Below are positions 1 through 64,000 of a stretch of 64,000 nucleotides of DNA, in pieces (the first letter of the stretch is position 1; every line of letters starts with the position of its first letter). Origin of the DNA: Alphaproteobacteria bacterium (GTDB taxonomy: Bacteria > Pseudomonadota > Alphaproteobacteria > CALMVH01); the NCBI GenBank assembly GCA_965199335.1, contig CBDAQZ010000001.1, forward strand, positions 139,051 through 203,050, given 5' to 3'. Below the pieces are notes generated by a model. It saw only the letters and a list, made by a program, of their open reading frames with translations, was not told where the DNA came from and did not search any database. The position numbers were made by a program, and so were the translations under genes.

Positions 1-483
1 TATCTGCGCACCGGCAAGGCGATGGCCAAGCGCGAGGCTGAGATCGCGATCCGCTTCAAGCAGGCGCCCTTCACCATGTTCCCGGAACTGCCGGCCTCGC
101 AGCTGGCGCCGAACTATATCGTGCTGCACATCCAGCCGGACCAGGGAATCTCGATGGCGTTCAACGCCAAGGTGCCGGGGCCGACCGTGCAGATGGAAGG
201 CGTTTCCATGCGCTTCAATTACAAGGACTACTTCACCGAAAAGCCGGGCACCGGGTACGAGACGTTGCTGTACGATTGCATGGTAGGCGATGCCACCCTG
301 TTCCAGCGCGCCGACAACGTGGAGGCCGGCTGGCAGATGGTACAGCCGATCCTCGATCTATGGGAAAAGGAAAAGCAGACCGACTTCCCGAACTACAAGG
401 CGGGAAGCTGGGGCCCGAAGGCGTCCGACGACCTGTTGGCAAAGGATGGCAACTCATGGCGGACCAGCAATGAAACCGAATAA
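1..483 (+). CDS. zwf: Glucose-6-phosphate 1-dehydrogenase, C-terminal part (truncated by window start)
   Basis: Frame open from position 1 (YLRTGK), followed by IQPDQG, YETLLYDCMVGDATLFQRADNVE and YKAGSWGP, typical of the G6PDH C-terminal domain. Confidence 0.95.
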   Translation, partial: YLRTGKAMAKREAEIAIRFKQAPFTMFPELPASQLAPNYIVLHIQPDQGISMAFNAKVPGPTVQMEGVSMRFNYKDYFTEKPGTGYETLLYDCMVGDATLFQRADNVEAGWQMVQPILDLWEKEKQTDFPNYKAGSWGPKASDDLLAKDGNSWRTSNETE

Positions 484-1285
484 GCAGGACATCAAGCTGT
501 TCCTGGCCGATGTCGACGGCACGCTGGTGACGCACGACAAGATCCTGACCGAACGGGCGCAGAAGGCGGTGCACGACCTGAAGGCCAAGGGCATCATGTT
601 CGCCATCACCAGCGGTCGCCCGCCCAAGGGCATGAAGATGGTGATCGATCCGCTGAAGATCGAAACGCCGGTCGCGGGTTTCAATGGCGGGCTGTTTTCC
701 AATCCCGACCTGACGACGATCGAGGAGAACACCGTTCCCAACGACACGGCCAGGAAAGCGGCCGACATCATGCTGAAGGCCGGGCTGGATGTCTGGGTCT
801 ACAAGGGCGAGGATTGGTTCGTGCGCGACGTGAAGGCGCCGCATGTGGACCGCGAGAAATGGACCGTGAAGTTCGAACCGAAGGTGACGGACGACATCGA
901 AAGCCTGCTGGATGGCGCGGTGAAGATCGTCGGTTGCTCGGACGATCTCGACCTGGTCGCGAAGGTGGAGAAGCAGGTGCAGGACGCGGTGGGCGACCAG
1001 GCCAGCGCCGCACGCTCGCAGCCCTATTACCTCGATGTCACCAGCAGGGACGCCAACAAGGGCTTCGTGGTCGGTTACCTGGCGAAGAAATACGGCATCG
1101 ACCCCGGCGCCATCGCCACGATCGGCGACATGCCCAACGACGTGAACATGTTCAAGGTAAGCGGCCTGTCGATCGCCATGGGCAACGCTTCGGACGACGT
1201 CAAGAAGCAGGCCGACGTCACGACAGACTCGTATGAGGATGAAGGCTTCGCCAAGGCGGTCGAAAAATACCTGTTGAACAAGTAG
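470..1285 (+). CDS. Cof-type HAD-IIB family phosphatase
   Basis: DVDGTL motif I, TSGRP motif II, NKG and IGDMPND motifs; ATG at 470 overlaps the zwf end. Confidence 0.9.
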   Translation: MKPNKQDIKLFLADVDGTLVTHDKILTERAQKAVHDLKAKGIMFAITSGRPPKGMKMVIDPLKIETPVAGFNGGLFSNPDLTTIEENTVPNDTARKAADIMLKAGLDVWVYKGEDWFVRDVKAPHVDREKWTVKFEPKVTDDIESLLDGAVKIVGCSDDLDLVAKVEKQVQDAVGDQASAARSQPYYLDVTSRDANKGFVVGYLAKKYGIDPGAIATIGDMPNDVNMFKVSGLSIAMGNASDDVKKQADVTTDSYEDEGFAKAVEKYLLNK

Positions 1286-1293
1286 CGCCAAGC

Positions 1294-1968
1294 GTGACCG
1301 GCAAGCCCATCCTCGTCGCCCCTTCCATCCTGTCAGCCGATTTCGCGCGTCTGGGCGATGAAATCCGCGCGGTCGAGGCGGCAGGCGCCGACTTGATCCA
1401 TTTCGACGTGATGGATGGGCGCTTCGTGCCCAACATCACTATCGGGCCGCCGGTGTTGCAGTCGATCCGCAGGGTGACAAACCTGCCGATCGACGTGCAT
1501 CTGATGATCGTCGAGCCCGAACGCTACATCGCCGATTTCGCCAGGGCGGGCGCGGATCATATATTGGTGCAGGTCGAGCCTGCCTCGACCACGCATCTGC
1601 ACCGCACGCTGGGCATGATCCGTGAGCTGGGCAAGAAGGCGGGCGCGGTGCTGAACCCGGCGACTCCTCCGGAGGTTCTGGACTACGTGCTGCCCCTTTG
1701 CGACATCGTGCTGGTGATGACCGTCAACCCCGGCTTCGGCGGGCAGAGCTTCCTGCCCGAGACGCTGCCTAAGATCCGCGCCATCGCGCAGATGATCGAA
1801 CAGCGGCGGCTGGAGTGCCGGATCGAGGTCGATGGCGGCCAGACGCCGGCAAATGCCTGGCAAACGATCGAAGCTGGCGCGACCATGATCGTCGCTGGCT
1901 CATCGGTGTTTCATTCGAAGGATTATGCCGCCGCGATCGACGGCATTCGCAACAGCAGGAAACCGTGA
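1294..1968 (+). CDS. rpe: Ribulose-phosphate 3-epimerase
   Basis: APSILSADF, HFDVMDGRFVPNIT, DVHLMI, MTVNPGFGGQ and EVDGG motifs. Confidence 0.97.
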   Translation: MTGKPILVAPSILSADFARLGDEIRAVEAAGADLIHFDVMDGRFVPNITIGPPVLQSIRRVTNLPIDVHLMIVEPERYIADFARAGADHILVQVEPASTTHLHRTLGMIRELGKKAGAVLNPATPPEVLDYVLPLCDIVLVMTVNPGFGGQSFLPETLPKIRAIAQMIEQRRLECRIEVDGGQTPANAWQTIEAGATMIVAGSSVFHSKDYAAAIDGIRNSRKP

Positions 1969-1969
1969 C

Positions 1970-2743
1970 ATGGCTGGATTGAAGGGTGCCGACAGGCAAG
2001 TCGTAAAGGATGCCGAGGCGCTGGCCGTGTTCGCCGCGAAATGGGTGACGGCGACGGCGCTGGAAACGCCCGGCACGGTGACCATCAGCCTGTCCGGTGG
2101 ATCGACGCCCAAGCGGCTCTACGAGCTGCTGGCGACGACGCACCTGATCGACTTCCCGTGGAACCGCGTCCACTGGTTCTGGGGCGACGAACGTTATGTC
2201 GGGCCCGAGGACGAGAAGAGCAATTACCACATGACCAACCTGGCGATGCTGTCGAAGGCGCCGATCCCGCCCGGCCATGTGCACCGCGTGCTGACCGAAT
2301 CCGAAACCGTGGAGATCGCCGCCGACCGCTACCAGTCGAACCTGCAGCGCCATTACGGCGCGCGTGTCCTGGACCCGGTGCGGCCGCTGTTCGACATCAT
2401 GCTGCTGGGCCTGGGCGAGGACGCGCACACCGCCTCGCTGTTCCCCGGCAACAAGGCATTGAAGGAAAGGGAAGCATGGGTCGTATCGGTGCCCGACGGC
2501 ACGCCGCCGCCGCGCATCACGCTGACCTTTCCCGCGCTGAACAGCAGCCGCCACACCGTCTTCCTGGTAGCCGGCGAAGCCAAACGCACGCCGCTGGAGC
2601 GCGTCTGGAAAGGCGACCCGTCCGCCCCTTCCGCCCATATCGCGCCGACCGGGCAGCTGCATCTGTTTGTCGATGAGGCGGCGATCGCAACCCTCTCCCC
2701 GATGGGAGAGGGAGGGGCCCGTCGCGTGGCGACGGGAGGGTGA
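1970..2743 (+). CDS. pgl: 6-phosphogluconolactonase; C-terminal tail and stop codon lie within a repeat arm
   Basis: LSGGSTP, FWGDERYV, SNY, LLGLGEDAHTASLFP and RITLT motifs. Confidence 0.95.
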   Translation: MAGLKGADRQVVKDAEALAVFAAKWVTATALETPGTVTISLSGGSTPKRLYELLATTHLIDFPWNRVHWFWGDERYVGPEDEKSNYHMTNLAMLSKAPIPPGHVHRVLTESETVEIAADRYQSNLQRHYGARVLDPVRPLFDIMLLGLGEDAHTASLFPGNKALKEREAWVVSVPDGTPPPRITLTFPALNSSRHTVFLVAGEAKRTPLERVWKGDPSAPSAHIAPTGQLHLFVDEAAIATLSPMGEGGARRVATGG

Positions 2744-2746
2744 GGG
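2690..2746 (+). repeat. Palindromic arm (two hairpins plus GGGTGAGGG), left end of element 1
   Basis: CCCTCTCCC-CGAT-GGGAGAGGG and CCCGTCGC-GTG-GCGACGGG stems read directly. Confidence 0.9.
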
Positions 2747-2753
2747 AAGCCGC

Positions 2754-3146
2754 ATGATGCCGATCGTGCAGGCAAGAACTTTGCGAAAGGAAATGACGCA
2801 AGCGGAGCGAAAGCTCTGGAAGCTTCTGCGTAGCAAGGTATTGGGAAACTGGAAATTTCGCAGGCAGCATCCTATCGGTCAGTACATCGCGGATTTTGTT
2901 TGTGTGCAGGCAAGGCTGATTGTCGAAGTCGATGGCGGGCAGCATAGTCAGAATTCTTATGATGCTGAACGTACCGCCTGGCTGGAGTCTTGCGGTTGGA
3001 ACGTATTGCGTTTCTGGAATAATGAAGTGATGCAAAATGCCGACGGTGTTATTGAAACGATCGGACTGCATTTGAATTCACCCTCACCCTCCCGCTCCTA
3101 CGGAACGGGTCCCTCCCTCTCCCATCGGGAGAGGGTCTCGAAATGA
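2754..3146 (+). CDS. DUF559 / Vsr-like endonuclease domain protein
   Basis: ARxLRxxMTxAE...LW, KFRRQHPIGxYIADF, LIVEVDGGQH, DxxRTxWL, GWxVLRFWN family motifs; GAGGG SD at 2742-2746; visibly lower GC than flanks. Confidence 0.9.
   Translation: MMPIVQARTLRKEMTQAERKLWKLLRSKVLGNWKFRRQHPIGQYIADFVCVQARLIVEVDGGQHSQNSYDAERTAWLESCGWNVLRFWNNEVMQNADGVIETIGLHLNSPSPSRSYGTGPSLSHRERVSK
3081..3136 (-). repeat. Palindromic arm, right end of element 1 (inverted relative to left arm)
   Basis: CCCTCACCC...CCCGCTCC-TAC-GGAACGGG...CCCTCTCCC-ATC-GGGAGAGGGT. Confidence 0.9.
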
Positions 3147-3832
3147 CCCAGGACGAAGCCAAGCAGGCGGCTGCCGAAGCCGCGTTGAAAGAGGTGCATG
3201 ACGGCATGGTGGTCGGGCTGGGCACCGGTAGTACGGCCAAGGTGTTCGTGGCGGCGCTGATCGAGCGCGTCAAGCGCGAGAATTTGAAGCTGCTGGGCAT
3301 CCCCACCTCCGAGGCGACGGCGCATCAGGCGGAGGCGGGCGGGATTCCGCTGACCGATTTCGCGCGCAATCCGACCATCGACGTGACCTTCGACGGCGCC
3401 GATATCGTCGACCTGAAAAGCTTCGCCATGCTCAAGGGCCTCGGCGGCGCATTGCTGCGCGAGAAGATCGTGGCGCAGGCCAGCAAGCGGCTGGTCATCA
3501 TGGTCGACCCGTCAAAGGTGCCGGCGCAGTTCGGGGGCATCGTACCGGTCGAGATCGTGCGCTTCGGGTTCGAGGCGACCCTGGGCCGGTTGCAGCAGAT
3601 AGCGCCGCTGAAACTGCGTCCGGAAAAAGAGTCGGACCGCACATTCGTAACGGATAACGGGAACTATATCGCCGATCTGGACCTTCCCATCATCGACGAC
3701 CCGCAGGCGCTCCAGACGCGCCTGAAATCCATCGCGGGTGTGGTCGAAACGGGATTGTTCATCGGCATGGCGCACACCATCATCATCGGCAGCGAGCAGG
3801 GAGCACAGGTGCTGGTTCGCCCGGCATCCTGA
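3143..3832 (+). CDS. rpiA: Ribose-5-phosphate isomerase A
   Basis: VGLGTGST, DGAD, KGLGGALLREKIVA, TDNGNYI and GVVETGLF motifs. Confidence 0.96.
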   Translation: MTQDEAKQAAAEAALKEVHDGMVVGLGTGSTAKVFVAALIERVKRENLKLLGIPTSEATAHQAEAGGIPLTDFARNPTIDVTFDGADIVDLKSFAMLKGLGGALLREKIVAQASKRLVIMVDPSKVPAQFGGIVPVEIVRFGFEATLGRLQQIAPLKLRPEKESDRTFVTDNGNYIADLDLPIIDDPQALQTRLKSIAGVVETGLFIGMAHTIIIGSEQGAQVLVRPAS

Positions 3833-3840
3833 TCGCCGAT

Positions 3841-6800
3841 TTGAAACACCATCTCAGCCGCAAGCTGCTGCTGGAGCTGATAAGCCTGGCCGTCGTGTCG
3901 CTGGTCATCATGGCCGGCTTCGTGTTCTGGCGGCTATCGCGCGGACCGGTCAGCGTCGATTTCCTGCGGCCCGTGGTGCAGGCGCAGTTCCATGACCGGA
4001 CCGACATGCACCTGTCCGTCGCGCATCTGCGCATCGACGCCCAGACATGGGATGCGCCGGTCACGGTCAGGATGGAAGACGTCGATATCAAAAATGAAAA
4101 AAAGGCGAAGCTGCTGTCCATCGCAGTGGCGCAGATATCCGTTTCACGCCGCGGCCTGTTCACCGGCAGCATCCATCCCGTCGCGTTCGATCTCGACAAG
4201 CCTGCCTTCCTGCTCGACAACGCGCCGCCTGAACCGGCGCAGGCGAAGGGTGGCGGGCCCAAGCCAGACAGCGACACCAACCTCAGGCGCGCCCACGATA
4301 TTCTGGACGAGCTGGTCGACCCGAAACCGTTCAGTCGCTTTTCCGGCTGGGATCACTTGTCCGTCGGCGGCGGGTCGATTGCGTTGCAGCAGCCGTCGGG
4401 CCAGTTGATGCTTGTATCGGATCTGGCCGCACGGCTCGACCGTACGGCGGTGGGGCTGAAAGGGCAGTTGCACGGTGTACCCGTCGGGCAGGCGCAGGGT
4501 GAACTGATCGGCGCCATCGAATTGAATCGGGGTGAAAAGGGCAGTGTGTCCTTCCACAGCAGCGCGATCCCGCTCTCCGCTTTCGGCCTGCTGCCATCGC
4601 TGGCCGATCTGCAAAAGGATACCGTACCGGTCGAGGCGACGCTGGCCGCCACTTTCGGCGGCGTGGAACTTGCCGATGCGCGGCTGGACGTGATCCTGGG
4701 CAAGGGCCAGATCGTCTACCAGCCGACGATACCGCAGCCGGTTGATATCGCGGGTGGCAAGGCGCAGCTACTCTATCAGGCAAATCCCGAACATGCCGAA
4801 CTGCACGGCCTAGAACTGGATCTGGGCGGCCCGCATCTAACGGCGGAAGGCAAAGCCGACACCAAAGGCGGCGTGATGACCGCTGCGATCGATGCTGCCG
4901 TGTATGCGCTGAAGCTCGACGATTTCCCGCGTTACTGGCCCCAGGATGTTTCGCGCGGCGGCCGCAGATGGGTACTGTCGAACCTGTCCAAGGGAGTTGT
5001 GCAGAAAGCGACAATCCATGCCGAGGCGACCGCGCCGCGTAAAGATCCCGCCATGCTGGACATCGCCGCCGCCACCGGCACGATCGCCGTCAGCGGCGCC
5101 AATATTCATTATTTCGGTGAACTACCGCCGGTCCAGGATGCGAATGCCGATATCGTCTACGATACGAAATCGATGACCATCGCCATGACCGGTGGCCACG
5201 CCAAGGATTTCGCGATCAAGGACGGCACCATAGTCCTGAGCGGGTTCGACGCGCCCGACCAGGCGATCACCATCGATCTCGATCTGGCAGGACCGGTGGC
5301 AAGCGCGCTCGACATCATCAACCAGCCGCCGCTTGGCTATGCCAGCAAGGTGCAGATCGTGCCCGGCAACGTCGGCGGCACGGCTGAGACGCATCTCAAG
5401 ATGGCGTTCCCGTTGCTGGACTCCCTCAAGGTCGACGATCTGGGACTGGTATCGCGATCGCTGCTGCACGACGTATTGATCCCGAACGCGATCGGGCACA
5501 TGACGGCAAGCTCCATCAACGGCATGCTGTATGCCGGAATGAAGGGAATGGAGCTGACGGGCAGGGCCTCGCTGCTGGATATACCGGCTGCGATCGACTA
5601 CCGGCAGGATTTCGCAAAGAACGGCCCCAGCATCGCCACCTTCAGCGGCAGCCTGGATGGCCGCCAGCGCGACGAGCTGGGAATCGATTTCCCCGACCGG
5701 CTCAAGGGACCTGTCAACCTGTCCGGCAAATACAGTTCGCAGGGCAAGGACGGCACGGTCGACATCGATGTCGACATGACCCCGGCGGATTTCAACATCG
5801 ACGAGATCGCGTACCAGAAGCCGCCGGGTAAGCCGGGCAGCGCGAAGCTGGGTATCAAGCTGGCAGGCGGCGCGATCACCGCCATCGACCCGATCGCCGT
5901 CGAGGCTCCCGGGTTCTCCGCCGGCGGCTCCGCCGGCTTCGACCCCGATACGAACAAGCTGTCGAGCCTGACGCTCGACCATCTGCGCGCCGATGAAACC
6001 GACATGACAATCACTATGGCGCCGATGCCGGAAGGCGGATCGAAGATCGACCTGACGGGCAGTGAATTCGATGCACGCAAGTTCCTGCACAAGCGCCGTG
6101 AGAAGAAGACCACGACAGCTGCCGAAACCACGCCGCCCGTGCCGCTGGAGGTCGATGTGGACCTGGCGACTGTCAGGACATCGGATACCAAAACGCTGGC
6201 CAAGGTAAAGGGGCAGCTGGTGCTGATGGGCCGCAAATGGCATAGGGCCGATTTCAGTGCCACGGCCGATGGCAAGGATATCCTGCTTTCCTACCTGCCG
6301 GATTCGAACGACGCCAATCCGTCCTATACGTTGCGCGCCAGTGCCAGCGATGCCGGGGCGGCGTTCGCCGGCTTCGCGCTGACCGATTCCATCAAGGGCG
6401 GCATAATGACGATCGACGGCAAGAAGGCGGCTGCGACCGAGCAGCAGCCCGATCCGCCGCTGGCAGGCACGCTGGCGCTGACCGATTTCAGCCTGATCAA
6501 CCCGCCCGGGTTCGCGCGGCTTTTCAACCTGCTGTCGGTCAGCGGCTTCGGTGACGCCGTGGCCAGTTCGGACATATTGTTCGATTCGCTGAAGGGCAAA
6601 TTCGAGATCGACGATGCCGAGCTGCGGGTCAGCGACGGAAAGCTGGTAGGCAGCGCGATCGGCCTGACCATCGCCGGCACCGCCGACCGAGACGCGGGAA
6701 CCCTGGACCTTCATGGTACCGCCGTGCCGGCCTATGGTGCCAACCGCATCATCAACAAGATACCGGTGCTGGGTCCCTTGCTGACCGGGGGGGACGGGCA

Positions 6801-6948
6801 GGGCGTGTTCGCCGCCAGCTACAGCATCACCGGCCCCTACGAGAAACCCGACGTCTCGATCAACCCGCTATCGGTGTTCGCGCCCGGCGTGCTGCGCGAC
6901 CTGCTGTTCACGCCATCCGACCCGGAGATGGGGGCGCCGGCTAAATAG
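3841..6948 (+). CDS. YhdP/AsmA-like (DUF3971 plus AsmA_2) envelope protein
   Basis: 1035 aa with N-terminal TM anchor (WRLSRGPVS), YWP...RRWV motif, and C-terminal GTAVPAY-x-N..IPVLGPLL-GG..GVFAASY.I.GP...P.VSINPLS..APG signature. Confidence 0.85.
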   Translation: MKHHLSRKLLLELISLAVVSLVIMAGFVFWRLSRGPVSVDFLRPVVQAQFHDRTDMHLSVAHLRIDAQTWDAPVTVRMEDVDIKNEKKAKLLSIAVAQISVSRRGLFTGSIHPVAFDLDKPAFLLDNAPPEPAQAKGGGPKPDSDTNLRRAHDILDELVDPKPFSRFSGWDHLSVGGGSIALQQPSGQLMLVSDLAARLDRTAVGLKGQLHGVPVGQAQGELIGAIELNRGEKGSVSFHSSAIPLSAFGLLPSLADLQKDTVPVEATLAATFGGVELADARLDVILGKGQIVYQPTIPQPVDIAGGKAQLLYQANPEHAELHGLELDLGGPHLTAEGKADTKGGVMTAAIDAAVYALKLDDFPRYWPQDVSRGGRRWVLSNLSKGVVQKATIHAEATAPRKDPAMLDIAAATGTIAVSGANIHYFGELPPVQDANADIVYDTKSMTIAMTGGHAKDFAIKDGTIVLSGFDAPDQAITIDLDLAGPVASALDIINQPPLGYASKVQIVPGNVGGTAETHLKMAFPLLDSLKVDDLGLVSRSLLHDVLIPNAIGHMTASSINGMLYAGMKGMELTGRASLLDIPAAIDYRQDFAKNGPSIATFSGSLDGRQRDELGIDFPDRLKGPVNLSGKYSSQGKDGTVDIDVDMTPADFNIDEIAYQKPPGKPGSAKLGIKLAGGAITAIDPIAVEAPGFSAGGSAGFDPDTNKLSSLTLDHLRADETDMTITMAPMPEGGSKIDLTGSEFDARKFLHKRREKKTTTAAETTPPVPLEVDVDLATVRTSDTKTLAKVKGQLVLMGRKWHRADFSATADGKDILLSYLPDSNDANPSYTLRASASDAGAAFAGFALTDSIKGGIMTIDGKKAAATEQQPDPPLAGTLALTDFSLINPPGFARLFNLLSVSGFGDAVASSDILFDSLKGKFEIDDAELRVSDGKLVGSAIGLTIAGTADRDAGTLDLHGTAVPAYGANRIINKIPVLGPLLTGGDGQGVFAASYSITGPYEKPDVSINPLSVFAPGVLRDLLFTPSDPEMGAPAK

Positions 6949-6980
6949 ACCTCTCCCATGGGGAGAGGTCTATTTAGCCG
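6938..6980. repeat. Perfect 20-bp-stem palindrome (solo terminal hairpin of the repeat family), probable bidirectional terminator
   Basis: CGGCTAAATAGACCTCTCCC-ATG-GGGAGAGGTCTATTTAGCCG between convergent genes. Confidence 0.85.
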
Positions 6981-7677
6981 ATTCCGCCAACCGTCGCACC
7001 GCCTCCGCCACCAAGACTCTCCGCTTCTCGACCATCGGCGCGTTTCTTTCGCGCAGGCGATTCACAAGCGCCGGATCGGCGATGCGCGGCGAGCCGCAGG
7101 GGAAGGGCGGTTGCGGATCGTATTCCACGAAGAGCTGGATTTCCTCGGCAACGGCACGGCCATGCAGTTCGGCCGCGATGGTCAGGGCGACATCGATGCC
7201 GGCGGTTACGCCGCCGCCCGTGATGCGGTTGCGATCTGTTACCGTACGCTCGTGTATGGGAACGGCGCCGAAGGCAGGCAGGAAATCCATCGCCAGCCAA
7301 TGCGTCGCAGCCCTGTAGCCATCCAGCAGGCCGGCTGCGCCAAGCAACAGCGCGCCGGTGCACACGGCGGTGACATAGCGCGCCCCGGCGGCCTGTTCGC
7401 TCAGGAACGACATCAGCTGTTCGTTACCCAGATTATCGTCGACGCCTGGCGAACCGCCGGGCACGAACAGGATGTCGGAGCGCGGCGCGGTGGCGAAGGT
7501 CGTATCGGGCAGCAGCGTCAGCCCATGCTGAGTACGAACCGGAGCTAGCGTTTCGGCAATCAGGGTGATCGTCGTACCCGGCATGCGTGCGAAGATTTCG
7601 TACGGGCCGGTAAAATCCAGCTGCGTCATGCCGGCGAACATGACCATGCCGATGATAGTTTTTTCGGGTGCGCTCAT
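6970..7677 (-). CDS. DJ-1/PfpI family protein (isonitrile hydratase-like)
   Basis: LDFTGPYE, DILFVPGG, VCTGALLLGAAGLL, THW, GGGVTAGID and EYDPQPPF motifs. Confidence 0.92.
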   Translation of the reverse strand: MSAPEKTIIGMVMFAGMTQLDFTGPYEIFARMPGTTITLIAETLAPVRTQHGLTLLPDTTFATAPRSDILFVPGGSPGVDDNLGNEQLMSFLSEQAAGARYVTAVCTGALLLGAAGLLDGYRAATHWLAMDFLPAFGAVPIHERTVTDRNRITGGGVTAGIDVALTIAAELHGRAVAEEIQLFVEYDPQPPFPCGSPRIADPALVNRLRERNAPMVEKRRVLVAEAVRRLAESAK

Positions 7678-7691
7678 AACGCGATCCTATC

Positions 7692-7814
7692 ACCTCTCCC
7701 TGTGGGAGAGGTCAGCCATTTCGCAAGAAATGGATGGGTGAGGGGCTAACGGATGGTTCGGCGAGCCCCTCACCCGCCCGGCTATGCCATTCGACCTCTC
7801 CCACGGGGAGAGGT
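7692..7814. repeat. Gene-less MITE/REPIN-like copy: two inward-facing arms around a 16-bp spacer
   Basis: ACCTCTCCC-TGT-GGGAGAGGT..CCATTTC-GCAA-GAAATGG..GGGTGAGGGGCT [16 bp] AGCCCCTCACCC..ACCTCTCCC-ACG-GGGAGAGGT. Confidence 0.85.
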
Positions 7815-7830
7815 CATTTTAGGCATCTAT

Positions 7831-8226
7831 TTACGAGCTGCAGCAGCCGCCGGCGTTTGATTCGCCAGACTTCTCGGCGGTGCTGAAGCTTTCGCCGCAG
7901 CCGCAGCCACCGGTCTTGTTCGGGTTCTCGAACACGAACGACTGCTCGTACTCGTTAGACTTGAAGTCCAGTTCCGAGCCGATGATGTACATGATCGCGC
8001 TGGGCTCGATGAACAGCTTTACGCCCTGGTCCTCCACCACTTCCTCGTCCTCGCGCTGGGTCTTGGCGAATTCCATCGCGTAGGCGAGGCCGGAGCAGCC
8101 CTTGGAACGGACGCCGACGCGCAGGCCGATCGCATCGGGGGCCTGGGCGGCCATAAGCGTCTTGATCTGTTCCGCGGCGGCAGGGGTCAGGGTCAGGGCC
8201 TTCGGGGCAGGTGAGCGCATATCCAT
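7831..8226 (-). CDS. sufA: A-type Fe-S carrier (IscA/SufA/HesB)
   Basis: GCSGLAY and NPN...CGCGESF motifs; GAGGAG SD upstream of ATG 8226. Confidence 0.92.
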   Translation of the reverse strand: MDMRSPAPKALTLTPAAAEQIKTLMAAQAPDAIGLRVGVRSKGCSGLAYAMEFAKTQREDEEVVEDQGVKLFIEPSAIMYIIGSELDFKSNEYEQSFVFENPNKTGGCGCGESFSTAEKSGESNAGGCCSS

Positions 8227-8237
8227 GGTTCTTCTCC

Positions 8238-8639
8238 TCAGTACATGTTCAGTTGCAATTTGGCGGTATCGGCCATACGAGCGGGATTCCACTCCGGGTC
8301 CCATACCAGTTCGACTTCCACGTTGCCGATGCCATCGGCGGCAGCGACGGCGTCGCGCACCATTCCGGGCATTTCGCCTGCTACCGGGCAGCCCGGCGCG
8401 GTCAGCGACATCGTTATACTTATATCAGACACCGCAGGGTCCGTCTCGGTTCCCGTGATGTCTACAGTGTATATAAGACCGAGTTCGTAAATGTTAACCG
8501 GTATCTCCGGGTCATAGACGGTCCGCATCGCCTTCGCGACCGCTGGCCAGGCCGGGTGATCCCGTGGCGCCACGACCTGCGGCGGCTCGGCCTCGGGCAT
8601 GTCGTCGATCGGGGCTGCGGTGGTTTCCTGGTTTTCCAT
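8238..8639 (-). CDS. sufT: SufT / DUF59 Fe-S assembly protein
   Basis: VYDPEIPVNIYELGLIY, MSLTAPGCPVAG and LVWDPEW motifs. Confidence 0.92.
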   Translation of the reverse strand: MENQETTAAPIDDMPEAEPPQVVAPRDHPAWPAVAKAMRTVYDPEIPVNIYELGLIYTVDITGTETDPAVSDISITMSLTAPGCPVAGEMPGMVRDAVAAADGIGNVEVELVWDPEWNPARMADTAKLQLNMY

Positions 8640-9115
8640 CAGTCTGTTTCTTCCGAACTGGCCTGGCCCGCGCCATCAAGGGCGGCCTTCATCGTGTGCC
8701 ATGACAAGGTAGCGCATTTGACGCGCACCGGGAACTGGCGGACACCCGCGATCACTTCCAGATAGGCCAGATCGTCGGCGCTGACATCCTTGCCGGGGGC
8801 GTCGCCGCTGGTGCACAGGGCGTGGAAGGCGTGGAACAGCGATTCGGCCTCGGGCCCTGTCTTGCCCTTCAGCAATTCGGTCATAATCGACGCCGACGCC
8901 ATCGAGATCGCGCAGCCATTGCCGGTGAAGGCGATGCCGTCGATCGTGCCAGCGTCGTCCAATTTCAATTCGACGTTGAACTCATCACCGCACAGGGGGT
9001 TACGGCCTTGCGCGTGGCGATTGGCGCCCGTTAGCTTGGCACGGTTGCGGGGATTCTTGCCGTGATCCAGGATCACGTCCTGGTACAGATCGCGCAGGTC
9101 GGTCGCCTCGATCAT
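8639..9115 (-). CDS. sufU: SUF-system NifU-family protein (SufU)
   Basis: LYQDVILDH, NPLCGD, GCAISMASAS and FPVRVKCATLSW motifs. Confidence 0.93.
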   Translation of the reverse strand: MIEATDLRDLYQDVILDHGKNPRNRAKLTGANRHAQGRNPLCGDEFNVELKLDDAGTIDGIAFTGNGCAISMASASIMTELLKGKTGPEAESLFHAFHALCTSGDAPGKDVSADDLAYLEVIAGVRQFPVRVKCATLSWHTMKAALDGAGQASSEETD

Positions 9116-10380
9116 CCGAAGATCTCGCGCACTTTTTCCAACGCCGATGCCAGTACGTCGATTTCTTCCTGGGTGTTGTACAGGCCCAGCGAGGCACGGG
9201 CGGTCGCCGCGATGCCCAAGCGGTCCATCAGCGGCTGGGCGCAGTGATGGCCGACGCGTATGGCGACGCTGGCGATGTTGTCGACGACGGTGCCGATATC
9301 GTGCGCGTGAATACCGTCCATGGTGAAGGACACCAGTCCTGCCTTGTCCTTGGCGGTGCCGTAGATCTTCAGACCCGGCACATGCGACAGCCGGGCGGTC
9401 ATGTATTTCAGCAGCCCGTCCTCGTAGTCTGCGACGGCCTGGCGCCCCAGCCCCTCGATGTAATCGATCGCGGCGGCAAGGCCCACGGCCTCGGCGATTG
9501 CGGGGGTGCCGGCTTCGAAACGGCCGGGCGGTTTCTTGAACGTGGTCTTGGCGAAGGTCACGCGCTCGATCATGTCGCCGCCGCCCTGGTAGGGCGACAT
9601 TTTCTCCAGCTGCGCATATTTGCCGTACAGCACGCCGATGCCGGTCGGGCCGTAAAGCTTGTGGCCGGAGAAGACGAAGAAATCACAGCCCAGCGCCTGC
9701 ACGTCGATCGGCATGTGCACGACCGACTGGCAGCCGTCCAGCAGCACGGGGATGTTGTGCGCGTGCGCCAGCTTGACGATCTCGCGTACCGGCATGATCG
9801 TGCCCAGCGCGTTCGACATGTGGCTGACGGCGACCAGCTTGGTGCGCGGACCGATCAGCTTCTCGAACGCCTCCATGTCAAGCATGCCGGTGTCGTCGAT
9901 CGGCGCGACCTTGATCTCGATCCCGCGCTCGGCCTTCAGCAACTGCCACGGCACGATGTTGGCGTGATGCTCCAGCTCGGTCAGCAGCACCTCGTCGCCC
10001 TTGCCCAGGAACTTGCGCCCCCAGCTGGCGGCGACCAAATTGATGGATTCGGTGGCGTTGCGCGTGAACACGATCTCGTCGGCGCTGGCGGCGTTGATGA
10101 AGCGGGCGACCTTGGCGCGCGCCTGCTCGAACAGCTCGGTCGATTTCTGCGACAGGTAGTGAACGCCGCGATGGATGTTGGCGTAGTCGTGGCTCAGCAC
10201 GTTGGTCATCGCGTCCAGCACCGCCTGCGGTTTCTGCGCCGATGCGGCGCTGTCAAGGAACACCAGCGGACGATTGTAGACCTTGCGCGACAGGATCGGG
10301 AAATCGGCGCGCACGCGTTCGACGTCGAACGAATTGTGACCCAGATGCGGGATTTTCTTGGCAGCCATGGCGGTCATCAT
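9112..10380 (-). CDS. sufS: Cysteine desulfurase SufS
   Basis: FLDSAASAQKP, ANIHRG, EHHANIVPW, SGHKLYGPTGIG and RVGHHCAQPLM; ATGA overlap with sufD stop. Confidence 0.96.
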   Translation of the reverse strand: MMTAMAAKKIPHLGHNSFDVERVRADFPILSRKVYNRPLVFLDSAASAQKPQAVLDAMTNVLSHDYANIHRGVHYLSQKSTELFEQARAKVARFINAASADEIVFTRNATESINLVAASWGRKFLGKGDEVLLTELEHHANIVPWQLLKAERGIEIKVAPIDDTGMLDMEAFEKLIGPRTKLVAVSHMSNALGTIMPVREIVKLAHAHNIPVLLDGCQSVVHMPIDVQALGCDFFVFSGHKLYGPTGIGVLYGKYAQLEKMSPYQGGGDMIERVTFAKTTFKKPPGRFEAGTPAIAEAVGLAAAIDYIEGLGRQAVADYEDGLLKYMTARLSHVPGLKIYGTAKDKAGLVSFTMDGIHAHDIGTVVDNIASVAIRVGHHCAQPLMDRLGIAATARASLGLYNTQEEIDVLASALEKVREIFG

Positions 10381-11642
10381 CCCTCTCCCTTTACACCCAG
10401 AACAGACGCCGCATGCGCCCGGAAGGCATCGCGTACCGTTTCGTTTTCGACCAGGTCGATGCTGGACCCGATGAAGGCCCCGATCAGCATCTGCCGCGCC
10501 TCGTCGTGCGGGATGCCGCGGCTGCGCAAATAGAACAGCGCATCCTCGTCCAGCCGGCCCGATGTCGCGCCATGACTGCATTTGACGTCGTCGGCATAGA
10601 TTTCAAGTTCCGGCTTGGCATTTACTTCGGCGGTGGACGACAGCATCAACGACTGGTTCAGCTGGAACCCATCGGTTTTCTGCGCGTCCTGAGCGACGAA
10701 AATCTTGCCCTGGAACACGCTGCGCGACGTACCGTCCATGACATGGCGATAGGTCTCGCGGCTGCGGCAGTTGGGATACATGTGCCGTATCTCGGTCGTG
10801 GTATCCGCGTGCGAATTACCAGATAGAACGTGCGCGCCATTCAGGCGGACCTCGCTATCGGGGCACGGCATGTCGACCCTGACCTGATGCCGCGACAATC
10901 TGCCGCCCGTGGTCAGGCTGAAGGTATCGTACAGCGACTTATGCTCGACCTGGACGGCGCTTGTCGCAAGAACGATTGCCTCCGGTCCAACTTGCTGCAG
11001 CCTGTAATGGTTCAGGGTGGCACCGTCCGAAATTTTGATCTCGCTGGCAATCGTCCCAACAAAGCTACCGGTTCCGACATGCCGCTCGATCAGGCACATC
11101 GTTGTGTTCGGATTGATCGAGACGTCCAGCTTCGCATGCCAATCGGCCTTACCGGAACTGACAAAGCAGATTTCGATCGGTGTCTCGACAGTCTTGTCGA
11201 AGGGAGAAATGATCCGCAAGCCATCGACAAACAATGCCGTATTGAGGGCACCGATCGATTGCTCTTCGAGACCGAAATTGCCGACCCAGTTCTTATTCAC
11301 GCCAGCCTGGCTATCTCCCGCCATGTCCCAGATGCCAACGTCGCTGGAAATAACCGGTGCCAGATCGGAGTGTTCGAGGCTGTAAACACCATCGATGAAA
11401 ACGGCGCGCGCAGACCCGGGCACAAGCGGATCGGGGATGGTCGCTGGACCGGATCCATCGATCGAATCCCTGGATAGCAGAGGGATGAGAACCGGCGCCA
11501 GATTGGTATATTTCCAGCTTTCGTTGCGCGGCGTCGGTAGGCCGGTTTCACGATACGTGCTGGCGGCTTTCTGGCGCAGCTCCGTCAGCCATGCCGGGCT
11601 TTCCGGCAGGTGTTCGAGCTGATCGGCGAAGGGCAGGGTCAT
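10377..11642 (-). CDS. sufD: Fe-S assembly protein SufD
   Basis: GLPT.RNESWKYT, FQGKIFV..DAQKTDG, KPELEIYADDVKCSHGAT and FYLRSRGI motifs. Confidence 0.95.
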   Translation of the reverse strand: MTLPFADQLEHLPESPAWLTELRQKAASTYRETGLPTPRNESWKYTNLAPVLIPLLSRDSIDGSGPATIPDPLVPGSARAVFIDGVYSLEHSDLAPVISSDVGIWDMAGDSQAGVNKNWVGNFGLEEQSIGALNTALFVDGLRIISPFDKTVETPIEICFVSSGKADWHAKLDVSINPNTTMCLIERHVGTGSFVGTIASEIKISDGATLNHYRLQQVGPEAIVLATSAVQVEHKSLYDTFSLTTGGRLSRHQVRVDMPCPDSEVRLNGAHVLSGNSHADTTTEIRHMYPNCRSRETYRHVMDGTSRSVFQGKIFVAQDAQKTDGFQLNQSLMLSSTAEVNAKPELEIYADDVKCSHGATSGRLDEDALFYLRSRGIPHDEARQMLIGAFIGSSIDLVENETVRDAFRAHAASVLGVKGEG

Positions 11643-12174
11643 GATCTTTTCCCTCCTTGCAGCGGCACACCCTCACCCCAGCCCTCTCCCATCAGGGAGA
11701 GGGAGCCGTTCGAATTTACCTCTCCCTCATGGGAGAGGTCGGCGCCCGCAGGGCGTCGGGTGAGGGTGTGCTGGCGATGCAGCGAAGCCTTTTGCAAATG
11801 ACGCAGCAATGTTTCCGCAGTGCCATTCATGTTCTGTAAAACGTCATTGTTCCAGAAGCGGATGACAGTCCAGCCGCGATCTTCAAGCCAGCGCGTACGA
11901 TTTATGTCGTTCTGGTTTTCACAATGCTGACCGCCATCGATCTCCACGATCAGCAAAACTTCGGCGCATGCGAAGTCGGCGACGTAGGGGCCGACCGGGT
12001 GCTGCCGGCGGAATTTCCAGCCGGTGAAAGCTTCGCCGCGGATGGTTCTCCAGAATTTGCGTTCGGCATCGGTCATGTTTGTGCGAAGTTTGCGCGCACG
12101 CTCGATGCGGGTAGAGACACCCTCACCCCAGCCCTCTCCCATGAGGGAGAGGGAGCTATTTTGCAGCTCGGTCA

Positions 12175-12178
<4 letters not shown>
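11639..12178 (-). CDS. DUF559 / Vsr-like endonuclease domain protein with repeat-encoded termini
   Basis: ARKLRTNMTDAE, KFRRQHPVGPYVADF, IVEIDGGQH and GWTVIRFWNN; peptide SLSLMGEGWGEGV occurs at both ends; ATGA overlaps with sufC stop and sufD start. Confidence 0.88.
11667..12156 (-). mobile_element. Putative DUF559 cassette (element 2) with three palindromic arms, inside the suf operon
   Basis: Arms 12117-12156 and 11718-11769 face inward around the nuclease core; extra arm 11667-11706 is a 39/40 direct repeat of 12117-12156. Mobility is inferred. Confidence 0.7.
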
Positions 12179-12930
<752 letters not shown>

Positions 12931-12950
12931 TTGTGGTTCTTTTTCAAATT

Positions 12951-13034
12951 GTCATTCCGGTGCATGGCGCCGGAATCTACGGGCAGTTCGATACGGTTAC
13001 AGGGTTTGGATTCCGGTCATTCGTCCGGAATGAC
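12951..13034. repeat. Second palindrome family (CIR/RPE-like) with two GANTC sites
   Basis: GTCATTCCGG-N9-CCGGAATC ... GATTCCGG-N8-CCGGAATGAC; terminal inverted 10-mers; GAATC 12973-12977 and GATTC 13009-13013. Confidence 0.8.
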
Positions 13035-13052
13035 TTGGCAGATTTTGCGTCA

Positions 13053-14542
<1,490 letters not shown>

Positions 14543-14546
<4 letters not shown>

Positions 14547-14998
14547 GCTTCCACTCGTTCCAGCCCGATATCCGCCGCCGAAAGGGCGGGGACGAAGGCG
14601 GGCTGTGCCATATCCGCAAGACTGACCGAAGCCAGTGCCGATTTTATGGCATCGTTGATCCTGTTCCAGTTGCCGCGGACCGAGCAATGCGCCTCGGCCT
14701 CGCAGCCGCCCTGATGGCCGTCGACGCAATCGGTCAGCGCGATCGGGCCTTCGATCGCCGCGATCACGTCGGCGACCGAGATGTCGCGAGCCGGACGGGC
14801 CAGCGAATAACCGCCGGCGATGCCGCGCTGCGATACCACGATCCCGACCCGCGCCAGCCCTTTCATCAGCTTGGCGACGGTAGGTTCCGGCACGCCGCTC
14901 TGCCGCGCCAGCACGCACGCGCTGAGGCCGCCGGGTGAGCGGGACAGCTCGCACAGCGCCACGATGGCATAATCGCTGAGTTTGGACAGGCGGATCAT
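14543..14998 (-). CDS. Rrf2-family SUF system transcriptional regulator
   Basis: [21 protein letters not shown] and [11 protein letters not shown]7-C-x5-C; first gene of the suf operon. Confidence 0.9.
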
Positions 14999-15005
14999 CG
15001 GTTCC

Positions 15006-15059
15006 GATAAAGGAGACTAAACTGGTCCTCTTTATCTAGCGCGGCGTGCCCTGTGTCAA
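15006..15059 (-). promoter_or_regulatory. suf promoter (-35 TTGACA) with overlapping palindromic operator
   Basis: Minus-strand TTGACA at 15059-15054; imperfect palindrome GATAAAGGAGAC-TAAACTG-GTCCTCTTTATC at 15006-15036. Confidence 0.6.
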
Positions 15060-15072
15060 GCGTTCCGGCTGA

Positions 15073-16392
15073 TTATTCCAGAGCTTTTTCGACGGCACGC
15101 GCCACGGCGACCAGCCTGACCTCGTTCCCCGCGGGCGCGACCAGCTGCAGCCCGACCGGCTGCGGGGCAGGAATAGGTATCGTGATTGCCGACATATTGA
15201 AAAGATTGGCAAAACTGATGTTGCGCGTCATGCTGTTTTGCCAGGCCATGACGGATTGGGCATCGGTAAACGACGATATCGGCGCTGCAAGCCCCGAAAG
15301 GGTCGGCATCACCAGGGCGTCGATATGGGCCAGGTTCGTGTTGACCTTGTTGGCAAGCGCCCTGCGATTGTCGAACAGGATCTGGATATCGCTGACATCC
15401 GCGTCCATGCCTGGGCGCAGGGCCAGCTGCGTTACCGGGTCAAGCGCGGCAAAGGATTTGTCGGTGCGGTCGCGGCCCATGAATCGCACCAGGCCGGTGC
15501 CGTTGGCAATGTCGGGAAACGGCCGGATAGCCTCGTAATCCGGTATCACGATCGGCGTCAGCACCGCGCCCTTGCGCGACAGGCGCTGCAATACGCCGGT
15601 GACGGCCTGCGTCACGACAGGGTCCAGGTTCTCGTAAAACGGCTTCTTGGCAACGCCGAGCCGCAAGGGTGTACCCGACAGATCGGGGATGGTCCCGGAA
15701 CCGAGCGCTTCCATCAGGAACACCAGGTCGGCGGTACGGGCGGTCACCAGGCTGATCGCGTCCAGTTCACGCGATAGCGGGAATATGCCTTCGCGCGACC
15801 AGTAATCCGCCCCGGGACGGAAACCGACCACATTGCACAAGGCGGCGGAAACGCGGGTCAGGCCCACGGCACCCGAACCGATGGCAAAGCTGCATAGCCC
15901 GCGGGCGACGGCGGGCGCCGATCCATTGCCGCCGGCGATGTGCGGTATGTCGTAGCGGGGATTGTCCGGCTGGGCGCGTTCCAGGTTATGCACTGTAAGC
16001 GAAAATTCCGTCGAAACCGTCTTCGCTACCGGGATCGCTCCCAGTTCGCGCAGTTTCCTGACCAACGGCCCCTGCGCCGGCGTAATATCCGCAAGCTCCA
16101 GGTTCGAGGCTATCTTGCTGGGCTGGCCGTCGACCGAGATGACATCCGAAACGGCGAACGGCATGCCGGCCAGCGGCTTCATCGCATTGCGGGCGTCGTG
16201 GGCCTCATCCTGCTTATGGGCATCGGCCAGCGCGCGGTCGCCATCGACATGGGTGAAGATTACGCTGGACTGTGTCTCGTTGGCGATCGCTTCAAGGGAG
16301 TGCGAGACGGTCTGCCGGCAGAACAGCTTGCCATAGCGCAGCCACGAGGACAGCTGGGGCAGTTCGGTCAGGCCTGGGGCGGCGCTTTCCAT
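15073..16392 (-). CDS. Amidase-signature (GatA-like) fold protein with degenerate catalytic triad
   Basis: PLAGMPFAVSD, LRELGA..VAKT..TEF, AALCNVVGFRP, P, AITIP and PVGLQLVA match the amidase scaffold; start abuts the irr stop. Confidence 0.8.
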   Translation of the reverse strand: MESAAPGLTELPQLSSWLRYGKLFCRQTVSHSLEAIANETQSSVIFTHVDGDRALADAHKQDEAHDARNAMKPLAGMPFAVSDVISVDGQPSKIASNLELADITPAQGPLVRKLRELGAIPVAKTVSTEFSLTVHNLERAQPDNPRYDIPHIAGGNGSAPAVARGLCSFAIGSGAVGLTRVSAALCNVVGFRPGADYWSREGIFPLSRELDAISLVTARTADLVFLMEALGSGTIPDLSGTPLRLGVAKKPFYENLDPVVTQAVTGVLQRLSRKGAVLTPIVIPDYEAIRPFPDIANGTGLVRFMGRDRTDKSFAALDPVTQLALRPGMDADVSDIQILFDNRRALANKVNTNLAHIDALVMPTLSGLAAPISSFTDAQSVMAWQNSMTRNISFANLFNMSAITIPIPAPQPVGLQLVAPAGNEVRLVAVARAVEKALE

Positions 16393-16796
16393 CAGCCCGT
16401 TACGCGCACGATCACGTCGACCCGGGAAACGGTCGAGCCCGCGGGCGTTTCGGGCAGGCCTTTGACCTCGATGGTATCGCCATGGATATCCTCGAGCCGT
16501 CCCGATTGTTCGTAGAAGAAATGATGGTGCGGATCGATGTTGGTATCGAAATACGAATGTCCCTGATCGATCACCACATGATGCAGCATTCCGGCATCGG
16601 TCAGGGCGTGCAGGGTGTTGTAAACCGTCGCCAGCGACAGCTTGACGCCGCAATGGGCGGCTTCCTGGTGCAGTTGCTCGGCTGTCAAATGGCGGTGGCC
16701 CTTGGCAAAAAGCAGCTGAGTCAGGCACAGGCGCTGGCGCGTGGGGCGCAGTCTGGCCTGTTTCAAATGTTCGGCGGTGGTATCCATAGTTTCCAT
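16392..16796 (-). CDS. irr: Fur-family iron response regulator Irr
   Basis: LRPTRQR, HRHLTAE, SLATVYNTL, YFDTN, HHHFF, L.DI and VDVIVRV motifs characteristic of Irr. Confidence 0.9.
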   Translation of the reverse strand: METMDTTAEHLKQARLRPTRQRLCLTQLLFAKGHRHLTAEQLHQEAAHCGVKLSLATVYNTLHALTDAGMLHHVVIDQGHSYFDTNIDPHHHFFYEQSGRLEDIHGDTIEVKGLPETPAGSTVSRVDVIVRVTG

Positions 16797-16921
16797 GATG
16801 GACGAATACTATGAAAATGATTGCTAATGAAGCGTGACGAAAAACTATTTAGCCATGGACTTGCAATCTGAAGCTTTGACAGGCCGGCTCACCATCCTGT
16901 TTCGGCGTCGGTTCGACGGCT

Positions 16922-17188
16922 TTACTCGCTTATCGCAGCGGCGGCTTGATTTGCGGGTTCGTCCGGACGCCTTAGTTCCGGCAACCTGGGAGGATATATG
17001 AGCAATTGCGCAGTGTCTTCGTTCCATATTTCGTCGGGCACTCGAACATCCCTGATTATAAAGCGCCCCCTGGCCGTATGTGCGCTTTCCTCCGAAGATC
17101 CGGCATTATCATGTGTCGAGATTCCTACTTTTCGAAGCAAGGCACCTGCCAAACGGGAAAGGGAATGCGCGTCAGGATCCGATGTCAT
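16922..17188 (-). CDS. Hypothetical protein
   Basis: 88-aa ORF co-directional with neighbours; no recognisable motif. Confidence 0.35.
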   Translation of the reverse strand: MTSDPDAHSLSRLAGALLRKVGISTHDNAGSSEESAHTARGRFIIRDVRVPDEIWNEDTAQLLIYPPRLPELRRPDEPANQAAAAISE

Positions 17189-17290
17189 TTTGGTTAAGCC
17201 GTAGTGGTCTATGAATTAGGCACGTCGATCAGTAAATCGATCCGTGGCCACTGTATCAATAGCTTCGTGGTGGCTATTCGAACGGACAAA

Positions 17291-17965
17291 CTACTGAGAC
17301 GGACATGGCTTGGCCGGTTTGTACGATTTTGGCGGTTCGTCGGGCAATAAAGGCAACTTCAGGAACTCCTTGTTCTGCGGAACTTCCTTGTAGGAGGTCA
17401 GCCGGATAGTCATGGGCGTGTATTCGCCGCACTTGTCGGTATTCTTTTCCTTGCCATCGATCAGCCAGATGACGCCGTTCTTGTCGATCTCGATCTTGCC
17501 GGTGAACAAATGCCCCGGCATCGCGGGGCCTGCCTCGACGTGATAAACGGTGAGCGAATGACCCTGGATAGTGTCCTTTCCGACTTCCGTTACGTCGACA
17601 TTGGCAAAGCTTGGCATCGGCCTGTCGGGCCTGGACAAGTGATCGCCGAACATGTGGCTGTCCTTGACGCTTTTCCCACTGTTCAGATCCGCCCACATAG
17701 TGGTCGCTATGCCCGTATAGGGGTAGCGAAAATCGTATCGGATCAGATTGTCCGAAGCATGGATCCTGGCTTCGAATTTATAGACGCTCGGCAATTTTAT
17801 ATCGACGGTGCCTTCGTAATCCACCGAGGGCGCCGGAACTTTTGTGGTATTGGGGTCGGTTGAGTTCAGATGCACTGCAACCTGTGCGATCGCATCCTTC
17901 GCCGGCGCTATGCCCAGCGCTGAAATCAAGCCGAACCATAGCGTTGTCTTGCGCGCGAGGGTCAT
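17291..17965 (-). CDS. Hypothetical exported protein
   Basis: Signal-peptide-like N terminus (RK plus hydrophobic stretch, AIA|Q); beta-rich body (EVGKDTIQG...Y). Confidence 0.7.
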   Translation of the reverse strand: MTLARKTTLWFGLISALGIAPAKDAIAQVAVHLNSTDPNTTKVPAPSVDYEGTVDIKLPSVYKFEARIHASDNLIRYDFRYPYTGIATTMWADLNSGKSVKDSHMFGDHLSRPDRPMPSFANVDVTEVGKDTIQGHSLTVYHVEAGPAMPGHLFTGKIEIDKNGVIWLIDGKEKNTDKCGEYTPMTIRLTSYKEVPQNKEFLKLPLLPDEPPKSYKPAKPCPSQ

Positions 17966-18091
17966 ACAGGCCTTCTAGAGGAAGAAATTCTCTAATGAAA
18001 GGTTAATATCATGCTTTTATGCGACTCAAGCTGAGCATGCAACAGCCTTTTCCTTCCGAAGGATATTACTGCTTGATGAAGCAAGCCAACG

Positions 18092-19489
18092 TCAATCGCC
18101 CGTCGCTATCCGGTCGACCAGCTGCTTGACGGTCGGGGTGAAGCCGTTGGCATAGAAGGGATCGTCGCGGAAACGATAGGCGTTGTGGCCCGCGAACATC
18201 AACTGGTTCTCCACGTCTTCCGAGTGGCTGATATTCTGCAGCGTCTTCTGGATGCAGAAGGAACGGGGATCGGCCTTGCGCCCCGTCGTCCCGGCCTCGT
18301 TCTCCGCCCAGTTCGAGAATTGGCACTGTGACAGGCAGCCCATGCATTCGATCTGGTCGGTCAGGATATGATTTTCGATCTCGGGTGTGACGAAGATCAG
18401 CGTGTTGTCCGGTGTGCGCAACGCCTCGGTAAAACCGGCGCCGATCCACTCGACTGCTTTATCCTTTTCATGCCGCGTCAGATAGACGGCGCGCCCGCGC
18501 GCGCCTATGGGCAGCGACGCGTCATGGTCGCCCACGGGCTCGGTCTGGTAGGTCACCTGGCGTTCCGACCGTTCCTTGAGCTCGTTCAGGAACGGGTTGC
18601 GCACGGCGGAGGAATAGAAGCCGGTCGGGCTGAACTTGTTGAGGTAGACGTCGCCCGGCTGCAGGTTGCGCAGCCGCAGCTTCCAGGCGTCCGAGATAGG
18701 GCTTTCCTGCGTCAGCAACGGACGGGTGCCGAACTGGAAGCAGATCGGGCCGAGGTCAGGATTGTCGATCCAGTCCGCCCATTCGCGTAAATACCAGACG
18801 CCGCCGGCCATGATGATCGGCACGTCGTTCAGGCCGAAGCCGCGCATGACATCGCGCAGGACCTGGACGCGGGGCATCGGCGCCTCGGGCTTGTCCGGGC
18901 TTTCGTTGTTGGACAGTCCGTTATGGCCGCCGGCCAGCCACGGATCCTCGTAGACCACGCCGCCCAGCCATTCGGGAAACTTGCTGTAGGCGCGCCGCCA
19001 TAGCGCGTTGAAGGCACGCCCGGACGAGACGATAGGGTAGTAGAAAACGCCATACTGGGCGCAGAGCTCCGCCAGCTTGTAGGGCATGCCCGCGCCGCAG
19101 GTAACGCCGTGGATCAGTCCCTTGGCTCCCTCCAGCACACCGTGCAGGATCTGTTCCGTGCCAGCCATTTCCCACAGCACGTTGACATGCATCCGGCCTT
19201 CCCCGTTGCTCCGCTCGTGCGCGATGCGGGCCTGGGCCAGGCCGCCGTCGATGGCATAACGGATCAGCTCCTCATGGCGTTCCCGACGGGTGCGGCCATG
19301 ATAGACCTGCGGTATCGGCGTACCGTCCTGATTGAAACTGTCGGCATTGACGCCGGAAAACGTGCCGACGCCGCCCGCGCCGGCCCACGCGCCGGAGCTT
19401 TCGCCGTTCGATACGGAAATGCCCTTGCCGCCCTCGACAATCGGCAACACGTCACGTCCGGATATCCGGATAGGATTCAACGCTTTCAT
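18092..19489 (-). CDS. Nitronate monooxygenase-family flavin oxidoreductase (alphaproteobacterial type)
   Basis: PIVEGGKGI, GVTCGAGMP, EDPWLAGGHNG, MAGGVW, FQFGTR, CxxCLxxC and LMFAG motifs. Confidence 0.88.
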   Translation of the reverse strand: MKALNPIRISGRDVLPIVEGGKGISVSNGESSGAWAGAGGVGTFSGVNADSFNQDGTPIPQVYHGRTRRERHEELIRYAIDGGLAQARIAHERSNGEGRMHVNVLWEMAGTEQILHGVLEGAKGLIHGVTCGAGMPYKLAELCAQYGVFYYPIVSSGRAFNALWRRAYSKFPEWLGGVVYEDPWLAGGHNGLSNNESPDKPEAPMPRVQVLRDVMRGFGLNDVPIIMAGGVWYLREWADWIDNPDLGPICFQFGTRPLLTQESPISDAWKLRLRNLQPGDVYLNKFSPTGFYSSAVRNPFLNELKERSERQVTYQTEPVGDHDASLPIGARGRAVYLTRHEKDKAVEWIGAGFTEALRTPDNTLIFVTPEIENHILTDQIECMGCLSQCQFSNWAENEAGTTGRKADPRSFCIQKTLQNISHSEDVENQLMFAGHNAYRFRDDPFYANGFTPTVKQLVDRIATGD

Positions 19490-19537
19490 TTCAGGTATCA
19501 ATATAGAGGGAAACGGTTCGCTGAAAGAGGCTTCGAG

Positions 19538-20302
19538 TTAAAACGGCATCCGCACTTGAACATTCTGGAACAGCATCTGAGCCGGATAATCCGTCATGAT
19601 GCCGAAAACGCCGATCGCGAACAGGCTGCGGGCGCGTTTCACATCGTTGACCGGGGACGCGTAGACCGGTTTGCCGAGCGCTACCAGCTCAAGCAATTCG
19701 GTCGGATTGCGGGCGTTGCCGTGCAGTGTCGTCGGCTGCGCTTTTTCGACGATGTCCTTCCAGCCGGCGGGCAGATGGTTGAAGATCAGGCCGCGCGGCC
19801 ATGCGGGATGCTGGGCCAGGGACGTCGCGATACAATACTGGCAGGTGCTTGATACCAGGGGCAGCGAATGCTCGAACGGCCACATGCGGTAGATCGTGTC
19901 CAGCACCGCCGTGGTCAGCTCCTCGGCCTTTCCCGGTTGCGGCTTGAGTTCGGGCGCAATGCGCAGCCCCAGCGAGGACGCCAGGCGCAGGGCTGCCTCA
20001 AGCGTCGGGATCGGTTCGCCCGCGAATTGCGGCAGGAACCAAGACCCGGCGTCGAGCTGGCGCAGATGGTCGGCATCGAAATCCCAGACATTCCCGCTGC
20101 CGTTGGTGGTGCGGTCCAGCGTTTCGTCGGCCAACAGAACGGGAACGCCATCGCGCGACAGGCGCACGTCGAAATGCACAGCCAGCGTCCCGATCTCATG
20201 CGCCTCGCGGATCGAGGTCAGCGTGTTCTCGGGTGTCGTCCCGGCGCTGCCGCGATGACCGATGACCTTGGCCCATTCGGAAAAGGGCCTCATGGCGCCC
20301 AC
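19538..20302 (-). CDS. Glycerophosphodiester phosphodiesterase-family protein (UgpQ-like, altered active site)
   Basis: GHRG, PENTL, DV.LSRDG, LDRTTNG, LDAGSWF, IPTL, ELK and TDYP motifs. Confidence 0.85.
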   Translation of the reverse strand: MGAMRPFSEWAKVIGHRGSAGTTPENTLTSIREAHEIGTLAVHFDVRLSRDGVPVLLADETLDRTTNGSGNVWDFDADHLRQLDAGSWFLPQFAGEPIPTLEAALRLASSLGLRIAPELKPQPGKAEELTTAVLDTIYRMWPFEHSLPLVSSTCQYCIATSLAQHPAWPRGLIFNHLPAGWKDIVEKAQPTTLHGNARNPTELLELVALGKPVYASPVNDVKRARSLFAIGVFGIMTDYPAQMLFQNVQVRMPF

Positions 20303-20445
20303 ACACCGTTTTGCCGGGTGATAATATTCCGGTGCGCGGGAAGATCTAGCGGGACCGCAAGGTGAAGCATGGAAGGATTATAGTGCGGGGAAACGTATTG
20401 TATATGCGAAAGCTGTATTTACCAGTTCCAAGACAATCCTGACGC

Positions 20446-21960
20446 TCATTTCGCGGTCGCCGCCAAGGACTGGCAAGCCTCGGCACCGATCATCAAATTC
20501 GATCGAAAATCCCGGCATTTCAGAGGGACTTCCGCGATCACTTTTTTAAAGTCAATCCTGGTTTGCGAGGAAGCGACATAGAGCAATTGACCTCCGGGAT
20601 GCGCTTTTATCCAAGGCACCATCTCGTGCGGCTGAAGGGCGATGAAACTGCCCCGCACGGGAGCCAGGAAATTGGCAAGGGCCGTATATTGGCTCACAAG
20701 CATATTCGGCAAAACGGGGTCGTCGATAAAAAAGCCACAGGGCTGCGCTATCGTACAAGTCATGCTGGCCTGAGCATCCTGCCACCCCATGTCGCGCAGC
20801 CTGGTATCGATTATGCGCAAATGAACCAGATTCGCGCCCGCATAGGCAATCAACAGGATAATGGTCAGGCTCGAAAATTCGGAAGCCTTCCTGCGATCGA
20901 CCGATAGAAGCGCCTTGTCGGCATCGCCTGAAAGCATCGCCAATCCGACTATCAGCGCAGGCACAAGGAAATGTGCGTACCGATATACGAACATAGGTTT
21001 GAAATACGATGCACCGAACAGAAGAAACACAAACGAGAAGAATATGGCGGTAAGCAGAACGGCCTGCCGCTGCACCATGAAGGGATTGCTGCTAAAAAGC
21101 GCCACGGATGTGTTGATCAACACAATCAGCACAATCAAGGAAGAGGCGATGCTACCGAACAAAGTGGCTGGAAAATAATGCAGCAGTTCGTTCATATGAG
21201 GGTGCTTGATCCACACCAGAGCGGAACCGACCCTCATCGCATCTTCAATTTGTAGGGCATAATAAACGCACAGCACAAGCCCGGCAGCGATGAAACAGGC
21301 CCAGAATGTCGGCGAGCGCACTATAGGTTTGCGGCAGACAACGACGACGAGGAATAAAACCGCGAACAGGAACGATGCGTAGTAATGCAGAAGGCCGCCG
21401 ATCAGTGCGGAAGCCACCGCAGCAAACGGGGCGTTCTTTCGGTCCGAGATACTGAAGGCGATTACGCAGGAACCGGCTAGAAACAAAAGCGAATATGCCC
21501 GTGCCTCGAAGGCATACTGCCAGAATGAGAAAGTACCTAGGGTAAGCGCGGTTGCGACGAACACGTTGCCGCCGGACCGTCCCACTTGCCGGATAAGGAT
21601 ATAGGCTGCGGTTAACGATGCAACGACGCTTAGGCCTCGAACCAGCCACAGATGACATCCTGCCACTTTGAAGAGCGCGTGGGTGAGAAGATGATAAAGA
21701 ACCGGATGCACATCGTGCCGGATCAGTGCAAGCGTTGCGGCAAAACTGTCTGTGCAGGACACGGCCCCGGTAAAGGTTTCGTCCAGCCAGAAGCCAGTGC
21801 CGATATTGCGCCATATCGAAACCAGACTGACCGCCACTATGCAGGCAAGGAAAAGTATCAGCTGATACTTTCCGGTACTAAACTCGATACCTGCCAACCT
21901 GACGCTGGCCCGGGAAGATGCGAGGCATGATGGTTCGGTTGAGTTCAACTCGGATTGCAT
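20446..21960 (-). CDS. GT-C fold membrane glycosyltransferase (PMT/ArnT-like)
   Basis: FWLDE, DVHPVLY, R.LS, EARAYSL and HYY motifs with many TM segments; lower GC than neighbours. Confidence 0.8.
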   Translation of the reverse strand: MQSELNSTEPSCLASSRASVRLAGIEFSTGKYQLILFLACIVAVSLVSIWRNIGTGFWLDETFTGAVSCTDSFAATLALIRHDVHPVLYHLLTHALFKVAGCHLWLVRGLSVVASLTAAYILIRQVGRSGGNVFVATALTLGTFSFWQYAFEARAYSLLFLAGSCVIAFSISDRKNAPFAAVASALIGGLLHYYASFLFAVLFLVVVVCRKPIVRSPTFWACFIAAGLVLCVYYALQIEDAMRVGSALVWIKHPHMNELLHYFPATLFGSIASSLIVLIVLINTSVALFSSNPFMVQRQAVLLTAIFFSFVFLLFGASYFKPMFVYRYAHFLVPALIVGLAMLSGDADKALLSVDRRKASEFSSLTIILLIAYAGANLVHLRIIDTRLRDMGWQDAQASMTCTIAQPCGFFIDDPVLPNMLVSQYTALANFLAPVRGSFIALQPHEMVPWIKAHPGGQLLYVASSQTRIDFKKVIAEVPLKCRDFRSNLMIGAEACQSLAATAK

Positions 21961-22008
21961 GAAGCTACCTACGGAGCGCGGGTGGAAATGTAAACGGGGA
22001 AGCCCGTT

Positions 22009-22749
22009 TTACGACACCGGCCCGCCATTGCGCCGGGCGATGTCGATCCATTCCTTCTCGGCCTTGGCGTAGCGATAGGTGCCGCGATCGGCGCGCTTCA
22101 CTATTTCCTGGAATACGGCCTGCGCCTCGGCTTCGTGACCGGTGCGTTGCAGCAGCATGGCGTAGCGGCAACGGGTTTCCTCGCCGGGCGCATAGTCTGC
22201 CAGCGCGGCGAATTCCTCGAGCGCTTCATCGTTGCGGCCGAGGCCTTCCAGGCTGATGGCGTAAATCAAATGTGCGTCGTGGGATTGAAAATCGGGATGC
22301 GCCGAACGCAGCTTGTCCAGTGCTGCCAGCGCCTCGGCATGCAGGCCCAGCGCCGAGGTGGCGCGGGACAAGCCCATCAGCAACGCGATATCGTCCGCAT
22401 ATATACCGGTCATCGCCGCGCGATAGGTGGCGGCGGCTTCGTCGTAGCGGCCGAGCCGAATGTTTTCCTCCGCCAGGCGGATACGGTTCTGCACGGTGTC
22501 GGCGATTTCCAGATTGTTCGCGTGGCGCCGCAACTCACGTTCCGGGTTTATCTTCTTGACGGCCTTTGCCGTGACCTGGCGGCCATGATGGCTGCGCATG
22601 TATTCGGGCAGAACCTCGCTGACGATATAGATAACTGCCCCCAGCACCGGTACCATGACGATCAGATAGACCCACATGCGGTCGCGGCCGGTCTTCACCA
22701 CGTGAAAGAGGCACAGCGCATCAAGCAGGAGAGGCAACAGGGCGAACAT
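22009..22749 (-). CDS. Membrane-anchored TPR-repeat protein
   Basis: N-terminal hairpin (H.VKTGR..W..LI...P..GA..Y) followed by TPR-like helices. Confidence 0.85.
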   Translation of the reverse strand: MFALLPLLLDALCLFHVVKTGRDRMWVYLIVMVPVLGAVIYIVSEVLPEYMRSHHGRQVTAKAVKKINPERELRRHANNLEIADTVQNRIRLAEENIRLGRYDEAAATYRAAMTGIYADDIALLMGLSRATSALGLHAEALAALDKLRSAHPDFQSHDAHLIYAISLEGLGRNDEALEEFAALADYAPGEETRCRYAMLLQRTGHEAEAQAVFQEIVKRADRGTYRYAKAEKEWIDIARRNGGPVS

Positions 22750-22803
22750 GCCAAACCATAACGCGTGAAATATCGGTTGTGCAGGTTAATTCGTAGGGGT
22801 GTT

Positions 22804-23178
22804 TCAATATGAAGAGGGAAAAGCGCTAAGCCAGTCTATCTGGTCGATGGCTTCCCGTTCGGCCGTTTCCCGAGAGTCGTAGATCCCAACGCGTGGCCCG
22901 GGCAACGTCCACCCTTGTTCGGGCATGAAATTATCCCGGCGCGCTATGCAATCGAGCAGAAAATACAGTTTCGCATGCCGTTGGCGCCGGCTTTGCCTGC
23001 GAAAGGAATAGCAGCCGTCTGGCCGCCTGACGATGACCACACGCTCGCGCCCGTCGGGGCTCGTTGCCGTCGTCTCGATACTATCGCTCATCGAACGCCG
23101 TTCTAGCGGTGGTGCGGACATTGTTCCTGTATACGGCAGAACGCCGGCGTCTGGAATATCCGATGGATGCCGGTTCAA
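22804..23178 (-). CDS. Hypothetical protein (true start probably nearer 23091)
   Basis: ORF with SPDGRERVVI.RRPDG.Y and GIYDS..TAEREA...W segments; no assignable function. Confidence 0.5.
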   Translation of the reverse strand: MNRHPSDIPDAGVLPYTGTMSAPPLERRSMSDSIETTATSPDGRERVVIVRRPDGCYSFRRQSRRQRHAKLYFLLDCIARRDNFMPEQGWTLPGPRVGIYDSRETAEREAIDQIDWLSAFPSSY

Positions 23179-23182
23179 ACGA

Positions 23183-23206
23183 ACAGGGGCCCCGAAGGGC
23201 CCCTGT
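23183..23206 (-). terminator. Rho-independent terminator of pnp
   Basis: Minus strand ACAGGGGCCC-TTCG-GGGCCCCTGT then TCGTTT, about 20 nt after the pnp stop. Confidence 0.75.
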
Positions 23207-23226
23207 CGCTAGCTATACGAGGTGGA

Positions 23227-25344
23227 TCAACCAGCCTGCTGGCGCTGGATTTCCTCGCCGGTTTCCTGGTCGACGACTTTCATCGACAGCTTGATCTTGC
23301 CGCGGTCGTCGAATCCGATGACCTTGACCTTGACCTCGTCGCCCTGGTTGACGACATCCGTCACCCGCGCGACGCGCTGCGGCGACAGCTCGGAGATGTG
23401 GACGAGGCCGTCGCGGCTGCCCATGAAATTCACGAAGGCGCCGAAATCGACCACCTTCACGACCTTGCCGGTGTAGATCACGCCCATCTCCGGCTCGGAG
23501 ACGATGCCCTTGATCCAGTCGATCGCCTTCTGCGCCGATTCCGCCGAAACCGACGATACCTTGACGACGCCGTCGTCATCGATGTCGATCTTCGCGCCGG
23601 TGACTTCGCAGATCTCGCGGATCACCTTGCCGCCCGAACCGATCACTTCACGGATCTTGTCCTTGGGCACGTTCATGACCGTGATGCGCGGTGCGTTCTC
23701 GTTCACGCCCTGGCGGGAATGATCGAGCGCCTTCGACATCTCGCCCAGGATGTGCATGCGTCCGCCCTGCGCCTGTTCCAGAGCGATCTTCATGATCTCC
23801 GCCGTGATGGAGGTGATCTTGATGTCCATCTGCAGGCTGGTGACGCCACGCTCGGTGCCGGCAACCTTGAAGTCCATGTCGCCAAGGTGATCCTCGTCGC
23901 CCAGGATGTCGGACAGGACGGCGAAGCGCTCGCCTTCCTTGATCAGGCCCATGGCGATGCCGGCGATCGGACGCGACAGCGGAACGCCCGCGTCCATCAG
24001 CGCCAGCGACGTGCCGCAGACCGTGGCCATCGAGGACGAGCCATTGGATTCGGTGATCTCGGACACGACGCGCATCGTGTACGGGAAGGCTTCCTTGGCC
24101 GGGAGCAACGGACGGACCGCGCGCCATGCCAGCTTGCCGTGGCCGATTTCGCGGCGGCCCGGGCCGGACATGCGGCCGGCCTCTCCGACCGAGTACGGCG
24201 GGAAGTTGTAGTGCAGCATGAAGTGCTCGCGGTACTCGCCCGCCAGCGCGTCGATGATCTGCTCGTCCTGGCCGGTGCCCAGGGTCGTGACCACCAGGGC
24301 CTGGGTTTCGCCGCGGGTGAACAGGGCCGAACCGTGGGCGCGCGGCAGAATGCCGACCTCGCACACGATCTGGCGCACCGTCTTGGTGTCGCGGCCGTCG
24401 ATGCGCATGCCGGTGTCCAGGATATCTTTACGCACGATGTCCGCTTCCAGCTGCTTGAAGACGCCGCCGAACAGGATGGCGTCCTCGGCCTCGGTCGGGA
24501 AGGCTTCCTTGGCCTTGGCCTTGGCGGCGGTGATCTTCTCGGAGCGGTTCTGCTTGACGCGCTCGGCGAAGGCGGCGCGCAGGTCGTTGCCGATCAGGTC
24601 CTTCATGCGCTCCGACAGCGACTTCTTCTCGTCGCTGCGGGTGGTCAGGGCCCAGGGCTCGTTGGCGCACATCTCGGCCAGGCCGATGATCAGGTCGATG
24701 ACCGGGCGGAAATGTTCCTGCCCAAACGTCACGGCGCCCAGCATGATCTCCTCCGAAAGCTCCTTGGCTTCGGATTCAACCATCAGCACGCCTTCGATCG
24801 TACCGGCGACGATCAGGTCCAGCTCGCCTTCGGCCAGCTCGTAGGAGTCGGGGTTCAGTGAGTACTGGCCGTTCTTGTAACCGACGCGGGCCGCGCCGAT
24901 CGGGCCCATGAAGGGAATGCCGGAGATGGTCAGGGCGGCCGATGCGCCGATCAGGGCGACCACGTCGGGATCGTTCTCCAGATCGTGGCTGAGCACGGTG
25001 CAGATGACCTGGGTCTCGTTATAGAACCCTTCGGCGAACAGCGGGCGGATCGGGCGATCGATCAGGCGGGAGGTCAGCACTTCCTTCTCGGTCGGCTTGC
25101 CTTCGCGCTTGAAATAGCCACCGGGGATCTTGCCGGCGGCGAAGGTCTTTTCCTGGTAGTGGACGGTCAGCGGGAAGAAATCCACGCCGGGCTTGGCCTT
25201 CTTTTCACCGACGACGGTGCAAAGGACGGTGGTGCCGCCGTAAGTGGCGACGACGGCGCCGTCCGCCTGGCGCGCGATCTTGCCGGTCTCGAGGGTTAGC
25301 GTCCGGCCGCCCCATTCCATTTCCTTGCGGAATACCTTGAACAT
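23227..25344 (-). CDS. pnp: Polyribonucleotide nucleotidyltransferase
   Basis: [55 protein letters not shown] and S1 domains. Confidence 0.98.
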
Positions 25345-25460
25345 TTTTCCTATCCTTCCATGTGCCTCGCCCGCGCCAATCGCGGGAGAGGGGCGGCGCA
25401 GGACAGAAAGGCCCCGCGCCATCGTATTTCTACCTGGGCGCGGGATTGCGCCCAAAGTTG

Positions 25461-25730
25461 TTAACGGCGCAGGCCCAGACGGCCGATCAGCTTTTCGTAG
25501 CGCTGATTGTCGGTCTTCTTGAGGTAATCGAGCAGGCTGCGGCGCATGCCGACCATCTTCAGCAGGCCACGGCGGCTGTGCACGTCGTGGGTGTGGATCT
25601 TGAGATGCTCGGTCAGGTTGGCGATGCGCTCTGACATGATCGCAACCTGTACTTCCGGCGAACCGGTATCGTTGGCCACACGGCCATATTCCTTCACAAG
25701 CGCAAGCTTGCGTTCATTCGTAATCGACAT
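25461..25730 (-). CDS. rpsO: 30S ribosomal protein S15
   Basis: [21 protein letters not shown] and LGLRR motifs. Confidence 0.98.
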
Positions 25731-25746
25731 CGGATACTCCTTCGAA

Positions 25747-26679
25747 CTAGAGGTTGAGGACGCGTACCGGTCGGATTTCCGCGGCTGAGACTTCCACCAG
25801 CGCTATGGGCTTGCCACCGTATAGCGCCAGCGCCGTACCTTCATGCCCCGGTCCCAGAGGTGCCAGCCGTTCGGCGTCGCTACTGGAAATCCAGCAAAGG
25901 TACTGGCCCTGTCTCAGTTTTTGGGCTTCCGCATCGGTCAAGGCCAGTGCCGGGATGTCGTCCAGCGCGGTCTCAACCGGTGCCAAGTACTCGTCGAGGC
26001 GCGCACCATGCGTCACTTCCGCCAGCTTTTCCAGTGAAATCGCAGCCGCCAGCGAAAATTTGCCGACATTCAGCCGCGCCAGCTGGGTTATATGCCCCTC
26101 GGTACCCAGCGCGAGAGCAATATCGCGGGCGAGGGAGCGAATATAGCATCCCTTGCCGACATTGGCCTCGAACACCGCATGGTCGGCATCGGGCAGGCCG
26201 ACCAGCGTCAGGCTATGAACGATGATGTCGCGCGGCTGCAATTCGAAGCTTTCCCCGGCACGGGCGAGGTCGTAGGCGCGTTCGCCGCCAACCTTCAGCG
26301 CCGAATAGATCGGCGGCATCTGCCTGATGGCGCCGGTGAAACCGGGCAGGGCATCCACGATCTCGTCGCCGGTGGGGCGGCGATCCGACATGCGGATCGG
26401 CTGGCCCTCGCTGTCGTCGGTATCGGTGGCGCTGCCCCATTGCACGGTAAAGCCATAGGTCTTGGCATGGTCCATGGCGAAGGACACGGTCTTGGTCGCT
26501 TCGCCCAGCGCGATCGGCAGCACGCCGGTTGCCAACGGGTCCAGCGTCCCGGCATGGCCGACCTTCTGCGCCTTGGTCAGCCAGCGCACCTTTCCGACGA
26601 CCTGCGCCGAGGTCATGCCCTGCGGCTTGTCGATGATCAGCCAGCCGCTGATCGGCTGGCCCTTGCGGATGCGGTTCAT
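25747..26679 (-). CDS. truB: tRNA pseudouridine(55) synthase
   Basis: [30 protein letters not shown] and [10 protein letters not shown] motifs. Confidence 0.96.
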
Positions 26680-26709
26680 CGATAGCACTCATTTACATTT
26701 ACAAAATTA

Positions 26710-26737
26710 TTGACAATGTATGTATTTCACATATAAA
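26710..26737 (+). promoter_or_regulatory. Sigma70-like promoter of the 26763 orphan gene
   Basis: TTGACA 26710-26715, 16-bp spacer, TATAAA 26732-26737; GGGAG SD before ATG 26763. Confidence 0.55.
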
Positions 26738-26762
26738 CTGTCACATAAATAGGGAGACTGGA

Positions 26763-27275
26763 ATGCCGGACAATGCCACGATCGGTCAACGTTTTTTGGA
26801 TAACAACGTTGCCGGCCAATCATCATCCATGACCCAACCGGAAGCCGCCATGGATTTTATGAATAGACTTGGAAATCTTAGTGGTGGTCGGGAGATTATA
26901 TTTCCGGCGCGGCAGACTTCGAATACCCTTGAGTTTCACATGCATAGTCTTACATCGGCCATGAATATGGAAGATAGGTTGAAAGACAACGGTATCGAAG
27001 TAACCCGTGAAGTTCGCGGTGTTGATACGCGTCGGGAACCGGGACATAAAATTGTCATTCTAAATACAGATCAGGTTACTCCAGAAAAAGCGACGGAAAT
27101 ACTGCAGCAGGTAAGAACCAAGAATGAGCAGCATGGTTTTGACTTCAGCGAAACCGATGGACCTAATGAGGTTAAGGCTCAAGCTGCGCCTATTATCGAG
27201 GTTGCTAATAATCCTGCTACGGCTCAGGCGGTTGTACCATCGTCACCCTCGCCGCGTTTAGGATCGGCAGCGTAG
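26763..27275 (+). CDS. Hypothetical low-GC orphan protein, antisense to the operon
   Basis: 170-aa ORF with SD and promoter; AT-rich codons. Confidence 0.7.
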   Translation: MPDNATIGQRFLDNNVAGQSSSMTQPEAAMDFMNRLGNLSGGREIIFPARQTSNTLEFHMHSLTSAMNMEDRLKDNGIEVTREVRGVDTRREPGHKIVILNTDQVTPEKATEILQQVRTKNEQHGFDFSETDGPNEVKAQAAPIIEVANNPATAQAVVPSSPSPRLGSAA

Positions 27276-27420
27276 GCTTAATCGAGAGATTAGGCCAGTT
27301 TAGATAAGTTTATTAACTCCTTCCTGGCAGTTGGGGTCAGATTCCGAAGTCTGCCGCCCACTTGCTATCAGGATAGGTAAACTGGTCCCCATGCCAACCC
27401 CCTCCCACTTGGATGGGGAG

Positions 27421-27804
27421 TCATTCATTCGTCATATGCACCTTCAGCAACGCGTCGATGTGCTGGGCGTAGTCCAGCGACGTGTCGGCGGCGAATTTCA
27501 GGGCCGGGGTGGCGCGCAGTTCGATTTCGCGCGCCAGTTCGCCACGCAGGAAAGGTGCGGCGCGGTTCAACGCCACGACCGTCTTGTCCATTGCGCTACG
27601 GTCACCGGCCAGCGGGATGATGTAGGCGGTGGCGTTCTTCAGGTCGGGGCTGATCCGCACTTCAGTCACACTGACGTTCAGGGCCTGCAAATCGGGATCC
27701 CGGAAATGGCTGCGGCGCAGGATATCGGCAAGGACATGCCGTATCTGCTCGCCGACGCGCAGCTGGCGCTGGGATTTCTCGCCCGCGTTGGTTTTAGGTT
27801 TCAT
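27421..27804 (-). CDS. rbfA: Ribosome-binding factor A
   Basis: SQRQLRVGE, VTEVRISPDLKNAT and LRATPALKF..D.S motifs. Confidence 0.96.
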   Translation of the reverse strand: MKPKTNAGEKSQRQLRVGEQIRHVLADILRRSHFRDPDLQALNVSVTEVRISPDLKNATAYIIPLAGDRSAMDKTVVALNRAAPFLRGELAREIELRATPALKFAADTSLDYAQHIDALLKVHMTNE

Positions 27805-27858
27805 GATGGGGATTGTTAAACAGGATTGTGGCGGAAATTACAAATGCCACGTCCCGTA

Positions 27859-28197
27859 TTACGCTGCCGCCACTCCCTCGAACCGTCTCACGATCACTTG
27901 TCGTACGAGAGCCTCGCGGGCGCGCTGCTTGCCTTCTTCCAGGTCGGGGCAAATGAAGCCGGTATGGCTGCCGTTGCCATTGGCATCAGGCACGACCCAA
28001 TATGTTGTTCTCCTGGAAACGCCCGGCATGCCGGCAATTTCGGAATTGGTGGACAAATAGGCGCTGCCGGCATCGGGCAGGTCCATGCGGTCATGAGTAT
28101 CGTTTTCGACAATGGCGCTGTTCAGCTGCTTGAATTCCTGCTGACCCACCGGCGTTGCAAGATATGCCTGAAATAACTGGAATTCATCGATCTGCAT
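27859..28197 (-). CDS. Hypothetical protein
   Basis: 112-aa ORF with AGGA SD, 13 bp after the upstream gene. Confidence 0.6.
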   Translation of the reverse strand: MQIDEFQLFQAYLATPVGQQEFKQLNSAIVENDTHDRMDLPDAGSAYLSTNSEIAGMPGVSRRTTYWVVPDANGNGSHTGFICPDLEEGKQRAREALVRQVIVRRFEGVAAA

Positions 28198-28209
28198 GTA
28201 ATCTTCCTG

Positions 28210-29280
28210 TCAGTGAGAATATTTGTGCTGGTCGCGATTTGTGTGCTGCCGAGGCGGCAGGCCCGTATCCACTTTCAGGCGGTCGATAGCGGGGAATGGC
28301 AGGCCAGTGGCGATACGCGCGATCTCCATGGTTCCGAAGGCCGGTTGGGTGCCCATCCTGCGCTCGTGGTCGGTTTCGCCGATGTAGAATTTCCCCTGGC
28401 GGAAATCGTTCACAAATCCAATGGCCGAATTTTCGCTACGGCCATTGCCGACCAGCGCATCCACCAGTTCCGCTGCCGTCTCGATATGCAGGCGTGCCAG
28501 CTTATCGAGCATGCGCGGCGCATGGTCCCGCAAGGCGGGACTGGCCGAAAGCCTTGCATGCGGTCGCTCGAGCACAACAGAACGTTCATCGCCTTCGTCT
28601 GCCGGCCTTGATAGCGAAGCTACGATTGCCTGCCCGGGCTTTACGTGGGCGAGCGCCGCGCCAAGATAGAACATCGGAGTGAAGCTCTGCGATGGCTTGT
28701 AGCTGGCTGCACCCCTTTCGCCGCGAAAGAATTTGCCCTCGATGAAGTCCGTGAAATCCAGATTGATGCTGAACGGCGGTACGCCGTGGCTAGGCCCAAC
28801 GCTGTGCATGGCGTCCCGCAAATCGCCGTAGGTAACGATGTCGCGGGCCTTCCAGCCGGCAATGAGCGCGGGCGTCTTTTGCACCAGGATGGTGTTGCGG
28901 TTGAGGCGAGCCTCCCTGTCGATAAGTTCGGGGCCGCCTTCCACCAGCGACAGGTCCTCGGGACGCATGCGCAGCTTACTGCTGGCGAGGGATTCGACAC
29001 TCCTCGTCGCGGTCTTGCTGAGGCCGAGAGGTTTTCCCGTTTCTTCCAGGGTAAGCTCGGTGTCGTCCTCCAGGCCATATCGCCGCGATATCACCTGGCT
29101 TCCCAACGGATCCAGCCTGCCGACGCGATCGCGCACGACTACCGAACGCTCGGCTATCAGCATGTTTTGGAGCGGATCCATGACCAGAGGAACACCCAGG
29201 GCCGCAAGACGCTTATGCGTTTTACTATCGAGCCTTATCAGAATGGGGTCGGGATTCGTATCCGGGTCGATCTGGCTCAT
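28210..29280 (-). CDS. Orphan protein with a sigma-70 region-4-like HTH
   Basis: LDP...QVISRRYGL....ELTLEE.G..LGLSK...R..E..A..KLR matches the sigma region 4 pattern; the remainder is unassigned. Confidence 0.7.
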   Translation of the reverse strand: MSQIDPDTNPDPILIRLDSKTHKRLAALGVPLVMDPLQNMLIAERSVVVRDRVGRLDPLGSQVISRRYGLEDDTELTLEETGKPLGLSKTATRSVESLASSKLRMRPEDLSLVEGGPELIDREARLNRNTILVQKTPALIAGWKARDIVTYGDLRDAMHSVGPSHGVPPFSINLDFTDFIEGKFFRGERGAASYKPSQSFTPMFYLGAALAHVKPGQAIVASLSRPADEGDERSVVLERPHARLSASPALRDHAPRMLDKLARLHIETAAELVDALVGNGRSENSAIGFVNDFRQGKFYIGETDHERRMGTQPAFGTMEIARIATGLPFPAIDRLKVDTGLPPRQHTNRDQHKYSH

Positions 29281-29348
29281 GGTTACTTCGCCTGTAGGTA
29301 CTCGAGTTATATAGCGTATTTACTATATCTTAATACTCATCGCAAGCT

Positions 29349-30245
29349 TTATGTCGCACATATTACCGCCATCAGCTTTCGCGTTGCCAGGGGCATCAGC
29401 GTCCAGCAAACCTCTGCCATGACGATGGTCATCACCGTTTTCGGCGCGAAGCCGACCAGAACAAGGGCCATGCTGAGGCCCGAATTATTGTAGGCCGAAC
29501 ATGTCAGGGCCGCGATGCGGTTGCCTGGACTGGCGCGGAACGGCAGCCAGCCAGCAGCAATGAACACGGCGTAACACAAGGCCGCAACCAGCAAGGGAAC
29601 GGGAAGCGTGGCCGGATCGCGCAGGATGTTGCTGCGCTGGCCGGCGATGATGACGAACACCATCAGCGCCAGCAGCAGCACGGTGATCGTCTTGCCCCAT
29701 TCGACTGAAAAACTGACGGCGGCCTTTACCCGGCGCAGCGGATAGGCAAGCAGGGCGGGCAGCAGCACGCATTGGGTCAGCGTTACCAGCAGCATGACCG
29801 GCGGCGGCGCTGCCCCTTCGATACCGGCGGCGGCAAAGCCCATCGGGATCAGCACGATCGCCGCGCCCGAGCTGAGAAGTGTAATGAACAGCGCGGCGGC
29901 GACATTGCCGCCGAACAGGCCGGTGAAAGCGGCCGAGGAGGTTCCGGCGGGCGTCAACGCCAATAGCAGGACTGCAGGTGAATAGGTCGGCGCAACCAGC
30001 AGCGTCAGTGCATACATGATCGCCGGCAGCATGGCGAAGCGCCCCAGCCAGAAACCAAGCAATCCCTTTATGTTCAACTGCCTGAAATCACCGCCCTGCA
30101 ACTTGAGGCAGGACAGCAATATGATAAAACCCAGGATCAGGGTAACGGCCAGCGGCGGAATCAGGTTGCCGCCCGGAATGCAAAGCCCGATTACGCCGCC
30201 CATGACCAATAGTAGCCCGAGACGGGTCTCGATGAAGGCTTTCAA
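29349..30245 (-). CDS. Bile acid:sodium symporter (BASS)-family membrane protein
   Basis: Multiple TM helices; PAGTSS...T.LFGGNVA and NSGL motifs. Confidence 0.75.
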   Translation of the reverse strand: MKAFIETRLGLLLVMGGVIGLCIPGGNLIPPLAVTLILGFIILLSCLKLQGGDFRQLNIKGLLGFWLGRFAMLPAIMYALTLLVAPTYSPAVLLLALTPAGTSSAAFTGLFGGNVAAALFITLLSSGAAIVLIPMGFAAAGIEGAAPPPVMLLVTLTQCVLLPALLAYPLRRVKAAVSFSVEWGKTITVLLLALMVFVIIAGQRSNILRDPATLPVPLLVAALCYAVFIAAGWLPFRASPGNRIAALTCSAYNNSGLSMALVLVGFAPKTVMTIVMAEVCWTLMPLATRKLMAVICAT

Positions 30246-30269
30246 TGGTTATGTACTTTGAAGGCCATT

Positions 30270-30551
30270 CTAACCATTGACGGAAGGCTTCAATGCGCCT
30301 TTCGCAATATCGGCAATCCTTAACGCTTCACTGATGTACTGGCTGGTGAAGCGTTCTTTTGCGCCTACATCGTCGGGATGGGTCGACGGTTTCAAATGCT
30401 CCGGTAATTCCGCCCTGAGCCCGTTTTCCCTGCGAAATTGACGGCATGCGTCGGATAGCGCATTCGACTTATCTATGAAGTCGGCCAGCGTTTCTATATC
30501 ACGGTCTGGTGTGCGCAACAGGCGTTCGATTTGTTCGGCATCTTGATTCAT
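30270..30551 (-). CDS. Hypothetical protein
   Basis: 93-aa ORF co-directional with the operon; no motif. Confidence 0.5.
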   Translation of the reverse strand: MNQDAEQIERLLRTPDRDIETLADFIDKSNALSDACRQFRRENGLRAELPEHLKPSTHPDDVGAKERFTSQYISEALRIADIAKGALKPSVNG

Positions 30552-30639
30552 GCCGAAAATTAACTGATAATTTATTATTAGGCAAGCCCAAAACTACTGT
30601 CGTTCCGTTGTGCTATGCCGCATATCGGAACGATGGGGC

Positions 30640-33258
30640 CTACAGCGTACGCGCCACCGATTCCACTTCGAACGCCTCGATGATGTCGCCGACGGCTACG
30701 TTCTCGTAGTTCTCGAACGCCATGCCGCACTCGAAGCCGTCGCGCACTTCCTTCACTTCGTCCTTGAAGCGGCGCAGCGTCTTCAGCGTGCCTTCGTGGA
30801 TCACGACGCCGTCGCGCAGCAGGCGGACCTTGGCGCCGCGCTTGACCATGCCTTCGGTGATGTAGCAACCGGCGACCTTGCCGACCTTCGTGATGTTGAA
30901 GATCTGGCGGATCTCGGCGTTGCCCAGGAACTGTTCGCGCAGGGTAGGCTTCAGCATGCCCGACAGCAGGCCCTTCACGTCGTCCAGAATGTTGTAGATG
31001 ATCGAGTAGTAACGCACCTCGACAGCATCGCGCTTGGCGACGTCGCGCGCCTGGGGATTGGCGCGGACATTGAAGCCGATGATGAAGCCGCCCGAAGCCT
31101 TGGCCAGCGTCACGTCGGACTCGTTGATCGCGCCGACACCCGAATGCAGGACGCGCAGGGCGACCTCTGTCGAATCCGCGGTCAGGCGGGTCAGGGCGCT
31201 GGTGATGGCTTCCACCGATCCGTGCACGTCGCCCTTGACGACGACTGCCAGCTCCTTCTTCTCGCCGGCCTGAATCTGCGTGAACATGTCGTCCAGCGAC
31301 CCGCGCGCGGTCAGCGCGGCGTTGGCCGTGCGATCGCGGCGCATGCGGAACTCGGCGATCTCGCGCGCCTTCGCCTCGGTCTCGACGACAACGAAATCGT
31401 CGCCCGAGCTCGGCGTGCCGTTCAGGCCCAGGATTTCCACCGGGAAGGCGGGTTCGGCGCTGGTGATGCTGGCGCCACGGTCGTTGACCAAAGCGCGGAC
31501 GCGGCCCCACTCGGAACCGGAGACGAAGATGTCGCCGACGCGCAGCGTGCCGTTCTGCACCAGCACGGTCGCGACCGAACCGCGGCCCTTGTCCAGCTTG
31601 GCCTCGACCACGGTACCGCTGGCGGGGCGGTCGGGGTTGGCCTTCAGGTCCAGGATCTCGGCCTGCAGCAGGATGGCTTCCTCAAGCTTCTCAAGGCCGA
31701 TCTTGCTCTTGGCGGACACTTCCACCGCCAGCACGTCGCCGCCCATTTCCTCGGTCTGCAGGTCGTATTGCAGCAGGTCCTGGCGGACCTTGTTGGCGTT
31801 GGCATCGGGCAGGTCGATCTTGTTGATGGCGACGATGATCGGCACCTTCGCAGCCTTGGCGTGGGCGATGGCCTCGATCGTCTGCGGCATGATGCTGTCG
31901 TTTGCGGCGACCACCAGCACGACCACGTCCGTCACGTTCGCGCCGCGGGCGCGCATCTCGGTAAAGGCGGCGTGGCCCGGCGTATCGATGAAGGTGATCT
32001 TCTGGCCGGTCCGCAGGTGAACCTGATAGGCTCCGATATGCTGGGTAATGCCGCCGGCTTCGCCCGCGACCACGTCGGTCTGGCGGATCGCGTCGAGCAG
32101 CGAGGTCTTGCCGTGGTCGACGTGGCCCATGATCGTGACCACGGGCGGACGCGACAGCAATTGCTCTGCCGTATCGACATCGCCGGTCATGCCGATTTCG
32201 ATGTCGGATTCGGCGACGCGGCGGATGCGGTGGCCGAATTCGGTCGCGATCAGCTCCGCCGTGTCGGCGTCGATGGTCTCGTTGATCGTCGCCATCACGC
32301 CCATGCGCATAAGCGATTTGATGACGTCGGCGCCGCGCTCGGCCATGCGGTTCGCCAGTTCCTGGACGGTGATCGCCTCGGGAATGGTGACGTCGCGGGT
32401 GATCTTGCCCGAATCCTCGCCCCCGAAGATACGCTGGCGTTCCTTTTCGGCGCGACGGCGCATCGCGGCGACGCTGCGGCCGCGTACGGTATCGCCGTCG
32501 TCGTTCAGCGCCTGCGACACCGTCATGCGGTGCTGGCGGCGAACGTCGGTCTTCTTGGTCGTCGGCACCGGCGGGCGGGCGGCTGGGCGCGCGGCGCGGC
32601 GGACGCGGGCGCGCTGTTCGTCCTCCTCGTCGGCGCTGATGCCAGTTACGCCGCGGCCCATCAGGGCTGCGACCTTGGCCGCTGCCGTGGTTCCGACGCG
32701 GTCGGCCATCTTGCGCCGCTCGTCGTCGCTGTTGCGGCGGTTCTCGCCTTCGCTGCGGACGCGCTCCGCCTCATCGGCCTTGCTCTTCTCGTCGGCGTCG
32801 ATCGAGCGCAATTCGTCCAGCTCGCGCTGGCGCAAATCCTCGGCGGTCAGCGGGCGGGCAGGGTCCTGCGCCGCGGGTGCTTCCGGAACTGTGGGCGAGG
32901 TGTCGCGCCACACATGGCTGCTGCGTTCGGGGCGTTCGGGCCGTTCCTCAGCGCCGCGCAGGGCGCGAACGCGCGCCTCGCGCTCCTCGTTGGTCAGCTG
33001 GCGGGCGCCGCCGGGACGTCCGCTGCTGCCGGCCTGGCGCTGCAAGGCGGTCGCCGGGGTCGTGCTCGGGCCGGCAGCCTGGGGCAGGTCGCCTTCCGGT
33101 CCACGCTTGCGCTTGACCTCGACGGCAACGGCCTTGGACCGTCCATGCGAAAAGCTCTGGCGGACCTGGTTGGCATCCGCGCCGCGTTTCAGCTCCAGCT
33201 TGCCCCGTGAGGACAGGCTGAGGACTTTTTTCGGTTCTTGATCGTTACTATCGCTCAT
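30640..33258 (-). CDS. infB: Translation initiation factor IF-2
   Basis: [39 protein letters not shown] and NKID motifs. Confidence 0.98.
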
Positions 33259-33266
33259 TTTCTCAA

Positions 33267-33917
33267 CTATTCCGTACCCGTGTGAACCGGCGGCAGAAGC
33301 GCTTCAAGCTTCCCCGCAAGCAAAATCAGTCGCGCAGCATGCGCTTTGTCGCTAATTCCGGCATAAACTACAATGCCGATTGTGCCGAAGATGCCCGCAA
33401 GGGCCTCGCTATCCAGCACATCAATGATATGGGCGTTCGGGCTCAAGGCTTCCAGCTTGCCCCTGCCATCTTTTCCCGCGTCCGTCGCCAGCAGCAGAAC
33501 TTGCAGCTTTTTCGCGCGCGCCCAGGCTTCCACTTTTTCGAAACCGGCGACCGCGCTGCCAGCGCGGCGGGCAAATCCCACGGCGTCGATCAGGCGTTGC
33601 CGCGTCAGGGAAACCACCTGGTCCTTCAGATCCGCCGGCACCTTCACCTGCCGCCGCGCGACCCGTGCGAACGGGTTCTTGGCGGTGGCGGCTTCCAGCG
33701 TGGCGCGGTCGGCCTTGATCCACAGGCCGCGACCCGGCAGCTTCTCAGCGATGTCGGGCACCACGATGCCGTCGGGCGAAACGGCGAAGCGCAGCAATTG
33801 CTCCTTCGCCATGACCTCGCCGGTCACGATGCAGCGGCGTTGCGGCCCGGTCAGCTCCTCTTCATCGGAGGAAATCGGCGCATCGTCTTCTAGAATGAGG
33901 TCAGCGCCGAGTGACAT
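33267..33917 (-). CDS. YlxR/DUF448 RNA-binding protein fused to an L7Ae-like domain
   Basis: RRCIVTG, LLRF...PDG..VPD...KLPGRG.W and ARRAG.AV.GFEKV; start approximate. Confidence 0.88.
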
Positions 33918-33930
33918 GGGCGTGGCTACC

Positions 33931-35445
33931 TCATGCCTGATCTGCGGGTTCGGATTTTGCGACATCCTCATCCTCGAACCACTTGGCGCGCAAGCCCATG
34001 ATCAGCTCCTCGGCTTGCGAGGGGCTGATGACGCGCGATCCCACGATCTCGATCAACTCGTCGGTGGCAAGGTCGGCCAGGTCGTCCGGGGTCTTGACGC
34101 CCTTTTCGCCTAGCGATACCAGCATGGCCGGCGTCAGGGTCTCGATGGCCATCAGATCCTCGGTGACGCCGAGGCCCTTGAGTTTCTGCAACAATTCCTC
34201 GTCGCGGGCGGCCAGGAAATTGTCGGCGCGGTTCTTAAGTTCCTGCGCCACGTCTTCGTCGAAGCCTTCGATGTTGGCGAGGTCCTCGATGCTGGTGGCC
34301 GAGATTTCCTCGACCGAGCGGAAGCCTTCGGCGATCAGCAGATGCGCGATCACGTCGTCGACTTCCAGCGCTTCGATGAACAGGCCCGAACGGGTACGGA
34401 ATTCTTCCTGGCGGCGCTCCGACTCCTCGGCTTCGGTAAGGATATCGATGTCGAGGCCGGTCAGCATCGATGCCAGGCGCACGTTCTGACCGCGGCGGCC
34501 GATGGCCAGGCTGAGCTGGTCGTCGGGCACCACGACTTCGATGCGGGCGTTCTCGTCGTCGATGACCACCTTGGTGACCTCGGCAGGGGCCAGCGCGTTG
34601 ACGACGAACGTCGCCTGGTCTTCCGACCAGGGGATGATGTCGATCTTCTCGCCATGCAGTTCGCCGACGACGGCCTGGACGCGGCTGCCGCGCATGCCGA
34701 CGCAGGCGCCGACCGGATCGATCGAGCTGTCGCGGCTAATGACGGCGATCTTGGCGCGGCTGCCCGGATCGCGGGCGACACCCTTGATCGTGATGACGCC
34801 GTCATAGATTTCCGGCACTTCCTGCGTGAACAGCTTGGCCATGAACTGCGGATGGCTGCGCGACAGGAAGATCTGCGGGCCGCGGATTTCCTCGCGCACG
34901 TCGTAGATGTAGGCGCGGACGCGGTCGCCGGTGTTGAAGTGTTCGCGCGGCAGCGATTCATCGCGGCGCAGCACGGCCTCGGCGCGGCCCAGATCGACCG
35001 TGACGTTGCCGTAATCGACGCGCTTGACCGAGCCGTTGACGATTTCGCCTATGCGATCCTTGAATTCCAGGTACTGCCGCGAACGCTCGACTTCGCGCAC
35101 CTTCTGCACGATCACCTGCTTGGCGGTCTGCGCGGCGACGCGGCCGAAATCGATCGGCGGCAGGTCGTCGATCAGGAATTCGCCCAGCACGGCATCGGGC
35201 TTGATCGCCTGCGCCTGCGCCAGCGTCATCTGGGTTACCTCGTTCTCGACCGGGTCGGCAACCTCGCGGTAACGGCGCAGGATGATGCTGCCGTTGCGGC
35301 GGTCGATGCCGGCGCGAATGTCGTGCTCGTGGCCGTATTTGCTACGGCCGGCCTTCTGGATCGCCTCCTCCATGGCGCCCAGGACCTCGTCACGGTCGAT
35401 GTTCTTTTCCCGCGCCACCGCATCGGCGACTTGCAGCAATTCCAT
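33931..35445 (-). CDS. nusA: Transcription termination/antitermination factor NusA
   Basis: FGRVAAQTAKQVI, EVPEI, ARDPGSRAK, GACVGMRGSR and AIGRRGQNVRLA motifs. Confidence 0.98.
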   Translation of the reverse strand: MELLQVADAVAREKNIDRDEVLGAMEEAIQKAGRSKYGHEHDIRAGIDRRNGSIILRRYREVADPVENEVTQMTLAQAQAIKPDAVLGEFLIDDLPPIDFGRVAAQTAKQVIVQKVREVERSRQYLEFKDRIGEIVNGSVKRVDYGNVTVDLGRAEAVLRRDESLPREHFNTGDRVRAYIYDVREEIRGPQIFLSRSHPQFMAKLFTQEVPEIYDGVITIKGVARDPGSRAKIAVISRDSSIDPVGACVGMRGSRVQAVVGELHGEKIDIIPWSEDQATFVVNALAPAEVTKVVIDDENARIEVVVPDDQLSLAIGRRGQNVRLASMLTGLDIDILTEAEESERRQEEFRTRSGLFIEALEVDDVIAHLLIAEGFRSVEEISATSIEDLANIEGFDEDVAQELKNRADNFLAARDEELLQKLKGLGVTEDLMAIETLTPAMLVSLGEKGVKTPDDLADLATDELIEIVGSRVISPSQAEELIMGLRAKWFEDEDVAKSEPADQA

Positions 35446-35461
35446 CAGTCTAGCCCTCTAG

Positions 35462-35968
35462 TCAGGCTGCCCGCTTGTTGGCGGCCAGCAGTTCGTCGTT
35501 AAGTACCAGTTTGGCGCGTCGCAGCGCCGTGAAAGCGATCCGCTTCTCGGCGGCTTCGTCGCGCAGCACGATGATGCCGTCCTCGAGCGATACGATCCGT
35601 CCCTTGAAGCGGGACTGGCCCTCGATCGGGTCCAGCGTGTCGATCCGCACCTCGAACCCCGCCCAGCGGACGAAGTCCTTTTCCCGCGTCAGCGGCCGGT
35701 CGATCCCGGGGGAGCTGATTTCCAGCGTGTACGGCTCGGCGATCGGGTCGGCCTCGTCCATCTTCGCGGCCAGCCCGCGGCTGATGGTGCCGCAATCGTC
35801 GATGCCGATGTTTGTGCCGTCCGGCTGTTCCGCCATGACCTGCAGGTTGCCGCCGGCCAGCGACAGGCGCACCACGTCGAAACCCAGGCCCTGGATCACG
35901 GGAATCACGAGGTGCGCAAGCCTTTGCGCCCCTTCGTCCACGATCAATGCCGAGTAGTCTTCGCTCAC
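35462..35968 (-). CDS. rimP: Ribosome maturation factor RimP
   Basis: IDDC..ISR, DPI...Y.LEISSPGIDRPL and AKLV motifs. Confidence 0.95.
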   Translation of the reverse strand: MSEDYSALIVDEGAQRLAHLVIPVIQGLGFDVVRLSLAGGNLQVMAEQPDGTNIGIDDCGTISRGLAAKMDEADPIAEPYTLEISSPGIDRPLTREKDFVRWAGFEVRIDTLDPIEGQSRFKGRIVSLEDGIIVLRDEAAEKRIAFTALRRAKLVLNDELLAANKRAA

Positions 35969-35984
35969 TTGTCCGCCACACCAT

Positions 35985-36010
35985 AAAAAAAGTGGGCCGC
36001 GAGCCCACTT
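35985..36010 (-). promoter_or_regulatory. Terminator-like hairpin in the rimP-nusA leader (possible attenuator)
   Basis: Minus strand AAGTGGGC-TCGCG-GCCCACTT followed by a T-run, about 17 nt before the rimP start. Confidence 0.6.
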
Positions 36011-36079
36011 GGTTGAGATCAGATTTGTAGTGAGATATAGCGGGACCGGCGCAGGGATGCAAGCGGGATGATTGCAGCC

Positions 36080-36754
36080 TCAGGGCCGCCTGATGACTTT
36101 ATAATAGAAGGGCAATCTGCCCTTCTCCAGAGCTTTTTCCTCATATCGGGTGCCTGGCCAGTCCCCAGGACGTTTTTGTATGACCTCGCCAGCGGGTTGC
36201 AGGGTGAAGGCTGAATGCGCGGTCACGACCTCTTCGTACCATTCCGCCAGTCCGGTGTCGTCGGTCGCCAGATAAATTTCGCCATCGGCCGCCAGCACCC
36301 GCGCGAGGTCGTCCAGCGTCTCCGGATTGACGATGCGGCGCTTGTTATGCCGTTTCTTCGGCCAGGGATCGGCGAACAGGACAAAGCAGCGGGCGATGCT
36401 GCGGTCCGGCAGGACCTTGAGCAGGAAACGCGCGTCGTCGGTGAAGACGCTGACATTGGTCAGCCCGGTTTCCTCCAAGCCTTTCAGCAAGGCCGACACG
36501 CCATTCATGAACGGCTCGCAGCCGATGAAGCCGGTATCGGGATGCCGCGCCGCCTGCGCCAGAAGGTGTTCGCCGCTGCCGAAGCCGATCTCCAGCCAGA
36601 CCGGTCGACCGCCGGCGAACGGTGCGCCCAGGTCGTCAAGCTCGATGCGGTGCTTGGGCAGGCCATGTTCCAGCGCGGCGGAGCGCGAGCCCCTGAGGGG
36701 GCGCGCCGTCCGCCGGCCACGGAACTGGGAGAACTGCGTGGTTTCGGTGCTCAG
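36080..36754 (-). CDS. trmB: tRNA (guanine-N7)-methyltransferase
   Basis: [35 protein letters not shown] and TRYE.K motifs; start codon uncertain (CTG 36754 or GTG 36799). Confidence 0.93.
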
Positions 36755-37914
36755 GCCGCCAGCTTCTTCAGCTCGTCGACCAGATCGGTCCGCTCCCACG
36801 AGAAACCGCCATCGGGATCGGGCGCGCGGCCGAAATGGCCGTAGGCGGCGGTGCGGGCGTAGATCGGCTTGTTCAGGCCGAGATGCTCGCGAATGCCGCG
36901 TGGGCTGAGGTCCATCAGCTCCTGCAAGGTGCGCGCCAGCTTTTCCTCGTCGCAGCGGCCGGTGTCGTGCATGTTGATATAGACCGACAGCGGATGCGAA
37001 ACGCCGATCGCATAGGAAACCTGGATCGTGCAGCGATCGGCCAGGTCGGCGGCGATGACGTTCTTGGCCAAATAGCGCGCGGCATAGGCGGCGGAGCGGT
37101 CGACCTTGGTCGGGTCCTTGCCCGAGAACGCGCCGCCACCGTGCGGGGCAGCCCCGCCATATGTGTCGACGATGATCTTGCGCCCGGTCAGGCCCGCGTC
37201 GCCGTCGGGGCCGCCGATGACGAAGCGGCCGGTCGGGTTGACGTAGAACTCGCTCTCCGGGCACATCCAGCCTTCCGGCAGGACGTTGAGGACGTGCGGG
37301 CGGACGATCTCGCGGATCTGCGAGGCTTCCATGCCTTCGATGTGTTGCGTCGAGACGACGATCGAGGTTGCGCGCACCGGCTTGCCGTTTTCGTAGGCAA
37401 GGCTGACCTGGCTCTTGGCATCGGGACCCAGCATGGGGGCGGCGCCGGAATGGCGGGCTTCGGCCAGGCTGTGCAGGATGGAATGAGCATAGAAGATCGG
37501 AGCCGGCATCAGGTGCTCGGTCTCGCGGCAGGCGTAGCCGAACATGATACCCTGGTCGCCCGCGCCCTCGTCCTTGTTGCCGCTGGAATCGACACCGACG
37601 GCGATATCGGCGGACTGGCGGTGGACCAGGACGTCGACCTTGGCGTTCTTCCAGTGGAAGCCTTCCTGCTCGTAGCCGATTTCCTTGACGGCGTGGCGGG
37701 CGACATCTTCCAGATGTGCGGGGGTGATCGAATCGGGGCCGCGAACCTCGCCCGCGATGATGATCTGGTTGGTCGTGGCGAGCGTCTCGCACGCGACACG
37801 CGCATAGGGATCGGCTGTCAGGTACAGATCGACGATGGCGTCGGAAATGCGGTCGCAAACCTTGTCCGGGTGACCTTCGGCTACCGATTCACTGGTAAAA
37901 ACGTACTTTTTCAT
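36751..37914 (-). CDS. metK: S-adenosylmethionine synthetase
   Basis: [32 protein letters not shown] and [15 protein letters not shown] motifs. Confidence 0.98.
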
Positions 37915-37962
37915 CAAGCCTCCACTAGCGGAAGACTCTTATGGCGGGGCAGCGATGCCGGG

Positions 37963-38418
37963 TCAATCGGTATCGTTAACGGGTTCCGCGGCGGCGATCG
38001 CCTTTATCATGTCGATGATGCGCTTGCGTACGACCGGGCTGCTGATGCGCGTATAGGCGCGAACCAGTTCCAGAGTTTCGCGGCGGTTCATCGGGTCGCC
38101 TTCGAACGGGTCCTGCTTGCGCTCGCCGAAGCCGCCCTTGGACGAGACGGCATCGGAGGCTATTTCCTCGAAGAAAAACGAAACCGGCACGCTCAAGGCG
38201 CGGCTGAAATCATGCAGGCGGCTTGCGCCGATGCGGTTCACGCCTTTTTCGTATTTCTGGATCTGCTGGAACGTCAGCCCGACTTCCTTTGCCAGCTTGT
38301 CCTGGCTAAGGCCCATGATCAAACGGCGCTGCTTCATGCGGGAACCGACATGAACATCGATCGGGCTGGGTGCATCCATGCGCGGTCGTCCGCCGCGCTT
38401 CGGCGCTGTATTATTCAA
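37963..38418 (-). CDS. XRE-family HTH transcriptional regulator
   Basis: DVHVGSR...RR...GLSQ..LA..VGLTFQQIQKYEKG.NRI.ASRL. Confidence 0.92.
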   Translation of the reverse strand: MNNTAPKRGGRPRMDAPSPIDVHVGSRMKQRRLIMGLSQDKLAKEVGLTFQQIQKYEKGVNRIGASRLHDFSRALSVPVSFFFEEIASDAVSSKGGFGERKQDPFEGDPMNRRETLELVRAYTRISSPVVRKRIIDMIKAIAAAEPVNDTD

Positions 38419-38476
38419 ATTATTCTCCCTGTATCAAACATACTTATGCATGCAGGAAACACGAATGCAAGTGGAA

Positions 38477-40114
38477 TTACCCAACTTCCCGTTGTAGAAG
38501 CCGAGACGAAAATATCAAGGTCGAGATCACCATTGCCAGGAACAGGACGTCTCCAAATCGTGCATAAAAGGGGGCGCTGCCAATGGCTTCGGGAAGTTGT
38601 GTGTCCATAATCCCCTGTACCCCGATAGGCAAAGAACCCAGAACGCGCCCATAAGGGTCCACCGCACCCGAAATACCCGTATTCGCCGCTCTCAGCAGCG
38701 GCATACCCTGTTCCACCGCCCGCGCCCTGGCCATGGCGAAATGCTGATAGGGTCCCGAACTGTTGCCGAACCACCCGTCATTGGTGACCTGCAGCAGCCA
38801 TCCGGGCCGGTTCTTCTCATCCACGGCCCGTTCGGAAAAGATCGCTTCGTAGCAGATCAGGGGACTGAACGACGGCAGGCCGGGGACATCCAGGGTGACG
38901 GGGCCATGGCCGAAGGAAAGGTCCGTACCGCCGACCGCCAGCGCATCCAGTGGCAGGACATTGCGGAAAGGCATGTACTCGCCGAACGGGGCGAGATGCG
39001 TCTTGTCGTAGTGGCCGAGCCGCCTGCCATGGGCATCTACGATTTCAAGGCTGTTGTAATAGCTCCATTTGCCATTGGCGAAGTCCCGGCGCAACACGCC
39101 GGTCATCACCAGGCCGTTTGCAGGCGCGACCGCGCCGATGGCGATGGGGATGGAAGGCGACAGGTCGAGCGGGTAGGGAACAGCCGTTTCCGGCCAGACG
39201 AAATAGGAGGGGGCAGGCCCTTGGGCGCGTTGCTGCGACAACCGGACAAGGGTGGTGAAATGCTTCTGCGACAGCTCGGGCGACCATTTCTCGCCCTGCG
39301 GAATGTTCGGCTGCACCAGGCGCACGACCGCACCGGGCACGACCGGGCTGGGTCCATGCGGAACGCGCCAGACGCCCCAGAGCGCCAGTGCGACCAGCAC
39401 CGACAGTCCCGCGCCGTTCCATGCCAGCGCAGTTTTCGGCAGGTAGTGACGCGACCCCATCAGGGACGGCAGGCAGGCCACGGCAACGGTGATGAAGCCA
39501 AGGCCGTAAGCGCCCAGGAAACTATAGCTTTGCAGCAGCGGCAACCACGCGATCCAGGTATGGCCTGTCAGGTTCCAGGGAAAGCCGGTCAGAAAATGGC
39601 CGCGGACCCACTCGCCGATCATGATCCAGGCGGCGAACATCAGGATGCGGCGGATGCCGGTCAGCCTCATGCGCCACCAGATCATCGCGGCAAATCCCGG
39701 GATAAACCCAAGCAGGATGGGCAGGATGGTGCTGGCGAACGGCACCGCCCACCACCAATGGGCGATGTCGGTGAACATCGACACGCTGATCCAGTAGAAG
39801 CCGATGGCGAACTGGCCGAACCCGAAGGCCCAGCCGATCAGGCAGGCCTTGCGATGGGTCTGCGCGCCGTTCAACTGCCATAGCAGCATGGGATAGACGA
39901 CCCATAACACCGGCGCGGCATAAAGGGGCGGAAAGGCCAGGGCGGACAGGACGCCCAGCAGGCCGGCCAGCAGAAGCCGGCGCCAGCCCTGCAGGCCGGC
40001 TACGCCATCGGCCAGCGATTCAAACAGAGGCTTCGCTGATCTCCGAAGGCCGACCGGGGGATTTGCGCGCGCGGACGCGCTTGATGCGCCGGTGATCGGC
40101 ATCGATGACTTCAA
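38477..40114 (-). CDS. lnt: Apolipoprotein N-acyltransferase (start uncertain)
   Basis: GFPWN, LVQPNI, VWPETA, YDK.HL.PFGEY, LICYE, TNDGWFG and RAANTGIS motifs. Confidence 0.95.
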   Translation of the reverse strand: MKSSMPITGASSASARANPPVGLRRSAKPLFESLADGVAGLQGWRRLLLAGLLGVLSALAFPPLYAAPVLWVVYPMLLWQLNGAQTHRKACLIGWAFGFGQFAIGFYWISVSMFTDIAHWWWAVPFASTILPILLGFIPGFAAMIWWRMRLTGIRRILMFAAWIMIGEWVRGHFLTGFPWNLTGHTWIAWLPLLQSYSFLGAYGLGFITVAVACLPSLMGSRHYLPKTALAWNGAGLSVLVALALWGVWRVPHGPSPVVPGAVVRLVQPNIPQGEKWSPELSQKHFTTLVRLSQQRAQGPAPSYFVWPETAVPYPLDLSPSIPIAIGAVAPANGLVMTGVLRRDFANGKWSYYNSLEIVDAHGRRLGHYDKTHLAPFGEYMPFRNVLPLDALAVGGTDLSFGHGPVTLDVPGLPSFSPLICYEAIFSERAVDEKNRPGWLLQVTNDGWFGNSSGPYQHFAMARARAVEQGMPLLRAANTGISGAVDPYGRVLGSLPIGVQGIMDTQLPEAIGSAPFYARFGDVLFLAMVISTLIFSSRLLQREVG

Positions 40115-40931
40115 ACTCTGCTCCGGATTCGTGGTGGACGATCTCTCCCAGTACGGGGATATGCCCGGCCAGCGACCAGATCAAGCCTCCCACGGTATCG
40201 GAGGCCTCGCGGTCCTCTTCCGTCAGGATATCGCCGAAATGCTTCTCGAAGTCCTCGATCGGCATGCGGGCATCCATGACCAGAACGCCATCGCCCTCGA
40301 CCACGGCTCCGGGGAAGGATTCGCGGTCGTGTTCATCCTCGATCTCGCCGACGATTTCCTCGATCAGGTCCTCGATCGTGATCAGCCCGTCGATGCCGCC
40401 GAACTCATCGACGACCAGGGCGATATGCGTGCGGTTGCGCCGCATCTCAAGAAGAAGATCGACGGTCCGCATCGACGGCGCGACGATCGGCATCGGCCGC
40501 ACGATCTTCAGCAGGTCGAAGGGCCCCGCATCGACCAGCGCCGCCGACAGCAGGTCGCGGATATGGAAGACACCGACGACATCGTCCAGCGTCTCGCGGT
40601 AAACGGGAAGGCGGCTGTGGGTATTGTTGATGACTAGCTTCAGCAGGTCGGGCAGGGCGGTATCGACCTCGATGGCCATGATCTCGGCGCGCGGAACCAT
40701 CACATCGTCGACGGTCAGGTCGCGGAAAGCCTCGACGTTCGATATCAGCCGACGCTCATGCGCCGCGATATCCTGGGGCAGCGCGTCATCGAAATTGGAC
40801 GTTTCGACCGCGTGATCGGTATTGGCAACCGGTCCTTTCCACAGGGAAAGGATACGTTCGAACAAAGGCTCCGAATGGTCCTTAAGCGAAACAGCCCCGG
40901 CACCCCGGGGCGAAGGAGGGTCGTCGTTCAT
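40020..40931 (-). CDS. HlyC/CorC-family CBS-domain protein
   Basis: VMVPR, HSRLPVY, VVDEFGG..GL.TIEDL.EEIVGEI.DEHD and a CorC C-terminal domain. Confidence 0.93.
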   Translation of the reverse strand: MNDDPPSPRGAGAVSLKDHSEPLFERILSLWKGPVANTDHAVETSNFDDALPQDIAAHERRLISNVEAFRDLTVDDVMVPRAEIMAIEVDTALPDLLKLVINNTHSRLPVYRETLDDVVGVFHIRDLLSAALVDAGPFDLLKIVRPMPIVAPSMRTVDLLLEMRRNRTHIALVVDEFGGIDGLITIEDLIEEIVGEIEDEHDRESFPGAVVEGDGVLVMDARMPIEDFEKHFGDILTEEDREASDTVGGLIWSLAGHIPVLGEIVHHESGAEFEVIDADHRRIKRVRARKSPGRPSEISEASV

Positions 40932-40937
40932 AGTCTC

Positions 40938-41447
40938 TCAGTCAGCATCCGTAGTTATCATATAAGGGTTCGCCACGCCGATTTCATCAAGAATCTTGAT
41001 TTCCATCGCTTCCATCAATTCGGCATCCCTGTCGGCCTCGTGGTCGTGGCCCAGCAGGTGCAGTACGCCGTGGACGATCAGGTGCTGGGTATGCGCCGCC
41101 ACGCTCTTGCCGGTTTCGGCGGCCTCGCGCAGGATCGTCTGCAGCCCAAGCACCACATCGCCCAGCAGGATCGTCGTTCCCATGGGCGGCGGCGCGTCGG
41201 CGTGCAGCAGGGGGAAGGAAAGCACGTTGGTTGGCTTGTCCTTGCCGCGGTATTGCCCGTTCAATTGCCGCATGCGGTCGTCATCGGCGAAGGTGACGCC
41301 GATCTCGACGGTTCCGGGAATGCCGATATAGGCCGGCGCGGCATGCACGATCGCATGCTGAACGGCGATATCTGCAAGCTCTTCCAGGCCGGGCAGCGTG
41401 GATGTCCACATTGGGTCGGCGATGTCCACAATCAGGGAAAGTGTCAC
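40938..41447 (-). CDS. ybeY: rRNA maturation RNase YbeY
   Basis: LN..YRGKDKPTNVLSF, LGD and HGVLHLLGHDH motifs. Confidence 0.96.
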   Translation of the reverse strand: MTLSLIVDIADPMWTSTLPGLEELADIAVQHAIVHAAPAYIGIPGTVEIGVTFADDDRMRQLNGQYRGKDKPTNVLSFPLLHADAPPPMGTTILLGDVVLGLQTILREAAETGKSVAAHTQHLIVHGVLHLLGHDHEADRDAELMEAMEIKILDEIGVANPYMITTDAD

Positions 41448-42439
41448 GTCGACCGCTGCTCCCGCTCGTTCTGTTCGCGGTGTCTGCGCTCGTAGGCCTG
41501 CACGATACGCATCACCAGCGGATGACGCACCACGTCGGTGTCGCAGAACTGCATGATGCCGACGCCGTCGGTGCCGTCCAGAATGTCCAGCGCGTCGCTC
41601 AGGCCCGACATCTGGCCATAGGGTAGGTCGATCTGGGTCAGGTCGCCGGTGACGACCATGCGGCTGTTCTCGCCCAGGCGGGTCAGAACCATCTTCATCT
41701 GTACCGGCGTCGTGTTCTGCGCCTCGTCCAGCAATACGAAGGCGTTCGACAGGGTGCGGCCGCGCATGAAGGCCAGCGGCGCGACCTCGATCAGGCCCTG
41801 GGTCATTCGTTTCTCGACGATCTCGCCCGGCATCAGGTCGGCCAGCGCGTCGAAGATAGGGCGCAGATAGGGATCGACCTTCTCGCGCAGGTCGCCTGGC
41901 AGGAAGCCCAGCCGTTCACCGGCCTCGACCGCGGGACGCGACAGGATCAGGCGCTCGATCTGGCCGGATTGCATCATGGCCACGGCCTGCGCCACGGCAA
42001 GGAAGGTCTTGCCCGTGCCTGCCGGTCCCAGTGCGAAGACCAGGTTGTTTTCTTCCATCAGCTTGAGGTACTCGGCCTGAGCCGGGGTGCGCGGGGCGAT
42101 GGAACGGCGCTTGGTCTTCAGTTTCAGGTCGTGGACGACATTGCCGTGAGCGTGGTCGCGGTGTTCGCGCGCCATGCGGACGGCGGCGTCGACGTCGCCG
42201 CTGCTGACAGGCAGGCTGTCCTGCAAACGGTTCCAGAGCGAGATAAGGGCCATTTCGGCGGCGGTAGCCTCGCGCTGGGGGCCGGAAATCGTAAGTACGT
42301 TCCCGCGCGAAGCGACATGGACGCCAAGCTGGTGCTCGATACGGTTCAGGTTCGTGTCATGCTCGCCGTACAGCAACGGGATCAGCCTGTTGTCGGAAAA
42401 GCTGAGCTCGACCTTGTGGGGTGTCGGTTTCGCGTCCAA
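41444..42439 (-). CDS. PhoH-like ATPase (YbeZ)
   Basis: [38 protein letters not shown] and DVVRHPLV motifs. Confidence 0.95.
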
Positions 42440-42442
42440 CCG

Positions 42443-43822
42443 CTAGGCCCCGGTCACTTGCGCATGGTCTCCGGTAAGGCTGACCATAAAGCCTTCAGTG
42501 ATCTTCACAGGCACAGTATGCCCTAAAAGCTGTTCGGATAGGTTAACGTGGACCGCCTGCATCCACGGGGTGCGGCCATGCAACTGGCCGGGACGGGCCC
42601 TGCGATCCATCAGCACGGGAATTTCCCGGCCGACGAAGCTTTTGTTGAAGGCAAGCTGCTGTCCCAGGAGCAGGTTCTGCAGCGCCTGCAGGCGGGTGTC
42701 CTTCACCGTTTCCGGCACCGGGCCCATCTGGCGTGCCGCGGGCGTGCCGGGGCGGGGGCTATATTTGAAGGAATAGGATGAAGCAAAGCCGATATCGCGT
42801 ACCAGCTGCAACGTTTCCTCGAACTCGGCATCGGTTTCGCCGGGGTAGCCGACGATGAAATCGGAGCTCAGCGCGATGTCAGGGCGGGCTGCGCGCAAAC
42901 GGTCGATGATGCGGCGGTACTCGTCAGCCGTGTGCTTGCGGTTCATGATTTCCAGGATGCGATCCGAACCGCTCTGCACCGGCAAATGCAGAAAGGGCAT
43001 CAGCTGTTCGCAGGTTCCGTGCAGCGCGATCAGCTCGTCGTCCATGTCGCGCGGGTGGGAGGTCATGTAGCGCAGGCGCTCGACGCCCTCGATGTCCGCC
43101 AGCGCGCGCAACAATCCGGCCAAGTTGCAGGTTTCCCCATCCTGACCTTCGCCGTGATAGGCGTTGACGTTCTGTCCCAGCAGCGTGATTTCGCGCGCCC
43201 CGGTCGCCACCAGCGCCTTCGCCTCGGCGATGACCGCAGCAACGGGGCGGGAAAATTCGGCGCCGCGTGTGTAAGGCACGACACAGAAGCTGCAGAACTT
43301 GTCACAGCCTTCCTGCACCGACAGGAAGGCTGTGTAGCCCTGGCCCGAGGTGTAGGCGGGCAGGGAGTCGAACTTGGAGTCGGGCGGGAACTCGGTGTTG
43401 ATGATTCGTGCCGTGCCGCTTCTGGCGCTCAGCTCCGCCACCATCTCGGGCAGGCGATGATAGGATTGCGGGCCGAAGACCATGTCGACGAGCTTGGAGC
43501 GCGCCATGATCTCGGCGCCCTCCGCCTGGGCGACGCAGCCAGCGACGGCCACCATCATGCGCCCGCCCTCTTCCTGCCGCGCCTGCTTGTGCGGCTTCAG
43601 ACGGCCAAGATCGGAATAGACCTTCTCCGTTGCCTTCTCGCGGATGTGGCAGGTGTTCAGGATCGCCAGGTCTGCGCCTTCCGGTGTTTCCACGCTCTCG
43701 AAACCCAACGGCGCAAGAACGTCTGCCATCCGTTTGGAATCGTATACGTTCATCTGGCAGCCATACGTCTTGATGTATAGCTTGCGGGGCATCGTAGCGG
43801 GCAGATCCGAATCAAGCGGCAT
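42443..43822 (-). CDS. miaB: tRNA methylthiotransferase MiaB
   Basis: TYGCQMN.YDS, NTCHIREKA, GCVAQ, CDKFCSFC radical-SAM motif and a TRAM domain. Confidence 0.97.
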   Translation of the reverse strand: MPLDSDLPATMPRKLYIKTYGCQMNVYDSKRMADVLAPLGFESVETPEGADLAILNTCHIREKATEKVYSDLGRLKPHKQARQEEGGRMMVAVAGCVAQAEGAEIMARSKLVDMVFGPQSYHRLPEMVAELSARSGTARIINTEFPPDSKFDSLPAYTSGQGYTAFLSVQEGCDKFCSFCVVPYTRGAEFSRPVAAVIAEAKALVATGAREITLLGQNVNAYHGEGQDGETCNLAGLLRALADIEGVERLRYMTSHPRDMDDELIALHGTCEQLMPFLHLPVQSGSDRILEIMNRKHTADEYRRIIDRLRAARPDIALSSDFIVGYPGETDAEFEETLQLVRDIGFASSYSFKYSPRPGTPAARQMGPVPETVKDTRLQALQNLLLGQQLAFNKSFVGREIPVLMDRRARPGQLHGRTPWMQAVHVNLSEQLLGHTVPVKITEGFMVSLTGDHAQVTGA

Positions 43823-44696
43823 CGGAAACGATCTCTGAGTCCAGCTTCGCCGAAGGGCGGCGCGACAGCAGCGAACGGCGGCGTCTTTTATCGTAATTGC
43901 CGCAAACCGCCTCGGAAACCCCATCGGACACGGCACGCCAGCAATGCTCGGCGACGGCCTTGCGTGAGCCCAGCTGCGCCACGGTGACGGGATCGTGGAA
44001 ATGCACGGCAACGGTGATCCGGCCAAGCGCCAGGAGCCGCCATAGATGGGGGACCAGCGGCATGTCGCCGTACCAGGAATAGATCGGCCGCAGGAAGCGC
44101 CCGGTCGGCATGCCGTCGAGAGCGACGCAGGTGATGGAAACCGGTTGCACGGTCAGCGGCTGTTCCTTGCCGTCCCTGTCCAGGGTACGTAGATCGGTGA
44201 CGCTGAACAGGGCGGTCTTGAACGGCAGGGTACGGTTGCCGTCGGACGAGGTTCCTTCGGGAAACAGGATCAGGTTGTCATGCTTGCCCAGGCGGCTGCG
44301 GATATCCTCGCTGTGCGCGGCCGCATGCGTCGGTTTGCGGTCGATGAAGATGGTGCGCTGCAGCTTGGCCAGCATGCCGAAAAAGGGCCATGAGGCGATT
44401 TCCGCCTTGGCGATGAAACTGCCGGTCAGAATCGAACCCAGCACCGGAATATCGAGATACGAAGAGTGGTTGGCGACATACAATGTCGGCCGGGTCTTGC
44501 TCCGCTTGCCGGTGATGACGACCTGGATGCCCAGAATGCGCATGCAAAAATGATGATAGCGCCGGGGAAAGCTGTTCATCAGTGGCATGTGGAAGGCCAG
44601 CGCCAGCGCCTGTACGGCACAGGCCGGCAGAGTGATCGCTATATAGAGCAGTACGCGCGGCAAGGCGCGTAGGGATGAACCTAGTTCGTTGTCCAT
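43812..44696 (-). CDS. olsA: Lyso-ornithine lipid / 1-acyl-G3P acyltransferase (OlsA/PlsC)
   Basis: NHSSYLD, FIDR and FPEGT motifs; directly downstream of olsB. Confidence 0.8.
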   Translation of the reverse strand: MDNELGSSLRALPRVLLYIAITLPACAVQALALAFHMPLMNSFPRRYHHFCMRILGIQVVITGKRSKTRPTLYVANHSSYLDIPVLGSILTGSFIAKAEIASWPFFGMLAKLQRTIFIDRKPTHAAAHSEDIRSRLGKHDNLILFPEGTSSDGNRTLPFKTALFSVTDLRTLDRDGKEQPLTVQPVSITCVALDGMPTGRFLRPIYSWYGDMPLVPHLWRLLALGRITVAVHFHDPVTVAQLGSRKAVAEHCWRAVSDGVSEAVCGNYDKRRRRSLLSRRPSAKLDSEIVSDAA

Positions 44697-44708
44697 GGGC
44701 TTGCGGCT

Positions 44709-45566
44709 TCAGCTTTCCAGGACGTGCGCGTAAGGCGGCGCGCGCACCGTAAGCTCGTAATGACGGGCATATTTCTTGGCAATCAGGTCGCTTTTGACGA
44801 TGACGCAGACGTCGGTCGAACCCCATTGCCGATCGACCACGGCGCCGTCGCCGACAAAGCCGCCGACACGCAAATAACCCTTTACGAGAGGCGGCAGTTC
44901 GCCGAGCGCCTGCTTGATGTCGATGTCCTGGGGCTCGATCAGCCGCATGTCGACATAGCGCGACGGCAGAGCGACGGTGCGCAACGCCGGAGGCGCGAGA
45001 TGGAAGTAATAGAGGTAGGACAGCATCAGGCGCAGCTTGTCCGGATCGGTGCCGGGCAGGCTGGCGCAACCGAACATCAGCTGAATCTGGTGGTGGTTGA
45101 TGTAATCGGCAATTCCGCGCCACAGCAGGAACATCGTATTTGCGTTGCGGTAAGGTTCGTCGATGCACGACCGGCCCAGTTCCAGGATCTCGCCGGGATA
45201 GTCGATCAGCGCATCGATATTGTATTCGGCCGCGGAATAGAACGAACCATGCTGGTCGGCCATGCTGCGCCGTATCAGACGATAAGTGCCGACAACGTTC
45301 TGGCCTGCGGGCTTGGCGTGGTCGATGACAAGCAGATGGTCGCAGAACGGGTCCATCGAATCAAAATCGCGCTTGGTACGCTTCATGGCCAACGATGGCT
45401 GGGCCGACATTTCGTCATAAAAAACGCGATACCGCAGAGCCTGTGCGGCTTCTATATCGGCATCGTTGCGAGCCAGACGTACTTCCAGATCCCCGAAACG
45501 TTGCCGGGGAGGGGAACCGTCGCTGGAGTCGCCGGCGGCAACGGTAAGCTTACGTGCAGCGGTCAT
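44709..45566 (-). CDS. olsB: Ornithine N-acyltransferase (GNAT) OlsB
   Basis: AQALRYRVFY.EM, CDHLLV, VGTYRL, ELGRSC, FGCAS and LPPL.KGYLR.G motifs. Confidence 0.9.
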   Translation of the reverse strand: MTAARKLTVAAGDSSDGSPPRQRFGDLEVRLARNDADIEAAQALRYRVFYDEMSAQPSLAMKRTKRDFDSMDPFCDHLLVIDHAKPAGQNVVGTYRLIRRSMADQHGSFYSAAEYNIDALIDYPGEILELGRSCIDEPYRNANTMFLLWRGIADYINHHQIQLMFGCASLPGTDPDKLRLMLSYLYYFHLAPPALRTVALPSRYVDMRLIEPQDIDIKQALGELPPLVKGYLRVGGFVGDGAVVDRQWGSTDVCVIVKSDLIAKKYARHYELTVRAPPYAHVLES

Positions 45567-45658
45567 GAGGCAATTTGGGATGACACCAGGGCATTATCCG
45601 ACGCGGTAGTGATTTTCACGATCATAATACCGCGCCGAACATGCGTGCGCTAGAAAAA

Positions 45659-46075
45659 TTACTCTTCGCGACCGCGCGTGCCCAAGCCGATTTGCTTGGC
45701 AAGCTTGCTGCGCTGCTTGGCGTAATTGGGCGCGACCATCGGGTAATCCGAAGGCAGGCTCCAGCGTTCGCGATATTCCTCGGGGGTGAGGTTGTATGAG
45801 GTCTTCAGGTGACGCTTGAGCATTTTCAGTTTCTTGCCATCTTCTAGACAGATGATGAAATCGGGTGTCACCGACTTCTTGATCGAAACAGCCGGCTGCG
45901 GCTTTTCGGGGACAACCGCAACCGGCGTTCCCGTCGATACATGCGCCAGAGTCTTGTAGACCTGCTCTATAAGACTAGAGAGATCCGACAAAGCCACTGT
46001 ATTATTTGACACATGGGCAGATACGATATCTGTCGTTAAGGATAAAAGATCTTGCCCGGCCGCGTCATTTTCCAT
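45659..46075 (-). CDS. mucR: MucR/Ros-family transcriptional regulator
   Basis: IVSAHVSNN, PAV.IKKSV, ICLEDGKK.KMLKRHL, YPMVAPNY and IGLG motifs; AT-rich upstream region. Confidence 0.95.
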   Translation of the reverse strand: MENDAAGQDLLSLTTDIVSAHVSNNTVALSDLSSLIEQVYKTLAHVSTGTPVAVVPEKPQPAVSIKKSVTPDFIICLEDGKKLKMLKRHLKTSYNLTPEEYRERWSLPSDYPMVAPNYAKQRSKLAKQIGLGTRGREE

Positions 46076-46267
46076 CGAACTGTACTCCACTTAGACTATA
46101 CTCGTTACATGTGTGCTGTCGCAGTGAAGTCAACAGACTATTTTCAATAATGCAATATGCTTTTTGAAGATTTTTATATTTTTTGACTAGAAGCCACGAT
46201 TAACCAATATACATAAATAAAGCGCGGCTATTAAGCATTAAACTTAACATGGCGCCGATACATCGCT

Positions 46268-46723
46268 TTATAGTGGCTGTTCGCTTGACTTCACCAGAAT
46301 GAAAGCATCAACGGGTCCATCTACGCCGACATAATAGCCACTGCGGTCTCCAACTATGTTAAAACCCGTGTTTTGATAAAGCGCAAGAGCATCCTTGTTG
46401 TCATGAGCGACTTCCAGAGCAATGCGAACGATTTTCTTTTGTTCCAGCTCTTGTATCGAGGACAGTAATAATGCCTTGCCGATACCGGTGCGCCGCATCG
46501 CAGGTAACACACCGAAAGTCAGGATTTCAGCTTCGTCGCTAGCGGCGCGGTATAGGATCAGGCCTGTTATTTCGCCCTTCGCCAGAGCCACAAATCCTTC
46601 GGCTCCGCTGTTCAGGAGTGCCTCGAAACCATGGGATGGCCAGGGATCGCTTTCGAAACACAGCCGGTGCAGCTCTGCTGCAGCCTGCGAATCGGCGAGG
46701 GTGAAGGGCCGGATTTCAACCAC
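46268..46723 (-). CDS. rimI: RimI-like GNAT acetyltransferase
   Basis: DEAEILT, RR.GIG..LL, LEV...N..A..LY...GF and R.GYY; follows tsaB. Confidence 0.85.
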   Translation of the reverse strand: MVEIRPFTLADSQAAAELHRLCFESDPWPSHGFEALLNSGAEGFVALAKGEITGLILYRAASDEAEILTFGVLPAMRRTGIGKALLLSSIQELEQKKIVRIALEVAHDNKDALALYQNTGFNIVGDRSGYYVGVDGPVDAFILVKSSEQPL

Positions 46724-47378
46724 CGGTCACCTTTGCATCCGGCGGCCTGATATAAAGCGGCAAGGGTGCGGATGCGGGCGGTCCCCGGCTCAGGGACTCG
46801 GCGCCCAGCCTTGCCAATGCAAGCATATCCGGTCCCGGGCGCTGGTCGACGATCGTTAGATGAGGCAACAGCGCGGCCAGGTGGACGCAGCCATCGCCGC
46901 ACAGCAGGACAGTCTGGCCGCCAAGCGTCCGAACGATATCGACAGGCAGGTCGCAGGCGGGCGGGCTGACCATTTCACCGTTTTCGGTCATGATCGACCA
47001 ATATAATTCCGCCCGCCTCGATTCTACGACCACCGCTCGATTCCTGCCGCCTCCAGGGGATATTCCGGCGTTGAAGGCGGCAAAACTGTCGATGCCGATT
47101 GCCGGTACATCCGTGGCCAGGGTAATTCCATGCGCCGCCGCAAGGCCGACCCGCAGGCCGGTAAACGAACCGGGACCGGTCGTGACCACCAGTCCCGCCA
47201 GGTCGCCCAAGGCCAGGCCGCCTTCCGCCATGACTTCGCGTATCATGGGCAGCAGCCGTTCCGATTGCCCCCGGGCCTGCGGCTCGGTACGTTCGTGCGC
47301 GCGGCTGGATGTCAGCAACGCGACAGCGCATTGCTGCGCCGTGGTATCGAAGGCAAGTATGGGTAGACATGTCGACAT
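46716..47378 (-). CDS. tsaB: tRNA threonylcarbamoyladenosine biosynthesis protein TsaB
   Basis: ILAFDT, E.LLPMI, GPGSFTGLRVG and P.PLYIR.PDA motifs. Confidence 0.94.
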   Translation of the reverse strand: MSTCLPILAFDTTAQQCAVALLTSSRAHERTEPQARGQSERLLPMIREVMAEGGLALGDLAGLVVTTGPGSFTGLRVGLAAAHGITLATDVPAIGIDSFAAFNAGISPGGGRNRAVVVESRRAELYWSIMTENGEMVSPPACDLPVDIVRTLGGQTVLLCGDGCVHLAALLPHLTIVDQRPGPDMLALARLGAESLSRGPPASAPLPLYIRPPDAKVTGG

Positions 47379-47399
47379 GGTTTTGAGGGTTCTATCCAA

Positions 47400-48431
47400 G
47401 TGATCGGTCGCTGCATACAGCGCTTTGCTGTCATCCTGCCGATGCTTGCCGGCTTTGCCGCGCCGGTTCGGGCGGAAGGCTACGCCACCGTGTTCGCCTA
47501 TTTCCAGATCGGGCGCGACGACGATCCCTCGGCAAACCTGCGGATCGAGCAGTTTCAGGCGCAGCTGGACCTGTTGCACGGCGAATCGTTCACCGTCATG
47601 CCGCTGCACGCCATCATTGCCGGGTTCGAGCCAGGCAACCGTTTGCCCGACCGCGCCGTGGGGCTGACTTTCGACGATGCCAACCGTTCGGTGGCCGAGA
47701 ATGCACTGCCGCTGCTGCGCAAGGCGGCCATGACCGCGACCATTTTCGTCGACCCTGCGCGAGCGGATGCCGGTGGCGCGTATATGAACTGGAACGAACT
47801 GCGCCGCGCCGCGCGGGACGGGTTCGCGATCGGCGCCAAGATCGACCCCGACATTGTCGAGGACGACACGGACGTAAAACTGCTGGCGGCGATAAACGAG
47901 GCGCTGGTTCGTATCCACGACCAGATCGGCGTCGATCCGGAATTCTTCGCCTATGCCGATGGCATCGCCGACAAACCGATGCGTGGGCTGGTGCAAAGCC
48001 GCGGATTCAAGGCGGCGTTTGCGTTGCAATCGGGACCGGCCTCGGACAAGTCGGATCGCTTCGAGCTGCCGCGCTTTCCGATGACGGAGGCTTTCGGGAC
48101 GCTGGACCGCTTTCGCGTCGCCGCCAGCTCGCTACCGATGGAGGCGACCGACATCCTGCCGCGGGACTCGACCGTGTCCGGCCCGAACCCGCCGCAGATC
48201 GGTTTCACGATCGTATCGGACGATGTCGATATGACCCAGCTTGCATGTTTTACCGAGGATCAGGGCAAGACGCCGCTGAACGTGCTGGGAAACCGCGCCG
48301 AGCTAAGGCCGGTTGCCGCTTTCGATCAGGACGATACCACCCGCGTCAACTGCACCGCGCCTGCCCATGGCGCCAATGCCGGCCGCTGGCACTGGCAGGG
48401 GTTCAACTTCTTCGTGCCGGGCGGTCGTTAG
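47400..48431 (+). CDS. Exported polysaccharide deacetylase (CE4)-like protein with degenerate metal motif
   Basis: Signal peptide, LTFDD, ATIFV, MNW.EL, FAY..G, LPRF and C-terminal RVNCT...GRW.W.G. Confidence 0.8.
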   Translation: MIGRCIQRFAVILPMLAGFAAPVRAEGYATVFAYFQIGRDDDPSANLRIEQFQAQLDLLHGESFTVMPLHAIIAGFEPGNRLPDRAVGLTFDDANRSVAENALPLLRKAAMTATIFVDPARADAGGAYMNWNELRRAARDGFAIGAKIDPDIVEDDTDVKLLAAINEALVRIHDQIGVDPEFFAYADGIADKPMRGLVQSRGFKAAFALQSGPASDKSDRFELPRFPMTEAFGTLDRFRVAASSLPMEATDILPRDSTVSGPNPPQIGFTIVSDDVDMTQLACFTEDQGKTPLNVLGNRAELRPVAAFDQDDTTRVNCTAPAHGANAGRWHWQGFNFFVPGGR

Positions 48432-49663
48432 ACGATAGGCTCGAGGGAGCCGAGCGAACGATTGTAGCTTTCCGGCAGGCGCCAGACGCAGAAGAGAGCA
48501 AGAACGAAGATCACGCCGCCGATCGTCATCAATCCGTTTGTCAGCCCCAGAACCGGTTTGAGGGACAACAGGGCTAGGTTCATCAGGACGACCATGGCAC
48601 GCGAGAAATTCAGGTTGGATGTCGAGGCCGTGGCCCGAAGCTGGGTCGGAAACTGCTCTACCAAGATCGTGGCGCTGATCGCCCACAGATTGAACAGGCC
48701 GAGCGTCATGCAAAGCGCATAAAACTGTATCGCGCTCAGGTTCAGTTTTTGAACGAACACCATGGCGATCAGGCAGGTGCCGGCGATGAAAAGGCCTGCG
48801 ACCAGCCTGCGGCTTTTGAATACGCCGCTAAGCCACGCCGCAAGAAAATCCCCCACCACCGCAGCCGAAAAATAAACGGCCAGGGCAACGTTCGCCTTGA
48901 TGGCTCCCGTTACGCCGCACGATTTACCGATTTCGGGGCTGAGCGTGATCAATATCCCCGTCACGAAGAAATTCGAGCCCAGTAGCGGAATGCAGAGGAG
49001 ATACTTCCTGAAATTGCCGGAATTGCCTATCAGGTCATGCAACGACCCGCGTCTGGCACCGGCTTGCGCAGTCTCGACAAACAGGCCCGATTCGAAAAGA
49101 AGCCCGCGCAAGGTCAGCAGAAGGAGTCCAATTCCACCGCCGATAAAGCAGCTCATCCGCCATGACACGAATTCCAGGCTCATGCCGGCGGCGACAATTC
49201 CCAGCAATCCCAGCACGGTGAAGAACGTCAGCGCATAGGTCCGTCGGGCGGCCGCGATCGTTTCGGCGACCAGCGTTGCGCCGAGGCCGACTTCTCCGGC
49301 AACGCCGAAACCGGTGATGAAGCGCACGATGCCGTAAGAAACTGTATCGTGTACGAGGCCGGTCGCCACCATGCCGATGGAGTATACCAGGATAGAGCCG
49401 AGCAGACCCTTCTTGCGGCCGCTCTTGTCGCCCAGACTCCCCCAGAAAAAGCTGCCGATCAGGGCGCCGAGGATCTGGCAGTTCAAGATAAGGATACCGG
49501 TGCGCGTCAGGGCATCGCCGGTCAGCCCCAGCTCCGTCAGGCTGACCACACGCATGCTGTTGTAAAGGAAGAAATCGAACGTATCGACGAAGTAGCCGAG
49601 CCCGGCGACCAGGACGGTAAGGTTCAGAGCCGTCCTGTAGATGTCGCCCGGGCCGCTCTTCAT
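48428..49663 (-). CDS. MFS transporter
   Basis: GYFVD..D, G.LGDK.GRK, RF.TG.G.AGE.G and EQFPT.LRATA motifs; about 12 TMs. Confidence 0.92.
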   Translation of the reverse strand: MKSGPGDIYRTALNLTVLVAGLGYFVDTFDFFLYNSMRVVSLTELGLTGDALTRTGILILNCQILGALIGSFFWGSLGDKSGRKKGLLGSILVYSIGMVATGLVHDTVSYGIVRFITGFGVAGEVGLGATLVAETIAAARRTYALTFFTVLGLLGIVAAGMSLEFVSWRMSCFIGGGIGLLLLTLRGLLFESGLFVETAQAGARRGSLHDLIGNSGNFRKYLLCIPLLGSNFFVTGILITLSPEIGKSCGVTGAIKANVALAVYFSAAVVGDFLAAWLSGVFKSRRLVAGLFIAGTCLIAMVFVQKLNLSAIQFYALCMTLGLFNLWAISATILVEQFPTQLRATASTSNLNFSRAMVVLMNLALLSLKPVLGLTNGLMTIGGVIFVLALFCVWRLPESYNRSLGSLEPIV

Positions 49664-49675
49664 GTCTTGCGCAAC

Positions 49676-50230
49676 CTATGCAGCGACGGCGCGGACTTCG
49701 GTCACTTCCGGTATGTAGTGGCGCAGCAGGTTCTCGATACCGCCCTTCAGCGTCGCGGTGGAGCTGGGGCAGCCCGAGCACGCACCCTGCATGTGCAGGT
49801 AGACGACGCCGTTCTCGAAACCCTGATAGACGATGTCGCCGCCATCCTGCGCCACGGTGGGACGCACGCGGGTGTCCAGCAGCTTCTTGATGTGGGCCAC
49901 GATTTCGCTATCGGGCTCTGCGGGGCCGGCTTCCGGCGATCCGGCCTCGTCCATCGCAGGCATACCGGAGGTGAAGTGATCCATGATCGCGCCGAGTAGC
50001 GAAGGCTTCAGCACATCCCAATCCCGGCTTTCGTCCTTGGTGACGCTGACGAAATCGGTCGCCAGGAACACGGCGGTCACGCCGGGAATTTCGAACAGGC
50101 GACGCCCCAGCGGCGAGCGGGCGGCGGCATCGGAATCGGTGAAATTGGCAGTGCCCGAGGTCAGGACGGCACGGCCGGGCAGGAACTTCAGGGTCGCCGG
50201 GTTGGGTGTCGGCTCGGTCATGATGAACAT
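49676..50230 (-). CDS. Nfu/NifU-family Fe-S carrier
   Basis: MFI.TE.TPNPATLKF, VRP.VAQDGGDI and GACSGCPSS motifs. Confidence 0.95.
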   Translation of the reverse strand: MFIMTEPTPNPATLKFLPGRAVLTSGTANFTDSDAAARSPLGRRLFEIPGVTAVFLATDFVSVTKDESRDWDVLKPSLLGAIMDHFTSGMPAMDEAGSPEAGPAEPDSEIVAHIKKLLDTRVRPTVAQDGGDIVYQGFENGVVYLHMQGACSGCPSSTATLKGGIENLLRHYIPEVTEVRAVAA

Positions 50231-50283
50231 CGCAATCTCCTCAAATGTACCTGTTAATTAGGCTTGCGACGGCCCGATTGCAA

Positions 50284-51276
50284 CTAGAACCCAACCATGC
50301 GCTTGACGTCGCCTATCGTCTTGGCGGCAATTTCGCTGGCGCGTTCGGTGCCGCGCGCCAGGATGCGCTCGATCTCCGCAGGCTCGGCCAGCAGCCGGTT
50401 CATGCGGGTAGTGATCGGCGAAAGCGATTCGACCGCCACCTCGGCCAGGCGATTCTTGAAGGTCGAGAATGTCGCGCCGGCAAACTCGCTTAATGCGGCC
50501 TCCCGGGTCCTTCGTTGCAGGGCGGCATAGATCGTCACCAGATTGTCCGCCTCGGGCCGTTTCTCCAGCGCTTCGATCGTTTCGGGGAAAACAGGTTCGG
50601 AATCGGTTTTCGCCTTGCGGATCTTCTGCGCGATGGTGTCGGCGTCGTCGGTCAGGTTGATACGGCTCCAGTCGGACGGGTCCGACTTGCTCATCTTCTT
50701 CGTGCCGTCGCGCAGGCTCATGATGCGTGTCGCCTCGCCCATGATCATGGGCTCGGGCGCCGGAAAGAATTCGGTCTCGTAGCGACGGTTGAACGCCTGC
50801 GCTATGTCGCGCATCAGCTCGACATGCTGTTTCTGGTCGTCGCCGACCGGGACATGCGTCCCCTTGTACAGCAATACGTCGGCAGCCATCAGGACGGGAT
50901 AGGAATACAGCCCCCAGCCGGTGGTATCCTTGTTCTTGCCGGCGGCATCCTTGAACTGCGTCATGCGGTTCAGCCAGCCCAGCGGCGTCGGGCACCCCAG
51001 TATCCAGGCAAGCTCGGCATGCGCGGGGACGGTGGACTGGGCGAAGATGATCGACCGTTCGGGATCGATGCCGGCGGCAACATAGCTGGCGACCAGTTCG
51101 CGCACCTTGGCGCGCAGATCGGCCGGGTCCTGCGGCACGGTGATCGCGTGCATGTCGGCGATGAAAAACAGATTGTTCTGCTTGTCCTGCAGATCGACCC
51201 AGTTACGCAGCGCGCCGAGGTAATTGCCAAGGTTCAGGGTGTTGGTCGGCTTGATGCCGGAAACGATCAGGGACAT
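50284..51276 (-). CDS. trpS: Tryptophan--tRNA ligase
   Basis: SGIKPT..L.LGNY.GA, YPVLMAAD, VPVGDDQKQH and KMSKS motifs. Confidence 0.96.
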   Translation of the reverse strand: MSLIVSGIKPTNTLNLGNYLGALRNWVDLQDKQNNLFFIADMHAITVPQDPADLRAKVRELVASYVAAGIDPERSIIFAQSTVPAHAELAWILGCPTPLGWLNRMTQFKDAAGKNKDTTGWGLYSYPVLMAADVLLYKGTHVPVGDDQKQHVELMRDIAQAFNRRYETEFFPAPEPMIMGEATRIMSLRDGTKKMSKSDPSDWSRINLTDDADTIAQKIRKAKTDSEPVFPETIEALEKRPEADNLVTIYAALQRRTREAALSEFAGATFSTFKNRLAEVAVESLSPITTRMNRLLAEPAEIERILARGTERASEIAAKTIGDVKRMVGF

Positions 51277-51293
51277 GGCCTAGGAATAACCGC

Positions 51294-52859
51294 CTATGCC
51301 GGCTCTGGCAATCGGCGGCGGCGCATCATCGCCTTCAGCTCGCCAAGGCGCAGCACGCCCATCGCTGCCGCGCTGCCCAGATACAGCAGGCCTCCGCCAC
51401 CGACCAGCACCGTCAGCGCCACGCCGCGCTGCCAGGTCGGACCGGTCCACCAGCCGGTGAACGCATGGTCCAGCCCGATCAGCACCGCCGCCATGATCGC
51501 CGCCGCGATGACCAGGCGGGGCAGGGCGAAGCGCAGGCGGCCGCCCAGCGTCAGCAGCCCGTCCCGGTGCAGGCGATGACCCAGCAGCGCGACGTTCAGC
51601 CAGGCGGTGATGCCGGTCGCCAGCGCGATGCCGACATAGCTCAGATGCACGATATAAATCAGCGACAGGGCCAGCAGCGTATTGGCGACGACGGTGATGA
51701 CGCTGAAGCGCACCGGCGTTTTGGTGTCCTGCCTGGCGAAGAAGCCGACGGACAGGATCTTTGCCAGCACATAGGCGGGGATACCCAGCGAGTAGGCAGC
51801 CAGGCCGCGCGCGGCGGCGGATGCATCGGCCTCGCCGAACTGGCCGTGCATGAACAGCGCCTGCATGATCGGATGCGCCGCCGCCATCAGCGCCACGGCG
51901 GCGGGGAAGGCCAGCAGCAGGCTCATCTCGACCGCACGCGTCGTGTCGGCGCGCAGCTCGTCGAGGCGACCTGCCTTGGCATGGCGCGAAAGCAGCGGCA
52001 GCAGCGCCGTGCCGACCGCGATGCCGATCACGCCCAGCGGCAGCTGGTTCAGCCGGTCGGCGTAATAGAGATAAGAGATCGACCCTTCGGGCAGGAAAGA
52101 GGCGATGACGGAATCGACGTAGGCGTTCAGCTGCGACGCGCCACCGCCGATCGCCGCCGGTCCCATCAGGACGAACAGCCTTTTCACCATCGGCGTCATG
52201 CGTGGCCGGCGCAGATGCAGGCCGATCCCAGCCTTGCGGCAGGCGCGCCACATCCACAGCAGTTGCACCACGCCCGCCGCCGCCTGCCCGATGGCCAGCG
52301 AATAGCCCTCGTTGGGCAGGTACTTGCCGAAGCCGAAGCCGATTATCAGGCATAGATTGAACAGGATCGGCGCGGAGGCGAACGGCCAGTAGCGGTCCAG
52401 CGCGTTCAGCACCCCGCCCTGCAACGCGCTGACGGAGATCAGCACCAGATAGGGAAAGGTGATGCGCGACAGCGACACGGCCAGGTCGTAGCGATAGGTC
52501 CCGGGCTCGAACCCGGGCGCCAGCACGACCATTGCCTGCGGCATGAACACGACCGCCAGCACGGTCAGCGGCACCAGCACCGCCAGCATGACAGCCTGAG
52601 CCTCTTCGGCGAAGCGGGCGGCCTGTTCCTGTCCATGCTCCTCCAGCGTGCCGGAGAACAGCGGTACGAAGGCCACGCTGAACGCCCCCTCGGCGAACAG
52701 GCGGCGGAAGAGGTTGGGCAGGCGGAACGCCAGGAACGCCGCATCCGCCACCGGCCCCGCGCCCAGCAGGTCGGCGGACAGCACGTCGCGGATGAAACCC
52801 AGCACGCGGCTGACGAGCGTCAGGCTGCCAACAGTAGCGACCGATTTGGCGAAGGACAT
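51294..52859 (-). CDS. murJ: Lipid II flippase MurJ
   Basis: SRVLGF.RD, AFRLPNLFRRLFAEGAF, YYADRL.QLPLG and FFARQDTKTP motifs. Confidence 0.96.
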   Translation of the reverse strand: MSFAKSVATVGSLTLVSRVLGFIRDVLSADLLGAGPVADAAFLAFRLPNLFRRLFAEGAFSVAFVPLFSGTLEEHGQEQAARFAEEAQAVMLAVLVPLTVLAVVFMPQAMVVLAPGFEPGTYRYDLAVSLSRITFPYLVLISVSALQGGVLNALDRYWPFASAPILFNLCLIIGFGFGKYLPNEGYSLAIGQAAAGVVQLLWMWRACRKAGIGLHLRRPRMTPMVKRLFVLMGPAAIGGGASQLNAYVDSVIASFLPEGSISYLYYADRLNQLPLGVIGIAVGTALLPLLSRHAKAGRLDELRADTTRAVEMSLLLAFPAAVALMAAAHPIMQALFMHGQFGEADASAAARGLAAYSLGIPAYVLAKILSVGFFARQDTKTPVRFSVITVVANTLLALSLIYIVHLSYVGIALATGITAWLNVALLGHRLHRDGLLTLGGRLRFALPRLVIAAAIMAAVLIGLDHAFTGWWTGPTWQRGVALTVLVGGGGLLYLGSAAAMGVLRLGELKAMMRRRRLPEPA

Positions 52860-52887
52860 GTGAATGCTTTTACCAGCTTTATCGGGT

Positions 52888-52902
52888 TTGTCATTCCGGT
52901 GC
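52888..52902 (+). repeat. Truncated half-copy of the GTCATTCCGG palindrome
   Basis: TTGTCATTCCGGTGC is identical to 12949-12963; lies between glnD and murJ. Confidence 0.5.
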
Positions 52903-52903
52903 G

Positions 52904-55597
52904 TCAGGCCGCCTTGTCCACCGTCTCCCCCAGCACGGCCATCAGCTCCACGTAGATGTGGTGGAGCCAGGCGCCTTCTGTGATCTTCTTGCCGAAGGCG
53001 TCGCGGACATAGAAGACGTCGACGACGCGGTGGCCGTAGGTCGAGATCTTGGCCGACGAGATGCGCGCCCCCAGATCCGTCAGCTTCGTCGTCAGCGCGT
53101 AGAGCAGGCCGGGCCGGTCGCGGCCATTGACCTCGATCACGTTGTGGCCCTGGCTGGCATCGTTGTCGATGATGACGCGAGGCGGGGCGGGCAGGGCCTT
53201 GCTGCGGCCGATCAGCGTCGTGCCGCGCCGGGCCAGTTCCTCACCCAGCACCAGTTCGCCCGACACGCTGCGTTCGATCATCCTTGCCAGCTTGTCATGC
53301 CGGTCCGTAACCTGGCCGGTATTGCCGTTGGCGTCGTGGACGGAGAAAACATCCAGTACCTTGCCGTTCGCCAGAGGCGATATCTTGGCGTCGACGATGG
53401 TGAATCCCGTCGCCGCGATGCCGCCCGCCAACTGGCTGAACAGCAGCGGATCGTCACCGGCATAGACGGTGATTTCGGTCACGCCGCGCGTCTCGTCCAC
53501 CCGCGTGGCGACGCTGATCGCCTGCGCCGCCGTTTCCGCCTCGCCGATCTGGCGGGCGTGGCGGGCGTGGGCGGCGGCATCGTAGGCCAGCCAGTAGCCC
53601 GGCGGCCCAAGGGCGGCATAGCGCGAGAATTCCATGTCCGACCAGTCCGCCAGCGCGGCGCGCGCCATTTCCTGCGCCACGACGACGCGTGAACTCGACC
53701 CCTTCGATGTCGGCGTACCGGACAGCATGTCGCTGGTTCGGGCGTAAAGCTCGCTCAGGAGGCCCGCCTTCCAGCTGTTCCAGCGGCCGGGGCCGACGCC
53801 ATCGATGTCGCATGTGGTCAGGATCAGCAACAGGCGCAGGCGCTCGGGCGATTGTACCAGGTCGGCAAAGTCACGGATCGTCTGCTCGTCCTCCAGGTCG
53901 CGCTTCAGGGCGACGTCGGACATGGCGAGGTGCCAGCGCACCAGCCAGGCCACGGTTTCGGTCTCGGCGTCGCCGAGGCCCAGCCGCTTGCAGAACTTCG
54001 TCGCGGTCTGCGCGCCCAATATCGAATGGTCGCCACCGCGCCCCTTGGCGATGTCGTGCAGGATCACCGCCAGGAACAGCTCGCGCCGCGACCGGATCTT
54101 CCTGATCTCGCCGGTGGCGAGCGGAAAGCCCTCGGCAAGCTCGCCCCGCTCCAGCCGCGCCAGATTGGTGATGACGTGCAGCGAATGCTCGTCGACGGTG
54201 AAGACATGGTACATGTCGAACTGCATCTGGCCGACGACGCGCCCCCAGTCGGGCATGAACCGGCCCAGTATGCCGGCTTCGTTCATCGCACGCAGGGTTT
54301 CGTCCGCCTTGGGCGCGTCCAGTATCTCGACGAAGAGGCGGTTGGCCTCCGGATCGGCGCGGAAGGCGGCGTTGATCCGTGTGCGGGCGCGGGAGATGGC
54401 GCTTTGCGCGCGGGGGTGGATCGCGCGGCCTGTCTTCTGCGAAATCCTGAAGATGCGTATCAGCTCGATCGGGTTGCGCTCGAAGTATTTTTCGTCCGGG
54501 ATCGAAAGGCGATCCTGGCGCAGCGCAAAGCCCTCGAGGCTGAGCGGGAAGCCGAGGAACTTGCGCTCCGCCCCCAGCTCGGCCTCGACCGCCGACAGGA
54601 AGATGCGCCCCAGTTCTCCGACATCGCGCGCGACCAGGAAATAGTGCTTCATGAACCGCTCGACCTCCAGCGCGCCGGTACGATCGGTATAGCCCAGGCG
54701 CCGCGCGATCTCGCGCTCGACCTCGAAGGTCAGGCGTTCCTCGGCGCGGCCGACGAGGGTGTGGAGATGGGTACGCACCGTCCACAGGAACGCCTCGGCC
54801 TTGACCAGCCGCCGTGCCTCGGCGGGCAGGAAGATGCCGCGCTTGACCAATTCCTGCAGGTCGGTGGTGCGCCACAGATGGGCGGCCACCCAATACAGCA
54901 GATGTACGTCGCGCAGGCCGCCCTTGCCCTCCTTGACGTTCGGCTCGAGGCGGTAGCGGCTGTCGCCGTTCTTCTCCAGCCGCTGCTCGCGTTCCTGCAG
55001 CTTGGCGGAGACATAGGCGCGGTTGCCGCCGCTCAGCACATCGCGCGCCAGGCGCTTGACCAGGTCGGCCATCAGCGTTTCGTCGCCGGCCAGCGGACGC
55101 ATGTCCAGCAGGGTGGTGCGGATCACCATGTCAGACTTGGCCAGCCGGATACACTCGTCGACCGAGCGCACGGCATGCCCGACCTTCAGGCCCAGGTCCC
55201 ATAATACGTAGAGGATGAATTCCACCACCTGCTCGGCCCGCGCGGTGCGCTTGTAGGGCAACAGGATCATCAGGTCGATATCGGAGAAAGGGGCAAGCGC
55301 GCCGCGGCCGTAACCGCCCACCGCAACAAGCTGCAACGCCTCGCCCAGGGTCGGATTGGCGACGGGATAGACGACATCGTTGGCCAGGCGGTGCAGGCCT
55401 ATCAGCATCTCGTCTATGAAGCGGGCATAGGCCTGGCCGCAAGGCAGGCCCTCGCCCGTCTCCTCGAAACGGGCTGCGACCGTGGCTCTGGCAGTGGCAA
55501 GCACGGGCTTCAACCGCCTGGTTATCTCGGTCTGGATGCGCGACGGGGGCAGGTCGGCGTCTGCAACCGATGCGATCTCGCTATTCAGATGATCCAT
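52904..55597 (-). CDS. glnD: [Protein-PII] uridylyltransferase GlnD
   Basis: AVGGYGRG.LAPFSDIDL, EPNVKEGKGGLRD, YH.FTVDEH, LHDIAKG and two ACT domains. Confidence 0.97.
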   Translation of the reverse strand: MDHLNSEIASVADADLPPSRIQTEITRRLKPVLATARATVAARFEETGEGLPCGQAYARFIDEMLIGLHRLANDVVYPVANPTLGEALQLVAVGGYGRGALAPFSDIDLMILLPYKRTARAEQVVEFILYVLWDLGLKVGHAVRSVDECIRLAKSDMVIRTTLLDMRPLAGDETLMADLVKRLARDVLSGGNRAYVSAKLQEREQRLEKNGDSRYRLEPNVKEGKGGLRDVHLLYWVAAHLWRTTDLQELVKRGIFLPAEARRLVKAEAFLWTVRTHLHTLVGRAEERLTFEVEREIARRLGYTDRTGALEVERFMKHYFLVARDVGELGRIFLSAVEAELGAERKFLGFPLSLEGFALRQDRLSIPDEKYFERNPIELIRIFRISQKTGRAIHPRAQSAISRARTRINAAFRADPEANRLFVEILDAPKADETLRAMNEAGILGRFMPDWGRVVGQMQFDMYHVFTVDEHSLHVITNLARLERGELAEGFPLATGEIRKIRSRRELFLAVILHDIAKGRGGDHSILGAQTATKFCKRLGLGDAETETVAWLVRWHLAMSDVALKRDLEDEQTIRDFADLVQSPERLRLLLILTTCDIDGVGPGRWNSWKAGLLSELYARTSDMLSGTPTSKGSSSRVVVAQEMARAALADWSDMEFSRYAALGPPGYWLAYDAAAHARHARQIGEAETAAQAISVATRVDETRGVTEITVYAGDDPLLFSQLAGGIAATGFTIVDAKISPLANGKVLDVFSVHDANGNTGQVTDRHDKLARMIERSVSGELVLGEELARRGTTLIGRSKALPAPPRVIIDNDASQGHNVIEVNGRDRPGLLYALTTKLTDLGARISSAKISTYGHRVVDVFYVRDAFGKKITEGAWLHHIYVELMAVLGETVDKAA

Positions 55598-55818
55598 AAG
55601 TCCGCCGGTCCAGCCCGAAATCGAGATTGCGGAGCGGGCGGGGAAGTCGACGGGCCGGACGCGGGGAAGAAGTGCCAAAGGGGGCGATTGATCTCGTGTA
55701 AAGAAGCCGTATCATGCGCCGCAGAGCGCAAATAGTTCAAGCATATGGGCAACCGCATGCTACTTTTCTGCGTTTTGCCGTGTTATGTATCTATGAGATT
55801 TTCAAATATGAGGGCGCG

Positions 55819-56379
55819 ATGAAACGTTTACTCGCAATATTACTGGTTACCGCGGCCATCGGAACGGCGAGCGCCAACGCCCAGAGCTATCAGCGCGGCG
55901 GTTATGGCACGACCGGCGGCATCGGGACTACCGGCGGCTACGGATCGGGTAAAAGCTTCACCGCCCCCGCGGCGACCTCGGCCACGACGAACGCGACCAC
56001 ATCGGGAGATTACCAGCGAGTTATGAACTCGGTCGACGGCCAGGATCAGAGCAGCGATCCCAACAGCCAGGACAACGCCAGCACCATAGCCCAGCAGGCT
56101 GCCACACCGTACACGGCCAATCCGACCGTTCCCGCGGCAAGCACCAACATCCAACCCTCGCTGGCGACGTTGCCGAACAATAACGGCGCGAATACAGGGT
56201 ATAATCAGGGGCTCGGCGTTGCCGGCGTTGCGGCTGCGAATGGCCAGTTGACCAGCCCTACGGGCACTGTCGGCCTGGGTGCCTACAACAATACCCCATA
56301 TTCCAAGGGTGCCGTGACCGCGCCGACGACGGCGACCGCAGCTCCCGGACCGGCGACGCCGACCTACACAGGCCAGTAA
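55819..56379 (+). CDS. Secreted low-complexity (G/T/A/N/Q-rich) hypothetical protein
   Basis: MKRLLAILLVTAAIGTASANA signal peptide; GAGGG SD. Confidence 0.75.
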   Translation: MKRLLAILLVTAAIGTASANAQSYQRGGYGTTGGIGTTGGYGSGKSFTAPAATSATTNATTSGDYQRVMNSVDGQDQSSDPNSQDNASTIAQQAATPYTANPTVPAASTNIQPSLATLPNNNGANTGYNQGLGVAGVAAANGQLTSPTGTVGLGAYNNTPYSKGAVTAPTTATAAPGPATPTYTGQ

Positions 56380-56391
56380 TCGCTAAGCAGA

Positions 56392-59040
56392 TCACTCGCG
56401 CGACAGTTCCTTGAGCTTGTAGACAAGCTCAAGAGCGTCGCGCGGGGATAAGGTGTCGGGGACTATTCCATCCATGTGTTCTACGATGCGCGGGCGCTTT
56501 ACGGAAACGGGTGCGTTGACGTGAAAGAGTGGCAGGTCTTCGGCAAGACCGCTGAGCTTGCCGTTGCGTTCCACGCCTTCCAGCACCTTTAACACCTCGT
56601 TTGCGCGCCGGATGACCGGTGGCGGCAGTCCCGCAAGCTTGGCGACGTGCAGGCCATAGGATCTATCGGCCGCGCCCTCGCCAACCTCGTGCATGAACAC
56701 GATCTCGTCCTGCCATTCCTTGACCTTCATGGTGTGACAGGAAAGTGCGGGCAGCTTCGACGCCAGCGCCGTCAGCTCGTGGTAATGCGTCGCAAACAGC
56801 GTGCGGCATTTGCTGACATCGTGGATGTACTCCACCGTCGCCCAGGCGATCGACAGGCCATCGAACGTGGCCGTACCACGTCCAATCTCGTCCAGTATGA
56901 CCAGCGAGCGGTTCGACGCCCGGTTCAGGATCAATGCGGTCTCCACCATCTCGACCATGAAGGTCGAACGGCCTCGCGCCAGATCGTCGGCGGCGCCGAC
57001 GCGGCTGAACAGGCGGTCGACGATACCGATCCGCGCCAAGGCGGCCGGCACGAACAGGCCGCTCTGTGCCAGTAACGCCAGCACCGCGTTCTGGCGCAGG
57101 AAGGTGGACTTGCCCGCCATGTTGGGCCCGGTCAGCAACCACAGGCGATCGGCCCCGCCGAGGCGGCAATCGTTGGCGATGAAATGGGTGGGGCCGACGC
57201 TGCGCTCCACGACCGGGTGACGGCCGGCGGTTATTTCCATCTCTTCGCTATCGTCGACCACCGGCCTCACGTAATGCTGGGTTACGGCCAGCTCGGCATT
57301 GGCGGTCGCCACGTCGATCGCGGCCAGCGTCGCGGCGGTGCGGGCGATTTCTGCTGCATAGCCTGTGATGTCGCCGACCAATTGGCCGAAGATCTCGAGC
57401 TCCATCGCCAGCGCGCGATCACCGGATTCCGCGACCTTGCGCTCGAGCTCGCCCAGCTCGGCGGTCGAGAAGCGGACCGTTCCCGCCATGGTCTGGCGAT
57501 GGAAGAAACGGCCGGCGGGCTCGCTGGCCAGCAGGCGGTCGGCCTGGGCGGGGCTGACCTCGATATGAAAGCCGATGACGTTGTTGTGCTTGATGCGCAG
57601 CGTCGCGCCGGTTTCGGCCGCATAGCGTTGTTCCAGTACCGCGATCAGCCGCCGGGCGTCGTCCTTGAGAGTCTTCTGCTCGTCGAAGGTGGCGGAATAG
57701 CCGGCCTGAACGAAACCGCCATCGCGCGCCAGCAGCGGCAGATCAGGTTTCATGGCTCGGCCCAGCTTGTCGATCAGCGCCGCCAGCTGCGAGATTTGCG
57801 GGGCGAATGCCGTCGCCACGCCGGTGGACGTAACCAGGGCCGAGCGGATCGCCTCCGCGATACGCAATCCGTCCCTGATCCCGGCAAGGTCGCGCGGGCC
57901 GCCGCGGCCTAGCCGCAAACGCCCGAGCGCCCGTTCCATATCAGGGCAGGCGGCCAGTTGTTCGCGCAGTATCTCGCGCAGGTCGCGTGCCGCCACGAAC
58001 GCGTCGATTTCGTCCAGTCGCCGGGAAATGACGGCAAGGTCGGTGGAAGGTGCGGACAGCCTTGCGCAGAGAAGACGGCCGCCCGCAGGCGTCAGGGTGC
58101 GGTCGATCGCTTCCAGCAAACTGCCCTTGCGTTCCCCGCTCAGCGTCCGCGTCAGTTCCAGGTTGCGGCGCGTGGCGGGGTCGATCTCCATCACGCTGCC
58201 GGCAGCGGTACGGCCGGGCAGGCCCAGCTTGGGGGCCGAATCCTTTTGTGTCAGGTCGATATAGGCGGCAATCGCACCCAGCGCCGCCAGCTCCGCGCGG
58301 GTGAACGTGCCGAACGCATCCAGGGTCGCCACGCCATAGGTTTCCTCCAGCCGGCGGCGGGCAGCCTCGCTGTCGAAGAAACGGCCTGCCTGTACCGTCA
58401 GCTGCTGGCGCCATTCCCCCAGCATTTCGAACCAGTCCGGCTTCTCGATCAGCTTTTCCGATACCAGCAGTTCCGTCGGCTGCAAGCGGGCCAGGGCGCC
58501 GGCGGCCTCCGCCTCGGCGATGGTCTCGATGCCGACATGCCCGGTCGAAAGCTCGATGGAGGCCAGCGCGATCTCGCCCGCGACCTCTGCCAGCGCCACC
58601 AGGTAATTGCTGGCGCGCGCATCCAGCAGGTTGTCCTCCGTCAGCGTGCCCGGCGTGATGATGCGGGTTACGGACCGTCGTACCGGCCCCTTGCCGCGCT
58701 TGCGCGCCTCGGCGGGGTCTTCCACCTGTTCGCAGATGGCGACCCGGAAGCCCTGCCGGATCAGCCGCGCCAGATAATTCTCGTGCGCATGGTAGGGCAC
58801 GCCGCACATCGGGATATCCATGCCGCCATGCTGGCCGCGCTTCGTCAGGGTAATGTCCAGCGCCCGGGCCGCCGTGACGGCATCGTCGAAGAACATCTCG
58901 TAGAAATCGCCCATGCGGTAGAACAGCAGGTGATCGGGGTGGGCCGCCTTGATCTCGAGGTATTGCGCCATCATCGGCGTCGACGGCGTGGGCGCCTTTC
59001 GCGTTTCGTCCGGGGCGGTTTCTGTCAGGTCCATGGTCAT
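56392..59040 (-). CDS. mutS: DNA mismatch repair protein MutS
   Basis: [41 protein letters not shown] and FATHYHEL motifs. Confidence 0.98.
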
Positions 59041-59136
59041 AGGCTCACAGATTGCCACGGCTGATACCTCACGTCATCCCCCCTTCCCCCGGCGATGTTC
59101 ACCGCTTGTAAACCCGGTCCGGCCAAAGGTTGGCTT

Positions 59137-60534
59137 GTGATAAGACGCTGGCCCACCATACCCTTCGGACGCCTGCTGGGCTACAGCCTGATGCTGGCCT
59201 CGCCCACCGTTCTGGCGCTGGATACGCTGGTGTTCATGCGCGACCTGAACATCGACCACGCCATCTGGGTCGTCGCCAGCGCCATGGTCAGCGCGATCGC
59301 GGTCGCCTGGCTGTTCCTGGGCGAACTGGCCGGCATGTCGCGCTATACCAGGCAGCTTGCGGCAGGGGACGAGGGAGAATTGAAGGATCTGCGTACCGAG
59401 GCGACGCGCACCGTGGCGCGGCAGGTGGCTCAGCTGGACGGTGGCTGGCGGCGGCGGGTGAAGGCGTTCAGCCAGTCTATCGACACAGACATGCAGATAC
59501 TGGAATCGCTCAGCGATCCGCTGATTCTCGTCGACCCCGACCGCCACGTGGTCAGGGCGAACGCGGCCGCCCGCGCGCTGTTCGGCCGGTCCCTGGCGCA
59601 GGAGCCGATCGATACCGCGATACGGCCGCCGCAGCTTCTGGAAACCGTGCGCAGCGTACTGGAACTGCGCCAGCCCGCATCGCTCGACTTGGAATGGCCG
59701 GGTCATTTCAGCCGCTTCTTCGAGGCGCGCGTCATGCCTGTGGAAACCGTATCCACCGATCACAATCCTGCCGAAGCGACCGGCGCGCCGCACGCCATCG
59801 CTGCGGTCATCACGCTGCACGAGACGACCGAGACGCATCGTACCGCCGAGTTGAGGGAAACCTTCATCGCCAATGTCAGCCATGAGCTTCGCACACCGCT
59901 TTCGGTCATAGCCGGTTTCATCGAGACGCTGATGAACCTGGGGGAGGAAGACCGCGACGCGCAGAGGCGTTTTCTTTCCATCATCCACGACCAGACCAAC
60001 CGCATGACACGACTGGTCCTGGACCTGCTGTCCCTGTCGCGCATCGATGGGCACGATCACCCGCCTGCCGAGAAGGTGAACCTGCAGCAGGTGGTCGAGG
60101 AGGTGGCCGGGGCGATGGAACTGACCGCCGCCGCACGATCGATCTCCATCGACCTTGACCTGGAGGAGGGTCTGGACATTTGCGGCGATTACGACCGGTT
60201 GTGCCAAGTGGTGCAGAACCTGCTGGACAACGCCGTGAAATATGGAGCCGAGGGCGGCCGCGTCGGGATCGTGGGCCGCCGCGACGCCGATCATATCGTA
60301 CTGTGCGTCAGCGACGACGGGGAGGGCATTCCCGCCGAACACATCCCGCATCTGGGCGAACGCTTCTATCGCATCGACCGCGCCCGTTCCCGCGCCAGCG
60401 GCGGAAGCGGCCTGGGCCTTGCGATCGTTTCGGGTATCGTCGGGCGGCATGGCGGCACGCTGTCGGTCGAAAGCAGGCCGGGCGAAGGCAGCACGTTCAG
60501 GGTCCGGTTCCCGACGGGAAGACCATCGGCATGA
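59137..60534 (+). CDS. phoR: PhoR-like PAS sensor histidine kinase
   Basis: Two TMs, PAS domain, FIANVSHELRTPL, NLLDNAVKY, ERFYRID and GSGLGLAIV; coupled to phoB. Confidence 0.85.
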   Translation: MIRRWPTIPFGRLLGYSLMLASPTVLALDTLVFMRDLNIDHAIWVVASAMVSAIAVAWLFLGELAGMSRYTRQLAAGDEGELKDLRTEATRTVARQVAQLDGGWRRRVKAFSQSIDTDMQILESLSDPLILVDPDRHVVRANAAARALFGRSLAQEPIDTAIRPPQLLETVRSVLELRQPASLDLEWPGHFSRFFEARVMPVETVSTDHNPAEATGAPHAIAAVITLHETTETHRTAELRETFIANVSHELRTPLSVIAGFIETLMNLGEEDRDAQRRFLSIIHDQTNRMTRLVLDLLSLSRIDGHDHPPAEKVNLQQVVEEVAGAMELTAAARSISIDLDLEEGLDICGDYDRLCQVVQNLLDNAVKYGAEGGRVGIVGRRDADHIVLCVSDDGEGIPAEHIPHLGERFYRIDRARSRASGGSGLGLAIVSGIVGRHGGTLSVESRPGEGSTFRVRFPTGRPSA

Positions 60535-61244
60535 GCGAACCCTGCATCCTGCTGGTCGAGGACGAACAGAACATCGTCGAGCTGGTACGCTATAATCTGG
60601 AGCGCGGCGGTTATCGCGTGTCCGTGGCGATCGACGGCCCGCAGGGCCTGGCGCTGGCGCGGGAGTCGCGGCCCGACCTGGTGCTGCTGGACTGGATGCT
60701 GCCGCAGATGTCGGGCGTCGAAATCTGCCGCAGCCTGCGCGACGATCCCGATACCCGCGCCCTGCCGGTCATCATGCTGACCGCGCGGGGGGAGGAGGGG
60801 GACAAGATCAAGGCGCTGAACGCGGGCGCGGACGATTACGTTACCAAGCCTTTTTCACCCGCCGAACTGCAAGCGCGCATCGCCGCCGTACTGCGCCGCA
60901 GCAATGCCAAGCCACAGGCGCGCTCGCTGACCGCAGGCCCGCTGCTGATGGATCTGGCACGGCGCAAGGTGTACCTGAACGAGGAACAGGTACGCCTCGG
61001 CCCGACCGAGTTCCGGCTGCTGGAACAATTCATGCAGAACCCGGGGGAGGTATTCTCCCGCGAACGTCTGCTGGAGGTGGTCTGGGGCAAGGATATATTC
61101 GTCGAGCTGCGTACCGTCGACGTGCATATAAGGCGCCTGCGCAAGGCGCTGAACGACGACGGCGAACCGCCCCTGATCCGCACCGTCCGCTCCTCGGGCT
61201 ATGCGCTGAACATCGCGGAAGGGATCGTGGAGAATTTGAGGTAA
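60531..61244 (+). CDS. phoB: PhoB response regulator
   Basis: LLDWMLP.MSG.E.CR, MLTARGEE.D, LGPTEFRLL and VE.RTVDVHIRRLRKALN motifs. Confidence 0.9.
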   Translation: MSEPCILLVEDEQNIVELVRYNLERGGYRVSVAIDGPQGLALARESRPDLVLLDWMLPQMSGVEICRSLRDDPDTRALPVIMLTARGEEGDKIKALNAGADDYVTKPFSPAELQARIAAVLRRSNAKPQARSLTAGPLLMDLARRKVYLNEEQVRLGPTEFRLLEQFMQNPGEVFSRERLLEVVWGKDIFVELRTVDVHIRRLRKALNDDGEPPLIRTVRSSGYALNIAEGIVENLR

Positions 61245-61264
61245 TACAATATACCAATTAATCG

Positions 61265-61293
61265 TTGAATTTGCGTACATAATAGCGTACGTT
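61265..61293 (+). promoter_or_regulatory. yefM-yoeB promoter/operator
   Basis: TTGAAT-17 bp-TACGTT with two GTAC-centred sites (61275 and 61287) 12 bp apart. Confidence 0.65.
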
Positions 61294-61300
61294 ATTGTCC

Positions 61301-61543
61301 ATGAACGTAATCTCCGCCACTGATGCTCGTAAGAAACTATATGGATTGATGGATGAAACGGCGCTGGCGCACAAGCCTGTGCTGATCACGGGGCGGCGAT
61401 CGAATGCCGTGCTGGTTTCCGAAGAAGACTGGGAAGCGATCCAGGAAACGCTTCATTTGCTGTCCGTTCCCGGCATGCGTGAATCGATCAGGGAAGGGAT
61501 GAGCGCGCCTATCGAGGACTGCGCGACAGAGCCGGGCTGGTGA
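61301..61543 (+). CDS. yefM: Phd/YefM-family antitoxin
   Basis: AT.AR..LY.L.D, PV.ITG.R.NAVLVSEEDW..IQETL.L. Confidence 0.93.
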   Translation: MNVISATDARKKLYGLMDETALAHKPVLITGRRSNAVLVSEEDWEAIQETLHLLSVPGMRESIREGMSAPIEDCATEPGW

Positions 61544-61806
61544 CTGGCTGGAAAATCGTCTTCACCAGGCAGGCCCAAAAAGATGCGAAGCTGCTGGCAC
61601 GATCGGGATTGCAGGCAAAAACACAGGCTCTGCTAGATTTGATAGCGTACAACCCGTTTGGCGTACCCCCGAGTTACGAAAAACTTGTAGGTGATTTATC
61701 GGGTGCATACTCACGCCGGATAAACCGTCAGCATCGTCTGGTTTATCAGGTGTATGAGGATGAGCGGATTGTGAAAGTGATCCGCATGTGGACGCATTAC
61801 GAATGA
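61540..61806 (+). CDS. yoeB: Txe/YoeB-family mRNA interferase toxin
   Basis: YEKLVGDL.G.YSRRIN.QHRLVY and MWTHYE; GTGA overlap with yefM. Confidence 0.95.
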   Translation: MTGWKIVFTRQAQKDAKLLARSGLQAKTQALLDLIAYNPFGVPPSYEKLVGDLSGAYSRRINRQHRLVYQVYEDERIVKVIRMWTHYE

Positions 61807-61890
61807 AGCGGGCGCTATCCTCAACTAAACTATTCCGGTACTGAACATTTCCGATTAGGATTCAGCAGTTTCACCAGCGAGGGCCAAGCC

Positions 61891-62802
61891 ATTAGCACCG
61901 CACCCCTTGTCGAGGTCCAGGACCTCGTTTTCGATTATCGCGACCAGCGCGCGCTGCATAACGTCTCGTTCGAGATTCCCGCTGGGTCGGTAACGGCGAT
62001 GGTCGGGCCCAATGGCGCCGGCAAGACCACTCTCTTGCGTTGCCTCGCGGCGCTCGACGATCCTCTTTCGGGCAGGATCGTCATCGATGGGCTGGATACG
62101 CAGGTCTCGCCGCGCCGGGCGCATATGAAGCTGGGTTTCCTGCAGGATTTCTTCGGCGTGTACGACACGTTGACCGTAAAGCAGAATCTGTTGCATGCGG
62201 CGGCGGCGATGCGGGTCCCGCGAGCGCATATCCCCGAGGCGGCGCGCACCGCAGTACTGGCCGTAGGGCTGGACGACTACATCGATCGCCGCGCGCACGA
62301 ACTTTCCCGCGGCCTGCGCCAACGCCTGGCGATCGCGCGCACCATCATCCACAATCCCAAGCTGCTGCTGCTCGACGAACCTGCCTCCGGCCTCGATCCC
62401 GATGCACGTCGCGAATTGTCCGACCTGATAAAGTCGCTGCAGGCGCGCGGCACGACCATCATCGTTTCCTCGCACATACTGACCGAATTGCAGGATTATT
62501 CGACCCACATGCTTTCGGTGCGCGACGGCAGGGTGAAGCCGGTGGTCGCCATCGGCGGGCAGACGCCGGAAGGACATCGCCTGGCCCTGACGGTCGTGGG
62601 CGCGGCGGACAAGGCGCTCGAGATGCTGCGCACCATTCCGGCGGTATCCGACATCCGCGAGACCGGCAGGCAGGTCTTCTTCAACTTCTCCGGCAGCGAG
62701 AGCGAGCAGGCGGGCCTGCTGCGCGGACTGATGGCCGGCGACGTCCAGGTGACCGAGTTCAGGGTCGCCAGCGAAAATCTTGAACAGCTTTACTTCGGGT
62801 AG
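61891..62802 (+). CDS. ABC transporter ATP-binding protein (ABC-2 type); probable ATT start
   Basis: GPNGAGKTT, LSRGLRQR, LLDEPASGLDP and SSH motifs; conserved N-terminal strands extend upstream of ATG 61999. Confidence 0.9.
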   Translation: MSTAPLVEVQDLVFDYRDQRALHNVSFEIPAGSVTAMVGPNGAGKTTLLRCLAALDDPLSGRIVIDGLDTQVSPRRAHMKLGFLQDFFGVYDTLTVKQNLLHAAAAMRVPRAHIPEAARTAVLAVGLDDYIDRRAHELSRGLRQRLAIARTIIHNPKLLLLDEPASGLDPDARRELSDLIKSLQARGTTIIVSSHILTELQDYSTHMLSVRDGRVKPVVAIGGQTPEGHRLALTVVGAADKALEMLRTIPAVSDIRETGRQVFFNFSGSESEQAGLLRGLMAGDVQVTEFRVASENLEQLYFG

Positions 62803-62806
62803 ACAC

Positions 62807-64000
62807 ATGAAACCATCCGCCCTGCTGACCTTGAATCCCGAACTGCAACGCAATCTGTGGCTGGAGCTTTCCTTCGGCCGCCTGGCCGGCATGGCGATCG
62901 TGATCGCGTTGATCACCGGCGGCGTTCATATGCTGGGCGGCAATGCCGGCGCGCCTCTCATGACCATGTTGTGGATCATATTGATCCTGTGGGGCACGCG
63001 TCTTGCCGCCGAAACCGTCAGCGACGAAATCATCGGCCGGACCTGGGACGTGCAACGCCTGTCGGCGCAGCGCGCTCCAGACCTGATCCTGGGCAAGTTC
63101 ATCGGCGGCACGAGCTATGTCTGGTATGGCGCCGCGGTGTGCGTTGCCGGCGTCTTCGCGTTCGCCCATGACCGGGTAAAGGACCTGCCCGATCTGCTGT
63201 TGCAGGGATTGCTGGCGCAGGCGGTGACATTGTTCGTGGCGCTGGCGATCCTGCGCTTCGGCATCGGTGGCCGCCGTCGCATCAGCAATCTATTTGCGCA
63301 GGCCAGCGGGATCGTGGTCACAGCAATTTTCAGCTTCTGGATTGCCGGCCAGTCCAACGAGATGGCGAATACGCCGTTCGCATACATGTTCGCCAGCTCG
63401 ACGGCGCACTGGTACGGTCTGTCTGTATCGGTCGTCAAATTCGTCAGGGTTGTGGAGATCGCAATGATCTTGTGGGCCTTCATCGGAATGATCCGTCTGA
63501 TGCGCCGCGAGCTTGGATATCGCGATGGTCCTGCGGGATGGAGCTACTTCGTATTGTTCCTGATGGTTATATGCGGCGGCTTCAAAACCCTTGCGACGGA
63601 TGCAGCCGTGCCGCGATTCGATTCGTTCGAGGCAGGGTTGATCGCCGCTTATATCGCCTTGCTGGGTCTGCCCGCTGGAATTTCCGAATCCCGAAAATTC
63701 ATTGCGACGTTCAAGGCGCGCAAATGGCGAGCCGCATGGCTATCGACCCCGCCATGGTTCGCCGCGGCCGTGCTTACAATACTGGCGGGGATAGTCCTTG
63801 GCGTAACCAGATCGTCGCAGGCGCCTCTGGTCGTTTCGGCGCTGGGCTTCCTGTTGCGCGACCTGATAATCGTCTACGGATTCCGTACACGGTTCGTGCG
63901 CCGCTCAGAGACGGCGCTGGTGGTCTATTTCGCGCTTGTCTACATACTGGCGCCCATCGTTACGACCGGCGGCGTTTTCATCCATGCGATCGATGGGCCG
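62807..64000 (+). CDS. Probable ABC-2 type permease (truncated by window end)
   Basis: ATG 62807, MKPSALLTLNPELQRNLWLELSFGRL, then hydrophobic segments and E...RTWD.QRLS...GK..G; follows the ATPase. Confidence 0.75.
   Translation, partial: MKPSALLTLNPELQRNLWLELSFGRLAGMAIVIALITGGVHMLGGNAGAPLMTMLWIILILWGTRLAAETVSDEIIGRTWDVQRLSAQRAPDLILGKFIGGTSYVWYGAAVCVAGVFAFAHDRVKDLPDLLLQGLLAQAVTLFVALAILRFGIGGRRRISNLFAQASGIVVTAIFSFWIAGQSNEMANTPFAYMFASSTAHWYGLSVSVVKFVRVVEIAMILWAFIGMIRLMRRELGYRDGPAGWSYFVLFLMVICGGFKTLATDAAVPRFDSFEAGLIAAYIALLGLPAGISESRKFIATFKARKWRAAWLSTPPWFAAAVLTILAGIVLGVTRSSQAPLVVSALGFLLRDLIIVYGFRTRFVRRSETALVVYFALVYILAPIVTTGGVFIHAIDGP

Follow-up and report, generated by a model that had tools for sequence, protein, structure and literature searches.

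Genes for small Vsr-like nucleases of the DUF559 family (PF04480) are enclosed by inverted copies of a structured DNA repeat, and the gene and the repeat are associated both at individual loci and in the gene content of whole genomes. The repeat is the already published BoxC / PIT / TM intrastrand-triplex motif (Holder 2015, PMC4666352). We consider, with moderate confidence, that the gene-bearing copies constitute a widespread selfish nuclease-repeat module, similar to RAYT/REPIN systems or to homing endonucleases. DUF559 is the first candidate partner enzyme for this repeat family, which has been known for a long time but has lacked an explanation. No report linking DUF559 to the BoxC/TM repeat was found in the literature searched.

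Gene-bearing and gene-less elements in the source genome

All three DUF559 genes of the source genome (G000) are enclosed by inverted arms. Two of them are located within the 64,000-nucleotide stretch of DNA that was analysed (the window), and the third is at G000:C1:507554-508000. In each arm a hairpin (CCTCTCCC-N3-5-GGGAGAGG) is followed by a third block (GGGTGAGGG), often with a variable hairpin between the two. The hairpin itself is pyrimidine/purine, and the third block is a purine block that mirrors the purine arm of the hairpin. An earlier note on the window had described two DUF559 genes bracketed by inward-facing arms of this kind, together with a gene-less arm pair and a terminal hairpin standing alone, and each of these features is indeed present:

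2691-3135, plus strand: gene-bearing element 1 (left arm, DUF559 gene, right arm), 445 bp
2692-2746, plus strand: left arm of element 1 (hairpin, variable hairpin, third block)
2754-3146, plus strand: DUF559 ORF 1, 130 aa; PF04480, E 9.5e-45
3081-3135, plus strand: right arm of element 1 (CCCTCACCC, variable hairpin, hairpin)
6939-6979, no strand assigned: 41-nt palindrome containing the solo hairpin 6950-6968
7693-7813, no strand assigned: gene-less arm pair (arm, 22-nt spacer, inverted arm)
11639-12178, minus strand: DUF559 ORF 2, 179 aa as longest ORF; PF04480, E 3.5e-38
11671-11702, minus strand: extra solo arm adjoining element 2, a direct repeat of 12121-12152
11719-12152, minus strand: gene-bearing element 2 (arm, DUF559 gene, arm), between sufC and sufD

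Element 1 is inserted at the final codons of pgl, immediately ahead of rpiA. The hairpin of its left arm (CCTCTCCC-cgat-GGGAGAGG, 2692-2711) is followed by a variable linker with a predicted fold of -10.3 kcal/mol and by the third block at 2738-2746, and its right arm carries CCCTCACCC at 3081-3089 and the hairpin CCTCTCCC-atc-GGGAGAGG at 3116-3134. The Pfam domain of ORF 1 spans 2769-3071, and the reading frame runs on through the right arm to a stop codon that forms an ATGA overlap with rpiA. ORF 1 matches PDB 3HRL (E 1.6e-28) and has a GC content of 0.49, compared with 0.64-0.66 for the flanking genes. The earlier note had proposed a search for empty junctions in relatives. Both the congener G001 and G002 have such a junction at pgl-rpiA, with the pgl stop codon overlapping the rpiA ATG. 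Because these genomes have neither the gene nor the arms at this site, the arms and gene arrived jointly. A metagenome contig weakly links position 2682 to 3140 via 12 other letters (depth 3.8, side 28).

The arms of element 2 are located at 12121-12152, on the N-terminal side of the encoded protein, and at 11719-11766, on its C-terminal side. ORF 2 starts at an overlap with the sufC stop codon and extends across all three arms to a stop codon that overlaps the sufD ATG; its Pfam domain spans 11795-12106. The third arm, which the earlier note did not set apart, is a near-exact direct repeat with a different loop. The search for an empty sufC-sufD junction gave a mixed answer: the sufC stop codon and the sufD start codon have what looks like their native overlap in G002, whereas in G001 another small element is present. 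The DUF559 domains of the two ORFs are 56% identical, which agrees with the 56 of 97 core residues previously counted by hand.

The gene-less arm pair lies between a DJ-1/PfpI gene and a sufA-like gene. Its spacer measures 22 nt between GGGTGAGGG and CCCTCACCC, and the 16 nt given previously is obtained when a 3-bp stem extension is counted. Folded as DNA, the pair is predicted to reach -47.2 kcal/mol (z -8.9), a value matched by 0 of 200 shuffles. The counterpart of this pair in G001 is in the next intergenic gap instead. The solo hairpin lies between convergent genes (YhdP-like and DJ-1/PfpI) and is possibly the footprint of a deleted element, by analogy with solo hairpins in Azospirillum. 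Across the G000 genome the number of exact hairpins is well above chance expectation, with 32 examples compared to none for a reversed-pattern control. Seven are beside the three DUF559 genes, 12 make up six gene-less pairs, and the other 13 occur singly or in half elements. Gene-less copies are few, and each differs in its variable hairpin and in the sequence outside the core blocks.

None of the 10 ORFs from 1925 to 12178 has a Pfam match to a transposase or integrase, in line with the earlier note, and there is no methylase next to the DUF559 copies in the window. The reported lack of an evident target-site duplication also holds, as none was seen at pgl-rpiA or at the Azospirillum insertion site described below.

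DUF559 genes and arms beyond this genome

Two of the checks suggested in the earlier note, on the arms at other PF04480 genes and on whether repeat number tracks DUF559, bear out the association. We selected 80 DUF559 loci from many phyla by protein pattern alone, of which 75 were testable and five had flanks that were too short. A flank inverted-repeat score of at least 14 was obtained at 60 of the 75 loci, compared with 1 of 530 control positions shifted within them. At least one motif is present within 250 nt of the gene in 64 of the 80 loci. There are 148 motif matches in the 39,187 bp within this distance of DUF559 and 40 in the 516,843 bp elsewhere in these loci, a 49-fold difference in density. 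Hairpins also flank all three DUF559 genes of G018, which belongs to another family, and orthologues in related species retain their arms rather than being fixed without them. No arms were found within 4 kb of E. coli ycjD.

Among 301 alphaproteobacterial genomes, 60 carry both DUF559 and the motif, 16 carry DUF559 only, 23 the motif only, and 202 neither (odds ratio 33, Spearman 0.69). The corresponding counts are 33, 9, 8 and 109 when one genome is taken per family, and 59, 16, 22 and 202 when two unpublished genomes are removed. Genomes with DUF559 carry tens to hundreds of additional motifs, and 16 of the 76 have fewer than five matches. The motif occurs without a strong DUF559 match in 23 of 83 genomes, including G001 (12 matches), G140 (91) and G189 (117).

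The DUF559 genes are under purifying selection (dN/dS 0.07-0.37 in 70 comparable pairs), and all 15 sequences compared share the residues D42, E53, D55 and H59. The family profile matches I-Bth0305I (3R3P) with an E-value of 5.6e-4. This protein is a proven homing endonuclease of the EDxHD family (PMC3239194). Arm type requires 14 changes on the protein tree, compared with a shuffled mean of 24.8 and with none of 500 shuffles so low. Host class clusters less than arm type, requiring 20 changes versus 25.3 when shuffled. A lysine precedes FRRQ in all 40 genes that have GGGAGAGGG-type arms, compared with 7 of 30 genes whose arms are of other types, although an independent-pairs test of this covariation finds only two pairs on supported branches, too few to give it power. 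The GC content of DUF559 domains is 0.49-0.55, versus 0.59-0.66 in flanking genes.

The prfA-prmC junction of Azospirillum shows insertion with no duplication of the target, at a site that some relatives have empty, as well as several states of decay. Among 41 genomes, 27 are filled, seven are cleanly empty with a 4-nt spacer, two retain a solo hairpin, one a solo arm and one a decayed gene remnant, and three are unassigned; an arm pair without a gene was not seen among them. Empty and filled genomes interleave on a tree of the flanking genes, whose starred branches require at least five changes. In the sister pair G351/G343 the insertion is in the middle of a GCGC with no duplication. The DUF559 alleles at this junction share 64-78% nucleotide identity, versus 84-95% for the flanks, and the arms and outer segments differ as well, a pattern suggestive of turnover or re-invasion. 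In six multi-copy genomes, identity between paralogues across the gene region is only 67-83%, and one short arm-region match (61 bp) reaches 90%. Such old, divergent paralogues argue against recent replicative bursts of the kind seen with insertion sequences or REPINs, and copies at syntenic loci across species suggest that mobility is slow. DUF559 is found on 32 of 72,556 plasmid records and on 2 of 50,697 phage records.

Identity of the arms

The arms and the BoxC/PIT/TM motif have in common the three-block design and the core sequences, and the 'palindromic TM' of Holder 2015 (PMC4666352) corresponds to inverted pairs such as those found here. The earlier note had likened the arms to rhizobial RIME-type repeats, but the published repeat that they match is BoxC/PIT/TM. 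That work describes the motif in more than 260 genomes, including 23 copies in E. coli K-12, and ties it to local instability. A mobility gene for TM motifs was not found there and no mobility activity is reported, and the terms 'endonuclease', 'DUF' and 'Vsr' are absent from its main text. In contrast, the paired motifs described here have a nuclease gene between them. The third block is a mirror of the purine arm in 75 cases and a direct repeat in 25, with 70 ties. DNA supports purine-motif triplexes whereas RNA does not (Holder 2015, PMC4666352), and the mirrored block therefore suggests a role at the DNA level.

This geometry also speaks against an RNA reading of the arms as whalefall-1 (RF01762), whose published description is of a non-coding RNA confined to whale-fall metagenomes (Weinberg 2010, PMC2864571). 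The Rfam consensus has the same layout as the arm at 11716-11767 (hairpin, variable hairpin, GGGUGAGG), but this arm scores 24.6, which is under the gathering score of 37. Arm polarity is variable: two records from Deinococcus have outward-facing third blocks, an arrangement that fits poorly with arms that serve as transposase-type ends.

A candidate nuclease-repeat module and its alternatives

The proposed module comprises a DUF559 protein of about 110-130 aa, a Vsr-like PD-(D/E)XK nuclease, encoded between two inverted BoxC/PIT/TM motifs. The arms may form hairpins or an intrastrand triplex when the DNA is single-stranded or supercoiled. The nuclease would recognise and nick or cut these folded arms, or else the uninterrupted target, and another arm-flanked copy would then serve as template or recombination partner for repair of the break. 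The unit could in this way enter new sites and related genomes, and gene-less pairs, solo arms and solo hairpins would be what remains after later deletions between palindromic hairpins. That the protein acts on the arms is our inference, as is the entire route of repair and copying. To our knowledge, a hydrolytic PD-(D/E)XK nuclease has no route to DNA transposition on its own.

DUF559 might instead be a classical free-standing homing endonuclease, one whose target is the empty host site rather than the arms. Following uptake of DNA, homology between the flanking host genes would allow the gene to be copied into that site. On this view the arms are passengers whose effect is to buffer the inserted DNA, for instance as insulators or as ends prone to recombination. 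We regard this as unlikely, although it accounts for a number of observations. The catalytic core is related to that of I-Bth0305I, and the authors of a Thermosynechococcus study assign a DUF559 gene to the EDxHD family. Like that enzyme, DUF559 genes are free-standing at precise gene junctions (pgl-rpiA, sufC-sufD, prfA-prmC, paaD-paaZ and yqeY-domain/dnaG) with no target duplication. Clean empty alleles are interleaved with filled ones, one site holds different alleles, and divergent paralogues would suit one specificity per site. However, homing leaves unexplained why the same three-block motif surrounds the gene across phyla (60 of 75 loci) and why gene-bearing genomes contain so many further motifs, many of them in gene-less copies. 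DUF559 proteins lack the NUMOD/HTH DNA-binding region of I-Bth0305I, so that long asymmetric sites would be hard to read; they are also without an intron or intein, and the covariation of the lysine with arm type points to the arms. Homing endonucleases of the EDxHD / Vsr-like type were reportedly described by Dassa in 2009.

It is improbable, in our estimation, that the motifs are independent host repeats arising from accidents of replication or repair, and that DUF559 cassettes land in pre-existing inverted pairs by recombination between arms. The persistence of motifs in 23 genomes without DUF559, G001 among them, would fit such an origin, as would the cassette turnover at one locus, the local instability reported for the motifs (Holder 2015, PMC4666352) and the enrichment of DUF559 among predicted inversion targets (Milman 2023). 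Yet the known empty states (pgl-rpiA and prfA-prmC) are armless, no vacant pair was seen at the latter junction among the 41 Azospirillum genomes, the outer segments change along with the gene, and the spread of the motif itself is left without a source. Least probable of all is that DUF559 serves the host as a Vsr-type enzyme with a repair or restriction-like function, the arms being its regulatory or protective context and not parts of a mobile unit. Low GC, a protein tree that departs from taxonomy, several divergent paralogues per genome with their own arms, and presence/absence polymorphism at exact junctions with states of decay all argue against it, and no methylase adjoins the window copies. 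On the other hand, Caulobacter VsrA (DUF559) causes an SOS response when the cytosine methylase ScmA is missing, and its authors proposed very-short-patch repair. Deinococcus DR_0221 (DUF559) is induced upon loss of N4-cytosine methylation, and purifying selection, vertical inheritance and scarcity on plasmids and phages are also compatible with a host function.

The selfish module that we favour resembles RAYT and REP-REPIN systems, reportedly described by Nunvar in 2010, Bertels and Rainey in 2011 and Ton-Hoang in 2012. The earlier note had drawn this parallel, and it stands in part. Both have one small gene for a nuclease set between inverted palindromic repeats, and both have inverted doublets of the repeat that lack the gene at other places in the genome. 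They also share mostly vertical and chromosomal inheritance, the absence of target duplication, and a link between repeat number and the presence of the gene. The parallel fails in that RAYTs are HUH Y1 transposases rather than PD-(D/E)XK / Vsr-like hydrolases, and REPs carry a GTAG tag in place of a hairpin with a mirror purine block. Moreover, DUF559 genes are often multi-copy and divergent, and the gene-less copies are not near-identical as in REPINs. Insertions of IS200/IS605 elements also lack target duplication. As with these elements and MITEs, short structured non-autonomous copies exist alongside the gene-bearing form, but here there is no DDE or HUH transposase, the copies differ from one another, and the arms vary in polarity.

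Inverted repeats around the DUF559 genes

The source genome (2.64 Mb, 61% GC, 4 contigs) carries three DUF559 (PF04480) genes, all above the curated Pfam cut-off of 20.6 bits. Two of these are located in the window, where Pfam gives the gene order pgl, DUF559, rpiA, YhdP-like, DJ-1/PfpI, sufA-like, sufU/nifU-like, sufS, sufD, DUF559. The next gene after these is sufC, assigned by position. The genes and repeats are located as follows.

2754-3146, + strand: DUF559 ORF 1 (130 aa); PF04480, E 9.5e-45, 151.4 bits
6950-6968: solo hairpin within a 41-nt perfect palindrome (6939-6979)
7693-7813: gene-less arm pair with a 22-nt spacer; predicted fold -47.2 kcal/mol, z -8.9
11639-12178, - strand: DUF559 ORF 2 (179 aa); PF04480, E 3.5e-38, 130.3 bits
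Contig positions 507554-508000, outside the window: third DUF559 gene, with the same arms; PF04480, 126.5 bits

Both DUF559 genes in the window, whose domains are 56% identical, are enclosed by inverted arms. An arm consists of a hairpin, CCTCTCCC-N3-5-GGGAGAGG, often a second hairpin of variable sequence, and then a block, GGGTGAGGG, toward the gene. An earlier note on this DNA had described the two enclosed genes, a gene-less pair and a terminal hairpin standing alone. We confirm and extend these observations; the spacer of the gene-less pair, given there as 16 bp, is 22 nt, or 16 nt when a 3-bp stem extension is counted. Across the genome there are 32 exact hairpins and no match to a reversed-pattern control. 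Seven hairpins flank the three DUF559 genes, 12 make up six gene-less pairs, which all differ from one another in variable hairpin and spacer, and the remaining 13 are solo or belong to half elements.

Several features of the local layout concern the reading frames. Each half of the palindrome at 6939-6979 supplies identical last codons and a stop (GCT AAA TAG) to the convergent YhdP-like (+) and DJ-1/PfpI (-) genes. The start of ORF 2 overlaps the stop of sufC (12175-12178). The arms are free of stop codons in the DUF559 frame, and ORFs 1 and 2 read through them to ATGA overlaps with rpiA (3143-3146) and sufD (11639-11642); the annotated DUF559 proteins therefore gain arm-encoded tails. One arm recurs at 11671-11702 and 12121-12152 as near-exact direct repeats of about 40 bp that differ in the loop, and these bracket the element containing ORF 2 together with a 12-nt joint. 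Speculatively, a circular form that recombined with a resident arm by one crossover would leave such a layout.

A full-text literature search with the core blocks led to the study of Holder 2015 (PMC4666352), and by sequence the arms are the TM intrastrand-triplex motif of that study, known under the earlier names BoxC and PIT. According to the main text of the paper, the motif consists of a pyrimidine block, a loop, a complementary purine block, and a second purine block able to lie in the groove as a third strand. It is present in more than 260 genomes, including 23 copies in E. coli K-12, where five of the sites are inverted pairs. By CD and NMR the E. coli motif was shown to form a triplex in vitro as single-stranded DNA, though neither in the duplex nor in vivo. 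Strains differ more at motif loci than at control loci, and the motifs are tied to local genome instability. The same main text finds neither a promoter, terminator or mobility function for the motif nor a gene associated with it, and the terms 'endonuclease', 'DUF' and 'Vsr' do not occur in it.

The arms that we describe have the same succession of blocks, with a pyrimidine block, a loop, a complementary purine block and a mirror purine block. The third block was compared with the purine arm in 170 hairpins where that arm is asymmetric; it is closer to the mirror image in 75 and to a direct copy in 25, with 70 ties, and full matches are to the mirror in 46 cases versus 13 for the direct copy. 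The observed mirror match is 0.763, compared with a mean of 0.702 and a maximum of 0.717 in a shuffled-partner control. These counts fit the triplex rule. The variable linkers are also predicted to fold, 56 of 68 doing so more stably than their own shuffles (mean -6.2 versus -2.6 kcal/mol). The arm at 11716-11767 scores 24.6 bits against the Rfam family whalefall-1 (RF01762), below the gathering score of 37, and its layout is shared by the whalefall-1 consensus. This 'RNA' family may actually be a DNA repeat of the BoxC/PIT/TM kind.

Two roles for the purine blocks in translation were considered and set aside. The outer purine block precedes rpiA, and likewise the gene next to the third copy, by 7-10 nt, as a Shine-Dalgarno sequence of a downstream host gene would, and sufD has its own AAGGAGG beyond an extra arm. 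Such a role is not general beyond these local cases: an outward ORF starts 3-16 nt past the outermost hairpin at 21 of 136 ends versus 449 of 2720 random positions, in a test that is crude given the abundance of long ORFs in high-GC genomes. The third block was retained only as a local ribosome-binding feature of the DUF559 gene. An in-frame start follows it by 0-14 nt at 29 of 58 loci, about half, and in Deinococcus it is on the far side.

Association of DUF559 with the repeats in other genomes

The same arms, or G/A variants of them, also flank strong DUF559 matches from other alphaproteobacterial families. When one genome per species was scanned with no key other than two peptide patterns of the protein, 80 loci were obtained in Alpha-, Beta- and Gammaproteobacteria, Thermodesulfobacteriota, Myxococcota, Bdellovibrionota, Chloroflexota, Bacteroidota, Deinococcota, Omnitrophota and other groups. 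The best inverted match between the 200-nt flanks is at least 14 in 60 of the 75 testable loci, five having been left out for flanks that were too short, versus 1 of 530 control positions shifted by 1.2-3 kb at the same loci. The prediction that DUF559 genes elsewhere would be flanked by such arms is thus borne out. A three-block regular expression gives 148 matches in 39,187 bp near the genes versus 40 in 516,843 bp elsewhere (3.78 versus 0.077 per kb), and 64 of the 80 loci have at least one match nearby.

Arm-free DUF559 loci include E. coli ycjD, one locus in Legionella and one in a member of the Phycisphaeraceae. The ycjD gene, beside sapF, has no arms within 4 kb and is carried by 3378 of 5426 complete E. 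coli genomes. In two Deinococcus plasmid or chromid records (NC_015170.1, 120772-121113, and NZ_CP034185.1, 298410-298763) the motif brackets DUF559 with the third blocks outermost; one of these copies is within the paa operon between paaD and paaZ. Two loci of another comparison genome have DUF559 domains inside open frames of 623 and 612 aa with arms of a variant type, and their flanks, judged by eye from the translation, resemble the conserved central part of type I restriction S subunits.

We also compared the two at the level of whole genomes, using 301 alphaproteobacterial genomes at least 90% complete. A strong DUF559 match was defined by an E-value of up to 1e-20, and a motif-positive genome by at least five matches to CCTCYCC-N3-9-GGRGAGG-N0-30-GGDDRGG, for which the reversed-pattern control is zero in nearly all genomes. 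Both are present in 60 genomes, DUF559 alone in 16, the motif alone in 23 and neither in 202 (odds ratio 33, Spearman 0.69), in counts where kin are not independent, some arm types are missed by the pattern and each gene adds its own arms. The corresponding counts are 33, 9, 8 and 109 with one genome per family, and 59, 16, 22 and 202 when two unpublished genomes are removed, and the association persists at thresholds of 10 and 20 matches. Repeat number therefore tracks the presence of DUF559, as had been proposed. Other genomes have motif matches in the tens to hundreds; there are motif-rich genomes that lack DUF559, and DUF559 genomes that are poor in the motif.

Gain and loss of the unit and evolution of the protein

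The junctions occupied by DUF559 in the source genome were compared with those of its relatives. In a congener (G001) and a second relative (G002), pgl runs directly into rpiA, with overlapping stop and start codons and no arms, so the empty pgl-rpiA junction anticipated in the earlier note does exist. Deleting 2691-3135 in silico restores an in-frame pgl end of equal length. In a metagenome contig whose upstream part is about 96.5% identical, 2682 is followed by 12 other letters and then by 3140, although this evidence is weak (depth 3.8, side 28); other contigs from public runs are mostly arms of other organisms and conserved gene parts. The congener has 13 hairpins and no DUF559 match. Its gene-less pair near the suf genes is one intergenic gap away from that of the source genome, so the two pairs represent separate events. 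The flanks of the two genomes are 76-85% identical, too divergent for a base-level comparison to fix the ends of the elements. At the sufC-sufD junction the congener has a different small element with the ends GGGATCCATGG...CCATGGATCCC, and small palindromic insertions seem to have come to this junction repeatedly.

More states are represented at a single site in Azospirillum, where the unit is located between genes that we read from their flank translations as prfA and prmC. Of 41 genomes, 27 are filled, seven are cleanly empty, two have a solo hairpin, one has a solo arm, one has a decayed remnant consisting of the N-terminus of the gene, and three are undetermined. Thirteen filled genomes were inspected by sequence and 14 were called from BLAST matches that include the gene, 11 of them contiguous across it; the calls for G326, G331 and G335 rest on partial matches or contig ends, and the filled copy in G349 is possibly frameshifted. 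In four of the empty genomes (G343, G325, G315 and G323) the prfA stop and the prmC start are just 4 nt apart, and the remaining three have junctions that vary in detail. A tree of the flanking gene has empty and filled genomes interleaved, and its supported branches force at least five changes for 'empty' and at least six for 'filled', in a quick single-gene tree that recombination could blur. Both solo-hairpin genomes retain the outer segments of the element. Being palindromic, the outer hairpins repeat each other in both direct and inverted orientation, and the solo hairpins fit a deletion between them.

The filled genome G351 and its empty sister G343 differ by about 640 bp inserted in the middle of a GCGC without duplication, and about 24 nt beyond each arm of G351 form imperfect inverted repeats. 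The sequence ATGACC at both ends of the suf insertion was considered as a target-site duplication and treated as chance, since there is nothing similar at pgl-rpiA or in the G351/G343 pair. The reported absence of a transposase and of a target-site duplication thus holds, with only PF04480 and a weak PF18741 found by Pfam and no duplication at either of these sites.

Orthologous DUF559 copies are under purifying selection (dN/dS 0.07-0.37 in 70 comparable pairs). No near-identical paralogues that would signal recent transposition are found in the source genome, a genome of another family (G018) or four comparison genomes (G263, G087, G209 and G148), where paralogues have 67-83% nucleotide identity in the gene region. 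Closely related copies occupy syntenic loci in related species. From this and the divergent paralogues, the unit is old and slow-moving rather than a bursting insertion sequence. The Azospirillum alleles are 64-78% identical versus 84-95% for their flanks, and arms and outer segments differ between allele groups, which suggests replacement or re-invasion. In the source genome the DUF559 domains have low GC. Close relatives are rare on plasmids (32 of 72,556 records, mostly chromids or of chromosome size) and on phages (2 of 50,697 records).

All 15 aligned sequences have the residues D42, E53, D55 and H59. A PD-(D/E)XK fold is predicted from the match to PDB 3HRL, the nearest solved structure (E 1.6e-28). 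The family profile also matches the homing endonuclease I-Bth0305I (3R3P) over the catalytic core (E 5.6e-4), and its match to Vsr is not significant (E 0.17). NCBIfam returns just 'DUF559 domain-containing protein', below the cut-off, and the defence-system search with PADLOC gave weak partial matches alone (E 0.0079 and 0.00043).

On the protein tree, arm type clusters more strongly (14 changes versus 24.8 when shuffled) than does host class (20 versus 25.3). The residue before FRRQ was examined in column 29 of the alignment for a 95-protein tree, which corresponds to K29 of the ORF 1 domain. All 40 genes with GGGAGAGGG-type arms have K there, versus 7 of 30 others; of these 30, with GGGGGAGGG- or GGGGAAGG-type arms, 23 have R, Y or some other residue. 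A tree-aware test of this covariation by independent pairs has too few pairs to have power. This position may be a specificity residue.

Interpretations of the partnership

The arms and the protein family were each already known, and it is their partnership that appears new. We found no paper linking DUF559 to BoxC/PIT/TM repeats in the literature searched, which covered few subscription journals or supplements. The interpretation in the earlier note is partly supported, in that gene and repeat belong together and come and go as one unit. Its analogy to RAYT/REPIN systems holds in part. As in those systems, the gene is found between inverted copies of the genome's own palindromic repeat, in three of three genes in the source genome and 60 of 75 loci elsewhere. 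In contrast, RAYTs are HUH Y1 transposases (Y1_Tnp), which Pfam does not find here, and REPINs form many near-identical gene-less doublets, whereas the six pairs of the source genome all differ.

We judge the chances to be slightly better than even that the unit is a selfish module, whose nuclease would act on the folded arms, which would spread through repair-copying, and whose gene-less forms would arise by deletions between hairpins. A classical homing endonuclease seems unlikely. The EDxHD homing endonucleases share with DUF559 a Vsr-like catalytic domain related to I-Bth0305I, and may be free-standing as the DUF559 genes are. They cut the empty allele and are copied into it; at the DUF559 sites it is the pattern of filled and empty alleles that is observed. 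However, they have an N-terminal NUMOD/HTH region, whereas the proteins in the window have no other Pfam domain, and they also reside in introns or inteins, of which there are none here. A reading in which DUF559 cassettes use existing inverted motif pairs as landing pads we consider improbable. Least probable, with little to be wagered on it, is an enzyme serving the host. Two published accounts hint at such a role: the SOS response of Caulobacter lacking the ScmA methylase is caused by VsrA, a DUF559 protein, and a Deinococcus DUF559 gene is induced upon loss of N4-cytosine methylation.

These two hints of a cellular role also argue against a simple transposon, as do the lack of recent copies, the genomes in which motif and gene are mismatched, the arm-free ycjD and the reversed arms in Deinococcus. 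MITEs and insertion sequences likewise have inverted ends, but their target-site duplication and cognate transposase are not found here. The nature of the protein counts against a transposon as well, since a hydrolytic nuclease alone is not expected to cut and join DNA.

Few short repeats in bacteria are as conserved and widespread as the BoxC/PIT/TM motifs. To our knowledge, no origin has been known since the 1990s for these repeats, which are present in hundreds of bacterial genomes of many phyla. Tentatively, and with considerable doubt, we suggest that they could represent the termini and remnants of a mobile element of a new class, whose sole protein would be a Vsr-like nuclease of about 110 aa that recognizes a folded DNA hairpin or triplex and reads the arm type through the residue before FRRQ (K versus R/Y). 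If true, a PD-(D/E)XK fold and a triplex-forming end would for the first time underlie a partnership between a nuclease and a repeat.

As a nuclease 'domain of unknown function', DUF559 is very common. Its link to the motif gives the repeat a candidate enzyme and the enzyme a candidate substrate, each with a testable role, and offers a second, independent case of a RAYT/REPIN-like lifestyle, based on another protein fold. The link can be tested directly with a small soluble protein and short oligonucleotides, and a nuclease specific for hairpin or triplex structure could serve as a tool. There are also consequences for annotation, as ORFs that run through the arms give DUF559 proteins false tails, and solo hairpins beside genes may be scars of elements rather than terminators.

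Follow-up and report, generated by a model that had tools for sequence, protein, structure and literature searches.

A predicted DUF559 nuclease gene with BoxC arms bridges sufC and sufD in one open reading frame

The RAYT (TnpA-REP) systems pair an HUH/Y1 transposase with REP-BIME or REPIN arrays, which are marked by a GTAG tag. The mycobacterial MIRUs, reportedly the subject of work by Supply and colleagues in 1997, are another type of repeat. As described in the accessible part of PMC3184786, MIRUs are operon-internal repeats of 40-100 bp, in which an ORF is part of the unit and overlaps both neighbours. The Ssn nucleases of the GIY-YIG family, for which cleavage has been demonstrated, occur with NTS/SRM (CGTC-tagged REP) repeats, which flank 42% of the homologues on both sides (PMC11893778); the portion of that paper available to us does not refer to Vsr, DUF559 or BoxC. 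The BoxC element, also termed PIT or TM_ECO, is an intrastrand-triplex repeat (Holder et al., 2015; PMC4666352). According to the accessible part of that account, BoxC has been familiar from E. coli since the 1990s and has not been assigned a mobility gene; none was ever found near the motif, and ycjD goes unmentioned.

Here we report an insert between sufC and sufD, located in a 64-kb stretch of DNA (the window), that consists of a DUF559 gene and its BoxC arms. In the way it works it resembles a MIRU, and in its organization an Ssn-SRM or RAYT-REP unit, but it is a member of none of these. As far as the parts of the cited papers available to us describe these systems, the comparison runs as follows: with the MIRUs the insert shares its position within an operon and ORF ends overlapping both flanking genes, but it is a 536-bp insert with a nuclease, and the bridges reported below are site-specific, in differing frames and derived from two unrelated repeat families; with Ssn-SRM it shares a small solitary nuclease gene bordered by a hairpin repeat that is also dispersed in the genome (on both sides in 54 of 80 DUF559 loci), whereas the nuclease family is DUF559, the repeat is different and the nuclease is here a predicted one; with BoxC/TM_ECO it shares the exact consensus in two arms, inverted pairs of two arm types and an intergenic location, but here a DUF559 gene lies between the arms, which are themselves read as part of an ORF. 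The RAYT-REP systems resemble it in placing one gene between inverted arms, in carrying additional alternating arms and in having non-autonomous two-arm copies; unlike them, it encodes a PF04480 protein, with neither an HUH/Y1 transposase nor the GTAG tag. It differs from classical IS elements and MITEs in that there is no transposase match and no target-site duplication of constant length seen by eye. E. coli YcjD and the protein of PDB 3hrl belong to the same DUF559 family, and ycjD has a TM_ECO repeat downstream, but ycjD is not read through to fabI. Two testable leads follow from the insert: DUF559 as a BoxC nuclease, and translational bridging as a general principle for repeats within coupled operons.

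The genes at this junction lie on the minus strand: sufC (12175..12930), a bridging ORF of 179 codons (11639..12178) and sufD (10377..11642). The bridging ORF is composed of an arm-derived N-terminus, a DUF559 core and an arm-derived C-terminus, and sufC, sufD and DUF559 are each recognized by Pfam. The window bears out the overlaps described by an earlier sequence-only reading: ATGA at 12175-12178 is common to the sufC stop and the ORF start (TGATG for the second Met), and ATGA at 11639-11642 to the ORF stop and the sufD start. A strong SD-like AAGGAGG for sufD lies within the bridging ORF (11652..11658, minus strand; anti-SD duplex -11.9 kcal/mol), and a strong SD-like GGAGG is found in the last sufC codons (anti-SD duplex -9.5 kcal/mol). 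Starts are predictions from a simple gene caller plus homology. Initiation at Met13 is considered unlikely, this codon having no SD and sitting within a hairpin, and so is initiation at Met35, which too is without an SD and whose use would lose the conserved L31/R32. ATG, GTG and TTG codons and an SD are absent between arm 1 and codon 35; with nothing to start from between arm 1 and Met35, which costs conserved residues, translation is predicted to begin at Met1 or Met2. A contig of run X1, possibly from the source sample, matches 10900-12415 with zero differences; hence, simple misassembly is not the explanation. A structured RNA gene was also considered and rejected: Rfam gives nothing above threshold at the insert, the only match being sub-threshold.

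As that reading had stated, the ORF passes in frame through three arms and encodes SLSLMGEGWGEGV twice. Arm 1 (12117..12156, minus strand) is a short BoxC/TM_ECO arm consisting of a hairpin and a GGGTGAGGG tail; arm 2 (about 11716..11772, plus strand) is a long inverted arm with a hairpin, a second small hairpin and a tail, and is read through by the ORF; arm 3 (11667..11706, minus strand) is a direct duplicate of arm 1. Both arms 1 and 3 strictly fit the published TM_ECO consensus, CCCTCNCCC N3-6 GGGNGAGGG N3 GGGNGAGGG. They are indeed 39/40 identical direct repeats 450 bp apart, and their lone mismatch is synonymous in the bridging frame. The divisibility of this spacing by 3, to which attention had been drawn, is correct but is not independent evidence, since it follows from both arms lying in one reading frame. 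Arms 2 and 3 pair tail-to-tail, forming a structure far stabler than shuffles (z -7.2 and -8.1). The long arm (11716-11767) also gives a weak match to Rfam whalefall-1, with 24.6 bits against a gathering cut-off of 37; the whalefall-1 RNA motif may itself be a BoxC long arm.

Arms 1 and 3 differ by 1 edit and every other genomic copy is at least 4 edits away, which points to a local duplication and makes two independent insertions unlikely. The earlier alternative, that the cassette entered a pre-existing arm and duplicated it, fits such a local duplicate; gene conversion acting locally may also account for the likeness. In 12 of 80 relatives, DUF559 is spanned by near-identical direct repeats of 30-109 bp, whose spacings modulo 3 are distributed 3/3/6. 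Hence, the duplicated-arm architecture recurs without a preference for in-frame spacing. The order left flank-arm-DUF559-arm 2-linker-arm-right flank would be expected if a circle had entered a resident arm by a single crossover, or if rolling-circle overrun had taken place. A 7-bp direct repeat, GCTGCAA, with copies 504 bp apart, was tried as a target duplication and rejected, the right copy resembling the inner flank of a sister repeat. By eye, the other repeat copies of this genome show no target-site duplication of constant length, and neither a general target-site duplication nor a circle was seen.

The DUF559 core (11795..12106, minus strand; residues 25-128) is a Vsr-like PD-(D/E)XK domain that matches PF04480 with E=3.5e-38 and 130.3 bits against a cut-off of 20.6, over profile positions 4-108 of 109. 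All 28 columns invariant across 22 homologues are present, including ADF, E.DGGQH and RFWN, whose residues are presumably catalytic by analogy with Vsr. The only solved DUF559 relative found is PDB 3hrl, an 'endonuclease-like protein'. Apart from DUF559, the profiles match the bridging ORF only with a sub-threshold MTES_1575: the Pfam search found no GIY-YIG nuclease domain, and the Pfam and NCBIfam profiles no HUH Y1 or other transposase. An anti-phage defence system was rejected, as PADLOC matched no system with partner genes and returned one weak partial match (E=4e-4, 65 residues of a 1550-position model). A plasmid-borne element was likewise rejected, with 46 of 72,556 records matching and the 15 matches listed being replicons of 0.6-4.9 Mb.

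The arms belong to a known dispersed family, BoxC, a point absent from the earlier reading, as is the generality of bridging described below. They match E. coli intergenic repeats at ~92% in 4230 of 5426 genomes. The host of the genome analysed here (G000) is likely an alphaproteobacterium, judging from the closest named matches to its DUF559. This genome has 52 BoxC-type hairpins at 34 loci, 1 of them within a called gene; they are dispersed, intergenic and often arranged as inverted pairs. Its three DUF559 genes are each flanked by arms and each finish in an ATGA overlap with the next gene. The second cassette (2676..3146, plus strand) lies between rpiA, whose start overlaps the DUF559 stop, and what we take to be pgl, which reads into the left arm and thereby gains an arm-encoded C-terminus; in the sister species (G001), whose genome gives no DUF559 match, these two genes overlap directly by ATGA, without a cassette. 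The third (L231; G000:C1:507554-508000) lies between a presumed topA and rnr, its stop overlapping the rnr start. Across 14 nuclease-free two-hairpin loci of this genome, the best arm score goes to the present cassette in 8, the third in 5 and the first in 1, some of the margins being small. Such a pairing is not confined to this genome: at 80 DUF559 loci from GTDB genomes, BoxC-like arms precede the gene in 69, follow it in 63 and do both in 54, against 1/69 and 0/69 in control windows of the same loci. The genes adjoining DUF559 downstream are very diverse, and many are unrelated (68/76 scanned). E. coli ycjD, for which our literature searches found no function, has TM_ECO downstream. The association of DUF559 with BoxC is thus observed directly; cutting of BoxC by DUF559 is a proposed activity. 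Searches of the open literature found neither this pairing nor repeat bridging in print, and the part of PMC3733652 available to us mentions none of Vsr, DUF559 or GIY.

We compared repeat-bearing co-directional junctions across G000, G001 and a further relative in the same family (G002), excluding 6 non-syntenic and 2 unfetched junctions of G000 and those loci of G001 and G002 that lack adjacent orthologues (among them L196). Where the junction is overlapped in the repeat-free relative, the inserted repeat is bridged by one ORF in 7 of 12 cases, against 1 of 17 elsewhere, many of the latter junctions carrying repeats in both genomes and hence possibly overlapped ancestrally. The bridged junctions are, in G000, sufC-sufD, dnaB-alr, livG-livF and DUF484-xerC (with zero gap to a TTG start) and, in G001, sufC-sufD, sufU-sufT and L194; the unbridged ones are gpsA-EVE in G000, topA-rnr and DUF484-xerC in G001, and the two other G000 DUF559 cassettes, which have the ATGA overlap with the next start and a gap or relay on the left. 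In this set the identities of alr, livF, xerC, rnr, sufU, sufT and rpiA were checked by NCBIfam, and dnaB, livG, topA, gpsA, pgl, EVE and DUF484 are names we assume from the sequence. The single strictly bridged case among junctions not overlapped in the relative is L221, with a TTG start; L195, bridged from a retained start 11 nt past the stop, was scored as unbridged. At sufC-sufD itself, G001 carries an unrelated GTCAT-type repeat, bridged by an ORF of 57 codons that begins in a TGATG overlap and ends in an ATGA overlap, and G002 has a direct overlap, as do 47 of the 95 sufC-sufD junctions that we examined (106 loci, 11 of them without sufD in reach). At sufU-sufT of G001 a nuclease-free BoxC repeat is bridged by 50 codons, and the two genes overlap directly in G000.

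A part of this could arise by chance, as 16 of 60 frames (~27%) are open across repeat spacers, which gives a chance of ~0.09-0.12 for a bridge given both overlaps. Leaving out the sufC-sufD locus of G000, 6/11 junctions are bridged (P=2e-4 to 7e-4); if the zero-gap TTG case is dropped as well, 5/11 are (P=2e-3 to 5e-3). Genome-wide most repeats are unbridged, the bridged counts being 2/19 for BoxC, 2/37 for GTCAT and 12/530 for repeat-free junctions. The bridging peptides come from two unrelated repeat families, lie in differing frames and have no common sequence; this argues that the open frame is kept and not the peptide, and a functional repeat peptide was rejected on the same ground. On the downstream side, 13 of 50 loci have the DUF559 stop overlapping the start of the following gene, or 10 of 32 when one is taken per neighbour family, against 3 and 2 overlaps in the other two frames (P=0.009). 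On the upstream side, in-frame overlap by ATG or GTG was found in 0 of 49 DUF559 relatives; the coupling to sufC is therefore unusual and is probably a relic of the former sufD start.

An independent view comes from two pattern scans of 401 genomes of the class for hairpins near TGATG or CATGA, with the frame unconstrained. These gave 60 loci, of which 55 were kept after leaving out 4 from G000 and G001 and 1 from an unpublished genome. Co-directional junctions account for 34 of the 55; a start that overlaps the stop of the preceding gene is present in 13, and an overlap context on both sides in 9. The flanking genes include gap-pgk, ABC-permease, gatC-gatA, ileS-lspA and DUF7064-APH pairs (Pfam matches for 15 of 18). 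Six of the 9 double-overlap junctions are bridged, against ~10% expected: 4 were flagged by the script and two, L293 (at a locus edge) and L295 (a small glyoxalase gene), were added by hand. For at least 5 of 9, P = 5e-4 to 2e-3. A further bridge-like case, L319, finishes in a -8 overlap. Small as the samples are, these comparisons indicate that the double overlap at repeat insertions is not chance, and the proposal that coupling was kept on both sides is upheld as non-random by both the family comparison and the class sample.

Our preferred explanation, which we consider somewhat probable, is that a mobile cassette of BoxC arms and nuclease entered sufC-sufD and duplicated the arm already resident there, and that the open frame was kept by selection for ribosome hand-over to sufD. 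The ancestral sufC and sufD would have overlapped stop-to-start, as they do in relatives. A repeat would then have inserted beside the start codon, with the old start remaining on the left and the start on the right being either a copy or a new one; alleles would have survived only if the frame between the two starts was open. Subsequently, an arm-DUF559-arm unit may have entered the resident arm through a single crossover of a circle or rolling-circle overrun, yielding arm1-DUF559-arm2-arm1', an arrangement that would be tolerated because 450 bp preserves the frame. Ribosomes finishing sufC would reinitiate, make the nuclease, open the hairpins and reinitiate at sufD; the nuclease would lack a separate start codon upstream of its conserved first helix, and the repeat-encoded peptides would be by-products. 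As a candidate role, DUF559 may recognize and nick BoxC arms, and would thus be the likely spreader of nuclease-free BoxC repeats. Certain observations stand against this account, besides the mostly unbridged repeats genome-wide and the rarity of upstream in-frame overlap among DUF559 relatives: 5 of the 12 overlapped junctions and 3 of the 9 in the class sample are without a single bridge, and, as sufD owns a strong SD, coupling may be unnecessary.

The rival that survives best, although we regard it as unlikely, is a mechanical insertion of the MIRU type, in which the element targets ATGA or TGATG overlaps and duplicates them, so that selection need act on nothing but the frame, the two overlaps being supplied by the insertion itself. 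The 5-bp CATGA present at both insert ends (11639-11643 and 12175-12179), with ATGACC also at each, may be the trace of such a process; the right flank in G001 resembles the sufC end, and MIRUs are described with tetranucleotide direct repeats in the accessible part of PMC3184786. However, selection on frame would still be required, the inserts belong to two unrelated families with differing frames, the right start is unlike that of the relative at L194, L195 and sufU-sufT of G001, 15-30 nt of non-repeat flank lie between repeat and overlap, and the majority of repeats are at non-overlapped sites. Slightly less credible still is a neutral coincidence, whereby the old sufD start was left behind, the GC-rich arms are poor in stops, and open frames end at the TGA in the sufD ATGA. 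The frequency of open frames in repeat spacers, the SD of sufD itself and the -4 overlap being the commonest spacing in G000 (251/1610) agree with it, whereas the ~0.09-0.12 expected per junction falls well short of the 6/11 and 6/9 observed in separate samples, and two unrelated repeats at sufC-sufD are both bridged.

Reversible excision, by which the direct repeats would serve as an on/off switch, the nuclease leaving as a circle and a 29-codon coupling peptide remaining, appears very improbable: in-silico deletion between the arms does give an open 29-codon frame with both overlaps kept, as the sequence-only reading had foreseen, and direct repeats cross DUF559 in a portion of the relatives, but just 3 of those 12 have them in frame, a single-arm allele is present in 0 of the 95 sufC-sufD junctions, and the contigs of five sequencing runs, which drop rare variants and hence weigh little, contain no 450-bp joint, such that neither a designed nor an observed excision is indicated. 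In run X3 (67% read) the sufD contig leaves the fit at 11643 with 7 letters over and the core has little cover, so its gaps are uninformative; run X5 contains a 94% relative that diverges past the sufC stop; and skips of 373-390 bases in the runs have sides of <30 letters and probably come from two-arm repeats of other organisms. No close empty allele of the insert was found among family relatives, metagenomes and the 95 junctions: the family holds G001 and G002 only, and a metagenome scan (7/64 parts) gave nothing above 78% SufC identity.

Beyond the sufC-sufD cassette, we tentatively advance a wider proposal, for which we claim less confidence: DUF559 may be the missing BoxC mobilizer, a third repeat-cutting nuclease family beside RAYT and Ssn, acting via arm-DUF559-arm circles that enter resident BoxC arms; and across the class, hairpin repeats may persist in coupled operons only as 'translational bridges', which would be the ribosome-level equivalent of self-splicing and would steadily supply new translated peptides. 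The DUF559 link, E. coli ycjD included, makes the question of BoxC mobility directly testable, with ycjD-fabI of E. coli K-12 (L271) as a ready laboratory system, and may lead to a novel family of small nucleases specific for structure or sequence. A rule of bridging would explain in general terms why strong hairpins are tolerated in core operons (suf, gap-pgk, gatCA and ileS-lspA), and it predicts many unannotated translated ORFs of 40-65 codons. The sufC-sufD cassette would illustrate one route by which a selfish gene gains expression, namely by replacing a coupling site.

Several further repeats and small ORFs were encountered. In E. coli K-12, ycjD runs into a degenerate arm, which is followed by a canonical TM_ECO/BoxC. 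Within the window, a lone perfect BoxC hairpin lies between convergent genes (6948-6970), a nuclease-free two-arm BoxC repeat downstream of sufA (7690-7815), and a two-arm repeat of the GTCAT type (CGTC/SRM-like) between sufB and sufC (12940-13040). The last of these is unbridged, sufB and sufC being uncoupled in both relatives too; an ORF of 18-19 codons begins at the sufB stop and terminates within it. Elsewhere in this genome, a two-arm BoxC repeat is apparently translated in frame inside a called gene of 338 codons (G000:C4:624074-624168). At atpG-atpD, small and mutually unrelated ORFs coupled by ATGA/GTGA occur in G001 (L196) and G000 (G000:C4:463545-463791), and in the former a 54-codon BoxC bridge lies upstream of the doubtful small ORF. 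A metagenome contig (L043) has a small coiled-coil-like ORF between sufC and sufD, in this case without a repeat match.
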